Source: Eledone cirrhosa (Eukaryota). From it: a stretch of DNA of 64,000 bases. Of the stretch, positions 1 through 64,000 are shown one piece after another (position 1 is the stretch's first letter; the number at the start of each line of letters is the position of its first letter). Location: assembly GCA_964016885.1 (NCBI GenBank), contig OZ024747.1, forward strand, positions 52,824,001 to 52,888,000, in the 5' to 3' direction. Position numbers and translations under genes: made by a program. The notes beneath the pieces were generated by a model, which was not told the DNA's origin, ran no database searches, and saw only the letters and a program-made list of their open reading frames with translations.

Positions 1-86
1 ATCTACTCTCTATTTATGTTCCATGACTTAGCAGTTCAGCAGAAAAATCGATAAAATAAATGTCAAACAGAAAAAATATATATATA

Positions 87-146
<60 letters not shown>

Positions 147-203
147 GAATATGATTTCCTTTGAATGAAACGGTTCTAGTCCTGTAGAAGCCATTTTTAA
201 ATT

Positions 204-234
<31 letters not shown>

Positions 235-315
235 TGTATGTATGTCTATGTAAATGTATATATGTATATATGTGTGTGTGTGTCTAGCTGTATTTTACCT
301 TTCTGTCTGTTTCTA

Positions 316-474
316 AACCTATGTCCTGTAACTTGGCTGTTCAACATAAAGGAATCAATAAAATAAGTATCTTAAAATAAAACATACTGGGCTTTATATG
401 ATTGATTAAATAAATCCCTTTAAGGTGGTGCCCCAGCATGGCCACAGTTAAATGACTAAAACCATTAAAAGAAT
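316..474 (+). mobile_element. Decayed SINE 3' portion (cephalopod-type repeat); related fragments at 19-76 and 12541-12677
   Basis: Ends in AAGGTGGTGCCCCAGCATGGCCACAGTTAAATGACTAAAACCATTAAAAGAAT; the 5' part (GTCC..TAACTT.GC.GTT) recurs at 19-76 and 12541. Family recognised from memory. Confidence 0.6.
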
Positions 475-799
475 ATTATATTGTATTTTATGTAGTTTGT
501 TTTTTTTCTTGACCCACTTTTTGAGATTTATCTTCGTCTTTTGTTGTTTTTTCACATATTTTGGGGATCTCAAGAGGCAGAAAATGGAGAAGTTGTGACG
601 TTGATGTTTCCCTTTGAAATTAGTTATGATTTGTGGGGTGTCTTTATTTCTTTTAAAATATAATAAGTCCTATCCCCTACACACTCCACACACACACACT
701 CATGCCACCTCCAACAACCACTATTATAAACACAAACATATTTATATGTATGTATATGTGTGTGTGTATGTATATGTGAATTTATGCCTGTATTCATTT

Positions 800-842
<43 letters not shown>

Positions 843-858
843 ATTGTATAATTCTTTG

Positions 859-891
<33 letters not shown>

Positions 892-1308
892 TTATACACA
901 CACATGCACATGTATGTATATATATATATACAGAGAGAGAGAGAGGGGGGAATAAGGGGGCGCAGTATTCCATGTAGTAATAGTAGTGGTGTGGGGGAGG
1001 AAGTAATAGAGAGGTAAAAATATGGTGGTAGTAGTAGTAGTAGACAATATCCAACTATGTCCTGTCCACTACCCCCTCCCCCCAATCAACCCCACCACCA
1101 CCACCATCACAGCTCCAATCCACCACCACCACCACAGCTCCAATCCACCACCGCCACCTCCTCCACTGATAACTTCTCTTATGTGAAATTCTTTCAGTTT
1201 AATTTTCTGTAAATTTTGTTATATATATATATATTTATTTATGTATATATTTATTTATGTTGTTTTTTCTTTATTTTTTGCTGACATATTTTTGTCTTTA
1301 TGATGCAG

Positions 1309-1335
1309 GAAGTGTTAGTTCAAAGTGGACCCTAA
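1309..1335 (+). other. Possible terminal coding exon of a host gene (EVLVQSGP*)
   Basis: T-rich tract, CTGAC branch-like motif at 1281 and TGCAG acceptor ending at 1308, then GAA GTG TTA GTT CAA AGT GGA CCC TAA. No homology support. Confidence 0.2.
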
Positions 1336-1684
1336 GAAAGAGACAAAAGAAACCCCCACCCTACCTCTTTTCTCTTTTCTACTACTCACTCCATCCCTCT
1401 TTTACCTATCACCTACTCCTTCTTATTTCCCCCTCAAACCAGCTACTACTACTACTACCACCACTGCTGTCCCACCACCACTACCCTTCCTGGCACCAGC
1501 AATATTATTATTATCTGGACTTATACTTTACACACACACACGTATATATATCTATGCATACATACACTACATAAACACACACATGTATAAATTCACTCTC
1601 AAGCATGAACCTAATACTAACACTTTGTACTACACTCTTCGTTATTGTTTTTGTTTTCTGTTGTAACACACACACACACACACA

Positions 1685-1734
<50 letters not shown>

Positions 1735-2669
1735 GATTTATTTATTTATATATACATACACACACACATATAACCCCCTTCTCCCACAGCTCCCTACCTC
1801 CTTAATACAGTGACTAGAGGGAGTGAAGGAAATTTGTGATTGCTCTGATGTAGTGGTAGTAAGTGAGAGATAGATATGTTTCTTTATTAGCCACAGGGGC
1901 AAATACAAAGAAGGGGACAAATACAAAGGGGGAAGATAGATAGGTAGGTAGGTAGGTAGATAACTTTAGATAGATAGGTAGATAGGTAGGTAGGTAGATA
2001 GTAGAGGGATATAGAGAGGGGCTGAGTTAGAGAGATGAGAGTGGGTGAGGCTAGAGAGAGAGAGATAGTAAGAGTGGGAGAGGCTAGAGAGAGAGAGAAA
2101 AATAATGAGAGGGAGAGGCTAAAGAGAGAGGAGAGATAGTAAGAGAAAGACAGATATCAAGAGAGAGGGGGTGGTGGTATTGTATCATTTACTCTTGTTC
2201 TAAATTCTGAAAGATAATTTTGGTTTTTATTTTTCAAAAAGTAATAAAAATGAAAAAAAAAAAAAAAAAAGGTGATTCTTACTGTTCCTCCCTCCAAACA
2301 GACCCCTTTCCTTCCTCTGATAATAACTGGGGTTAGTGCTAGGTTCCCACAACTATCCCCTACCAAACATTAACATGTCCCCTATTTAGTCACCCCACAC
2401 ACCACACCCCTAAACCCTTACCAAAACCCTTCTACTACAAAATTTTAAGACTTCAAAAATTTTCTTCCTTCATCTTCAACCTCCCTTCTCTTTCTTCCTC
2501 CCCCTCCTCCTCCTCCTCCCCCTCCCCTTCATGTATAATCTCATATTATCTGTAAACTGAGTGTTAATTAGGCAGGGGGGGGGGGCATGGTAGGAGGGCT
2601 GATACATTGTTATATAGCAATATTTGTTTTTGTTCACTTGAAGTATTTCTGTTTGTTAGTTTGTTGTTG

Positions 2670-3640
2670 GTGTTAGTGGTGGTGGTGGTGTTGGCAGTAG
2701 TGGTGGTGGTGTGATGGTGGTGGTGTTGGTGGTAGCGGTGTTGGTGGTAATGGTGGTGGTGTTGGTGGTGTGATGGTAGTAATGGTGGTGGTGTTGGTGG
2801 TGTGATGGTGGTGGTGTTGGTGGTAGCGGTGGTGGTGTGATGGTAGTAATGGTGGTGGTGTTGGTGGTAGTGGTGGTGGTAATGGAGGTGGTGTGATGGT
2901 GTTGGCGGTAATAGTGGTGGTGTGATGGTGGTGTTGGTGGTAGTGGTGGTGGTGTAATAGTGGTTTTGGTGTCTGTGGTTATAGTGATGGTAGCTGTAGT
3001 GATAGTGAATGTGGTTGGTAGTGGTGGTGTTGTTGATGGTAGATGGTGTGATGGTGTTGGTAGTAGTGTTGGTAATGGTGTTGCTGATGATGGTAGTGGT
3101 GGTGATGGTGGTGGTGGTGGTGGTAGTAGATGATGTGAGGGTGATGGTAATGGTGCTGCTGATGATGGTAGTGGTGATGGTGGTGGTGGTGGTGGTAGAT
3201 GATGTGAAGGTGATGGTAATGGTGATGGTGATGGTGGTGGTGGTGGTAGTAGATGATGTGAAGGTGATGGTAATGGTGCTGCTGATGGTGGTAGTGGTAG
3301 TAGATGATGTGAAGGTGATGGTAATGGTGCTGCTGATGGTGGTAGTGGTAGTAGATGATGTGAAGGTGATGGTAATGGTGCTGCTGATAGTGGTGGTGGT
3401 GGTGGTGGTGGTGGTAATGGTGGTAGTGGTGATGGTGGTGGTGGTGGTAGTAGATGATGTGAAGGTGATGGTGGTGGTGGTGGTAGTAGATGATGTGAAG
3501 GTGATGGTAATGGTGCTGCTGATGGTGGTAGTGGTGGTGGTGGTGGTGGTAATGGTGGTAGTGGTGATGGTGGTGGTGGTGGTAGATGATGTGAAGGTGA
3601 TGGTAATGGTGGTGGTGATGGTGGATGTGGTGGTGAGGTA
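2670..3640. repeat. (GGT)n-based compound repeat with recurring GTAGATGATGTGAAGGTGATGGTAATGG unit
   Basis: Read directly; explains the Val-rich ORF 3009-3644. Confidence 0.9.
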
Positions 3641-4212
3641 TTAATATTTTATCATCCCCTATATTCCATCAGTGAGAAGAATACCAACACATCCTCTCCC
3701 AAAATACCCTTACACAAAATTTAACAACCATCATAATATTTCAGTTTTAGACATTTTTTCTCCTCTTTATCTCATGAGACTCTTTAAGCCCCTATTTCTT
3801 CTCTTCACCTGCCTCCTTTTAACATAAAATATACAACTATATATATATGTGTGTGTATGTATGTATGTATGTATGTATGTATGTATGTTTTCTCTTTCTC
3901 TTAATTTCGAGTATATTTTTTTGACCGGCCACCTTCCTGGTGGCAAGGTTGTAAAAGAAAAGAAATTGTCATCCCTTGAATCGCAAGAATGTTTTGCAAA
4001 TGTATGTATGTATGTATGTATGTATGTATGTATGTATGTATGTGTATGTATTTAGAGATATAGATAGATACATATACATGCTCACACACACACACACACA
4101 CACATATGTATGTGTGTATGAAAATATATATGCGTGTGTGAGTATGTGTGTATATATGTATATATATATCTGTATGTAGTTAGTTACTTGTCAGTCACCT
4201 TATATATATGTG

Positions 4213-4243
<31 letters not shown>

Positions 4244-4351
4244 CATCATCATCATCATCTTCGTTTAACGTCCATTTTACACGCTAGCATGGGTTAGACT
4301 ATATATATATATATGTCTGTCTGTGTGTGTGTGTATATATATATATGTGTC

Positions 4352-4397
<46 letters not shown>

Positions 4398-4401
<4 letters not shown>

Positions 4402-4583
4402 AAAGTATGGTTTCTTTAAATGTTCCATAAGGGTAAAAATATAAAGAAAAGAAATTGAAAATGCAATTGAAGCCTTTTTAAGAATATTTATTTACCCACC
4501 CTTGCAAGCAGGGAAAAGCGGACGTAAAATGATGATTTACCGGTTTCAAAAGTAAAATTGAGATGGAGGGTTTGTGTTTCGGT
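4398..4583 (-). mobile_element. (TA)n-embedded Penelope-like terminal fragment interrupted by a 38-bp SINE/LINE tail (4497-4534)
   Basis: Reverse complement matches 45092-45252; the insert is flanked by ATTTACC at 4490-4496 and 4535-4541. Confidence 0.7.
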
Positions 4584-5160
4584 TATATATATAAAATAGG
4601 TATGCTGGAAGAAAGTATCAACTATATATATTTATGAAGATGGCTGTCAAATAACTACACATTTCTTTTATCTCTCTTAAATACACTATTAAAGAGATAC
4701 AAATGTAATTATAGTAAAACTTGTTCAGGGAACAGCACCAACTACTAGATACATACAAAGCTGTTAATAAGTTCCGGCCACATGCAAAATGTTGGTCTTC
4801 AAAGTTAACTCTAGACCACCAGATTTGGCAAAGCATCGGGCCATATATGAATGTGTGAAATATAGGCTTCCAAAGCTGGTACTAGGGCCCATGCTAGATG
4901 TAAAATATAGGCCCAATTCTGGTAGTAGACCCAAGCTTGATGTGAAGTATAGGTTCAAAAACTGGCAATAGGGTCCAGGATAGATGTAAAATATTGGTCA
5001 TTAAAGTTGGTAATAATCCCAGGCTAGATGAGAAGTGTAAGTGTATGTGTATGTGTGTGTGTGTGCGTGTGTGTGTGTGTGTGTCCGAAGCTAGTAATGG
5101 GCCTAGGTCAGGTGTGATCTGTAGGTCCCAAAGGTGGAGAAAATCCCAGGTCAGGCTGTA

Positions 5161-5500
5161 TGGAAAATGTAGGTCACTGAAGCTGGTATGGCCAGGTGTG
5201 AATGAATGAGCCCGCCCAAACCCACCTTAGAGCTGGTAATAGACCCACACCAGGCCACTTGGAAAATGTAGGTCACTGAAGCTGGTATGGCCAGGTGTGA
5301 ATGAGTGAGCCCGCCCAAACCCACCTTAGAGCTGGTAATAGACCCACACCAGGCCACTTGGAAAATGTAGGTCACTGAAGCTGGTATGGTCAGGTGTGAT
5401 TGAGTGAGCCTGCCCAAACCCACCCTATAGCTGGTAATAGACCCACACCAGGCCACTTGGAAAATGTAGGTCACTGAAGCTGGTAAGGTCAGGTATGAAT
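5161..5500. repeat. 99-bp tandem repeat, about 3.4 copies
   Basis: TGGAAAATGTAGGTCACTGAAGCTGGTA starts at 5161, 5260, 5359 and 5458. Confidence 0.95.
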
Positions 5501-6218
5501 ATTTGAGTCCCTATAGCTGACAATAAGCTATGGACAGAATATCAAATGTAGTCTTTCCCTAAAAACGAGTTGAAACTGAGCAAATCTGGTAGGTAGCCTT
5601 AACCACAGAGGACCCTCAATTAGGATTATACCATATAATATATATATATATATATTATTTTATACTATATAACAGTAAATTTTCAATGTAAAGCCCCCAC
5701 CCCACATCTATGGTAGGAGAAGAAACATTGTGATTGTATGTATTGTCTTCCTTTACTACCACATCTGTGTATGTATATATGTATATATATGTGTGTGTGT
5801 ATGTATATTTGTATATATCTATATATGTACGTGTGTATGTATGTATATATGTATATATGTGTATGTATATTTGTATATATCTATATATGTACGTGTGTAT
5901 GTATGTGTGTGTGTGTGTATGTATGTATATGTGTAGGTATGTGTATGTATATATATATATAGAGAGAGAGAGAGAGATAGATATATATAATCTATATGTA
6001 TGTATAGAGTTCTGTTGTGTATGTATGGCTATTGTGTGTGTATTTATATAAAGAGAGGGGATATGTAGTGACTGTTTATTTAGAGAGAGGAGGGTGGAGA
6101 GCCAGGTGTAAAAATAGGGAGGAGAGAGGCAAAGAATGTTAGATTTAAAGAATGAAGGGGAGATTGGGGTGAAAGTATAGAAAGACTATTTATTAAGAGT
6201 GGAAAAGGAAGGGGAGAT

Positions 6219-6609
6219 TATATATATATATATATAGGGAGAGAGAGATATATATATAGGGAGAGAGAGATATATATATAGCGAGAGAGAAAGATATATA
6301 TATATATATAGAGAGAGAGAGAAAGAGATATATATATATATATAGAGAGAGAGAAAGATAGATATATATATATATAGAGAGAGAGAAAGAGATATATATA
6401 TATATATAGAGAGAGAGAGAAAGAGATATATATATATAGAGACAGAAAGAGATATATATATATATAGAGAGAGAGAAAGATATATATATATATAGAGAGA
6501 GAGAGAGAAAGAGATATATATATATATAGAGAGAGAGAGAAAGAGACATATATATATATATAGAGAGAGAGAGAAAGAGATATATATATAGAGAGAGAGA
6601 GAAAGATAG

Positions 6610-6644
<35 letters not shown>

Positions 6645-6807
6645 AAGAGATATATATATATAGAGAGAGAGAGAGAAAGAGATATATATATATAGAGAGA
6701 GAGAGAGAAAGAGACATATATATATATAGAGAGAGAGAGAAAGAGACATATATATATATATAGAGAGAGAGAAAGAGATATATATATATAGAGAGAGAGA
6801 AAGATAG

Positions 6808-6840
<33 letters not shown>

Positions 6841-6879
6841 AAGAGATATATATATATATAGAGAGAGAGAGAGAAAGAG

Positions 6880-6910
<31 letters not shown>

Positions 6911-6913
6911 AAG

Positions 6914-6944
<31 letters not shown>

Positions 6945-7060
6945 TATATATATATATATAGAGAGAGAGAGATACATTTATATATATATAGAGAGAGAGA
7001 GAGAGAGATACATTTATATATATATAGAGAGAGAGAGAGAGAGATACATGCATATATATA
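6219..7060. repeat. Compound microsatellite array [(TA)n(GA)m AA GA] repeated in tandem
   Basis: Read directly. Confidence 0.95.
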
Positions 7061-7248
7061 AGTTATTCCGGGTTGAATCGGAGGTAACCACAGTAAGTAG
7101 GGTACTCAATACATAGCAGAGTATAAAAGTTTTAATATAGAAGAGCTTCTACAGGACGAGAACTGTTTCATTTGTGAGAAATCATTAGAGATTCTTGATG
7201 ATTTCTCACGAATGAAACAGTTCTAGTCCTGTAGAAGCTCTTCTATAT
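7061..7248. mobile_element. (TA)n-embedded fold-back element with degenerate hammerhead motif
   Basis: Inverted repeat 7135-7248; right arm TTGATGA-TTTCTCACGAAT-GAAA-CAG-TT; tail motif GGTACTCAAT at 7101. Related pieces at 151-192 and 45261-45441. Confidence 0.75.
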
Positions 7249-7361
7249 ATATACATACTTACATATATATACACATACACACACAGATACACGTATGTGT
7301 GTATATATATATACACACACATGTGTCTGTATGTGTAAGTATATATATATAAATATATGTT

Positions 7362-7395
<34 letters not shown>

Positions 7396-7549
7396 GTTAC
7401 ACATATATATACACACATATATATATATATACACACACAGACACACGTGTGTGTGTGTGTGTATATATATATACACGCGCACACACACACATGTGTCTGT
7501 GTGTGTCTGTGTATATGTATGTATATATATATATATATATATTTATTGA

Positions 7550-7637
7550 TACTGGGTCCCCCCCTAAAAAAAAAATGTATACATACTTTGACTAGAATGC
7601 TGTTGAAGTGTGTATACATTTTTTGGGACGTCCTGTA
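7550..7637. mobile_element. Tc1/mariner-like MITE
   Basis: TA-flanked imperfect TIRs: TACTGGGTCCCC..AAAAAATGTATACATAC versus reverse complement of the right end TACAGGACGTCCCAAAAAATGTATACACAC. Confidence 0.65.
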
Positions 7638-7669
7638 TATGTGTGTGTGTGTATGCGTGTGTATGTATA

Positions 7670-7701
<32 letters not shown>

Positions 7702-8317
7702 CACACCCACACATTTATTGTAAGAAGTAGGGGAAGTAGAAAGAAGAGGTGTTAAGAAGAAGGGGGAGGGTTAAGAGATGATAATGTAGAATGAGGTGAG
7801 GAAAAGGAGAAAGAATACATACAGGTAATAAGAGAGAGAGAAAGAGAGAGAGGGGTGGTAGGAGACAGTAGTAAAATATGAGAGAGACTAGTAGCAACTT
7901 CTGGCAGAGGAATCATTAGGAAAGTAAAGTATTTTACTCCAAACACAACAAACAGTCCAGAAATTAAAATCACAACCTTTTGATTATGAGGCTAACAATC
8001 TAACGACTAAACCAATATAGAGACATGTGTCCTCTTTGATGGTTATAGTGACATAGTCTGTAATATCACAGTTTCTCAATTGCTAAAGTTGTGTACACAA
8101 CACTGCTGAGTTCAAATCACACCACAGACATACTTCACTATGATTAGTAAAACATGTGCTGGGGCTTATTGTTTTGATTAATTCCAGCTAAAATTTGTGA
8201 GTGTATGTTTTATTTTAAGAGATGTCAACATGAATGGACCTGTTATTTTTATCTAAAGACATTTTTTTCCCAATTCCATCCCACCCGTCCCCTCAATCTA
8301 TTTTATTTCTCATTCTT

Positions 8318-8353
8318 TCTTCTGATGAAGGACTAGCGTCCGAAACGTTAAGA
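8318..8353 (+). ncRNA. Minimal type I hammerhead ribozyme (Penelope-like)
   Basis: TCTT-CTGATGA-A-GGAC(TAGC)GTCC-GAAA-CG-TT-AAGA: stem I TCTT/AAGA, intact core, 4-bp stem II, palindromic ACGT stem III. Confidence 0.8.
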
Positions 8354-8478
8354 CCCTCTTCCTGCTATATCAAGCGTTAACCTAATATATACCTTCCATA
8401 TACTGTACCGATTGTGTTGTTATTTCTGTTTACCTTTTACATACATATATATAGTAAGACAACAGTTAGTTCACCATA

Positions 8479-8518
8479 CCGAGAACAATTGTTTCACTTA
8501 TGTGGATCTTCAGCTCAG
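8479..8518 (-). ncRNA. Type I hammerhead motif with eroded stem II
   Basis: Minus strand CTGAG-CTGAAGA-TCCACATAAGT-GAAA-CAATTG-TT-CTCGG: 5-bp stem I, palindromic ACAATTGT stem III. Confidence 0.65.
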
Positions 8519-8603
8519 ACTCAGTCCATGGGACAAGTTTGGTAGAAGTAGTAACACAACTGTTGTGTTACTACTTCTACCAAACTTGTCCCATAGACTG
8601 AGT
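8519..8603. repeat. Near-perfect palindrome (42-bp arms, 1-nt centre) within (TA)-embedded element 8453-8644
   Basis: ACTCAGTCCATGGGACAAG...AACACAAC-T-GTTGTGTT...CCCATAGACTGAGT, one mismatch. Confidence 0.9.
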
Positions 8604-8885
8604 GCTCTACCACTACGGATATTACCTTCCAGTGTTCTACCTTTATATACATATATACACATATACATAGATATATATATATATATATATCATCATCATC
8701 ATCTTCGTTTAACGTCCATCTTCCACGCTAGCATGGGTTAGACGTATGTATATATATATATATATAGATATATATATATATACATGGGTTAGACATATGT
8801 ATATATATATACATATATACACATATATATATATATATACATATATACACATATATATATATATATATACACATATATATATTAC

Positions 8886-8917
<32 letters not shown>

Positions 8918-8925
8918 TATATATA

Positions 8926-9347
<422 letters not shown>

Positions 9348-9401
9348 GTACAACTCATGCAAGCATGGAAAGACGGACATAAAAACGATGATGATATATA
9401 T

Positions 9402-9598
9402 ATTATAAAGAGTTGGGACCTGACAGCTGAGCTCTTGCCATTTCAACAGTTAGTTCTGGAACTTCCAGTTGAAACAGCAAAAGCTTAGCTGACAGGTCCC
9501 AACTGTTTATAATGTAGCCATACTCTACTATCCTAATTATCGAGTACTCTGTTGAATAATGGTCTAAATAGTTTTAAACTAGTTCTATCCTGATTTGT
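9402..9598. mobile_element. (TA)n-embedded fold-back element (IR 9402-9513) with tail
   Basis: ATTATAAAGAGTTGGGACC...GGTCCCAACTGTTTATAAT; ATCGAGTACT at 9539; second copy at 29136-29330 and a fragment at 19791-19845. Confidence 0.85.
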
Positions 9599-9667
9599 AT
9601 ATATATATATATATATGTACACATATATATATATATGCAAGTGTAGAAAATTGGACATAAAAACAAT

Positions 9668-9856
9668 AATTGTTTCTACTTTAGGCACAAGGCCAGCAAT
9701 TAACCAGTACATTACTGGTACTTTGTTTTATCGACCCCGTAAGGATGAAAGGCAAAGTTAACCGGGGCGGGATTTGAACTCAGACCTTGAAGGGACGTAA
9801 CTATGCTGGAAAGCATGGCGTCTGACTCTCTACCAATACTGCCAATCCACCGACCT
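9668..9856 (-). mobile_element. SINE family B copy nested in a LINE tail
   Basis: B-box-like GAGTTCAAATCC on minus strand; flanked by duplication TTGGAC(A/G)TAAAAACAATAAT. Confidence 0.85.
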
Positions 9857-9919
9857 TGGACGTAAAAACAATAATGATTATATATATATATATATATATA
9901 TACATACATACACACTATT

Positions 9920-10670
9920 GTGGTCTTTGATCTTGACTATGCAGATGACATCGTTCTTCTGGAAGATACCATTGATTCAGCTCAGGACCTCATTCACCAT
10001 GCCAAGAGGTGGGTTTGTTTCTTAATGCTTCAAAAACTAAATTCATATATTTGAAGCCATCCACTCTCAGTCCTTTACATGACTCTGACAATTCACCTAT
10101 CAAACTGGTCCAATAATTTAAATATATGGATGGGTATACTGACTTTGATCATGATATAACCACCAGAATTGGTCAAGCTTGGAGTTCAATAAATTTACTT
10201 CAAAATCTCTGGAAAACCCCCATTACAAGATCTACTAAATACAAAGTCTTCAAATCTATGATTGAAACCATCTTATTATAGAGTTCAGAATCCTGGATTC
10301 TCAGCGTTATCTGCTCAAGGAGACATGATGATTCCTACACAAAGATGTCACATGTGGTGTTCAACATTTCATAGCAAAGTCATACTACCAACAAAGTTCT
10401 TTATGGTGATCTACGACCACGAGTTTCATTGAAACTTCAATACCTTCATTTGACTCTTGCTGGTTATGTTTCCTGCCATGATGAAGCTGCAGAGAAACTG
10501 CTTCTCTTGTCACCAAATACAAAGCACCAAGAAGGACATCGAAACATAACCATCAGGACTCTGTTGGTGAGGGACACTGGCCTCATTGGACGGATCTTTC
10601 TCTGATGAGAGATCAGGAAGTCTGGAACAAGAACTTTGTGCATGCTTCACCTTCTGTGGAGGGATGACTC
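9920..10670 (+). pseudogene. Decayed 5'-truncated RTE-like LINE reverse transcriptase (catalytic motif to C-terminus)
   Basis: DLDYADDIVLLED with YADD at 9938-9949; downstream RIGQAW..LW and ILL*SSESW motifs with stops and frameshifts. Confidence 0.85.
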
Positions 10671-10819
10671 GAGATAAAGAAGATAGATGTGTGTGTGTGT
10701 ATGTGTGTCAATGTGTGTGTTTACACAACACAAGCTCAAATGTAATCTTGAAAATGCAGCTTTGAGAAGCTATCCCTATGACATTACATACATTAAAGGT
10801 GCACACATATATTTATGTA

Positions 10820-10858
<39 letters not shown>

Positions 10859-10990
10859 TACACAAAATTAGATTAAATTAACATTTTCATCTGTCAAATT
10901 CGTGCGTTTCACTGTGGAAATATAACAACTCGTCCTTTCGATTGAGTGCTCTGCCAACTTTGTTTATGAAATATTTTACAAAATTCATTC

Positions 10991-11033
<43 letters not shown>

Positions 11034-11076
11034 TGCACTATTATATATATACTACACACACATACTCATTTTAAAA

Positions 11077-11120
<44 letters not shown>

Positions 11121-11123
<3 letters not shown>

Positions 11124-11570
11124 ACCTCCACCCCACCCACACCGCCCCTTTCAATGTAAAGTTATGTTGGTCCCACAACATCCAGGCTGAAACAAATGAG
11201 ATCGTGTAGGTGTCACGACAAAAAACACACAGTCCACGCTGTAATGTGGCCGTGTAGGCAACACGGTAAAAACCTCCCAGCCCCACACTGTAAATGTGGT
11301 TGGTGTTAGGAAGGGCATCCAGCTGTAGAAAACCAGCCAGACAGTCCACGCTGTAATGTGGCCGTGTAGGCAACACGGTAAAAACCTCCCAGCCCCACAC
11401 TGTAAATGTGGTTGGTGTTAGGAAGGGCATCCAGCTGTAGAAAACCCGCCAGACAGTCCTATGCGAGCAAGACAACCACTCTTGCCTCAAGTGGGAAAAC
11501 CCCCGTCCAAACCCATGCAAGCGTGGAACACGGACGCTAAACCTGATGATGATGATGATGATGATGATAT
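11121..11570 (+). mobile_element. LINE 3' UTR copy with internal 112-bp tandem duplication and (TGA)n tail
   Basis: Matches 28815-29123; CAGTCCACGCTG at 11230 and 11342. Confidence 0.85.
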
Positions 11571-11740
11571 ACATACAAGTAGAACGGATATTTAATTTGT
11601 TGGAAATCCAACAAATATAAATGTTTATAACTGATTCAGAGCACTCGACAGATTTCTGGAGTAAGACTACCCAGGGAATATTCAACTGATAAGGTATGAT
11701 TTTCCTTGGCTATGTCAAAATTTATAAAGCACTCTTTGTA

Positions 11741-11798
11741 TTTATCTGATGAAAGCATACTAAAGTTTTTTTGGTACCCTTGAAATATATATAATAGA
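11741..11798 (+). ncRNA. Type I hammerhead motif in (TA)-embedded element 11575-11876
   Basis: TTTAT-CTGATGA-AAGCATAC..GTACCCTT-GAAA-TATATA-TA-ATAGA; stem II has 2 mismatches; tail motif AGCACTCGAC at 11640. Confidence 0.7.
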
Positions 11799-12859
11799 AT
11801 AAATAGGCTAAACAAATTCAGAAACAGAATAAATATGGTTTTATAAATATATTTTCCATTTATTTAATATCATTGTATATATATATATATATGATGATGA
11901 TGATGATGATTATATATATATATATATATATATAATGAAGTGGCCTACTGTAAGATTTCACTTGCTTTCCCCGTTCTTTAAACAAGTTCAATCTCTCTCT
12001 CTGGGTTTTCATTTTGTAAAGTGTGTCTTTCTAATGTGTCTGTGTGTTCGTACCACATGCTGACTGGCAGCTGGGTTCTCTCTCCCTTTCTCTCTCTCTC
12101 TCTGCACACACACACAACACACGCACAGTATATACACACACACACACACACGTGCATATTGCTGCTGTTCACTTTCATGAATGATTCCTTCACAATGATA
12201 TTGCTGCTGCTGCTGTTACTGGTTTGATAGTGGTGGTGGTGGTGGTGGTGGTGATATTGTGTTTGATGGTAGTGGTGATGATGGTTGTGGTAATGATAGT
12301 TGAGCTAGTGGTGGTGATGGTGGCAGTGATACTGAGTGTGGGTGATGGTGGTAGTGGTGATGGTGGTAGTGGTGATGGTTGTGGTAGTGGGTGGTGATGG
12401 TGGTAATAGTGATGGTGGCAGTGATATTGTGTGTGGTGATGGTGATGGTGGTGGTGGTGATGCTGATGGTTGTGGTAGTGGTAATGGTGATGGTGGTGGT
12501 GATGGGTGCACTGGTGTTGATGGAGTCCATGTTTACATTTGTTACGTCCCATAACTTAGCAGTTAGCCAAGAAACAGAGATGGTTAAGATTAAGTAACAG
12601 ACTGGAAAAGATAAGTCCTACTAGAATTGATATGATTGACTTTAAGATGGGACTTCAGTGTAGCCTCAGTCTAGCACTTCAGTAAGGTGGTGATGGTGGA
12701 GAGGGATGGTGGTGGTGATGGTGTTAGTTTTGGAAATATTGATGGTAGTGATGGTGGTGGTGGTGGTTGGAGGGCAGGTGGTGTTGGTGGTAGTGGGGAT
12801 GGCTATTGCGTAATAAATGATTTAGACAGGATCAGAGCTAGTTATAGTGAACCTGAGGA

Positions 12860-13650
12860 TGACAGCATTGTAGTGATATTGCGGTCCTGTCTTCACAACC
12901 TCATCTCATGTCTCCTTGTGTCTACCTCTTCCATAGGTCTAAGCCACTGAGGTTTCTCTGCATTTCTTTCATCATCGTCATCATCATCATCATCATTTTA
13001 CGTCCGCTTTTCCCTGCTTGCAAGGGTGGGACGGGAACTGATTCTGGCTTGATTTCTACAGCGGGATGCCCTTCCTAACACCAACCTCATTTACAGTGAG
13101 TGCTGGGTGCTTTTTTGCCGTGACACCTACACGTCCACTTTACAGTGAGTGCTGGGTGCTTTTTTACCGTGACACCTCCACAACCACTTTGCAGTGGAAT
13201 GATAGGGACCCCAGTCCCTCTATCATCTCATTTCTTCAGCTGAGTAAATTGGAGCAATGTGAAATAAAGTGTCTTGCTCAAGGAAACAACACATCACCCG
13301 GTCTGAGAATTGAACTCACAACCTTTCGATTGCAAAGCCAATGCTCTAACCACTAAGCCATGTGCCTCCATTTATGCAACAGTTATCTTCCATACACATC
13401 ATATGTCCATACCAATGCAGTCTTCTCTCTTGTACACTACATCCAATTCCTCTTATGTCAAGTGTGTCTCTCTCTCAGTTACCCTATGCTATGTTGCTCA
13501 TGCACACATACATCCATTGGAACATATTCAACTCATTTCTTTCTACTCCCTGCAGGTCTTCTGCAATCAAGGCCCATACTTCACTGCCATGTAGTATTGC
13601 AGTTCATACACAGGCATCATACAGTCTAACCTTCACTCGGAGGGAAAAGT
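12860..13650 (-). pseudogene. Decayed RTE-like LINE C-terminal fragment interrupted by a SINE
   Basis: Minus strand FSLRVKVRLYDACV*TAILHGSEVWAL..ERNE, homologous to 28300-28440; continues as GRGRHKET*DEVVK near 12890-12925. Confidence 0.8.
12971..13371 (-). mobile_element. tRNA-derived SINE family A (CORE-like centre, LINE-derived tail)
   Basis: A box TGGCTTAGTGG, B box GAGTTCAATTC, TCCTTGAGCAAGACACT, tail ...GCGGACGTAAAA(TGA)n. Confidence 0.9.
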
Positions 13651-13909
13651 GTATATATAATATTCGCACAGGAATCATTACTTTCTTCCTAGTCACAATA
13701 CAAATCTTACCTGTATGTAAATCAAGTGATACCCAAACTTTGCTATATATTTCACACCTGACCTTCAATACCACCCCCTCCACATATGGGGTAGGGCAGG
13801 TGGTTCTTTTACCCCGCTTCACACAACCCCCTTCTCTTCTCGTCCATTCTCAACACCTGCTCTAATGTCTCTTCCATTTTCAGTCTCACACACATTTTAA
13901 TTTTCCATT

Positions 13910-14860
13910 TGCTGGTGGTGTCTGAGGAAGTGGTTGTGTTGTTGTTGGTGGTGGTGGTGGCAGTGGTGGTCGTGGCAGTGGTGCTGGTGGTGTCTGAGGA
14001 AGTGGTTGTGTTGTTGTTGGTGGTGGTGATGGTGGTGGCAGTGGTGGTCGTGGCAGTGGTGGTGGTAGTGTCTGAGGAAGTGGGTGTGTTGGTGGTGGTG
14101 GTGGTGTCTGAGGAAGTGGTTGTGTTGTTGTTGTTGGTGGTGATGGTGGTGGTGGTAGTGGTGGTCGAGGCAGTGGTGGTGGTAGTGTCTGAGAAAGTGG
14201 GTGTGTTGGTGGTGGTGGTGGCAGTGGTGGTGGTGGTGTCTGAGGAAGTGGTTGTGTTGTTGTTGTTGGTGGTGATGGTGGTGGTGGTAGTGGTGGTCGA
14301 GGCAGTGGTGGTGGTAGTGTCTGAGGAAGTGGGTGTGGTGGTGGTGGTGGTGGCAGTGGTGGTGGTAGTGTCTGAGGAAGTGGGTGTGTTGGTGGTGGTG
14401 GTGGTGTCTGAGGAAGTGGTTGTGTTGTTGTTGTTGGTGGTGATGGTGGTGGTGGTAGTGGTGGTCGAGGCAGTGGTGGTGGTAGTGTCTGAGGAAGTGG
14501 GTGTGTTGGTGGTGGTGGTGTCTGAGGAAGTGGTTGTGTTGTTGTTGGTGGTGGTGGTGGTGGTGGTGGCAGTGGTGGTCGTGGCAGTGGTGGTGGTAGT
14601 GTCTGAGGAAGTGGGTGTGTTGGTGGTGGTGGCAGTGGTGGTTGAGGCAGTGATGGTCGAGGCAGTGGTGGTGGTAGAGTCTGAGGAAGTGGTTGTGTTG
14701 GTGGTGGTGGGTGGTGGTAGTGTCTGAGGAAGTGGTTGTTTTGGTGGTGGTGGTGGTGGTGGTGACAGTGGTGGTGGTAGTGTCTGAGGAAGTGGTGGTG
14801 GCAGTGGTGGTTTGAGGCAGTGGTGGTGGTGGTGGTGGTGGTGGTAGTGTCTGAGGAGAT
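13910..14860. repeat. (GGT)n-derived minisatellite punctuated by GTCTGAGGAAGTGG
   Basis: Read directly; explains the Pro-rich and Val-rich ORFs. Confidence 0.9.
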
Positions 14861-15712
14861 AGAGGCAGTAGCCATGTTGGAGGTGGTGCTTGTGGAGGCG
14901 GTGATGGCAGTAGAAGTAGTGGCTACAATAGCAACAACATATACAACATTACCTGAACATACATTTACCTATCCCCCCTCCCGCCCGCCCCCACCTATTG
15001 TTCACTTTATGGTGTTGCTGATGGAAGTGGTCTTCTTGGTAGAAAGGTGAGTTAGCTTTGTTCTTCAGACACAAACGCCATCACTACCACCACCACCACC
15101 ACCACAACACAGAGGCACACGTGTCTGTGGCTGTGTATGTATGTATAGATATATGTATGTGTGTGTGTGCACGCAGACATACGTGTGTCTGTGTGTGTAT
15201 ATATGTATATATATATATATATATATGTGTGTGTCTGGGTATATATATACATATATATACATATATATATGTGTGTGTCTGGGTATATATATATATTTAT
15301 TCATATATATATATGGGTGTCCATATATATGTATATTTATACACACACATGTTTATCATGCTCATTTTGCTGTAAAATTTTCCCATAAAAGTTTGTGGTA
15401 TATATATATATATATATATTTATGTATGTGTGTGTATGTGTATGTATGTGTGTGTGTGGGAGTTTGTACAGTGCAATTTTCTGTACTCATTGTCCTTGTG
15501 TCACAAAAAATGGTTTATAATGAAAATTACAAATAAAAACACACCCAGTCACTCAGTTAACAATAACAGACACATACATATGTTCATATATAGATATATA
15601 TACACCACTCACACACACACATACCCTCTCTTACTTAATCCAATAAAACTTTAAAGAGACAGCTGTGAATATTACATGATGAAATAAATAAAAAATTTGA
15701 ATTAAAATGTTG

Positions 15713-15749
<37 letters not shown>

Positions 15750-16234
15750 CATTATCGTCGTCGTCATTGAGGGGACAGTTGCACTGGTAGTCAAGGTGTC
15801 TGTGGCGTTTGTGGGCTTTCTCCACAAGTAACCCTTCGAAGCCCCCCCCCCCCCCCCCCCCCCTATTGGGGGAATATTCTTTTGTTTCTAATTATTTTTA
15901 ATTACATCCTTTGTTTTTATAGTCATTTTTTACCAGCAGAAACCCACATTGTACCGTCCTGTGCGGCCCTTAATGTATTTTTATGTAAACCCTTTGTGGT
16001 CAATAAAGAAAACCTTATTATTATTATTATTTCTGATAAAATTATTAAATGACTTGAAGTCTTTGCAACAGGTGGTGTTAAGTTGAACTTTACTAGTGCA
16101 ACTGGTTATGACTTTATTGAATATGATTTGCAGAATTTGTAAATTTATACACATAATGAGATACTCATACAAACAAAGAATATATCATCATCATCATCAT
16201 CATCACCGTTTTATATATATATATATATATATAT

Positions 16235-16597
16235 GTGTAGAATGTGAGTAATATTGTAGAACATTAAAACTATGCATATATCAGATAAGTAGCACTCAAC
16301 AGTTGGTAGAACTAGAGTATATATAAAGAAGAAATTAAAAGATGGTTAAAAAGAGTTCCATATATTTTATTATGCGCATTTCGAATACAAAAATTGTGTT
16401 CTCATCAGATAAAATAAGGTAACATGATATGTTGACTTAGTACTTTCCTGTAAACAAGTGCTATTATGCTTCATATCATGTTACCTTATTTTATCTGGTG
16501 AGAACACAATTTTTGTCCCAGGATGATTTTGTATTCGAAATGCGCATAACAAAATATATGAAACTCTTTTTAGCCACCTTTTAATTTCTTCTTTTTA
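16235..16597. mobile_element. (TA)n-embedded fold-back element (arms 16325-16431 and 16472-16594, 40-nt loop)
   Basis: Reverse-complementary arms, each carrying a hammerhead motif; AGCACTCAAC at 16291. Confidence 0.9.
16363..16416 (-). ncRNA. Type I hammerhead ribozyme, complete core
   Basis: Minus strand TATTTTAT-CTGATGA-GAACACAA(TTT)TTGTATTC-GAAA-TGCGCA-TA-ATAAAATA: 8-bp stem I, 7/8-bp stem II, palindromic ATGCGCAT stem III. Confidence 0.85.
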
Positions 16598-16911
16598 TAT
16601 ATATATATATATATATATATTATCATTATTATTATACTTAATTAAATTTGTCACGAATATACATAATATCTCAATAAAAGGAGATAGTTTAAAATATCTG
16701 ATTCAGAGAGGCTTTTACTGGGATCCACCCTTCAGTGATTTTGTATAAGTTACTCTCTTTCTCTCTCTCTCCTAAATGAGCGAGACATGGACACCTGACC
16801 CAACTTGTCTCTAAATGGGACAAACCGTCTAACCCATGCTAGTGTGGAAGATAGACGTTAATTGAAGATGATGATAATGATGATTATATATTTATATATA
16901 TATATATATAT

Positions 16912-17446
16912 TTGAAAAGAGAAGTAAGGTTCTATATAAAACAGTGGTTATAGAGAAAAGGTGAAATTGGAAATAGCACGAAAAATATATTTAAGGGCCT
17001 GTTTTTTTTTCTTTCCCTTTCTTTGATTTGTCAAAGTGACATTATTGAAAAGATGCGAGAGACAATTCTTCTAAAAAAGAATTTTAAAATGTATATAATA
17101 TAACTGATTTCGATGTATTAGTAAAATTCATCTTATCAAATGTTGAGTATAAGAATTAAAAACTTGCCTCAACACTTAATTTTAAATCTTTAATTTTTAG
17201 GTTTTAATTCTTATTAATTCTTTTTAATTGTAATACCCAACATTTGATAAGATGAATTTTATTACTAATACATCGAAACCGGTAATACTTTATATACATT
17301 ATATACATAATAAAACTCTTTTTTAAAAAAATTGTCACTCTCGTTTTATCAATAATGTCACTTTGGCGAATCAAAGAAAGGAGAAAAAAAAGAAAAACAG
17401 ACCTTTGATTATATTTTCTGTGCTATTTCCAGTTTCACCTTTTCTC
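16912..17446. mobile_element. Large diverged fold-back element (IR 16953-17446, about 200-bp arms) with degenerate hammerhead
   Basis: GAGAAAAGGTGAAA.TGGAAATAGCAC versus GTGCTATTTCCAGTTTCACCTTTTCTC; TTGATAA-GATG..CATC-GAAA-CCGG-TA at 17244-17284. Confidence 0.85.
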
Positions 17447-17570
17447 AAGCAGCGAAAAGGGGATGATGATATATAAGGAAAGTGAAGAAGAAAAAGTAAA
17501 CGCAAGAGAACAATACAATATAATAATTATATATTAATATAAAGATATAATGCTTGATAAAGTTGCCAAA

Positions 17571-17603
17571 TTAACATTTTGGATACCAGTCCTTCATTGA
17601 AAG
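17571..17603 (-). other. Decayed hammerhead copy of the 8318 family
   Basis: Minus CTTTCAATGAAGGACTGGTATCCAAAATGTTAA aligns to CTTCTGATGAAGGACTAGCGTCCGAAACGTTAA. Confidence 0.6.
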
Positions 17604-17812
17604 GAGAAAAGGGAAGAAAGATGTAAGTGAAAAATGAAAACCTCAAAATAGAAGACAGAATAAAGCACATCATGTTATTCAGACAACAAATGAAGTAAAC
17701 TGTCTTCATGAATGAGACAATATGTTGCCTGGTGCCTTCTGATTGTTAGTTGAATACTCAAACCAATGAGCCACATACTTTCACAAAAATGGATGTTAAA
17801 AAAAATGTTGAT

Positions 17813-17870
<58 letters not shown>

Positions 17871-18147
17871 GCTTATCAAAGTTATATCTTTATTCTCTTA
17901 ACGCTTTTGTCAACCTGAAGCTAGAGTACAACACACCTTTCCAAGATGTTGCATAGTGTGACTGATACCAGAGCCATGTGGTTATAAATTGAACTACTTA
18001 ACCACAAAGCCATGCCTGCACCTCCATATTGTGTGTATTTCTATATATGATGTGTGTGTGTATATATATATATATATGATGTGTGTATATATGTGATGTG
18101 TGTGTGTGTGTGTTCCTATATATCATACATTATATGAATTTTAGTTG

Positions 18148-18329
18148 TGAATTGGCAGTATCGGTAGACGGTCGGACGCCATGCTTTGATGCATAGAGTT
18201 ACGGCCCTTGCCATTCTGAGTTCAAATCCCGCCGAGGTTAACTTTGCCTTTCATCCTTACGGGGTCGATAAAATAAAGTACCAGTAATGTACTGGGTAAT
18301 TGCTGGCCATGTGCCAATAGTAGAAACAA
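18148..18329 (+). mobile_element. SINE family B, near full length, 18-bp TSD
   Basis: TTATATGAATTTTAGTTG at 18130-18147 and 18330-18347; GAGTTCAAATCC B box. Confidence 0.9.
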
Positions 18330-18790
18330 TTATATGAATTTTAGTTGACTGGTACTTAAGTGTTCCTGAGCCTGTATGTCTGTGTGTATATATATATATA
18401 CAACCTGTGTGTGTATATATATATATATACAACCTGTGTGTGTATATATATATATATACAACCTGTGTGTACATATATACAACCTGTGTGTGTGTATATA
18501 TACAAATATGTATGTTAAATAGAAAACTATATCTACTTAATTCCAGACTCAGTAACATTACATAGAATAAACAAAGAAGTCAACAAACAACTGAACATTA
18601 ATTTATTTAGACTGGCCAATATGATTTAAATAAATATTAAAAACCTAAGAAAATTTCAACTGTGACATGTGAAAATATTCTCAGGGAAGACAAAAGAGTA
18701 TTTATACATATTAATAGACTCTCTTTCCACACTCAGATCTATATGTACATATACACATGTAGATATCAGTGTATACATATACACATATAT

Positions 18791-19110
18791 ACATGGCTTA
18801 GTGGTTAGAGCATTGGCCTTGCAATCGAAAGGTTGTGAGTTCAATTCTCGGACCGGGTGATGTGTTGTTTCCTTGAGCAGACACTTTATTTCACATTGCT
18901 CCAGTTTACTCAGCTGTAGAAATGAGATGATAGGGACTGGGTTCCCTATCATTCCACTGCAAAGTGGACGTGTAGGTGCCACGGCAAAAAAGTGCTCAGC
19001 ACTTACTGTAAATGAGGTTGGTGTTAGGAAGGGCATCCAACTGTAGAAATCAAGCCACCCTTGCAAGCAGGGAAAAAGCGGACGTAAAATGAAATGATGA
19101 TGATGATGAT
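18791..19110 (+). mobile_element. tRNA-derived SINE family A
   Basis: Reverse complement of 12971-13371. Confidence 0.9.
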
Positions 19111-19325
19111 TCACTATATACACACATATATACACGCATTCACTATATACGCACATATATACATGCATTCACTATATACACATATATACATACGTATACA
19201 CATATATACATACATTCACCACTTACAAATTAACTGCACAGCTGGTTTGATATGTATAATTTTCACTTAATTTATCAAAAATAAAATCGGGATGATTTAG
19301 TAATATAGCTAATTTTCTCATTAAA

Positions 19326-19540
19326 TTAACCCTTTAGCATTTATATTACTCTATATATACTATTATATTTTAATGGTAAAGGCTCTACCTCACATAATAT
19401 CGAATCTATGAGATTTTGAAAGTATTTATTTTGAAAACAATACCTTAACATCAGTTTGAGTGACCAGTTACAGCCAGTTTCAACAGAAAAAGGTAGAGAA
19501 TTCTGGCCGGTTTTGGATGGTTTGAACATTAAAGGGTTAA
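19326..19540. mobile_element. piggyBac-like MITE
   Basis: TTAA-CCCTTTAGCATTT ... ATTAAAGGG-TTAA; other copies at 46338, 54312 and 53448. Confidence 0.8.
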
Positions 19541-19849
19541 GGTTTAGTACATTACTTAAGAAATGTTTCTTATAGAAATTATAATAGAAATTTGAAAATA
19601 TAAATAATTACAATGAAGGATTCTAAGTTAGGCTCAAGGCCAGTAATTTTCAGATGATGAGGAAAGTTGAATTCAACATATTAACAAAGCAATGGAAGTA
19701 GTTATTTCATTAATTTGAATAGTAATAGATTCATTATCACCATGTAAGATATGATCCTGCCACCCCCACCCCCCTCTCTCTCTCTCTTTTTTATAAAGAG
19801 TTGGGACCTGACAGTTGAGCACTTGCTGTTTCAGCAGCTAGTTTTATGT

Positions 19850-20212
19850 ATCATCATCATCATCATCATCATCAACGTTTAACATCTATCTTCCACGCTA
19901 GCATGGGTTTAGACGGGAATCGTCCTACTTGAGGCAAGATTGGTCGGGTGACTGTGTCTCGCTTGTATAGGATTGTCTGGCAGGTTTTCTACGGCTGGAT
20001 GCTCTTCCTAACACCAACCACATTTACAGTGTAGAACTGGGAGGTTTTTACAGTGTTACCTACACGGCCACATTACAGTGTGGACTGTGTGTTCTTTTGT
20101 CGTGACACCTACACGACCTCATTTAGTTTGGACTGGATGTTGTGGTACCAACATAACTTTACAGAGAAAGGATGGTGTTGATGGGGGTGGGGTGGAGTAG
20201 GGGTAGTGCAAT
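19850..20212 (-). mobile_element. LINE 3' UTR copy
   Basis: Reverse complement of 28810-29123 with a (CAT)n end. Confidence 0.85.
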
Positions 20213-20451
20213 GATATATATATATATATATATGAAAGAGAGACTTATAGAAACACATACACACACACAAAGTGGCCTAATTCTTTGCATCAATAAATTT
20301 CCTCTTCTTCTTCACTTTTAATATTTAATATCTCCTGGTATGTGTGTGTCTGTGTAAGAAAATACACACACATTACTTCATCAGTATATACAGATAAAAT
20401 GAGTCAAATAAATTACTCTCCTTACATAGGTATAATCAGTGTGTATGTATA

Positions 20452-21210
20452 AACCCTTCAGTTGTAAAACCCCAAATCAACAACTCTCCATACCTAGGTA
20501 TAAAGCCTTCAGTTATAAAACCGCAACTCAACGACTCTCCATACCTAGGTATAAACCTTCAGTTATAAAACCGCAACTCAACGACTCTCCATACCTAGTT
20601 ATAAAGCCTTCAGTTATAAAACCCCAACTCAACAACTCTCTATACCTAGTTATAAAGCCTTCAGTTATAAAACCCCAACTCAACAACTCTCTATACCTAG
20701 TTATAAAGCCTTCAGTTATAAAACCCCAACTCAACAACTCTCTATACCTAGTTATAAAGCCTTCAGTTATAAAACCCCAACTCAGCGACTCTCCAGACCT
20801 AGGTATAAACCTTCAGTTATAAAACCCCAACTCAGCGACTCTCCAGACCTAGTTATAAAGCCTTCAGTTATAAAACCCCAACTCAACAACTCTCCATACC
20901 TAGGTATAAACCTTCAGTTATAAAACCCCAACTCAATGACTCTCCATACCTAGGTATAAAGCCTTCACTTATAAAACCCCAACTCAACAACTCTCCATAC
21001 CTAGGTATAAACCTTCAGTTATAAAACCGCAACTCAACGACTCTCCAGACCTAGGTATAAAGCCTTCACTTATAAAACCCCAACTCAACAACTCTCCATA
21101 CCTAGGTATAAAGCCTTCAGTTATAAAACCCCAACTCAACGACTCTCCATACACAAGTATAGTCAGTGTGAATGTATAAAGCCTTCAGTCATAAAACCTC
21201 AACTCAACGA
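20452..21210. repeat. 50/51-bp minisatellite, about 15 copies
   Basis: Unit TATAAA(G)CCTTCAGTTATAAAACCCCAACTCAACAACTCTCCATACCTAG(G/T). Confidence 0.95.
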
Positions 21211-22282
21211 GCCTTTAGAGTATCCTCAAAAGGCAGCAACATTGTCCCACAAAAGAATGAAAGAATAAAACATAAAAGTTAGTTAATAATGGATACTGAA
21301 ATAATTTATTTGTGTAAAGTATACAGTAAAATAAAAACAAAGTCAGCACAACAACAACAAACAACTCATAGTATTCACATATAAAACTATACATAAAGTG
21401 TATTACATATAAACCAAATAGCTGCTGGCTATAGAAGAGTTGAAAACGTTATCACAAAAATCCATTAAATAGAAATACAACATGCATTACACTCCATCAT
21501 AAACTAGAAGTAATCATATATTTACAATACAAGAACATGAAAAATTAAAGATCTCACCAACAACACACAACAAACTAGCCAAACCATAAACTAACCAACA
21601 AATCGCCTAAAATTTCTTCAGATGATTAATGTAATTTGTAAATTCAGATGAAAACATGAAAGTTGTAAACTTTATGACTCTAAGACATAGATGTACCAAA
21701 TTTTCTATTCAATTGACTATGCAACTTCAAGTAAGGCGCCACCGCAAGGGGAATCAACAGACAAAGAGCACATCATAACACAAATATTACCACTATCATC
21801 ATACTTTTACATCTGTTTTTACATGCTTGCAATGGCTTGGACTAATATAAAATTTGTAAACTTTATATCTTCAAGGTATAAATATACGACAATATCTATT
21901 TAATTAAGTATGTATCTTCAGTAACAGTGCATGACTAAGTAGTTTGGGTGTGGCACATTGTATCCTTAAGCAAGACATTTTATTTCATGTTGCTCCACTC
22001 AGTTGGCATTAAATGGATGTTTTAATGATACAGGCCCAAGTTCTATCATGAAAAGTAACATGAAATAAAGTTCTTTGCTCAAGAAGAAAACATGCTACCT
22101 GCTCCAGGAATTCAACTCACAACCTCAGGGCCATAAGTCCAACACCTTAACCACTAGGCTATGTGCCTTCACTATTACAATGTATGTATCACTAATGGTA
22201 GCAACATCTGTAGAAATAAATCCCTTGTTTTCTGATAACTAAATCAGTTGAATCTTTATCAATTAAATATCAATCATTCATG

Positions 22283-24073
22283 AATCTGGGTGAGATACCC
22301 TGCTACCACATCAGGGTATATCAACCCTACCATACACTAATCTGGGTGAGATACCCTGCTACCACATCAGGGTGTATCAACCCTACCATACACTAATCTG
22401 GGTGAAATACCCTGCTATTACATCAGGGTATATCAACCCTACCATACACTAATCTGGGTGAGATACCCTGCTACCTCATCAGGGTATATCAACCCTACCA
22501 TACACTAATCTGGGTGAGATACCCTGCTACCACATCAGGGTATATCAACCCTACCATACACTAATCTGGGTGAGATACCCTGCTACCTCATCAGGGTATA
22601 TCAACTCTACCATACACTAATCTGGGTGAAATACCCTGCTACCACATTAGGGTATATCAACCCCACCATACAATAATCTGGGTGAGATACCCTGCTACCA
22701 CATCAGGGTATATCAACCCTACCATACACTAATCTGGGTGAGATACCCTGCTACCACATCAGGGTATATCAACCCTACCATACACTAATCTGGGTGAGAT
22801 ACCCTGCTACCACATCAGGGTATATCAACTCTACCATACACTAATCTGGGTGAGATACCCTGCTATCACATTAGGGTATATCAACCCTACCATACACTAA
22901 TCTGGGTGAGATACCCTGCTACCACATCAGGGTATATCAACTCTACCATACACTAATCTGGGTGAGATACCCTGCTACCACATCAGAGTATATCAACCCT
23001 ACCATACACTAATCTGGGTGAGATACCCTGCTATCACATTAGGGTATATCAACCCTACCATACACTAATCTGGGTGAGATACCCTGCTACCACATCAGGG
23101 TATATCAACCCTACCATACACTAATCTGGGTGAGATACCCTGCTACCACATCAGGGTATATCAACTCTACCATACACCAATCTGGGTGAGATACCCTGCT
23201 ACCACATTAGGGTATATCAACCCTACCATACACTAATCTGGGTGAGATACCCTGCTACCACATCAGGGTATATCAACTCTACCATACACTAATCTGGGTG
23301 AGATACCCTGCTATCACATCAGGGTATATCAACTCTACCATACACTAATCTGGGTGAGATACCCTGCTACCACATCAGGGTATATCAACCCTACCATACA
23401 CTAATCTGGGTGAGATACCCTGCTACCACATCAGGGTATATCAACTCTACCATACACTAATCTGGGTGAGATACCCTGCTACCACATCAGGGTATATCAA
23501 CTCTACCATACACTAATCTGGGTGAGATACCCTGCTATCACATCAGGGTATATCAACTCTACCATACACTAATCTGGGTGAGATACCCTGCTACCACATC
23601 AGGGTATATCAACCCTACCATACACTAATCTGGGTGAGATACCCTGCTACCACATCAGGGTATATCAACTCTACCATACACTAATCTGGGTGAGATACCC
23701 TGCTACCACATCAGGGTATATCAACTCTACCATACACTAATCTGGGTGAGATACCCTGCTATCACATCAGGGTATATCAACTCTACCATACACTAATCTG
23801 GGTGAGATACCCTGCTACCACATCAGGGTATATCAACTCTACCATACACTAATCTGGGTGAGATACCCTGCTACCTCAACAGGGTATATCAACCCTACCA
23901 TACACTAATCTGGGTGAGATACCCTGCTATCACATTAGGGTATATCAACCCTACCATACACTAATCTGGGTGAGATACCCTGCTACCACATCAGGGTATA
24001 TCAACCCTACCATACACTAATCTGGGTGAGATACGCTGCTATCACATCAGGGTATATCAACTCTACCATACAC
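22283..24073. repeat. 56-bp minisatellite with internal hairpin, about 32 copies
   Basis: Unit AATCTGGGTGAGATACCCTGCTACCACATCAGGGTATATCAACCCTACCATACACT. Confidence 0.97.
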
Positions 24074-24344
24074 AAGTTCCAGATAGTCTCCAGTTGACAG
24101 GATCTGGCTTATAGCCCCTGTCCAAGTTTACAGATCCAAAACGAAAAATAGTTCTGCTGTTGTCGCCTCCGCCTACTCCTCTTCCTGCGCTTCTTCTTCT
24201 TCCTCATCCTCCTCCTCCTCCTCCTCCTGCTGCCCATCTCCTCTATCACTTTCTCCTCCAGCTAGAGGTGAGAGACATGTGGGGCAGTTAACATGGAGAT
24301 ACATCTACATGAGGACCTACACTTTTCCAGTTCTTCTTTTACTC

Positions 24345-24540
24345 TGTAGTGTTATGTAAGTATATCATGTACGCCACATGTGGTATTTAAGTATATCATG
24401 TACGCCACGTGTTATATGTAAGTATATCATGTACACCACATGCTATGTAAGTATATCATGTACACCGTGTGTTTTATGTAAGTATATTATGTACGCCACA
24501 TGTTTTATGTAAGTATATCATGTATGCCACATGTTATATC
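24345..24540. repeat. About 30-bp minisatellite, about 6 copies
   Basis: ATGTAAGTATATCATGTACGCCACATG.. repeated. Confidence 0.9.
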
Positions 24541-24616
24541 ATCTATCCATGCCACAAATGTTATCTAAAGGAAAGGCAAGGGCCATTATATTGGGGCACC
24601 AATGTTATTGAAAGAG

Positions 24617-26907
24617 TCAGACCAGGTAACACAAGTGCCAGACCAGGTACACAAGTGCCAGACCAGGTAACACAAGTGCTAGACCAGGTAACACAAGCAG
24701 CCAGACCAGGTAACACAAGTGCTAGACCAGGTAACACAAGTGCTAGACCAGGTAACACAAGTGCCAGACCAGGTAACACAAGTGCTAGACCAGGTAACAC
24801 AAGTGCCAGACCAGGTAACACAAGATCCAGACCAGGTAACACAAGTGCCAGACCAGGTACACAAGTGCCAGACCAGGTAACACAAGTGCCAGACCAGGTA
24901 ACACAAGTGCCAGACCAGGTAACACAAGTGCCAGACCAGGTAACACAAGATCCAGACCAGGTAACACAAGTGCCAGACCAGGTACACAAGTGCCAGACCA
25001 GGTAACACAAGTCCCAGACCAGGTAACACAAGTGCTAGACCAGGTAACACAAGTGCCAGACCAGGTACACAAGTGCCAGACTAGGTAACACAAGTGCCAG
25101 ACCAGGTACACAAGTGCCAGACCAGGTAACACAAGATCCAGACCAGGTAACACAAGTGCCAGACCAGGTACACAAGTGCCAGACCAGGTAACACAAGATC
25201 CAGACCAGGTAACACAAGTGCCAGACCAGGTACACAAGTGCCAGACCAGGTAACACAAGTGCCAGACCAGGTAACACAAGTGCTAGACCAGGTAACACAA
25301 ATGCCAGACCAGGTAACACAAGTGCTAGACCAGGTAACACAAGTGCCAGACCAGGTAACACAAGTGCCAGACCAGGTAACACAAGTGCTAGACCAGGTAA
25401 CACAAGTGCCAGACCAGGTAACACAAGTGCCAGACCAGGTACACAAGTGCCAGACCAGGTACACAAGTGCCAGACCAGGTACACAAGTGCCAGACCAGGT
25501 ACACAAGTGCCAGACCAGGTAACACAAGATCCAGACCAGGTAACACAAGTGCCAGACCAGGTACACAAGTGCCAGACCAGGTAACACAAGATCCAGACCA
25601 GGTAACACAAGTGCCAGACCAGGTACACAAGTGCCAGACCAGGTAACACAAGTGCCAGACCAGGTAACACAAGTGCTAGACCAGGTAACACAAGTGCCAG
25701 ACCAGGTAACACAAGTGCCAGACCAGGTACACAAGTGCCAGACCAGGTAACACAAGTGCCAGACCAGGTAACACAAGTGCCAGACCAGGTAACACAAGTG
25801 CCAGACCAGGTAACACAAGTGCCAGACCAGGTAACACAAGTGCCAGACCAGGTACACAAGTGCCAGACCAGGTACACAAGTGCCAGACCAGGTAACACAA
25901 GTGCCAGACCAGGTACACAAGATCCAGACCAGGTAACACAAGTGCTAGACCAGGTAACACAAGTGCTAGACCAGGTAACACAAGTGCCAGACCAGGTAAC
26001 ACAAGTGCCAGACCAGGTAACACAAGTGCCAGACCAGGTAACACAAGTGCCAGACCAGGTAACACAAGAGTCGGACCAGGTAACACAAGATCCAGACCAG
26101 GTAACACAAGTGCCAGACCAGGTACACAAGTGCCAGACCAGGTACACAAGTGCCAGATCAGGTACACAAGTGCCAGACCAGGTAACACAAGTGCCAGACC
26201 AGGTACACAAGATCCAGACCAGGTAACACAAGTGCCAGACCAGGTACACAAGTGCTAGACCAGGTAACACAAGTGCTAGACCAGGTAACACAAGATCCAG
26301 ACCAGGTAACACAAGTGCTAGACCAGGTAACACAAGAGCTAGACCAGGTAACACAAGAGCTAGACCAGGTAACACAAGAGCTAGACCAGGTAACACAAGT
26401 GCTAGACCAGGTAACACAAGATCCAGACCAGGTAACACAAGAGCCAGACCAGGTAACACAAGAGTCGGACCAGGTAACACAAGTCCCAGACCAGGTAACA
26501 CAAGAGCTAGACCAGGTAACACAAGAGCTAGACCAGGTAACACAAGAGCTAGACCAGGTAACACAAGTGCTAGACCAGGTAACACAAGAGCCAGACCAGG
26601 TAACACAAGTGCCAGACCAGGTAACACAAGAGTCAGACCAGGTAAGACAAGATCCAGACAAGGTAACACAAGAGTCAGACCAGGTAACACAAGTGCTAGA
26701 CCAGGTTACACAAGAGTCAGACCAGGTAACACAAGAGCTAGACCAGGTAACACAAGTGCCAGACCAGGTAACACAAGAGCCAGACCAGATAACACAAAAG
26801 CTAGACCACATAACACAAGATCCAGACCAGGTAACACAAGAGCCAGACCAGGTAACACAAGAGCCAGACCAGATAACACAAAAGCCAGACCACGTAACAC
26901 AAGTGCC
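24617..26907. repeat. 20/21-bp minisatellite, about 110 copies
   Basis: Unit CCAGACCAGGTA(A)CACAAGTG. Confidence 0.97.
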
Positions 26908-27612
26908 TTGTCCAATGCTCTGACAATTCCATCAATCCATCACCCTAGAATTCTGTAAGGAGAAAATGCAAAGTTGACTTCAGCTAAATTTGAAATCAGA
27001 ACACTGAGATCTTCAACAAATAACATGAGGCCATCTTTCTAACTTTAAAAAACTGCCAATTGGTATCTATAATGTAAATATATATATTATAGCATTTATT
27101 TGTGCTCATACATGGAGCATGGAACAAAGACACTACCCAAGGCTTCAAGGCCCAAATTTGACCATTCCTCCAGAAAACAAGAGGCATCAAAATACTGATC
27201 TTTCTTCTGGTGCTAATACGAGTATATATATATACATATATACGCAGACACACACACACACATATATATATATAGTGTTAGAAAGTTAAGGGAATACAAA
27301 CAATCAGTTGTCTACTGCGGGTCACAGATGTTTCAGCACGTTATAGACAATACATCTATCCGTAGCATGCCCATAACTTATTATCAATAGATTATGAGGG
27401 AAAGAAAAGATGGAAAAGAGGCGATAGTGAAGAGAGAGAAAGAAAGAAAAAAAAAGAAAACAACATACCGATAGAAGGGGGAAAAACAAGACAATGGCAC
27501 ATGTAAGTAAGTAACTGAGAGGAGAGGGAGGAAGAAGTTAAAAAAGGGCAGTTGGGTTTCAGCCCAGGGGCCTTATTAACAACGAGAGAGCTAAGAAGGA
27601 CATATATATATA

Positions 27613-27996
27613 TGTGTCTGATGGTAGCTAAGATGCTTCCATAGGCGGTATGCCAGTTGAGCACTCTATGCTCTTACAGAGCAGAGTATGATAGAATAGA
27701 AAACGAAAAATCAGTGATGCATCTGAACTCAATTTATTGTGTGTTACAATTGTTTCCCTGGCAGACAGCTCGAGACGCGATCATTGTGTGGATCTGTCTG
27801 ATTCTGGATCTGCAGGTTCGATGGACACGTCTAATGATTTCGGAGCATATTCTCTCACGTGTCCGTCGAACCTGCGGATCCAGAATCAGACAGATCCCCA
27901 CAATGATCGCGTCTCGTGCTGTCTGCCGGGGAAACAATTGTAACACACAATAAATTGAGTTCAGATGCATCACTGATTTTTCATTTTCTATTCTAT
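27613..27996. mobile_element. Young (TA)n-embedded fold-back element (140-bp arms 27691-27830 and 27857-27996, 26-nt loop)
   Basis: About 6 mismatches between arms; GTTGAGCACTC in the tail; GAAA-CAATTG-TA hammerhead-like half. Confidence 0.92.
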
Positions 27997-28009
27997 ATAT
28001 ATATATATT

Positions 28010-29123
28010 ATGTCCAAAATGCAAAGTATGGGTGCATAAAAGATGTAGTGGGATCACAGGTAAGCTAACTAAGAATATAGATTTTATATGTGGCCGTTGC
28101 TCAGGTGCAATAAGTAGCAGCAAGTGCCCACAGAATACTAGCTCATTCGATTGCACAGATGGTTCTATAGAAATAGTGGACACCTTCCGTTACTTGGCTG
28201 ACAAAATCAGCAGTGGTGGAGGGTGCTCTGAAAGTACAGTAGCTAGAGTCAGAATGGGATGGAAAAAGTTCAGAGAGCTTATACCACTATTGGCCGCTAA
28301 AGGGTTCTCTCTAAAAATGAAAGGCAGGCTGTATGATGCCTGCATACGAACAGCAATGTTGCATGGCTGTGAGACTTGGGCATTGTGTGCAGAGGATATA
28401 CGCAGACTGGAGAGGAACGAAGCTTGCATGCTCCGCTGGATGTGTAATAGTAATATACGTGAATGGCAAAGCATAAACGAACTAAGGGAGAAATTAGGAT
28501 AAGAGGGATCAGATGTTGTTTACTTGTGTGAAGACAACGTTGGTACGGTCACGTGATGCGCATGAAAGATGACAGCTGTATAAAAAAGTGCAGGGCGATA
28601 AAAATAGACAGTAGCCACGGAGTAGGCAGACCCAGAAAAACCTGGGACGACTTGATAAATTCCGACCTCACACACTTACACCTCTCCAAGACAATGTCAC
28701 TGGACCGAGATCTTTGGCGCTACACAGTAATACAGAAGACTCGCCTTGCCTAAGTACAAAGCGAAACATACAATCAGTAGGCACCTCTAACAAAAATACA
28801 CCCCCGTCCCACTATCCCCACCCCATCCACACCACCCCTTACAATGTAAAGTTATGTTGGTACCACAAAGTTATGAGGTCGTGTAGGTGTCACGACAAAA
28901 AAAAACACACAGTCCACGCTGTAATGTGGCCGTGTAGGTAACACGGTAAAAACCTCCCAGTCCACACTGTAAACGTGGTTGGTGTTAGGAAGGGCATCCA
29001 GCCGTAGAAAACCCACCAGACAGTCCTATACGAGCAAGTCAACCAATCTTGCCTCAAGTGGGAATATTCCCGTCCAAACCCATGCAAGCGTGGAAGATGG
29101 ACGTTAAACGATGATGATGATGA
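28010..29123 (+). pseudogene. 5'-truncated RTE-like LINE: C-terminal ORF (28010-28753, frameshifted near 28500) plus 3' UTR and (TGA)n tail
   Basis: CKVWVHKRCSG..FICGRC Cys/His module, then FRYL..ARVRMGWKKFREL..LYDACIRTAMLHGCETW..MLRWMC..WYGHVMRM..GRPRKTW. Confidence 0.9.
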
Positions 29124-29135
29124 TATATATATAAA

Positions 29136-29330
29136 TATTATAAAGAGTTGGAATTTGACAGCTGAGCTCTAGCCATTTCAACAGCTAGTTCCAGAACTAG
29201 CTGTTGAAACAGCAAGAGTTCAACCATTGGGTCCCAACTCTTTATAATAACATCATACTCTACTACATACTATCGAGTACTCTGTTGAGTAATTATGCAA
29301 CTAGTTTAAAACTGGTTCTATTCTAATATA
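29136..29330. mobile_element. Fold-back element, same family as 9402-9598
   Basis: IR 29136-29249; ATCGAGTACT at 29272. Confidence 0.85.
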
Positions 29331-29368
29331 TAATTAACTATGCATATACAATTTTATATAACACTCAT

Positions 29369-29407
<39 letters not shown>

Positions 29408-30033
29408 GTCATTTTACGACCGCTTTTACCTGCTTGCATATATATATACTGACAGAAACATAAATCATATTGTGTCTGTTATTACATCATACTTACATAC
29501 CTTTTCATACATACATACATACACACATACATACATACATACATACATACATACATACATACATACATACATACATACATACATACACGTGTAGCTGGTG
29601 TAATTTAAATATTATTTCATATAAACCCATTTGAATATATATGCCCATAATGATACATCTCTGACTATCTCCCCTCACCCAAACCAACATATATATATAC
29701 ATATTTCCCTCTATTTTCACATTCAAACAACAACAACAAGCACAGTTTATTTCTCTACATACAATCATAAACATTAATATAATTTAAAAATTGCTTTTGA
29801 CAAGATGCCCTATGTTTTCACAATTGTCTCTCCAATACTAAAGTATCCAAGAAAATGTTAATTATCATAATAACAATTGAAAATGGCATCACATGATTCC
29901 TCTAATGTACAACACATAGACTTTCTTAAAAATCTAAGAATTTTTCTTCCTTCAAATTATTTTCGTGTTGTGAAGAATGAAAAATATATAGAAAAAAATT
30001 ATGTGTATATAATTATATATGTGTGTGTGTGTT

Positions 30034-30086
<53 letters not shown>

Positions 30087-30090
<4 letters not shown>

Positions 30091-30313
30091 GAAGGCGTGT
30101 GGCTGAGTGGTTAGAGAATTGTATTCGCAATCGTAAGGTTGTGAGTTCGATTCCTGGACCAGGCGATGCGTTATGTCCTTGAGCAAGACACTTTATTTCA
30201 CGTTGCTCCTTCTACCTGGAGTTGCGACCGATAGATAGTATTAGCAATTGGAAAGACCAACGGAAACATTGTTCCCTCGGTCCGATTTGACAAAAAAGTC
30301 GATCGTTTAAAAA
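30087..30313 (+). mobile_element. tRNA-derived SINE with family A head and core but a different 3' end, inside (TA)n
   Basis: TGGCTGAGTGG, GAGTTCGATTCC, TCCTTGAGCAAGACACT; unrelated sequence after 30210. Confidence 0.8.
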
Positions 30314-30395
30314 TGTATATATATATGTATATATATGTATATATATATATATATATATGTATATGTATATATATATATGTATTTATATATACATG

Positions 30396-30430
<35 letters not shown>

Positions 30431-30443
30431 GTATATATATATG

Positions 30444-30493
<50 letters not shown>

Positions 30494-30494
30494 C

Positions 30495-30526
<32 letters not shown>

Positions 30527-30674
30527 GTATGTATATATATATATATATATATACATATATATGTATATATATATATACATGTATATATAATTATATATAT
30601 ACATATATATGTATATATATATATACATGTATATATATATATATATATGTATATATATGTATATATATATATAT

Positions 30675-30705
<31 letters not shown>

Positions 30706-30711
30706 CATACA

Positions 30712-30742
<31 letters not shown>

Positions 30743-31049
30743 GGCTATGGTGGTGGTGGGGGTACTATTGTGATGTTGATGATGATAGTACTACTGACAG
30801 TGTTTTTTATATATATACAACTACAAGAATATTTTATCAAGATAGGTGATAACAATAGAAATGTGCTTTCTTTAAACTATTACCCACATCTCCTATATAA
30901 CTTAGAGGGGAAGTGAATTGTGAATGCATGGCCTTCATGCTTGTCCCAAGTTCATTCAGTGGTGGTTTAAACAAAGTGTACTTGAACTTGATTCCTTTAT
31001 AAAATGTATACAATAATAATTGTTTCTACTTTTGGCGCAAGGCCAGCAA

Positions 31050-33090
31050 TTACAATGGTTACTTCACAATAACACTGGTGTAGGTTGTGAGGTTACAATG
31101 GTTACTTCACAATAACACTGGTGTAGGTTGTGAGGTTACAATGGTCACTTTACAATAACACTGGTGTAGGTTGTGAGGTTACAATGGTTGCTTCACAATA
31201 ACACACTGGTGTAGGTTGTGAGGTTACAATGATTACTTCACAATAACACTGGTGTAGGTTGTGAGGTTACAATGGTCACTTTACAATAACACTGGTGTAG
31301 GTTGTGAGGTTACAATGGTTACGTCACAATAACACTGGTGTAGGTTGTGAGGTTACAATGGTCACTTTACAATAACACTGGTGTAGGTTGTGAGGTTACA
31401 ATGGTCACTTTACAATAACACTGGTGTAGGTTGTGAGGTTACAATGGTTACGTCACAATAACACTGGTGTAGGTTGTGAGGTTACAATGGTCACTTTACA
31501 ATAACACTGGTGTAGGTTGTGAGGTTACAATGGTCACTTTACAATAACACTGGTGTAGGTTGTGAGGTTACAATGGTCACTTTACAATAACACTGGTGTA
31601 GGTTGTGAGGTTACAATGGTTACGTCACAATAACACTGGTGTAGGTTGTGAGGTTACAATGGTCACTTTACAATAACACTGGTGTAGGTTGTGAGGTTAC
31701 AATGGTCACTTTACAATAACACTGGTGTAGGTTGTGAGGTTACAATGGTTACGTCACAATAACACTGGTGTAGGTTGTGAGGTTACAATGGTCACTTTAC
31801 AATAACACTGGTGTAGGTTGTGAGGTTACAATGGTCACTTTACAATAACACTGGTGTAGGTTGTGAGGTTACAATGGTTACTTCACAATAACACTGGTGT
31901 TGGTTGTGAGGTTACAATAGTCACTTCACAATAACACTGGTGTAGGTTGTGAGGTTACAAGAGTCACTTCACAATAACACTGGTGTAGGTTGTGAGGTTA
32001 CAATGGTCACTTCACAATAACACTGGTGTAGGTTGTGAGGTTACAATGGTCACTTTACAATAACACTGGTGTAGGTTGTGAGGTTACAATGGTCACTTTA
32101 CAATAACACTGGTGTAGGTTGTGAGGTTACAATAGTTACTTCACAATAACACTAGTGTTGGTTGTGAGGTTACAATGGTCACTTCACAATAACACTGGTG
32201 TAGGTTGTGAGGTTACAATAGTCACTTCACAATAACACTGGTGTAGGTTGTGAGGTTACAATGGTTACTTCACAGTAACACTAGTGTTGGTTGTGAGGTT
32301 ACAATGGTCACTTTACAATAACACTGGTGTAGGTTGTGAAGTTACGATGGTTACTTCACAGTAACACTGGTGTTGGTTGTGAGGTTACAATGGTTACTTC
32401 ACAATAACACTAGTGTTGGTTGTGAGGTTACAATGGTTACTTCACAATAACACTAGTGTTGGTTGTGAGGTTACAATGGTTACTTCACAATAACACTGGT
32501 GTAGGTTGTGAGGTTACAATGGTTCCTTCACAATAACACTAGTGTAGGTTGTGAGGTTACAATGGTCACTTTACAATAACACTGGTGTAGGTTGTGAGGT
32601 TACAATGGTTACTTCACAATAACACTAGTGTTGGTTGTGAGGTTACAATGGTTACTTCACAATAACACTGGTGTTGGTTGTGAGGTTACAATGGTTACTT
32701 CACAGTAACACTGGTGTAGGTTGTGAGGTTACAATGGTTACTTCACAATAACACTAGTGTTGGTTGTGAGGTTACAATGGTTACTTCACAATAACACTAG
32801 TGTTGGTTGTGAGGTTACAATGGTTACTTCACAATAACACTGGTGTAGGTTGTGAGGTTACAATGGTTACTTCACAATAACACTAGTGTTGGTTGTGAGG
32901 TTACAATGGTTACTTCACAATAACACTAGTGTTGGTTGTGAGGTTACAATGGTTACTTCACAATAACACTAGTGTTGGTTGTGAGGTTACAATGGTTACT
33001 TCACAATAACACTAGTGTTGGTTGTGAGGTTACAATGGTTACTTCACCATAACACTAGTGTTGGTTGTGAGGTTTTAGGATGGTTACTTC
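31050..33090. repeat. 43-bp palindromic minisatellite, about 47 copies
   Basis: Unit TTACAATGGTTACTTCACAATAACACT(G/A)GTGT(A/T)GGTTGTGAGG. Confidence 0.97.
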
Positions 33091-33419
33091 ACTACTACTA
33101 CTACCACAAATACCAACACCAATATCAATACCACTACTACCATCAATACCACCATCACTAACAACACCGTCACCACCACCGATACCAACACAGCTACCAA
33201 TAGCAACACTGGTATCAATGAAACCATGTTGTTGTTGATATTAGTGTTGGGCATGGTAGCAGTGGTAGTGGTGGTGGTGTTGGTACCAATGATGGTGGTG
33301 TTGTTGTTAGAGGTGTTGGTGGAGGTTTCGATAGTTATGGCAATGGTGGTGATGGTAGTGGTATCAGTGGTGGTGGTGGTGATGGTGGTGGTGGTTTTGT
33401 TCTGATGATGGTGGTGAGA

Positions 33420-35055
33420 GTGGTTGTGGTGGTGGTGTGGCTATCAATGATGGTAGTGGCGTCAGTGGTGGTGGTGGTGGTGGTGGTGATGGTGTGGCTA
33501 TCAATGGTGGTGGTGGTGTGGCTATCAATGGTGGTGGTGGTGGTAGTGTGGCTATCAATGGTGGTGGTGGTGGTGGTGGTGGTGGTGTGGCTATCAATGG
33601 TGGTGGTGGCGGTAGGTGGTGGTGGTGGTGGTGTTGGTGGTGTGGCTATCAATGGTGGTGGTGGTGGTGGTGGTGGTGGATGGTGGTGTTGGTGGTGGTG
33701 GTAGTGGTGGTGGTGGTGTGGCTATCAATGGTGGTGGTGGTGGTGGTGGTGGTGGTGGATGGTGGTGTTGATGGTGGTGGTAGTGGTGGTGGTGGTGTGA
33801 CTATCAATGGTGGTGGTGGTGGTGGTGGTGGTGGTGGTGGATGGTGGTGTTGGTGGCGGTGGTAGTGGTGGTGGTGGTGTGGCTATCAATGGTGGTGGTG
33901 GTGGTGGTGGTGGTGGTGGATGGTGGTGTTGGTGGTGGTGGTAGTGGTGGTGGTGGTGTGGCTATCAATGGTGGTGGTGGTGGTGGTGGTGGTGGTGGAT
34001 GGTGGTGTTGGTGGTGGTGGTGGTGGTGGTAGTGGTGGTGGTGGTGTGACTATCAATGGTGGTGGTGGTGGTGTTGGTGGTGGTGGTGGTGGTGTTGGTG
34101 GTGGTGGTAGTGGTGGTGGTGGTGTGGCTATCAATGGTGGTGGTGGTGGTGGTGGTGGTGGTGGTGTTGGTGGTGGTGGTGGTGGTAGTGGTGGTGGTGG
34201 TGTGACTATCAATGGTGGTGGTGGTGGTGTTATTGGTGGTGGTGGTGGTGGTGTTGGTGGTGGTGTGACTATCAATGGTGGTGGTGGTGGTGTTGGTGGT
34301 GGTGGTGGTGGTAGTGGTGGTGGTGGTGTGGCTATCAATGGTGGTGGTGGTGTTGGTGGTGGTGGTGGTAGTGGTGGTGGTGGTGGTGGTGTGGCTATCA
34401 ATGGTGGTGGTGGTGGTGTTGGTGGTGGTGGTAGTGGTGGTGGTGGTGTGGCTATCAATGGTGGTGGTGGTGGTGTTGGTGGTGGTGGTGGTGGTGGTGG
34501 TGGTGTGGCTATCAATGGTGGTGGTGGTGGTGGTGGTGTTGGTGGTGGTGGTGGTGGTAGTGGTGGTGGTGGTGTGGCTATCAATGGTGGTGGTGGTGGT
34601 GTTGGTGGTGGTGGTAGTGGTGGTGGTGGTGTGGCTATCAATGGTGGTGGTGGTGGTGTTGTTGGTGGTGGTGGTGGTGGTGGTGGTGGTGGTGGTGGTG
34701 GTGGTGGTGGTGGTGTTGGTGGTGGTGGTGGTGGTAGTGGTGGTGGTGGTGTGACTATCAATGGTGGTGGTGGTGGTGTTGGTGGTGGTGGTAGTGGTGG
34801 TGGTGGTGTGGCTATCAATGGTGGTGGTGGTGGTGTTGGTGGTGGTGGTGGTGGTGTTGGTGGTGGTGGTGGTGGTGTGGCTATCAATGGTGGTGGTGGT
34901 GGTAGTGGTGGTGGTGGTGTGGCTATCAATGGTGGTGGTGTGGCTATCAATGGTGGTGGTGGTGGTAGTGGTGGTGGTGGTGTGGCTATCAATGGTGGTG
35001 GTGTGGCTATCAATGGTGGTGGTGGTGGTAGTGGTAGTGGTGGTGTGGCTATCAG
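33420..35055. repeat. (GGT)n array punctuated by GTG(G/A)CTATCAAT
   Basis: Read directly; explains the Gly/Pro/Thr/Val ORFs. Confidence 0.95.
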
Positions 35056-35193
35056 TGATGGGGGGGGGGGGGGTAAATGTAATTAAGGATAATTTCTTGT
35101 ATATATTTACCCCAAGACTAACATTACATGTGATTTTTACATATGTGTCTGTATATGGAAAAGTAGACGTAAAAAGGATGATGATGATACATA

Positions 35194-35308
<115 letters not shown>

Positions 35309-35332
35309 GTATATATATATATATATATATAC

Positions 35333-35500
<168 letters not shown>

Positions 35501-35621
35501 GTGTGTGTATAAGTGTGTATGTATGTAGATAGATAAAAGGTTTACAGCAGTATATGTAAGCACAGAGATGTATATATGTACATATATATGTATATATATG
35601 AGTGTATACAAAATACACGTG

Positions 35622-35663
<42 letters not shown>

Positions 35664-36008
35664 TGTATGTTTTTATACATACATATGTTTGTCTTGTTGA
35701 TGTTGCGTCTTAAACTGCCAGAGTTTTCTATCCATTTAGATAATGGGAAAATGTGTCTCTAGTACTCATGATTTCATCAAATTACAATCAACTTGCTCTT
35801 GGGCAAGTTTCTTCTTCCTCCTTTATCTTTAGAAATTTACAAAAAGCTTTCATTTTATACTTTTTCTGGTTTTTTATTCTATTATTTTTTTGTCACTTAT
35901 ATAATATATGTATATATGTATACATGTATGTATGTTTGCATGTATGTATGTGTGTAGGCATGTATGTATTTATATCTGTATGTATGTATATACACATATA
36001 TGTGTGTG

Positions 36009-36060
<52 letters not shown>

Positions 36061-36188
36061 CCCCCCCTCCACTCTAGTCCTCTCTCCCACATGCTCCATA
36101 CTCTCATCTGTTTAATCAACTTACTATTATTTTTTATGAGTATTACAACGTTCACACACACAAACACACATATATATAAATATATATA

Positions 36189-36243
<55 letters not shown>

Positions 36244-36327
36244 GTATCTATGTATATATAAATATACATGATATGAATTGAATTATATGCTTGCATGTAG
36301 CAACATAAAACTTGTAAATGGTGTTCA

Positions 36328-36401
<74 letters not shown>

Positions 36402-36589
36402 GTGTGTATATGAAATATTTATGTAGATTTATAAAGGCAGGGATGGGGGAGAAAGTGTGTGGGGGTAAAATAATAATTTCAGCATGCCTCCCCTCTATTC
36501 AATATACATCACACCCTAACAATTTTTCTCAGATATAATCATTTCTTGTTGTTTTCAAGGGGTAAAAAGGTATATATATATACAAATAT

Positions 36590-36623
<34 letters not shown>

Positions 36624-37788
36624 ATATATATGTATATATTCTAAACCCATGCTAGCGTGGAAGATAGACGTTAAACGATGATGATGATGATGATGATGAT
36701 GATATATACACAAATATATATATATATATATATATACAAATATATATATATATATATATGCGCACATTTATATATCATCATAATATATATATATATATAT
36801 ATTTGTGTTTGTCTGTGTGTATAATACATACATATATTACATATATATATATAACTATATAAGCTTTCTCTCCCCCCCACCCCCCACCACCACCGTCACC
36901 ACCACCGCCACCGCCGCCAGCGTCACTGTCACCACCACCACCACCACCACCACCACCACCACCACCACCACCATCACAACCTTCATCTTATAGATTAGAT
37001 TGTAAATATCATATCAATTAGAAAGTAGATATTATTTTTGACATTTTCCTTTTTAACTTACATATAGGCTGTTTGTGTATATGTGTATATGTGTATATGT
37101 GTATCTGTGTATATGTGTATATGTGTATCTGTGTATCTGTGTATATGTGTATCTGTGTATCTGTGTATATGTGTATCTGTGTATCTGTGTATATGTGTAT
37201 CTGTGTATATGTGTATCTGTGTATCTGTGTATCCGTGCATACCTGTATATTGTATAGTTATAAGTGTGTGTATGTAATTATCTGGTTGTGTACTTGTTGG
37301 TGGATATCAGTATGTGTCCATGAATATGTGAATCTGTATATGTGTATGAGTAAGAATGCATTGTTTTCAAAATTTCTAAGGTTTTCTACTCTACATATAA
37401 TTGAGTTAGTATTTTTATCTTTTTTTTTTTTTTCTGTTTTGGAAACCCCAAAAAATAGAAATAAAATAAAAATACCAGTTGTTCCTTTGATTCTACAAAA
37501 GAAAAAAATGTATTCATATTTAATGTAAGCAACACCAGTGTATTACAGGTACTAATGGAAAGAAATGAATCACATCATGTGCAACAACATAGAATGTGTA
37601 TCTCAAGTATTACACTGACAATTGAACAGAAATAACAGAGCTAAGGGGACACTTAAGCTTGTCCAAGGACACAACAAATCCCCTTTGTCACTTTGTGTTC
37701 CCTAATTATCTCATATAGCAGCTAGATTTATTATGTTGCTGAATATAGACCAATAAATGTGTGTATGTATATGTATGTATATATAATA

Positions 37789-38141
37789 TCATCATCATCA
37801 TCATCATCATCATCATTTTATGTCCGCTTTTTCCCTGCTTGCAAGGGTGGGACGGGAACTGATTCTGGCTTGATTTCTACAGCTGGATGCCCTTCCTAAC
37901 ACCAACCTCATTTACAGTGCGGGCTGGGTGCTTTTTTGCCGTGGCACCTCCACGACCACTTTGCAGTGGAATGATAGGGACCCCAGTCCCTATCATCTCA
38001 TTTCTACAGCTGAGTAAACTGGAGCAATGTGAAATAAAGTGTCTTGCTCAAGGAAACAACACATCACCCGGTCTGAGAATTGAACTCACAACCTTTCAAT
38101 TGCAAGGCCCATGCTCTAACCACTAAGCCATGTGCCTCCAT
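37789..38141 (-). mobile_element. tRNA-derived SINE family A
   Basis: Highly similar to 12971-13371. Confidence 0.9.
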
Positions 38142-38254
38142 ATATGGAACCAAACTCCCACTGTCACTGCCTCCATCTCTCCCGCTCTCCCCATCTCTCA
38201 CTATTGTGAGTAAATGGGGTCCCACATGCTGGTCGCTCCACAGCCCTGGCAGAC

Positions 38255-38575
38255 AGATTAGAGAAGGAGTTCCGCAGAGGATGGTGAAGGAGATGCGCTG
38301 GAAGAGCCATTCCAGTTCACGAGGCTCAAACCTGTAGGTAGCCAACTCTGTGCCAATGGTAGTGAGTAGGGTGGTGGCCCTAGGGCCAAGAACACCAGAA
38401 ATCTCCACTGCTACAGGATCGACTGCAAACTTATTGGAGAGCAACCGATATTTGGAGAGTTTACCCTCCTTGGCCCAAAGTGCACCAGAGCCAGGGTTAG
38501 TCACAGACTGCACCAGGTTGCCGCTGGAGAATTTGTCACTGCATGTGGCATCCCAGATGAGGGGTTTACCACCTG
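38255..38575 (-). pseudogene. CRE-like non-LTR retrotransposon fragment (restriction-like endonuclease C-terminus)
   Basis: GKPLIWDATCSD...K..KY..L...PVAVEISGVLG...IG.....EPRE..WLFQRIS resembles the CRE-clade RLE consensus (recalled). Confidence 0.75.
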
Positions 38576-39165
38576 TTGATGTCAGAATAAAATGCACCGT
38601 GTACACTCTGTATAATAGGCTGTCATCCAATAGAGTTCCCAAAGTTTCATGAGGACCCTTTAGTTTCTGTTGAGAACATAACAACCTTCCTAGTGTTAGT
38701 ATTATGATAAAATACACCCAGTACACTCTGTAAAATTGTTGTGTTGGTATCATGATAAAATACACCCAGCACACTCTATGAAGCAGTTGGCAATTAAACA
38801 CAGACAACGTAGGAACAAAAGGACCCATTAGTTTTGCCAAGGGCACAACAACCTCACTAGTGCTAGTATCATGATGAAATACACCCAGTACACTCTGTAA
38901 AGAGGCTGGTAATTAAACAGAAATAATTTGCAGTTGAGACAACCTTTTAGTCCTGTCAAAAATATAACAACCTCTATACCACCACTGGTGCCATGATAAA
39001 ATGCACCCAGTACACTCTGTAAAGTGGCTGACAATTGAACAGAGACAATCTAAAGGCAGGAGGAGCAGTTAATCTTGTCAAGAACATGAAATCTTCACTA
39101 GTATTGGTGCCACAATAAAATATACCCAATACACTCTTTAAAGTGACTGGCAAGTGAACAGAAAC
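38576..39165 (+). repeat. Old tandem amplification of a LINE/SINE tail segment
   Basis: ATAAAAT(A/G)CACCCAGTACACTCTGTAAA variants recur about 6 times at irregular spacing. Confidence 0.7.
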
Positions 39166-39179
39166 AATGTATCTTATAT

Positions 39180-40100
39180 ATTAATATATAAACCAATCCA
39201 AATATAAGCCCCAACCTCCCTCCACACACACATTGCCTGAGAAATTGGCAAAAATGTTAACTTCATGTATAAGCCAGGGCAGCTGATCAACCCATTAAGT
39301 TTGAATAGTAAATTCTCATGGAGAATATTTTTGTGAAGTATTAATACTTTGCTATTTAAGATATTTTAAAGTGTTATATAAAGTATGGATTTTGTTTCAT
39401 AACTCCATTACGTTATGATTTTTTTTACCATTTCATCTGTTCTATAGAGTTTCAACAAGTTTTTCAAATTTTTCTTTACTTCTTTTTAGCAAGTTTTATT
39501 TAATATACAAATCAAATGAAATACATGCCTTAAAAACTTGGAAACCATTCAACATCATATACGTCGAGCTATTTTTGTGAAGTTATTAAAGCTCTATATA
39601 GTGAACTTGGCACCCATATATTGTACAATAGGAAAATAAAAGCTTAAAATTTGAAGAACAATTAAAAACATAAATGTTTAATTCACATAGAAATAAAATT
39701 TTCTGCAAAAATGCTGTAGTAAAACATTGCTTCTAACATGTAGTAAAACAGTGCTTCGAACATGTAGCAAAACAGTGCTTCTAACATGTAGTAAAACAGT
39801 GCCTCTAACATGTAGTAAAACTGTACTGCTAACATGTAGTAAAACAGTGCTTCTAACACATAGTAAAACTGTACTTCTAACATGTAGTAAAACTGTACTT
39901 CTAACATGTAGTAAAACTGTACTTCTAACATTTAATAAAACAGTGTTTCATTGTAAAGCATTCACTTGAAACATTTTGTCTTGTTTTCATTGTAGAAGTT
40001 GAAATTGGTGAAAATCAAATAGATTCGCCTCTCCTACCCAATTTTGTCATCAAATTTTTGTCACATATTTCTCGACTTATACATGAATATATATATGGTA
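39180..40100. mobile_element. Possible decayed Tc1/pogo-like DNA transposon containing a 24-bp minisatellite (39715-39945)
   Basis: Right end TCGACTTATACATGAATATATATATGGTA and left subterminal TATAAGCC motifs; the left TIR is eroded. Confidence 0.4.
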
Positions 40101-41001
40101 ATGTCTAAGAAAGGCTTTGGTCTTGCCAAAAACACAACAACTTCACTAGTGGTGGCATCACAATAAAATGGACCCAGTACACTCTGTAAAGTAGTTGGCA
40201 TTAGGAAGGGCATCCAGCTGTAGAGACTATGCTAACACTGGAACATATGTAAGCAAGACACAGCTTAGTTGATGTAGGACAGTAGCACCAATTAAGTACT
40301 GACTTGGTCTGTAACAACATGGAACCCATGCCAGCATAGAAAATTGGATGTAAATTATTGATGATGATGATGATGATGACAATGATAATGATAATATACA
40401 TGTATCTATGGACCTAAGCATTTTAAACCTGGTTGCGCCCATCCCTATCCAGGTTTGAACACAGCTGATTTCTTCCAGAGAGAATGATAGAAAGGAATTG
40501 AGAAAGAGATATAGAAGAATGGACCTCAGTACTGGATTGAATCTAAAACTACAACCATTTGTCCAGGGATGGGCTACACCAGGTTTAAAATGCTTACACA
40601 TTGACTTAAGTAAGGATGAAAGCAAAGTAAAACTTGGCAGCATTTGAACCCAGAGTCAGAATAAATATTGCAAATTATTCTATCATTCTATCATTCTATC
40701 TAATGACTCTGCCAATTCTCAGCATTCATACTTATATACATTTATACAGGTACATATATGTGTATAAATAAGTTATAGATCAACCTTTTTACATTGTACA
40801 CTGAAGACGATAGATTCCCACCAAGCTATCAAGTACATTCCTTTAGTAATAATGTTTGTTTTATAACCAGGCATGGTAGAAATAGCATGAATTTTCAAAA
40901 CTAAATAAACAATGTATATATGACTGTTAGTATGTATGTTTGCTCTTCGTCATATACATAATACATAAATTATAAATACATGTGTATATATACATGTATA
41001 T

Positions 41002-41156
<155 letters not shown>

Positions 41157-41490
41157 TATAGTGTGTGCATGTGTGTATGTATATTATTTGAAATAAGCTA
41201 AGTTTGATTAAATCTTCAGCTACCATTGATTGCTGTTTAAATTTATTTTTCCAACCTTAAAAGCCTGGATCATGTGAATCATGTTTGATTAAGATTAATC
41301 TACAAAGTATTGAATAAAATAAATGTATTCATTATTATTTTTAGCATACTTTTACGTGCAGTAAATTGTGAGAAGCACTGGAGTGACATTCTAAAATGAC
41401 ATTTAGTAATTTAATTCTCTACATTGTTGGCTCAAATTCTAGCAGTGCTGCAAACTTTGGTAGGTTTTTGTATCCCTTTAGTTTTAATAA

Positions 41491-42090
41491 TTCAGATGAA
41501 GGATCTAAACCCGAAGTACTTGCCAGATCTGACCAGACCACAGCAGCAATTACAAAACTGAAGACCATGTGAAATGACAAAAAATATAGCCCTCAGCTCA
41601 AAGATCAGACTGATGCGCTCTCTGGTCATGTCTATATTCTTGTATGCCTGTGAGTCTTAGACAATAACAGCAGATCTGGAGAGAAGAATACAGGCTATGG
41701 AGATGAGATGTTTCAGAAGCAACTTGGCATCACCTACAGAGACTGGATCACCAATGAGGAGGTGTGAAACAGAATTTTGCAGGCCATTGGGCCCTATGAA
41801 GGTCTGATGACCATTGTATAAAAAAAAAAAACGCAAATTGAAACGGTACGGGCACATGACAAGATTTTCAGGGCTTGCCAAGACTGTCCTGCAGGGAACA
41901 GTACAAGGAGGAAGGAAGAGAGGCAGATAGAGAAAGAGATGGGAGGACAACATCCCAGAGTAGGCAGGCTTGAGGCTGGATGCAACCTTGGAGAGGGTGG
42001 AGAGACAAGAGGAATGGAAGGAGCTGGTTGCCAGGTCATCTGTGGTGTCCCAACGGTCCACCAGACTATGGGACAGATGAGATGAGAGAG
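41491..42090 (+). pseudogene. 5'-truncated RTE-clade LINE C-terminal fragment
   Basis: SDEGSKPEVLAR..KIRLMRSLVMSIFLYACES*TITADLERRIQAMEMRCFR..GGRKRGR*RKRWEDNI; short (GATGA) tail. Confidence 0.9.
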
Positions 42091-42582
42091 TTTTAATAAA
42101 GTGATTACCAGTAATATACTGAAGTCATTTACATCATTGTGTTTGTCTCCATTTTTCTATATTGGTATGCTACAAGTCTTTTTAAGGCAGTATTCTATGG
42201 CTGGATATTCTTGCTAATGTCACCCATTATTTTATTTTTTAAGGTACTTATTCCACTCAATTACACCCGAGGAACTGCTAAGCTACAGGACATAATTAAA
42301 ATTGCATCATGAAATAAAACCAGCAAATCTTCTTTACGTGCTTTCTTAAAAGTCATTATATTTCATAACTTATATTGTTATAGATTTTTCTAGTTTTATA
42401 AGAAACATTTCAAGGAAACTATTTTTTAATTCTACCTTAAAATATAGGTCAGATTCTAGAATGTTGAGAAACAGCTGTGGCAAAATGGAAAAAAATTAAC
42501 TTTAACAAATATACAAATAGTACTAATTAAGTTTTTAAACCTGAACTTAATCTATTTTAGATATTGTTTCTCTTTTAGTTTA

Positions 42583-43256
42583 TATGTTGTTGTTGTTGTT
42601 GTTGTTGTTTCTGTTATTATTGTTGATTTTGTTTTAGAGGTGAGTAACCAATTTGCTGGTGGTAGTGGTGGTGGTGGTAGTGTTGTTGTTGTTGGCAGTG
42701 TTGTTGTTGGTGGTAGTGTTGTTGCTGTTGTTGTTGGTGGTAGTGTTGTTGTTGGTGGTGGTAGTAGTGTTGTTGTTGTTGTTGTTGGTGGTGGTAGTGT
42801 TGTTGCTGTTGTTGTTGGTGGTAGTGTTGTTGTTGGTGGTGGTAGTAGTGCTGTTGTTGTTAGTGGTGGTGGTAGTGCTGTTAATGGTGGTAGTAGTGTT
42901 GTTGTTGTTGTTGGTGGTGGTGGTAGTGCTGTTAATGGTGGTAGTAGTGTTGTTGTTGTTGTTGGTGGTGGTGGTAGTGTTGTTGCTGGTGGTGGTAGTG
43001 TTGTTGTTGTTGGTGGTGGTGGTAGTGTTGTTGCTGGTGGTGGTAGTGTTGTTGTTGTTGTTGGCAGTGTTGTTGTTGTTGGTGGTAGTGTTGTTGCTGT
43101 TGTTGTTGGTGGTGGTAGTAGTGCTGTTGTTGTTGTTGGTGGTGGTGGTAGTGTTGTTGTTGTTGGTTGTAGTGTTGTTGTTGGTGGTGGTAGTGTTGTT
43201 GCTGTTGTTGGTGGTAGTGTTGTTGTTGGTGGTGGTAGTAGTGTTGTTGTTGTTGT
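42583..43256. repeat. (GTT)n/(GGT)n compound repeat
   Basis: Read directly. Confidence 0.95.
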
Positions 43257-43454
43257 ACCGATACTGCCAATCCACCGTCCTCCAATAATAATAATAATAA
43301 TTGTTTCTACTTTTAGCACAAGGCCAGCAATTATCCCAGTACATTACTGGTACTTTATTTTATTGACCCCAGAAGGACCCCACAGTTATGTACCCCATAC
43401 TCCCAAATATAATAACTTCAACTTAAGCTGCTAAATCTTCTTGATACTTCTTGC

Positions 43455-43558
43455 TCTGACCCCACTTACAAAATTACTCAGCCAGCCCCTTCCACTACAG
43501 TCAATACTCACTGTCGAGTGGAAAATGCTGGCTGCGTAATTTTCTTAGTGGGGTCAGA
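43455..43558. other. Isolated imperfect hairpin of about 46 bp (pre-miRNA-like or decayed MITE)
   Basis: TCTGACCCCACT..CAGCCAGC..TTCCACT-ACAG-loop(10)-CTGT-CG-AGTGGAA..GCTGGCTG..AGTGGGGTCAGA. Confidence 0.6.
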
Positions 43559-44687
43559 TTGTTTGTTTGTTTTTCTTTTCCTTTCCTGAGACATTCTAAC
43601 CACATGCCCTCGACAGATTTTATGGGCAAAACCAACCGGCAGGAGACCCAGGGATAGACCCCAAGCAAGATAGTTAGATAACATCCATGAACTTGGCTGG
43701 TCTTGCTTGGGAATACAGCCAGATCAGTTGGAAAGGGTTGTTTCTGACAGGACCCGCTGGATGGAGTGTTGGAGGACTCTTCCTCCACGACCCAGAATAA
43801 GTGGGAGAAGAAGAAGAAGAAGGTGGTGGTGGTGGTGGTGGTGGTGGTGGTGGTGGTGGTGATGATAATGATGATGGTGGTGGTGTTGGTGGTGTTGGTG
43901 GTGGTGGTGGTGGTGATGGTGGTGGTGGTGGTGGTGGTGATAATGATGGTGGCAGTGGAGGGTCAGATAGTATTAGAGTTAAAGTTGTTCTGTTCTTTTA
44001 AAAAAATGACTTACTAATGTGGTATGATGTGGTAGAGGATATTAAGAATTAATACACAGCATCTAACATTCACACCGTGTTTGTAGATTGTTCTTTTCAA
44101 CTATGCCAGCATCACAGAGAAGCCAGGTAGTACCTGTAATAAACCCCATTCTTAGATAAGGATAGGTATGTTTAACCATGTATGAGACATCCACAACAAC
44201 AACACTGAGGGTTGTGTGACTGTAGGGATATCTAACCTGGACAGATTGAATGAATGGTTAAATGAATGATATGCTTTTGTAGTACTGTCTGTGGAGCACA
44301 GCCCGATTACTGCACTCTAGGCCCAGAGCCCAATCACCCTCACCCTTCCACTCTCCCCATTCTTTTGTGACACTAGAGCTTTTGAATTTCCATTCCTTTT
44401 CTGTTTTTTTTAAATATTTTTGTATTTTACATTCCATTCTTTCTTTTCAATCTATTTTTTTTTTCTTTTTCTATTAAATTGTATTTACATGATATATTAA
44501 TTCAATTGTAAATAAAAATGTCTTGATTAAACAGTTGACTGTAGACAGTGTAAAACAAGAAAATGAATCTAACAATTGATTTGACCAATTTCTCTCACTA
44601 TATATAGTTTTATAAATGTTAAGTCAGTGCCATCTTTTCTCCTGTCTCTTAACAGGGACATTAGAAAACTGTTAATCTCTACTAGGG

Positions 44688-44726
44688 TATTGAGTACTCA
44701 TTTTGGCAACCATCAATACTAAATAA

Positions 44727-44807
<81 letters not shown>

Positions 44808-44964
44808 TATTTGATATATCTCATATGAGCCAATTTTCCACACAATACAATTAGTTAGCACCCGAACGTTTAATTAGGAATATACTCAGGTATGTTGAGT
44901 GAGTTGGAATTTGGCCGGAGTATCGCTATTAGCTTTCTCCAATTATGTATTTATATATATATAT

Positions 44965-45002
<38 letters not shown>

Positions 45003-45057
45003 CGATAGAGAGAGAGATCCATTTAGTATTGATGGTTGCCAAAATGAGTGATCAATA
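44688..45057. repeat. Inverted repeat whose arms include (CT)n/(AG)n and (TA)n, with an unrelated insert of about 140 bp at the centre
   Basis: TATTGAGTACTCATTTTGGCAACCATCAATACTAAAT versus ATTTAGTATTGATGGTTGCCAAAATGAGTGATCAATA. Confidence 0.85.
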
Positions 45058-45091
45058 CTATAGAAGAGATTGTCACAAGACAAACCACAAC

Positions 45092-45252
45092 AGAAACACA
45101 AACCCTCCATCTCAATCTTACTTTTGAAAATCATAAGAACTGTGAAACCAGCAAAGTAAATAAATATTCTTAAAAGACTTTAGTTGCATTTTCAATTTCT
45201 TTTCTTTATATTTTTATCCTTATGGAACATTTAAAGAAACCTTACTTTCTTA
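45092..45252 (+). mobile_element. Penelope-like terminal fragment with degenerate hammerhead (45118-45159)
   Basis: TTACTT-TTGAAAA-TCATAAGAACTGT-GAAA-CCAG-CA-AAGTAA; ends in (TA)n; homologue at 4398-4583. Confidence 0.6.
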
Positions 45253-45453
45253 TATATATAAGAATGGGTTTTTTAAGGTGATCAGAAAGAAACCATAGAG
45301 TTAAATAAAGTACTCAATACATTAGTAGAGAAAAATGCATAGTTATTTCATATAGAAATGACTCCTACAAGACAAGAACTATTTCATTCATTTGACATCA
45401 TCTTTCACTGGAATAAAACCGTTTTAATTTTGTGGAAGTACATATATATATAT

Positions 45454-45851
45454 AAATTATCTCCTGTGATTATTCATGTTTATATATATGGTAATCAATT
45501 TCTAGTTATTATAAAATGCTCGGACCTATCTTTGAGCTTATTTTCCGGGCGATATGGCGCACACCGTTATGGCATGACACCCACAATTTCGATTTAGATT
45601 AAATTCATTTAATTTATCTTAATTTTGGATATATATATATCTATATCCAAAATTAATATAATCAAAATTATGGGTGTCATTCCAGAAAGACATGCGCCAT
45701 ATCACCCGCAAAATAAGCTCTAAGATTCTAACGAATAGGTCCGAGCAAGAGTTAGTTACCTACCTAGCTATGTGTGCTTACACACTTGTAAAAATTATCT
45801 CCTGTGATTATTCATGTTTATTTATATGTTAATAAATTTCTAGTTATTATA
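45454..45851. mobile_element. Fold-back (45517-45747) bracketed by 60-bp direct repeats (45454-45513 and 45792-45851) in (TA)n
   Basis: TGCTCGGACCTAT...ATAGGTCCGAGCA; repeat AAATTATCTCCTGTGATTATTCATGTTTAT...TTTCTAGTTATTATA. Confidence 0.85.
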
Positions 45852-46337
45852 TATATATATATATATATAAGATAATAAGGGCGCTGCGGAGTTGCAAATA
45901 GGTTACATATGAAAAAAGTTTGTCCTTCATCAGTGATCTTCCAACCATCATAGGCATTTCATCGTTTACACACACACACCGCTACATGCACCGATTGTGC
46001 ATTGTTAAATAATAAATGCAGACATTGGATGTTGTGCACTCTTTAAGTATGGTCGAAACTCGAGTATGGGTTTAGATTGGAGGTACTCATTTGCATGTGT
46101 TGTATTGAAGCAAATAACTATGTGTCTACTCTGGAATTCTACATAACATTACCTATTGAGTATGCTGAGATGCAACCAGTCCTAGCAGTGAAACTCATGC
46201 TAGTCCCTGTCAACTTATTATATACATATATATATATATGTGTGTGTGAGTGTGTGTGTGTTTAGTAAAATATTAGTGGATGTAAAAATGGAACAGAGTG
46301 TTCAATGAGGAATGAGAGCTGACATATCAGTTATGGT

Positions 46338-46568
46338 TTAACCCTTTAGCATTTAAACTGGCTATATCTGACCGAAACTCTCTCATCTCTTTCTGTTTAA
46401 ACCGGCCATAACAGGCCACTCCTAGTGATGTTAAGGTATTGTTTTCTCCAAATAAATAATATCAAAATCTCATAGATTTGATATTATGTGAGATAATTAT
46501 ATGAGGTAAAGACTTTAGTATGAAATTACAATAGTATATATAGAGTAATGTAAATGCTAAAGGGTTAA
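46338..46568. mobile_element. piggyBac-like MITE
   Basis: TTAA-CCCTTTAGCATTTA ... TAAATGCTAAAGGG-TTAA. Confidence 0.85.
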
Positions 46569-46672
46569 ATTTTATATTTATGTCAAATGGAAGTAGAAAT
46601 AACATATGGTAAGGGGGAAAGAGCAATGGGTTGTCAACCCCTTCCTTTATTCAAACTATTGTTTAAGATAAT

Positions 46673-46834
46673 TGTTTCTACTTTTGGCACAAGGCCAGTA
46701 ATAACCCAGTGCATTACTGGTACTTTATTTTATCGACCCCGTAAGGATGAAAGGCAAAGTTAACCTCGGCGGGATTTGAACTCAGAATGGCAAGGGCCGT
46801 AACTCTATGCGTCAAAGCATGGCGTCCAACCTTG
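46673..46834 (-). mobile_element. SINE family B, 5'-truncated, 16-bp TSD
   Basis: TATTGTTTAAGATAAT at 46657-46672 and 46835-46850. Confidence 0.9.
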
Positions 46835-47502
46835 TATTGTTTAAGATAATGACCCCTCACACAACCACAGTTCTAGGTATATTAACACTGACAGTTCAAC
46901 TTTAGTTTAGACTATGATGTGAGAACTTTAAATTTGATGATAAATAAACAAATATTATGAAAATGATGGCAGTGATGTTGTTGTTTTTGGTGGGGGTGGT
47001 AATGGTTGTTGTTGTGGTGGTGGTCATAATAGGGTGGTAGTTTTTGTGATAGGGTGTTGGTGATAGTGGTAGTGGTGGTTAGGAATGTTGAAACGCCGGA
47101 GCTCAGCCGTCGGGGTCCTGACTTTTTACCTATTACCCACTATACTACCTAAGTATTGAGTACTCTAGTGCGTTATGGTCCACCTGGTTCCTTACCACTC
47201 TTTCTCTGTTATATATATATATATCATCATCATCATAGTTCAATTGCTATTTTCCCTGTTTGCATGTGTTAGCCTGTTGTCACATGCTAAGGCCTGATTG
47301 ATCAGGTGACTAAGTCCCCTCTTATATGCTTTGTTTTGGCTTGGTTTCTATGGCTGAATGCCATTCCAAATGCCAACCATTTTACATTATCTATGGCTGG
47401 ATGCCCTTTCTAACACCAACCACTTTAGAGCTTGTACTGGGAGCATTTTATTATGATGCCAGTACTTCCACTTTTATGTGGTGGACTGAATGTTTTTCAT
47501 CA

Positions 47503-47889
47503 TGGCACCAGCACTACCAACTTACAGGGTGAACTGGGTGCTTTTGTTATGGCACCAGCACTACCAGCTTACAGGGTGAACTGGGTGCTTTTGTTGTGAC
47601 ACCAGCACTACCAGCTTACAAGGTAAACTGGGTGCTTTTGTTGTGGCACCAACACTACCAGCTTACAAGGTAAACTGGGTGCTTTTGTTGTGGCACCAGC
47701 ACTACCAGCTTACAAGGTAAACTGGGTGCTTTTGTTGTGACACCAGCACTACCAGCTTACAAGGTAAACTGGGTGCTTTTGTTGTGACACCAGCACTACC
47801 AGCTTACAAGGTAAACTGGGTGCTTTTGTTGTGGCACCAGCACTACCAGCTTACAAGGTAAACTGGGTACTTTTGTTGTGGCACCAGCA
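47503..47889. repeat. 47-bp minisatellite derived from a SINE/LINE tail segment, about 8 copies
   Basis: Unit CTGGGTGCTTTTGTTGTGGCACCAGCACTACCAGCTTACAAGGTAAA, continuous with the decayed tail at 47225-47500. Confidence 0.9.
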
Positions 47890-48086
47890 TTATCTCAGGA
47901 GGCATTATGGAGATTGAAGTTGAGGTACAGACATTACATAACTGGAGTCAGCGTCATGGTGATGGTGTCTGACATATTGTAGGGTGTGCCTAGTTTAGAG
48001 ATAGGACAGTCAAAGTGTGGAGATAGGAGCCATAGTACAGAGAAATGACAGTCATAGTTGAAAGATGGGACAGTCATAACTAAATA

Positions 48087-48868
48087 TAATTGTTTCTACT
48101 TTAGGCACAAGGCCAGCAATTATTCCAGTGTATTACTGGTACCTTATTTTATCGACCCCGCAAGGATGAAAGGCAAAGTTAACCTTGGCGGGATTTGAAC
48201 TCAGATCATAAAGGGACGTAACTCTATGCTTCAAAGCATGGTAATGATCAAATGACAGAATCTACCATCGTTATGTCAAAACCAAATTATACAGACTGAA
48301 AATTGGCAACCAGGATTTTCAGTGATAAATCTTAAAAACAGTCTTAATTAAAAGATAAGAGAGTCATAATAAGAAGCACTGAACAGATGATGAAATTTCA
48401 CCCAAAATATAAAACAGACCCCCAAAACCAAAACTCTCACCCCCATCCGTTGTTTCAACATCAAAGGGGAACCAACAGCAACAATAAAAATGTTTTTACT
48501 TTTGGCACAAGGCCAGCAATACCCCCAATGCATTACTGGTGCTTTATTTTATCAACCCTGTAAGGATGAAAGGCAAAGATAACCTTGGCAGGATTTGAAC
48601 TCAGAACGCAAAGGGCCATAACTCTATGCTACAAAGCATGGTTTCTGATGCTCTACCAATACTGCCAAACCACCACCAAAAAGCAATAATAATAATTGTT
48701 TCTACTTTAGGCACAAGGCCAGCAATTATCCAGTGCATTACTGGTACTTTATTTTATCGACCCCGTAAGGATGAAAGGCAAAGTCAACCTCGGCGGGATT
48801 TGAACTCAGATCATAAAGGGACGTAACTATGCTGGAAAGCATGGCATCCGACTCTCTACCGATACTGT
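48087..48868 (-). mobile_element. Cluster of three SINE family B copies (48087-48241, 48490-48678, 48692-48868)
   Basis: Each carries TGTTT.TACTTT.GGCACAAGGCCAGCAAT..AAGGATGAAAGGCAAAG..GGATTTGAACTCAGA. Confidence 0.9.
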
Positions 48869-49599
48869 GGCCACAAGGGCCAACACATAGGGGACAATAC
48901 AAAAGACAGGGACAGTGGGGGTTTACATATAACAACGGGTAAACAATATAAATAACAATAAGAAAATAACAAATTACATTCCCTAATTTGGGGAATAACC
49001 ACCCAGATGTGACTCAGGTACCCCACGAACCCAGAACCACCCAACATTTCAGGGCACCTGAGAAGGGCACCCTTCTCCTCCTCAAATTAACCAGCCTGCA
49101 GGTGTATGCTGAGAGTGAGCCTATTTACACAGGCCATTCTCGCTACATTCACCCACCTTTTAGCAAATGTACTGGGGCAGCACTTCTCTCTCCACTCTCA
49201 TCATCCTTTCCAAGTAAAACTTGAAAAAGTAGATGAGGGAGTCGGTGAAGAGAAAAGTGTCTGTCTTCTTTCTGATTTAGGCACCTGGTGCAATTTTGGA
49301 GGAGGGGAAAGTCGATTAAATCAACCCCATTGTGCTACTGGTACTTTATTTTATCAACCCCATAAGGATGAAAGACTGTAATTCTTCACATAAAAGCAAA
49401 TGTACAAAATATGAAATAGTGAAGTACAACTTGATAAAATGACTACATAATATATAGTTACTAATATGTCAATGTACTATACAATATATAGTTACTAATA
49501 TGTCAATGTACTATACAATACATAGTTACTCATATATATATACAATGTACTATACAAGATGTAGTTACTAATAGAAACAATACATTGATTACTTAATAT

Positions 49600-50180
49600 A
49601 TTGACTGTTTAATACATTAACTAGTTATATTGACTACTTATTACACTGACTTCTAAATATATTGACTACTTAATACACTGACTACTAAATACATTGACAA
49701 CTTTCGAGATTGACTACTTAATACACTGACAATTTACCAGATTGACTACTTAATACATTGACTGCTTAATACATTGTCTACTAAATATATTGACTACCTA
49801 ATACACTGACTATTTAATACATTGGCTACTTAATACATTGGCTACTTAATACATTGGCTACTTAATACACTGACTACTTAATACACTGACTACTTAATAC
49901 ATTGACTACTAAATACATTGGCTACTTAACACATTGACAACTTAATATATTGGCTACTTAATACATTGGCTACTTAACACATTGGCAACTTAATATATTG
50001 GCTACTTAATACATTGGCTACTTAATATATTGACAACTTAATAGATTGACTAATACATTAACTAATAATATTGACTACTTAATACCTTGACTACTCCATA
50101 TATTGGCTACTTAATATATTGACTACTTATTACATTGACTGTTTAATATATTGACTACTTATTACATTGACATTTTCATA
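49600..50180. repeat. 16-bp degenerate minisatellite
   Basis: TAATACATTG(G/A)CTACT repeated. Confidence 0.9.
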
Positions 50181-50891
50181 CATCGATGACTTTAAGAAAT
50201 TAATACTTAATACTCTGAAAGTTTTCAAATAGAGACAATGTACAAATTATAAAACAGTGAAACTGTGTACTATCATACTACTATTGATATATACTGTACT
50301 AAATAGTATTGAACACCTACAGTAATATATAGTAACTGTAGTTCTGTAGATGTAGTGAAATATTTAGTACATGTAGATTTAGTGTTGTACTTAATACCTG
50401 CAGTAATTAATACATGTGCTACATAGTTTCTGTAGATGGAAAATAGTTCTTAGTATCTGTAGGTGTAGAGTAGGACTTAGTATTTATAGATTTAGAGTAG
50501 TGTTTAGTATATGTAGATGTTGAATAGTACTTTGTATCTGTAAATATAGAATATTTGTGTAGATATATGTAGATAGAAAGTAGCATTTAATGTATAAATA
50601 TAGAGTAGTGTTTAGTTCTTAGTATCTGTAGATAGAGAGTAGTGTTTATATGTATAGATATAGAGTGCTACTTAATATGTGTAAATATAGAGCAGCCTAT
50701 AGATATAGAGTATTATCTAATGTGTAGATATAGGAGAAATGTTTAATGTGTGGATATAAAGTAGTGCTTAATGTATGTAGATGTAAAATAGCAGTTGATA
50801 TCTATAGATATACAGTAGTTGTTGTTGATTGTGTAGTGATGTTCAATATATGAAGATTATAGAGAAGGTAAAATAAAATGTTACTTCCTAC

Positions 50892-51401
50892 CTATAGAAG
50901 TTTTCCTGCCGACTTCTTCCTGGAGTGAACAGTATCCATAGATTTGATACAATAATCTGAGTCCTCATGTAATATTTACAATCCTTGTAATGTAACCTTT
51001 TTAAAGGGAACAGTTGATACTAGAATCTTGGGGGTCCTTCATGTGGTATTTACAATCCTTATATTGTCACACTGTACAGGTATAATCTGGGAACTTATTC
51101 CTAGTATTGTCACCTTTTAACAAAGGTAACCCTGGGATATTATGTAAACCACATTCCTTCTAGAGTCAAATTTAAGGGACAAACTTGAAGTATTAAACTA
51201 GAGCCTCATAAAACATTGACATTCTTAGAACTGTCTGTCCCCTTTTTACAGTATGAAGGTAAAATAATGGATCCTTGTATTTTTTGATTTTAACTTATAT
51301 AATTTTTTCTTAAAACTTTGTTTGCTTTTTGCTGTTATCTTTTTTCTTCTTTCTTTTCCTCTTTCCTGAGTTTTATTTATAGTTCTCTATTGTTTTCACA
51401 C
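50892..51401 (-). other. Possible host exon (mostly UTR)
   Basis: Strong acceptor TTCTTTGTCTTTTATTTCCAG before 51401, donor AG|GTAGGA after 50892, largely non-repetitive sequence between. Confidence 0.3.
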
Positions 51402-51698
51402 CTGGAAATAAAAGACAAAGAATTGTTATTGTTGTTGTTGCTGTTGTTATTGTTGTTATTCAGATTTATTGTTGTTGTTGGTGTTGTTATTGTTGTTGTT
51501 GGTGTTGTTGGTATTTTTCCTAAATTAACTGGAGATTGGTTTCACGTTAATTAATCATATTATTATAATTTTGGCTGAAATTCAAATTAAATACACACAG
51601 ACACACACGCATATACACATGCTCAGACACACATAGATACACTCAGACACACATACACACATACACACATACATTATAGATAAGTATATATAATTAAT

Positions 51699-51850
51699 TG
51701 TTTCTACTTTAGGCACAAGGCCAGCAATTACCCAGTGCATTACTGGTACTTTATTTTATCGACCCCGTAAGGATGAAAGGTAAAGTCAACCTCGGCGGGA
51801 TTTGAACTCAGATCGTAAAGGGACGTAACTCTATGCTGGAAAGCATAAGT
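51699..51850 (-). mobile_element. SINE family B, 5'-truncated, 22-bp TSD
   Basis: TAGATAAGTATATATAATTAAT at 51677-51698 and 51851-51872. Confidence 0.9.
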
Positions 51851-52642
51851 TAGATAAGTATATATAATTAATGATGTACATTCACACAGAATGATATATA
51901 TGTATAAGCGTGTATATATACATACATACATATATCTATATATACATACATCATCATCATCATCACAACCATCATCATCATCATCATCACAACCACCACC
52001 ACCACCACCACCACCACAGCCCTCACCATAACCTCCTCCCCCCCACTACCCCATCACCATCATCATCATCATCATCATCACAACCATCACTGCCACCCCA
52101 CAACTCTCACCATCATCATCATCATCACAACCATCACCACCACAACCATCACCATCATCATCATCATCATCATCATCATCACAACCATCACTACCAACTA
52201 TAACTCTCACCATCATCATTATCACAACCATAACCTCCCCCACCCCACCCCCACCCCACAGCCATCACCACCATCATCATCATCATCACCACAACCATTG
52301 TTATAATCTCACTCTATTTATTGCACTGAGAAGTTATGGGATAGAGACAGTTGACATAAGCAGAGGCATGACATAGGGACACATACATACACAACATACA
52401 CACACTCACACATACACACTCACACAAACACACAGCCACACACAAACACGCAGCCACACACAAACACACAGCCACACACAAACACACAGCCACACACAAA
52501 CACACAGCCACACACAAACACAGAACCACACACACACTCACACATATACACACATCACAGACACATGCTCACGCACACACAAACACACACTCACACACAC
52601 AAATACATAAACTCATAAATGCAAATACACACATAAACCCAG

Positions 52643-52675
<33 letters not shown>

Positions 52676-52730
52676 CATATATTATTACACAAATATGACC
52701 CTCCCCAAGTATAACAATATATACATATAT

Positions 52731-53140
52731 AGCCTTACCTAAGTACAAAGCGAAACCTACTACAGTCAGTAGGCACCTCTAACAAAAATACACCCCCGTC
52801 CCACTACCCCCACCCCATCCACACCACCCCTTTCAATGTAAAGTTATGTCGGTACCACAACATCCAGTCTGAAACAAATGAGATCGTGTAGGTGTCACGA
52901 CAAAAAATCACACAGTCCACGCTGTAATGTGGCCGTGTAGGTAACACTGTAAAAACCTCCCAGTCCACACTATAAACGTGGTTAGTGTTAGGAAGGGCAT
53001 CCAGCCATAGAAAACCCGCCAGACAGTCCTATGCGACCAAGACAACCACTCTTGCCTCAAGTGGGAAAATTCCCGTCCAAACCCATGCAAGCGTGGAAGA
53101 TGGACGTTAAACGATGATGATGATGATGATGATGATGATG

Positions 53141-53141
<1 letters not shown>
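52731..53141 (+). mobile_element. LINE 3' UTR copy truncated next to the ORF stop codon, inside (TA)n
   Basis: Colinear with 28743-29123. Confidence 0.9.
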
Positions 53142-53187
<46 letters not shown>

Positions 53188-54311
53188 CAAGTGGAAGCTT
53201 AGTAAAATCGAAGCTTTGGTTGTGGCCAAGCAAAGTCAACCTACAATAAGGAATGAGTAGCAAAGCACTCAATAAGGGTAGGTCTTTAGAGTAATAACAC
53301 GTTTAAATAACTTGACAAATATATATATATATATATATAATATGGGCTACAATCCACTCAGATATTGGTGAACCCTTGCTACAGTAGAAGACACCCAAGG
53401 TACAACACAGTGAAACCTGTACCCAAACCCCAGGGTAAACACTTTATTTCACATAATTATCTCACTAAATATCGAATCTACGAGAGTTTTATATTATTTA
53501 TTTTGAGAACAATACCTTAACATCAATATGAGTGGCTGATTACAGCCGATTTGAACAGAAAGAGGTGAGAGAATTCTGGTCGGATATGGTTGGCTTAGAT
53601 GCTAAAGGGTTAACCACAAATCCATACCTTCACCCTACATCTAGTTTACCTGTAATATTTTTAAATTATTAAAATGTCATTAAAAGGTCAATTTACATTT
53701 CTTGACTAATTCTAATTAAATTTTCACAATATATATATATAATTATATTTCCCCAAATATTCAACAAAGTTTTCTCTAATGCAGCCTTATCAAATTATAT
53801 TTAATTCACTATGGCTTTTGAATATAGAATTATTCCTTACTTCATTACACTTAATTAATGAGGCCTTTAACCCTCTTGTGGCCACATTTCTAATGTAAGA
53901 AAGACACTGTAGGTCATTTGCAAATAATTTTGAAAATTATCCAGGATTTAGAATGATTTAGTAATATTGTCATGGCTAATTTGCAGACCTGTTCCCAGAG
54001 TTTGGTGATCGGGGAAAGGGATGGGGGTTTCTGAATATTCCAAGTAGGTACTCTAATTTGGAATAACTCTCAAACAGAATTTCAGAATATAATTGACAAA
54101 TATAATTGACATATCAATAAAGCTTTTTCTAAATCTGGGAGCTCAGCATTGAAAAGTAGAAGTACCCAATCAGTACCCTCTCCTCTTCCTGTCACCTTTT
54201 TAGTAACTGGTTCAATAAGTTGGTGTCGGAAACAAACATAATTTACCAATTAGAAACAGGGGTAGTTTCAAGTAGTTTCATGCTATTTCAGGAGGATTCA
54301 GTAATTTGACA

Positions 54312-54538
54312 TCAACCCTTTAGCATTTAAACTGGCCATAACCGGCCAGAATTCTCTCACTTCTTTCTGTTCAAACTGGTCGTAACTGGCCACTCATACA
54401 GATGTTAAAGTATTGTTCTCAAAATGAATAATATTAAAACCTCATAGATTCGATATTATATGAGATGATTATGTGAAGTAAACCCTTTACTGTGAAAATA
54501 TAATAGTATATAGAGTAATGTAAATGTTAAAGGGTTAA
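54312..54538. mobile_element. piggyBac-like MITE (partial inverted copy at 53448-53613)
   Basis: TCAA-CCCTTTAGCATTTA ... TAAATGTTAAAGGG-TTAA. Confidence 0.8.
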
Positions 54539-54989
54539 ATGAGTAAAACATTCTAATGCAGTTTCACGATATATATAATTATATTTTTCTATATAGCTAA
54601 TAACATTTTACCTCATGTGATCTTATTAAATTAATTTAATTCAATATGGCCTTTAAATATAGAACTGTTGCCTCATTATACATAATCTAATGTGTCCTTT
54701 AACCTTTTTGGTACCAACCTAACCAAAACCAGCACTCATTCAGTGAAACCAAACCATTCATTTTAAAGGGCACCTATATAAATTAAAAATCTTCTGATAC
54801 AATTTATACAAGAACAATATGTTACTATTTTTGTATTGAAATAATAAAGAAATTCCAATAAATCAATCAAATGATTCCATTAATCAATTGAAATGTAGTT
54901 TATTAGAAATACAGCTACAAAAAGCTTTTATTGCAATTGTTGTTGTTAGATCTTTATTATTGTTTAAAACAGGTATTATTTTTTTAAAA

Positions 54990-55455
54990 TTAAATATTTT
55001 CCCTCTGTCCCTTGTCCTAGTTAAATATTGACCCCCTGTCCAGGGCCATCTTAAAGCATGGGCACGCTGGGCAGTTGCCCGGGGGTCCCACGAAGATAGG
55101 CGGCCCATTTGTATTTTTATTCCTGTGAGTGGTTGTGTAGGTAGGGGCCCTAGTGCTCTGCTTTGCCCAGGGGCCTATAATGCTGTTAAGATGGCCCTGC
55201 CCCTGTCTCCTGTCCTAGTTAAATATTGGTCCCCTGTCCCCTGTCCTAGTTAAATATTTATCCCCTGTCCCCTGTCCTAGTAAAATACTGGTCCCCTGCC
55301 CCCTGTCCTAGTTAAATATTTATCCCCTGGCCTAGTTAAATACTGATTCACTTTCTCTTGTCCTAGTTAAATATTGGTCGCTGTCCCCTGTCCTAGTTAG
55401 ATACTGGTCCTCTGTCCCCTGCCCTAATTAAATATTGGTCCCCTGTCCCCTGTCC
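54990..55455. repeat. About 31-bp minisatellite interrupted by a MITE
   Basis: CCTGTCCTAGTTAAATATTGGTCCCCTGTCC repeated. Confidence 0.9.
55041..55199. mobile_element. hAT-like MITE, 159 bp
   Basis: Perfect 14-bp TIR CAGGGCCATCTTAA/TTAAGATGGCCCTG; 8-bp TSD CCCCTGTC (55033-55040 and 55200-55207). Confidence 0.88.
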
Positions 55456-55537
55456 CCCCTCATAGTTGTGATTACCTGTAAAAAAATGGGATCATGCTAT
55501 TCAAAAAGTAATTTAATTATTGCAGGTAACAGGGTAG

Positions 55538-58213
55538 CTCTCCCACCTATACCCTATCCAAATTATCTAGGTCTCCCACCTAGACCCTGTCCAGATTATC
55601 TAGGTCTCCTACCTACACCCTATTCAAATTATCTAGGTCTCCCACCTACACCCTATCCAAATTATCTAGGTCTCCCACCTACACCCTATCCAAATTATCT
55701 AGGTCTCCCACCTACACCCTATCCAAATTATCTAGGTCTCCCACCTACACACTGTCCAAATTATCTAGGTCTCCCACCTACACCCTATCAAAATTATCTC
55801 GGTCTCCTACCTACACCCTATCAAAATTATCTAGGTCTCCCACCTATACCCTATCCAAATTATCTAGGTCTTCTACCTACACCCTATCCAAATTATCTAG
55901 GTCTCCTACCTACACACTGTCCACATTATCTAGGTCTCCCACCTACACCCTATCCAAATTATCTAGGTCTCCCACCTACACCCTATCCAAATTATCTAGG
56001 TCTTCTACCTACACCCTATCCAAATTATCTAGGTCTTCTACCTACACCCTGTCCAAATTATCTAGGTCTTCTACCTACAACCTGTTCAAATTATCTAGGT
56101 CTCCCACCTACACCCTATCTAGATTATCTAGGTCTTCTACATACACCCTATCCAAATTATCTAGGTCTCCTACCTACACCCTATCAAAATTATCTCGGTC
56201 TTCTACCTACACCCTATCCAAATTATCTAGGTCTTCTACCTACACCCTGTCCAAATTATCTAGGTCTCCCACCTACACCCTGTCCAAATTATCTAGGTCT
56301 CCTACCTACACCATATCAAAATTATCTAGGTCTTCTACCTACAACCTGTTCAAATTATCTAGGTCGCCCACCTACACCCTATCCAAATTATCTAGGTCTT
56401 CTACCTACACCCTATCCAAATTATCCAGGTCTCCTACCCACACCCTGTCCAAATTATCTAGGTCTCCTACCTACACCCTATCAAAATTATCTAGGTCTCC
56501 TACCTACACCCTGTCCAAATTATCTAGGTCTCCTACCTACACCCTATCAAAATTATCTATGTCTCCTACCTACACCCTATCAAAATTATCTAGGTCTCCT
56601 ACCTACACACTGTCCAAATTATCTAGGTTTCCTACCTACACCCTATCAAAATTATCTAGGTCTCCCACCTACACCCTATCCAAATTATCTAGGTCTCCTA
56701 CCTACACACTGTCCAAATTATCTAGGTCTCCTACCTACACCCTATCAAAATTATCTAGGTCTCCCACCTACACCCTATCAAAATTATCTAGGTCTCCCAC
56801 CTACACCCTATCCAAATTATCTAGGTCTCCTACCTACACCCTATCCAAATTATCTAGGTCTCCCACCTACACCCTATCCAAATTATCTAGGTCTCCTACC
56901 TACACCCTATCAAAATTATCTAGGTCTCCTACCTACACCCTGTCCAAATTATCTAGGTCTCCTACCTACACCCTATCAAAATTATCTATGTCTCCTACCT
57001 ACACCCTATCAAAATTATCTAGGTCTCCTACCTACACACTGTCCAAATTATCTAGGTTTCCTACCTACACCCTATCAAAATCATCTAGGTCTCCCACCTA
57101 CACCCTATCCAAATTATCTAGGTCTCCTACCTACACACTGTCCAAATTATCTAGGTCTCCTACCTACACCCTATCAAAATTATCTAGGTCTCCCACCTAC
57201 ACCCTATCAAAATTATCTAGGTCTCCCACCTACACCCTATCCAAATTATCTAGGTCTCCTACCTACACCCTATCCAAATTATCTAGGTCTCCCACCTACA
57301 CCCTATCCAAATTATCTAGGTCTCCTACCTACACCCTATCTAAATTATCTAGGTCTCCTACCTACACACTGTCCAAATTATCTAGGTCTCCTACCTACAC
57401 CCTATCCAAATTATCTAGGTTTCCTACCTACACCCTATCAAAATTATCTAGGTCTCCCACCTACACCCTATCCAAATTATCTAGGTCTCCTACCTACACA
57501 CTGTCCAAATTATCTAGGTCTCCTACCTACACCCTATCAAAATTATCTAGGTCTCCCACCTACACCCTATCAAAATTATCTAGGTCTCCCACCTACACCC
57601 TATCCAAATTATCTAGGTCTCCTACCTACACCCTATCAAAATTATCTAGGTCTCCCACCTACACCCTATCAAAATTATCTAGGTCTCCTACCTACACCCT
57701 ATCAAAATTATCTAGGTCTCCCACCTACACCCTATCCAAATTATCTAGGTCTCCTACCTACACCCTATCCAAATTATCTAGGTCTCCTACCTACACACTG
57801 TCCAAATTATCTAGGTCTCCTACCTACACCCTATCAAAATTATCTAGGTCTCCCACCTACACCCTATCAAAATTATCTAGGTCTCCCACCTACACCCTAT
57901 CAAAATTATCTAGGTCTCCTACCTACACCCTATCAAAATTATCTAGGTCTCCCACCTACACCCTATCAAAATTATCTAGGTCTCCCACCTACACCCTATC
58001 CAAATTATCTAGGTCTCCTACCTACACCCTATCCAAATTATCTAGGTCTCCTACCTACACCCTATCCAAATTATCTAGGTCTCCTACCTACACACTGTCC
58101 AAATTATCTAGGTCTCCTACCTACACCCTATCAAAATTATCTAGGTCTCCCACCTACACCCTATCCAAATTATCTAGGTCTCCTACCTATACCCTGTCCA
58201 AATTATTTAGGTC
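55538..58213. repeat. 33-bp minisatellite, about 81 copies, no indels seen
   Basis: Unit AATTATCTAGGTCTCC(C/T)ACCTACACCCTATC(C/A)A. Confidence 0.97.
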
Positions 58214-58359
58214 AATGAGGAATTAAACAAAGGTCAAAGTTTATCTGGAATTTTGTTAAAAGATTTCAACTATTGTTACTATAGCAACCTAGATATGACA
58301 GTTGTTTTAATTAATATATCTTTCAATTTTCTACCTACATACCTACATACCTATTTATT

Positions 58360-58580
58360 AAAATAACAGATTAAAGTTTAAGGAATGAATCGCTGCTTTC
58401 ACTCTTAACGGGATCTTCAGAAGATCCCGTTAAGGGTGAAAGCAGCGATTCTTTGCTTAAACTTTAATCTGTTATTTTTATAAATATTTGCTCTACGGTT
58501 TTATATATTTTATATATATATGTATTATCCTTATCGAGCCTTCTTCGAATTTTCGTCTTCACATTTGTTATTATTACTAT
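58360..58580. mobile_element. Fold-back element (59-bp arms 58360-58478 centred on 58419) with tail to (TA)n
   Basis: GGGATCTTC-A-GAAGATCCC centre; minus strand reads CTGAAGA-TCCCGTTAAGAGT-GAAA; ATCGAGCC in the tail. Confidence 0.85.
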
Positions 58581-58976
58581 ATATATATATATATACATAT
58601 ATATACGCACCCACATATGATATATACACAATGATATATACACATACACATATATACACAGATATTTATATATCTCTCTCTCTATACACATATATACCCA
58701 CACAATGATATATACACATACACATATATACACACACATACATATATACACACCCTCATATACATACACACAAATACTCATGCATATATACTCAATCACA
58801 TATACAAACATATACATACACTCTGAATCACATTCACATGCACATAATATAAGGTTGAGATTTAATCAAGAACTCTTTTAAAAAGCTTTTATCATAGAAA
58901 CAGGCAATGAATTAACAGAGTCATTAGAAGGTCAGATAGAATGTTTTGCAGTATTTGTTCTGCTGAGGTCAACTTT

Positions 58977-61900
58977 GTCGGGACTGTAGATGTCGGGACT
59001 GTAGATGTCGGGACTGTAGATGTCGGGACACTGTAGATGTCGGGACTGTAGATGTCGGGACACTGTAGATGTCGATGTCGGGACAGTAGATGTCGGGACA
59101 CTGTAGATGTCGGGACACTGTAGATGTCGGGACTGTAGATGTCGGGACTGTAGATGTCGGGACAGTAGATGTCGGGACTGTAGATGTCGGGACTGTAGAT
59201 GTCGGGACACTGTAGATGTAGGGACTTTAGATGTCGGGACTGTAGATGTCGGGACTGTAGATGTCGGGACAGTAGATGTCGGGACACTGTAGATGTCGGG
59301 ACACTGTAGATGTCGGGACTGTAGATGTCGGGACTGTAGATGTCGGGACAGTAGATGTCGGGACACTGTAGATGTCGGGACTTTAGATGTCGGGACTGTA
59401 GATGTCGGGACACTGTAGATGTCGGGACTGTAGATGTCGGGACTGTAGATGTCGGGACTGTAGATGTCGGGACAGTAGATGTCGGGACAGTAGATGTCGG
59501 GACTGTAGATGTCGGGACTGTAGATGTCGGGACTGTAGATGTCGGGACTGTAGATGTCGGGACTGTAGATGTAGGGACAGTAGATGTCGGGACTGTAGAT
59601 GTCGGGACTGTAGATGTCGGGACTGTAGATGTCGGGACAGTAGATGTCGGGACTGTAGATGTCGGGACTGTAGATGTCGGGACTGTAGATGTCGGGACTG
59701 TAGATGTAGGGACAGTAGATGTCGGGACACTGTAGATGTCGGGACTGTAGATGTCGGGACTGTAGATGTAGGGACTCTCTAGATGTAGGGACTGTAGATG
59801 TCGGGACACTGTAGATGTCGGGACTGTAGATGTCGGGACTGTAGATGTCGGGACTGTAGATGTCGGGACTGTAGATGTCGGGACTGTAGATGTCGGGACA
59901 CTGTAGATGTCGGGACTGTAGATGTCGGGACTGTAGATGTCGGGACTGTAGATGTCGGGACTGTAGATGTCGGGACAGTAGATGTCGGGACTGTAGATGT
60001 CGGGACTGTAGATGTCGGGACTGTAGATGTAGGGACAGTAGATGTCGGGACTGTAGATGTCGGGACAGTAGATGTCGGGACTGTAGATGGCAGGACTGTA
60101 GATGTCGGGACTCTAGATGTAGGGACTGTAGATGTTGGGGCACTGTAGATGTAGGGACAGTAGATGTCGGGACTGTAGATGTCGGGACTGTAGATGTCGG
60201 GACACTGTAGATGTAGGGACTGTAGATGTCGGGACTGTAGATGTCGGGACAGTAGATGTAGGGACTGTAGATGTCGGGGCACTGTAGATGTAGGGACAGT
60301 AGATGTCGGGACACTGTAGATGTCGAGACTGTAGATGTCGGGACACAATAGATGTAGGGACAGTAGATGTCGGGACAGTAGATGTCGGGACTGTAGATGT
60401 AGGGACTGTAGATGTCGGGACTGTAGATGTCGGGACAGTAGATGTCGGGACTGTAGATGTCGAGACTGTAGATGTCGGGGCACTGTAGATGTAGGGACAG
60501 TAGATGTCGGGACACTGTAGATGTCGGGACTGTAGATGTCGGGACACTGTAGATGTAGGGACAGTAGATGTCGGGACAGTAGATGTCGGGACTGTAGATG
60601 TAGGGACTGTAGATGTCGGGACTGTAGATGTCGGGACAGTAGATGTCGGGACTGTAGATGTCGAGACTGTAGATGTCGGGACTGTAGATGTCGGGACAGT
60701 AGATGTAGGGACAGTAGATGTCGGGACAGTAGATGTCGGCAGAGTAGATGTCGAGACTGTAGATGTCGGGACTGTAGATGTCGGGACAGTAGATGTAAGG
60801 ACAGTAGATGTCGGGACAGTAGATGTCGGCAGAGTAGATGTCGGGACTGTAGATGTCGGGACAGTAGATGTAGGGACTGTAGATGTCAGGACTGTAGATG
60901 TAGGGACTGTAGATGTCGGGACTGTAGATGTCGGGACAGTAGATGTAGGGACAGTAGATGTCGGGACAGTAGATGTCGGCAGAGTAGATGTCGAGACTGT
61001 AGATGTCGGGACTGTAGATGTCGGGACAGTAGATGTAGGGACTGTAGATGTCGGGACTGTAGATGTAGGGACTGTAGATGTCGGGACTGTAGATGTCGGG
61101 ACTGTAGATGTCGGGACTCTCTAGATGTAGGGACTGTAGATGTCGGGACACCGTAGATGTCGGGACTGTAGATGTCGGGACTCTAGATGTAGGGACAGTA
61201 GATGTCGGGACACTGTAGATGTCGGGACTGTAGATGTCGGGACAGTAGATGTCGGGACAGTAGATGTCGGGACTGTAGATGTCGGGACAGTAGATGTCGG
61301 GACTGTAGATGTCGGGACAGTAGATGTCGGGACTGTAGATGTCGGGACTGTAGATGTCGGGACTCTAGATGTCGGGACTGTAGATGTCGGGACAGTAGAT
61401 GTCGGGACTGTAGATGTCGGGACAGTAGATGTCGGGACTGTAGATGTCGGGACAGTAGATGTCGGGACTGTAGATGTCGGGACAGTAGATGTCGGGACTG
61501 TAGATGGCAGGACTGTAGATGTCGGGACACTGTAGATGTCGGGACTGTAGATGTCGGGACTGTAGATGTCGGGACTGTAGATGTCGGGACTGTAGATGTC
61601 GGGACTGTAAATGTCGGGACTGTAGATGTCGGGACTGTAGATGTCGGGTCTCTCTAGATGTAGGGACTGTAGATGTAGGGACTGGAGATGTCGGGACTGT
61701 AGATGTCGGGACTGTAGATGTCGGGACTGTAAATGTCGGGACTGTAGATGTCGGGACTGTAGATGTCGGGACACTGTAGATGTCGGGACTGTAGATGTCG
61801 GGACTGTAGATGTCGGGACTGTAAATGTCGGGACTGTAGATGTCGGGACTGTAGATGTAGGGACTGTAGATGTCGGGACTGTAGATGTCGGGACTCTCTA

Positions 61901-63725
61901 GATGTAGGGACTGTAGATGTCGGGACACTGTAGATGTCGGGACTGTAGATGTAGGGACTGTAGATGTCGGGACTGTAGATGTCGGGACTGTAGATGTCGG
62001 GACTGTAGATGTCGGGACTCTCTAGATGTAGGGACTGTAGATGTAGGGACTGTAGATGTCGGGACTCTAGATGTAGGGACAGTAGATGTCGGGACACTGT
62101 AGATGTCGGGACTGTAGATGTCGGGACTGTAGATGTCGGGACTGTAGATGTAGGGACTGTAGATGTCGGGACACTGTAAATGTCGGGACTGTAGATGTCG
62201 GGACTGTAGATGTCGGGACTGTAGATGTCGGGACTGTTTGATGTCGGGACTGTAGATGTAGGAACAGTAGATGTCGGGACAGTAGATGTCGGGACTGTAG
62301 ATGTAGGGACTGTAGATGTCGGGACTGTAGATGTCGGGACTGTAGATGTCGGGACTGTAAATGTCGGGACTGTAGATGTCGGGACTCTAGATGTCGGGAC
62401 TGTAGATGTCGGGACTGTAGATGTCGAGACTGTAGATGTCGGGACTGTAGATGTCGGGACAGTAGATGTCGGGACTCTAGATGTAGGGACTGTAGATGTC
62501 GGGACACTGTAAATGTCGGGACTGTAGATGTCGGGACTGTAGATGTAGGGACAGTAGATGTCGGGACAGTAGATGTCGGGACAGTAGATGTCGGGACTGT
62601 AGATGTCGGGACTATAGATGTCGGGACTGTAGATGTCGGGACTCTAGATGTCGGGACTGTAGATGTAGGGACTGTAGATGTCGGGACACTGTAGATGTCG
62701 GGACTGTAGATGTAGGGACTGTAGATGTCGGGACTCTAGATGTAGGGACAGTAGATGTCGGGACACTGTAGATGTCGGGACTGTAGATGTAGGGACTGTA
62801 GATGTCGGGACTGTAGATGTCGGGACTGTAGATGTCGGGACTGTAGATGTCGGGACTGTAGATGTCGGGACTCTCTAGATGTAGGGACTGTAGATGTAGG
62901 GACTGTAGATGTCGGGACTCTAGATGTAGGGACAGTAGATGTCGGGACACTGTAGATGTCGGGACTGTAGATGTCGGGACTGTAGATGTCGGGACTGTAG
63001 ATGTAGGGACTGTAGATGTCGGGACACTGTAAATGTCGGGACTGTAGATGTCGGGACTGTAGATGTCGGGACTGTAGATGTAGGGACAGTAGATGTCGGG
63101 ACAGTAGATGTCGGGACAGTAGATGTCGGGACTGTAGATGTCGGGACTATAGATGTCGGGACTGTAGATGTCGGGACTCTAGATGTCGGGACTGTAGATG
63201 TAGGGACTGTAGATGTCGGGACACTGTAGATGTCGGGACTGTAGATGTAGGGACTGTAGATGTCGGGACTCTAGATGTAGGGACAGTAGATGTCGGGACA
63301 CTGTAGATGTCGGGACTGTAGATGTCGGGACTGTAGATGTCGGGACTGTAGATGTCGAGACTGTAGATGTCGGGACTGTAGATGTCGGGACAGTAGATGT
63401 CGGGACTCTAGATGTAGGGACTGTAGATGTCGGGACTGTAGATGTCGGGACAGTAGATGTCGGGACTCTAGATGTAGGGACTGTAGATGTAGGGACAGTA
63501 GATGTCGGCACTGTAGATGTCGGGACTGTAGATGTCGGGACTCTAGATGTAGGGACAGTAGATGTCGGGACTGTCGATGTCGGGACTGTAGATGTAGGGA
63601 CAGTAGATGTCGGGACTCTAGATGTCGGGACTGTAGATGTCGGGACTGTAAATGTCGGGACTGTAGATGTCGGGACTGTAGATGTAGGGACTGTAGATGT
63701 CGGGACTGTAGATGGCGGGACACTG
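58977..63725. repeat. 15-bp CpG-containing minisatellite with 17-bp variants, about 310 copies
   Basis: Unit TGTAGATGTCGGGAC. Confidence 0.98.
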
Positions 63726-63861
63726 TTTAGAGGAGTGTAGATAACTTTTTGAAAAGTATTTCAATTTTTTATATTTATTTTATTTTATTTTATTTTATTA
63801 TATTTTATTTTATTTTATTTTATTGCATGGATAAATAAGTAGTATTAGTGAAAGAGAAGGA

Positions 63862-63934
<73 letters not shown>

Positions 63935-64000
63935 GGGGAGAGAGAGAGAGGCTAATAGAGATAGATAGAGATTGGGAGAGAGAGAGAGAGAGGCGAATAT

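What the first reader, a model, noticed from the sequence alone, without database searches (positions are those of the whole stretch)
16363..16556. Best hammerhead candidate, mirrored on both strands of one palindrome
Seen: the minus-strand copy (16416-16363) has a complete core, 8-bp stem I and 7/8-bp stem II, with predicted cleavage after AUA between 16371 and 16370. The plus-strand mirror (16487-16556) has CTGGTGA and a 16-nt insertion in loop II. Inference: any read-through transcript contains both a ribozyme and its antisense, so cleavage would compete with fold-back pairing and act as a built-in switch.
Basis: partly seen in the sequence, partly recalled or inferred. Interest (0 to 1): 0.75.

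Follow-up and report, generated by a model that had tools for sequence, protein, structure and literature searches.

The report
Hammerhead ribozyme relic of a Penelope-like retrotransposon
The mirrored hammerhead motif is real, but it belongs to one decayed, head-to-head insertion of a very abundant Penelope-like retrotransposon that carries a dimer-type hammerhead near its 3' end, so it is an ordinary member of a known kind and likely not a special switch.

Summary
Minus 16416-16363 has a complete hammerhead (HHR) core, an 8-bp helix I, a 7/8-bp helix II, and H17 = A at 16371. Plus 16487-16556 is its mirror, with CUGGUGA.

It is not a lone locus. Window 16236-16595 is one copy of a dispersed repeat, with at least 2,000 first-look candidates in the 3.0-Gb genome. 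The copy sits in (TA)n. A sister family with the same arm and "tail" runs upstream, with variable 5' truncation, into an ORF. That ORF carries the motif set published for "Hydra"-clade Penelope-like elements (PLEs): RWK, DKT, YRDD, CxCX5C, CxxC/CxH.

Published PLE insertions target (TA)n, carry an HHR, have an optional tail, and often have an adjacent inverted 5'-truncated copy. That last feature explains the palindrome.

Across 99 distinct related arms, the HHR helices covary: 91% of cells pair, against 32-61% in slid controls. Helix III is an 8-nt palindrome, as in dimer-type metazoan HHRs.

The window copy is degenerate. Its "16-nt insertion" is really a copy-specific deletion in the minus arm. 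The plus arm has A6G and a helix I mismatch.

The "built-in switch" idea is unsupported: the fold-back is about -155 kcal/mol, the monomer HHR fold +1.0. No Rfam hit and no RNA data.

The parts
16212..16234 (.). (TA)n microsatellite flanking the element (target sequence)
   Evidence: Other copies also begin right after (TA)n or (TG)n.
16236..16317 (-). Optional 3' 'tail' of the main (minus-sense) copy, present on one side only
   Evidence: Conserved on one flank only in 25 aligned copies. Absent from 19 of 20 inverted partner arms. The same segment lies inverted at the 5' end of the long copy L060. This matches the published PLE 'tail'.
16318..16325 (.). Internal TATATATA between body and tail; this is where tail-less copies end
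   Evidence: Inverted arms stop at query position 128 (family B) or at most 132 (family A), which is this point.
16326..16431 (-). Main copy: 5'-truncated 3' region of the retroelement, sense on the minus strand
   Evidence: Full-length matches at 80-89% identity to dispersed copies. 74-79% identity to family B arms, which continue upstream into an RT/endonuclease ORF.
16363..16416 (-). Hammerhead motif, type I, core intact, with a copy-specific deletion in distal helix II/loop II. Core C3-A9 = 16408-16402; H17 = 16371.
16432..16471 (.). 40-nt junction between the two head-to-head copies
   Evidence: Junction length varies among copies.
16472..16595 (+). Inverted 5'-truncated partner copy, sense on the plus strand, without tail
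16487..16556 (+). Hammerhead motif of the partner copy, with CUGGUGA (A6G) at 16495-16501 and an A.C mismatch in helix I. Likely inactive.
16596..16620 (.). (TA)n microsatellite on the other flank
   Evidence: the same in other copies.

Best explanation
Window 16236-16595 is one decayed insertion, into a (TA)n microsatellite, of a short 5'-truncated copy of a very abundant retroelement that is likely a 'Hydra'-clade Penelope-like element, laid down together with an inverted 5'-truncated partner copy; each arm carries the element's 3'-region type-I hammerhead motif.

Shown directly:
- The motif and the palindrome are in the sequence.
- The locus belongs to a dispersed family.
- The tail sits on one side only.
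- Junctions vary between copies.
- The sister family continues into an ORF with RT and GIY-YIG-like motifs.
- The three helices covary across families.

Inferred:
- The hammerhead would act in element transcripts as a double hammerhead. Two sense copies would pair their AUGCGCAU segments into an 8-bp helix III and cut after A17.
- At this locus the minus-sense copy might still be able to do so in trans.
- The plus-sense copy is likely dead (A6G).
- A transcript spanning both arms would fold back and mask the ribozyme.

What the cut does for the element is not known. The published suggestion is processing of multimeric or read-through element RNA.
For: (1) Dispersed family. A 284-bp query gave 2,153 first-look candidates. 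All 40 scored were near full length (37 of them spanning query 1-283/284), at 80-89% identity on the better strand. An arm-plus-tail query gave 2,015 candidates at 95-97% identity.

(2) Retroelement behaviour. The sister family B has the same arm and tail and gave 1,400 candidates. It shows variable 5' truncation. An inverted partner lies at variable distance or is absent.

(3) Coding part.
- L060 carries a 533-aa ORF with YRDD, CNCx5C and CxxC..E..N..CxH.
- The homologue P0002 matched the own genome over its full length in 63 of 63 scored places. Many ORFs of 708-760 aa are intact, and there were 93,334 first-look candidates.
- The L143 ORF (710 aa) has RWK, DKT, FDxxxFYPSI, YRDDG, CSCx5C, CSLC and CPH.
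- These are the features listed for the Hydra clade, which also include length under 3 kb, insertion in (TA)n and presence of HHRs (PMC8557442, section 11 read in full).
- Atlas neighbours carry HTH_animal, RVT_1 and GIY-YIG. One relative has a precomputed GIY-YIG hit.

(4) Hammerhead shape is conserved (on 99 distinct arms of about seven sequence types).
- 91.1% of cells pair, against 32-61% when partners are slid.
- 8 of 10 helix II pairs change on both sides. For example, 21-54 is CG 76/UA 18, 23-52 is AU 72/CG 18, and 16-59 is GC 43/GU 35/AU 14.
- The helix III palindrome switches from GC/CG to AU/UA (73/21 and 65/14).

(5) The predicted lowest-energy dimer of two 91-nt copies is a double hammerhead. 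It scores -25.3 kcal/mol, against 2 x -7.3 for monomers.

(6) The anatomy matches published metazoan type-I and PLE HHRs: helix III of 1-2 bp with a 2-4 nt palindromic loop, working as dimers (PMC4209133, passages).

(7) Another family in this genome has canonical HHRs above the Rfam cut-off. It also ends in (TA)n, and some copies are head-to-head.
Against: - No Rfam hammerhead model matches. This held at gathering scores over the whole window, at E up to 10 on 16200-16700, and on a family B copy.
- The monomer HHR fold is unstable: +1.0 kcal/mol, MFE -3.1, z = +0.82.
- Pfam and PDB sequence searches find no RT or GIY-YIG domain in the ORFs. The PLE assignment therefore rests on short motifs read against a paper's description and on language-model neighbours. 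It does not rest on a phylogeny.
- The window copy has no ORF. Its link to the coding element is 74-79% identity of the arm plus the shared tail.
- The covariation comes from few independent lineages. The rows were harvested with a pattern that fixed the core, helix I and part of helix III, so only helix II is an unbiased test.
- Core positions in old copies are only slightly better kept than the rest (0.983 against 0.955).
- No RNA evidence was obtained.
- Published PLE HHRs cleave poorly in vitro and were dispensable for in vitro insertion.
Confidence: 0.82

Rival explanations
1. The hammerhead shape is a conserved RNA or DNA structure of the element's 3' region that no longer cleaves, or never did. 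It would serve, for example, as a recognition structure for the element's RT or endonuclease. The hammerhead-like core would then be kept for binding, not catalysis.
For: No Rfam HHR match. Helix II is unusually long, with a conserved unpaired C at its fourth pair in 96 of 99 rows. PLE HHRs have low in vitro activity. The HHR was dispensable for in vitro insertion, and no reads ended at the cut site in another PLE.
Against: All invariant core positions are kept, along with the A15.1-U16.1 pair, H17 not G, and a self-complementary helix III. These hold across families whose helix II sequences differ completely. A mere hairpin signal would not need them.
Confidence: 0.2
2. One reading: the sense/antisense pair in one palindrome is a built-in switch, in which cleavage competes with fold-back pairing.
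For: Both arms do carry the motif, and a read-through RNA would contain the ribozyme and its antisense.
Against: The fold-back is about -155 kcal/mol, the monomer HHR +1.0. The antisense arm is always transcribed first. Junction distance varies from 15 to 168 nt, and 9 of 29 family members have no partner at all. The arrangement is a known integration by-product. The plus copy has A6G.
Confidence: 0.04
3. The locus works mainly as a long hairpin RNA source (endo-siRNA or miRNA-like), and the hammerhead is irrelevant.
For: A near-perfect hairpin of about 115 bp per arm, at -155 kcal/mol. Weak matches to miRNA hairpin models, for example mir-1263 at 36.3 bits, E = 2.9e-5.
Against: Those matches lie far below the gathering scores (95 and 69 bits), occur on both strands, and reflect any long AU-rich hairpin. 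No small-RNA or other RNA data were available. This reading does not explain the covarying three-way junction inside each arm.
Confidence: 0.1
4. A miniature inverted-repeat DNA transposon (TA target) or fold-back element that contains a hammerhead look-alike by chance.
For: The palindromic form, the flanking TA repeats and the high copy number.
Against: - The element is asymmetric, with the tail on one side only.
- Junctions and 5' truncation points vary.
- It continues into an RT/EN ORF.
- Motif hits are rare in shuffles.
- The helices covary.
Confidence: 0.03

Closest known systems
Hammerhead ribozymes of Penelope-like elements and other metazoan type-I HHRs (Cervera & de la Pena 2014, PMC4209133; passages read)
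   Same: Type-I topology. Conserved core with G10.1-C11.1 in family A. Helix III of 2 bp capped by a 4-nt palindromic loop, so that two copies can form an extended helix III. Located in a PLE, with many copies per genome and much sequence variation carrying compensatory changes.
   Different: Helix I is 8 bp and uninterrupted, and helix II is long (8-16 pairs) with a conserved unpaired C at its fourth pair. The published canonical form has about 6-bp and 4-bp helices with loop-loop contacts. No Rfam hammerhead model scores this motif.
'Hydra' clade of C-terminal-endonuclease PLEs (Craig et al. 2021, PMC8557442; section 11 read in full, other passages)
   Same: Short single-ORF element. Has the RWK, DKT and CxCX5C linker motifs and the CxxC/CxH motifs around E and N. 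Inserts into (TA)n, carries an HHR, has an inverted 5'-truncated copy at the 5' end, and has a tail on one end only.
   Different: The tail here is about 82-125 nt, against the published 30-40 bp. Membership was judged by motifs only; no tree was built against the reference families. The paper's supplementary HHR file was not seen. The host of this genome is not known to me.
Double hammerheads of newt satellite 2 and viroid-like RNAs (Forster et al. 1988, seen only as a citation)
   Same: Weak helix III as a monomer, and an active fold predicted only when two copies pair.
   Different: Those RNAs come from tandem repeats, so two sense copies lie on one transcript. Here the two copies are inverted, so the dimer would need two transcripts or neighbouring insertions.
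Metazoan non-LTR retrozymes (Cervera & de la Pena 2020, PMC7229834, passages; Li et al. 2026 preprint 10.64898/2026.07.22.740005, abstract only)
   Same: Short non-coding AT-rich repeats with a type-I HHR, thought to be non-autonomous derivatives of PLEs.
   Different: Retrozymes are head-to-tail tandem arrays that give circular RNAs. This locus is a single head-to-head pair, with no tandem copy in the window.

Membership tests
Hammerhead ribozyme (type I) | Core C3-U4-G5-A6-N7-G8-A9 and G12-A13-A14 | tested here: met
   The minus copy has CUGAUGA and GAA. The plus copy fails, with CUGGUGA. In the families, CTGATGA is intact in 42 of 46 A arms and 71 of 75 B arms.
Hammerhead ribozyme (type I) | A15.1-U16.1 pair and H17 not G at the cleavage site | tested here: met
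   The sequence reads GAA-A-UGCGCA-U-A, with H17 = A at 16371. Column pair 63-70 is A-U in 97 of 99 rows.
Hammerhead ribozyme (type I) | Three helices around the core, supported by compensatory changes | tested here: met
   91.1% of cells pair, against 32-61% in slid controls. Helix II has 8 of 10 pairs with changes on both sides. The two inner helix III pairs (the self-complementary loop) both covary; the outer two pairs vary on one side only. Helix I hardly varies, and the harvest pattern fixed it.
Hammerhead ribozyme (type I) | Match to a curated covariance model (Rfam RF00163 and other hammerhead families) | tested here: not met
   No hammerhead hit at gathering score or at E up to 10. RF00163 does find another repeat family in the same genome.
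Hammerhead ribozyme (type I) | Tertiary contacts between helix I and loop II | not testable with these tools
   Helix I is a continuous 8-bp stem, followed by a possible internal loop. No contact could be assigned.
Hammerhead ribozyme (type I) | Site-specific self-cleavage | not testable with these tools
   Needs transcription and cleavage assays or RNA end mapping. No RNA run was listed.
Penelope-like elements, Hydra clade | Single ORF with RT followed by a C-terminal GIY-YIG endonuclease, element under 3 kb | tested here: inconclusive
   Motifs FDxxxFYPSI, YRDDG, VVYEAKI, RYVGMT..R..H are present in the L143 ORF and in P0001. The common 5' end gives an element of about 2.8 kb. Pfam and PDB searches find no domain. 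Atlas neighbours carry RVT_1, HTH_animal and GIY-YIG. The structure prediction could not be started.
Penelope-like elements, Hydra clade | RWK motif, DKT instead of DKG, CxCX5C linker, CxxC and CxH around E and N (PMC8557442, section 11) | tested here: met
   The L143 ORF has RMRWKA, SDKTKN, CSCRKPDEC, CSLCITEK...N...CCPH. P0001 has CNCPVRTKC and CNLC...CLH. Absence of the internal CCHH motif was not checked rigorously.
Penelope-like elements, Hydra clade | Insertion into (TA)n | tested here: met
   The window copy is flanked by (TA)n on both sides. The same holds for most of 25 aligned copies, some of which have (TG)n instead.
Penelope-like elements, Hydra clade | Variable 5' truncation, adjacent inverted 5'-truncated copy, tail at one end only | tested here: met
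   20 of 29 copies have an inverted partner, and 19 of those 20 partners lack the tail.
Penelope-like elements, Hydra clade | Placement inside the clade in an RT phylogeny | not tested
Non-LTR retrozyme | Head-to-tail tandem repeats of the HHR-bearing unit | tested here: not met
   Only one direct and one inverted match of the unit exist in the window. There is no direct-repeat family of the unit in 15000-18000.
MITE / fold-back DNA transposon | Symmetric terminal inverted repeats with fixed ends and target-site duplication | tested here: not met
   The tail makes the element asymmetric, junctions vary, and the arm continues into an RT/EN ORF.
miRNA precursor families (mir-1263, mir-5918) | Score at or above the Rfam gathering threshold | tested here: not met
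   36.3 bits against 95, and 33.5 bits against 69, on both strands.

The most novel reading that the evidence does not exclude
Thousands of head-to-head PLE insertions in this genome make perfect hairpin RNAs in which the element's own hammerhead is masked by its antisense. Only transcripts that start between the arms would free the ribozyme. The inverted pairs would act as a self-made silencing source (double-stranded RNA) against the active elements, with ribozyme cleavage and fold-back as alternative fates of element RNA.
Probability: 0.08. Interest if true: 0.55.

Novelty: new member of a known kind. Interest (0 to 1): 0.25.

Why it matters
The finding turns an apparently special locus into a recognisable class. 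It is a fossil insertion of a Penelope-like element whose hammerhead, (TA)n targeting, tail and inverted partner copy are all published features.

Three things are modestly useful:
- This genome holds very large, partly intact families of the little-studied Hydra clade.
- Their hammerheads have a long helix II that the Rfam models miss, yet they show clear compensatory changes and a self-complementary helix III.
- Both alternative 3' ends of the element abut TA repeats. This may bear on how these elements prime reverse transcription at (TA)n.

None of this changes current views of ribozymes.

Tried and rejected
- **Rfam.** No hammerhead match at gathering scores or at lax E-values. Only sub-threshold miRNA-like hairpin hits appeared, and I reject these as generic hairpin matches.
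- **First motif descriptor.** Requiring 4 contiguous helix II pairs found nothing, because of the internal mismatch. I relaxed it.
- **Core against non-core conservation within copies**. The difference is small (0.983 against 0.955) and not decisive. Copies decay neutrally, and the sample was the best-scoring hits.
- **RNA evidence.** No RNA holder was listed. The three listed runs are of unknown kind and kept as contigs, which cannot show RNA ends, so I did not lay them.
- **Earlier findings of this scan.** None by place or by sequence.
- **Domain searches on the ORFs.** Pfam on P0001, P0002, P0003, P0005, P0008, P0018 and the L143 ORF found no RT or GIY-YIG. The PDB search by sequence and by profile found nothing. 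Cluster look-up gave no useful names.
- **ORFs near the long copy L057** (449-2906). No Pfam family, and they lie outside the element.
- **An idea I rejected.** I first thought family A spreads as a fixed palindromic unit. That impression came from a sample chosen by similarity to the whole palindrome. A sample chosen by arm plus tail shows variable junctions.
- **Long ORFs elsewhere in the window.** They are low-complexity repeats and say nothing about the host.

Full report
**1. The observation**

- Minus strand 16416-16363 reads UAUUUUAU CUGAUGA GAACACAAUUUUUGUAUUC GAAA UGCGCAU A AUAAAAUA.
- Helix I is 8/8 bp. Helix II is 7/8 bp, with a C.A mismatch at the fourth pair. Helix III is only two pairs around GCGC.
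- H17 is the A at 16371, so the predicted cut lies between 16371 and 16370.
- Plus strand 16487-16556 is the mirror copy. It has CUGGUGA, 16 more nt in loop II, and an A.C mismatch in helix I.
- The palindrome is real. Its arms are 93% and 98% complementary, and 40 nt lie between the inner arms.

Chance level:
- A simple descriptor finds two sites in the 64-kb window: this one, and one with C3 at 11746 on the plus strand. 300 dinucleotide shuffles gave a mean of 0.08, with 23 of 300 having any hit.
- With helix I of at least 8 bp, 4 of 300 shuffles have a hit.

Points against a working ribozyme here:
- The isolated 54-mer is not a stable fold (MFE -3.1 kcal/mol, z = +0.82). The HHR-shaped structure scores +1.0 kcal/mol.
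- No Rfam hammerhead model matches, either at gathering scores on the whole window or at E up to 10 on 16200-16700.

**2. It is a copy of a dispersed repeat**

- The 284-bp palindrome gave 2,153 first-look candidates in the 3.0-Gb genome. All 40 scored were near full length (37 of them spanning query 1-283/284), at 80-89% identity on the better strand. Only one copy lies in the window.
- In an alignment of 25 copies with flanks, homology extends about 82 nt further on one side only (window 16236-17). A short TATATATA separates this extension from the palindrome. Both outer ends abut (TA)n, sometimes (TG)n.
- The comparison reverses one detail of the finding. Every other A-type arm in the 99-row alignment (one search counted 46 A-type arms) carries the longer loop II. 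So the window's minus copy has a private deletion.
- The window's CTGGTGA is the only one among 46 arms.

**3. The repeat is the 3' end of a retroelement**

- A sister family B has the same arm and the same one-sided extension. It gave 1,400 candidates at 94-96% identity, and its arm is 74-79% identical to the window's family A.
- In family B, the inverted arm lies at variable distance or is absent. Homology continues upstream with many different 5' end points. About ten copies share a common 5' end, which gives an element of about 2.8 kb.
- One such copy, L060, has an uninterrupted 533-codon frame. It contains YRDD and a C-terminal part with CNCPVRTKC, a GIY-YIG-like VYEC...YFGST...R..H, and CNLC...E...N...CLH.
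- Its database relatives are proteins of about 700-770 aa.
- One relative, P0002, matches the own genome over its whole length in 63 of 63 scored places. Many ORFs of 708-760 aa have no stop, and there were 93,334 first-look candidates.
- The 710-aa ORF of L143 shows RMRWKA, SDKTKN, FDIVDFYPSI, GLYRDDG, CSCRKPDEC, CSLCITEK and CCPH.

**4. Comparison with the literature**

Craig et al. 2021 (PMC8557442; section 11 read in full, other passages) define the 'Hydra' clade of Penelope-like elements. Its features are:
- an RWK motif, and DKT in place of DKG;
- a CxCX5C linker, and CxxC and CxH around the conserved E and N;
- insertion into (TA)n in almost all families;
- readily detected hammerheads.

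The same paper says that PLE insertions are often 5'-truncated. They often have an inverted 5'-truncated copy directly at the 5' end, and they carry a 'tail' extension at one end only.

Frangieh et al. 2024 (PMC11167929, passages) explain the tail. Reverse transcription starts at two sites, and the endonuclease cuts and extends both DNA strands.

All of these features are seen here:
- In a sample of family A chosen by arm plus tail only, 20 of 29 copies have an inverted partner 15-168 nt upstream. Of those 20 partners, 19 lack the tail.
- The tail segment also lies inverted at the 5' end of L060, whose own 3' end lacks it.
- Family A's tail is about 82-125 nt, longer than the published 30-40 bp.

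Limits of the assignment:
- Pfam and PDB sequence searches do not recognise RT or GIY-YIG in these proteins.
- Support beyond the motifs is thin. Language-model neighbours carry HTH_animal, RVT_1 and GIY-YIG. One relative has a precomputed GIY-YIG hit.
- I could not start a structure prediction, and I made no tree.
- I did not see the paper's supplementary files with the Hydra HHRs.

**5. Is the hammerhead real at the family level?**

- The loci fetched for other reasons contain 99 distinct sequences that fit a loose pattern: helix I plus core, any 18-45 nt, then GAAA plus helix III region plus helix I.
- They fall into about seven sequence types with quite different helix II sequences.

Pair counts on that alignment:
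- 91.1% of cells form standard pairs. The figure is 32-61% when the 3' partners are slid by 1-3 columns.
- Helix II has 8 of 10 pairs with changes on both sides:

| Column pair | Pair types (rows) |
|---|---|
| 16-59 | GC 43, GU 35, AU 14 |
| 18-57 | AU 82, GC 16 |
| 21-54 | CG 76, UA 18 |
| 23-52 | AU 72, CG 18 |

- The fourth pair of helix II is unpaired in 96 of 99 rows.
- The helix III segment stays self-complementary while changing from AUGCGCAU to AUAUAUAU or AUAUGUAU (65-68: GC 73, AU 21; 66-67: CG 65, UA 14, UG 11).

Caveats on these counts:
- The harvest pattern fixed the core, helix I and part of helix III, so only helix II is an unbiased test.
- The changes come from few lineages.

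Further support:
- The anatomy fits what Cervera and de la Pena 2014 describe for metazoan type-I and PLE hammerheads (PMC4209133, passages). They report a helix III of 1-2 bp with a small palindromic loop, action as dimers, and low activity in vitro.
- The predicted lowest-energy dimer of two 91-nt copies of the window's minus arm is a double hammerhead. It has an 8-bp intermolecular helix III and swapped helix I strands, at -25.3 kcal/mol against 2 x -7.3 for monomers.
- A different repeat family in this genome has canonical 45-nt hammerheads above the Rfam cut-off (18 of 74 scored candidates). It also ends in (TA)n, and in L089 and L095 the copies are head-to-head.
- The window's second descriptor hit, at 11746, belongs to yet another family with 2,445 candidates. 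The motif is kept in 7 of 7 relatives.

**6. What happens at this locus**

- The main copy is minus-sense. In order it runs: junction, sense hammerhead (16416-16363), about 37 nt, TATATATA, tail, (TA)n.
- The partner copy is plus-sense and has no tail.
- Both arms read outward, so any RNA that crosses the palindrome makes the antisense arm first.
- The fold-back of such RNAs is -155 to -156 kcal/mol. The hammerhead would therefore be masked, not balanced against the fold-back.
- The plus copy has A6G, an inactivating core change by established hammerhead biochemistry (recalled, from no call), plus a helix I mismatch.
- The minus copy keeps every core position, the proximal helix II and the palindromic helix III. 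It has lost the distal helix II and loop. Whether it can still cleave with a second copy is untested.
- I found no RNA data.

**7. Verdict**

The interpretation as a switch is not supported. The feature is a decayed head-to-head insertion of a likely Hydra-clade Penelope-like element, carrying that element's dimer-type hammerhead. It is a new member of a known kind and of low to moderate interest.

Noticed in passing
window 11738-11801 (+): A second hammerhead-like motif (UAUUUAU-CUGAUGA-long helix II-GAAA-UAUAUAU-A...). It belongs to another dispersed family with 2,445 first-look candidates, some in head-to-head pairs. The motif is kept in 7 of 7 relatives. The window copy has lost one T in helix I and has an extra stretch of about 29 nt after the motif.
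   Followed up: partly
window 16953-17446: A second palindromic high-copy repeat 350 nt downstream of the finding, with 3,119 first-look candidates. Many copies consist of one arm (query 206-494) with an inverted 1-210 partner. There is no CTGATGA core in it. It may be another truncated retroelement pair.
   Followed up: partly
L089-L098 (G000, e.g. C3:10277077-10277121): A repeat family with a canonical 45-nt type-I hammerhead above the Rfam RF00163 cut-off (18 of 74 scored candidates). It ends in (TA)n with two alternative 3' ends about 110 nt apart. The copies are head-to-head inverted in L089 and L095.
   Followed up: partly
L141-L146 and 57 further places: Very many full-length ORFs of 708-760 aa of the Hydra-type family, mostly intact (63 of 63 scored places full length; 93,334 first-look candidates). 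This suggests recent or current activity. L143 has a repeat on both sides of the ORF that contains a CUGAGGA...GAAAC hammerhead-like motif, like a pseudo-LTR.
   Followed up: partly
window 16318-16325 and 16212-16234; same points in families A and B: Both alternative 3' ends of the element (with and without tail) abut TA repeats. The tail-less end is an internal TATATATA. This would fit priming of reverse transcription by annealing of cut (TA)n target DNA to UA repeats in the RNA. That differs from the non-homologous internal initiation reported for a Poseidon element.
   Followed up: no
alignment A1, columns 19 and 56: The fourth pair of helix II is unpaired in 96 of 99 rows (C opposite A, U or C), across families whose neighbouring pairs covary. 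It is a conserved mismatch or bulge of unknown role.
   Followed up: no
window 58932-61364 (-): An 810-codon open frame with an Extensin-like Pfam match (E = 1e-42). Several overlapping frames are open in the same region, so it looks like a proline-rich or low-complexity tandem repeat, not necessarily a gene.
   Followed up: no
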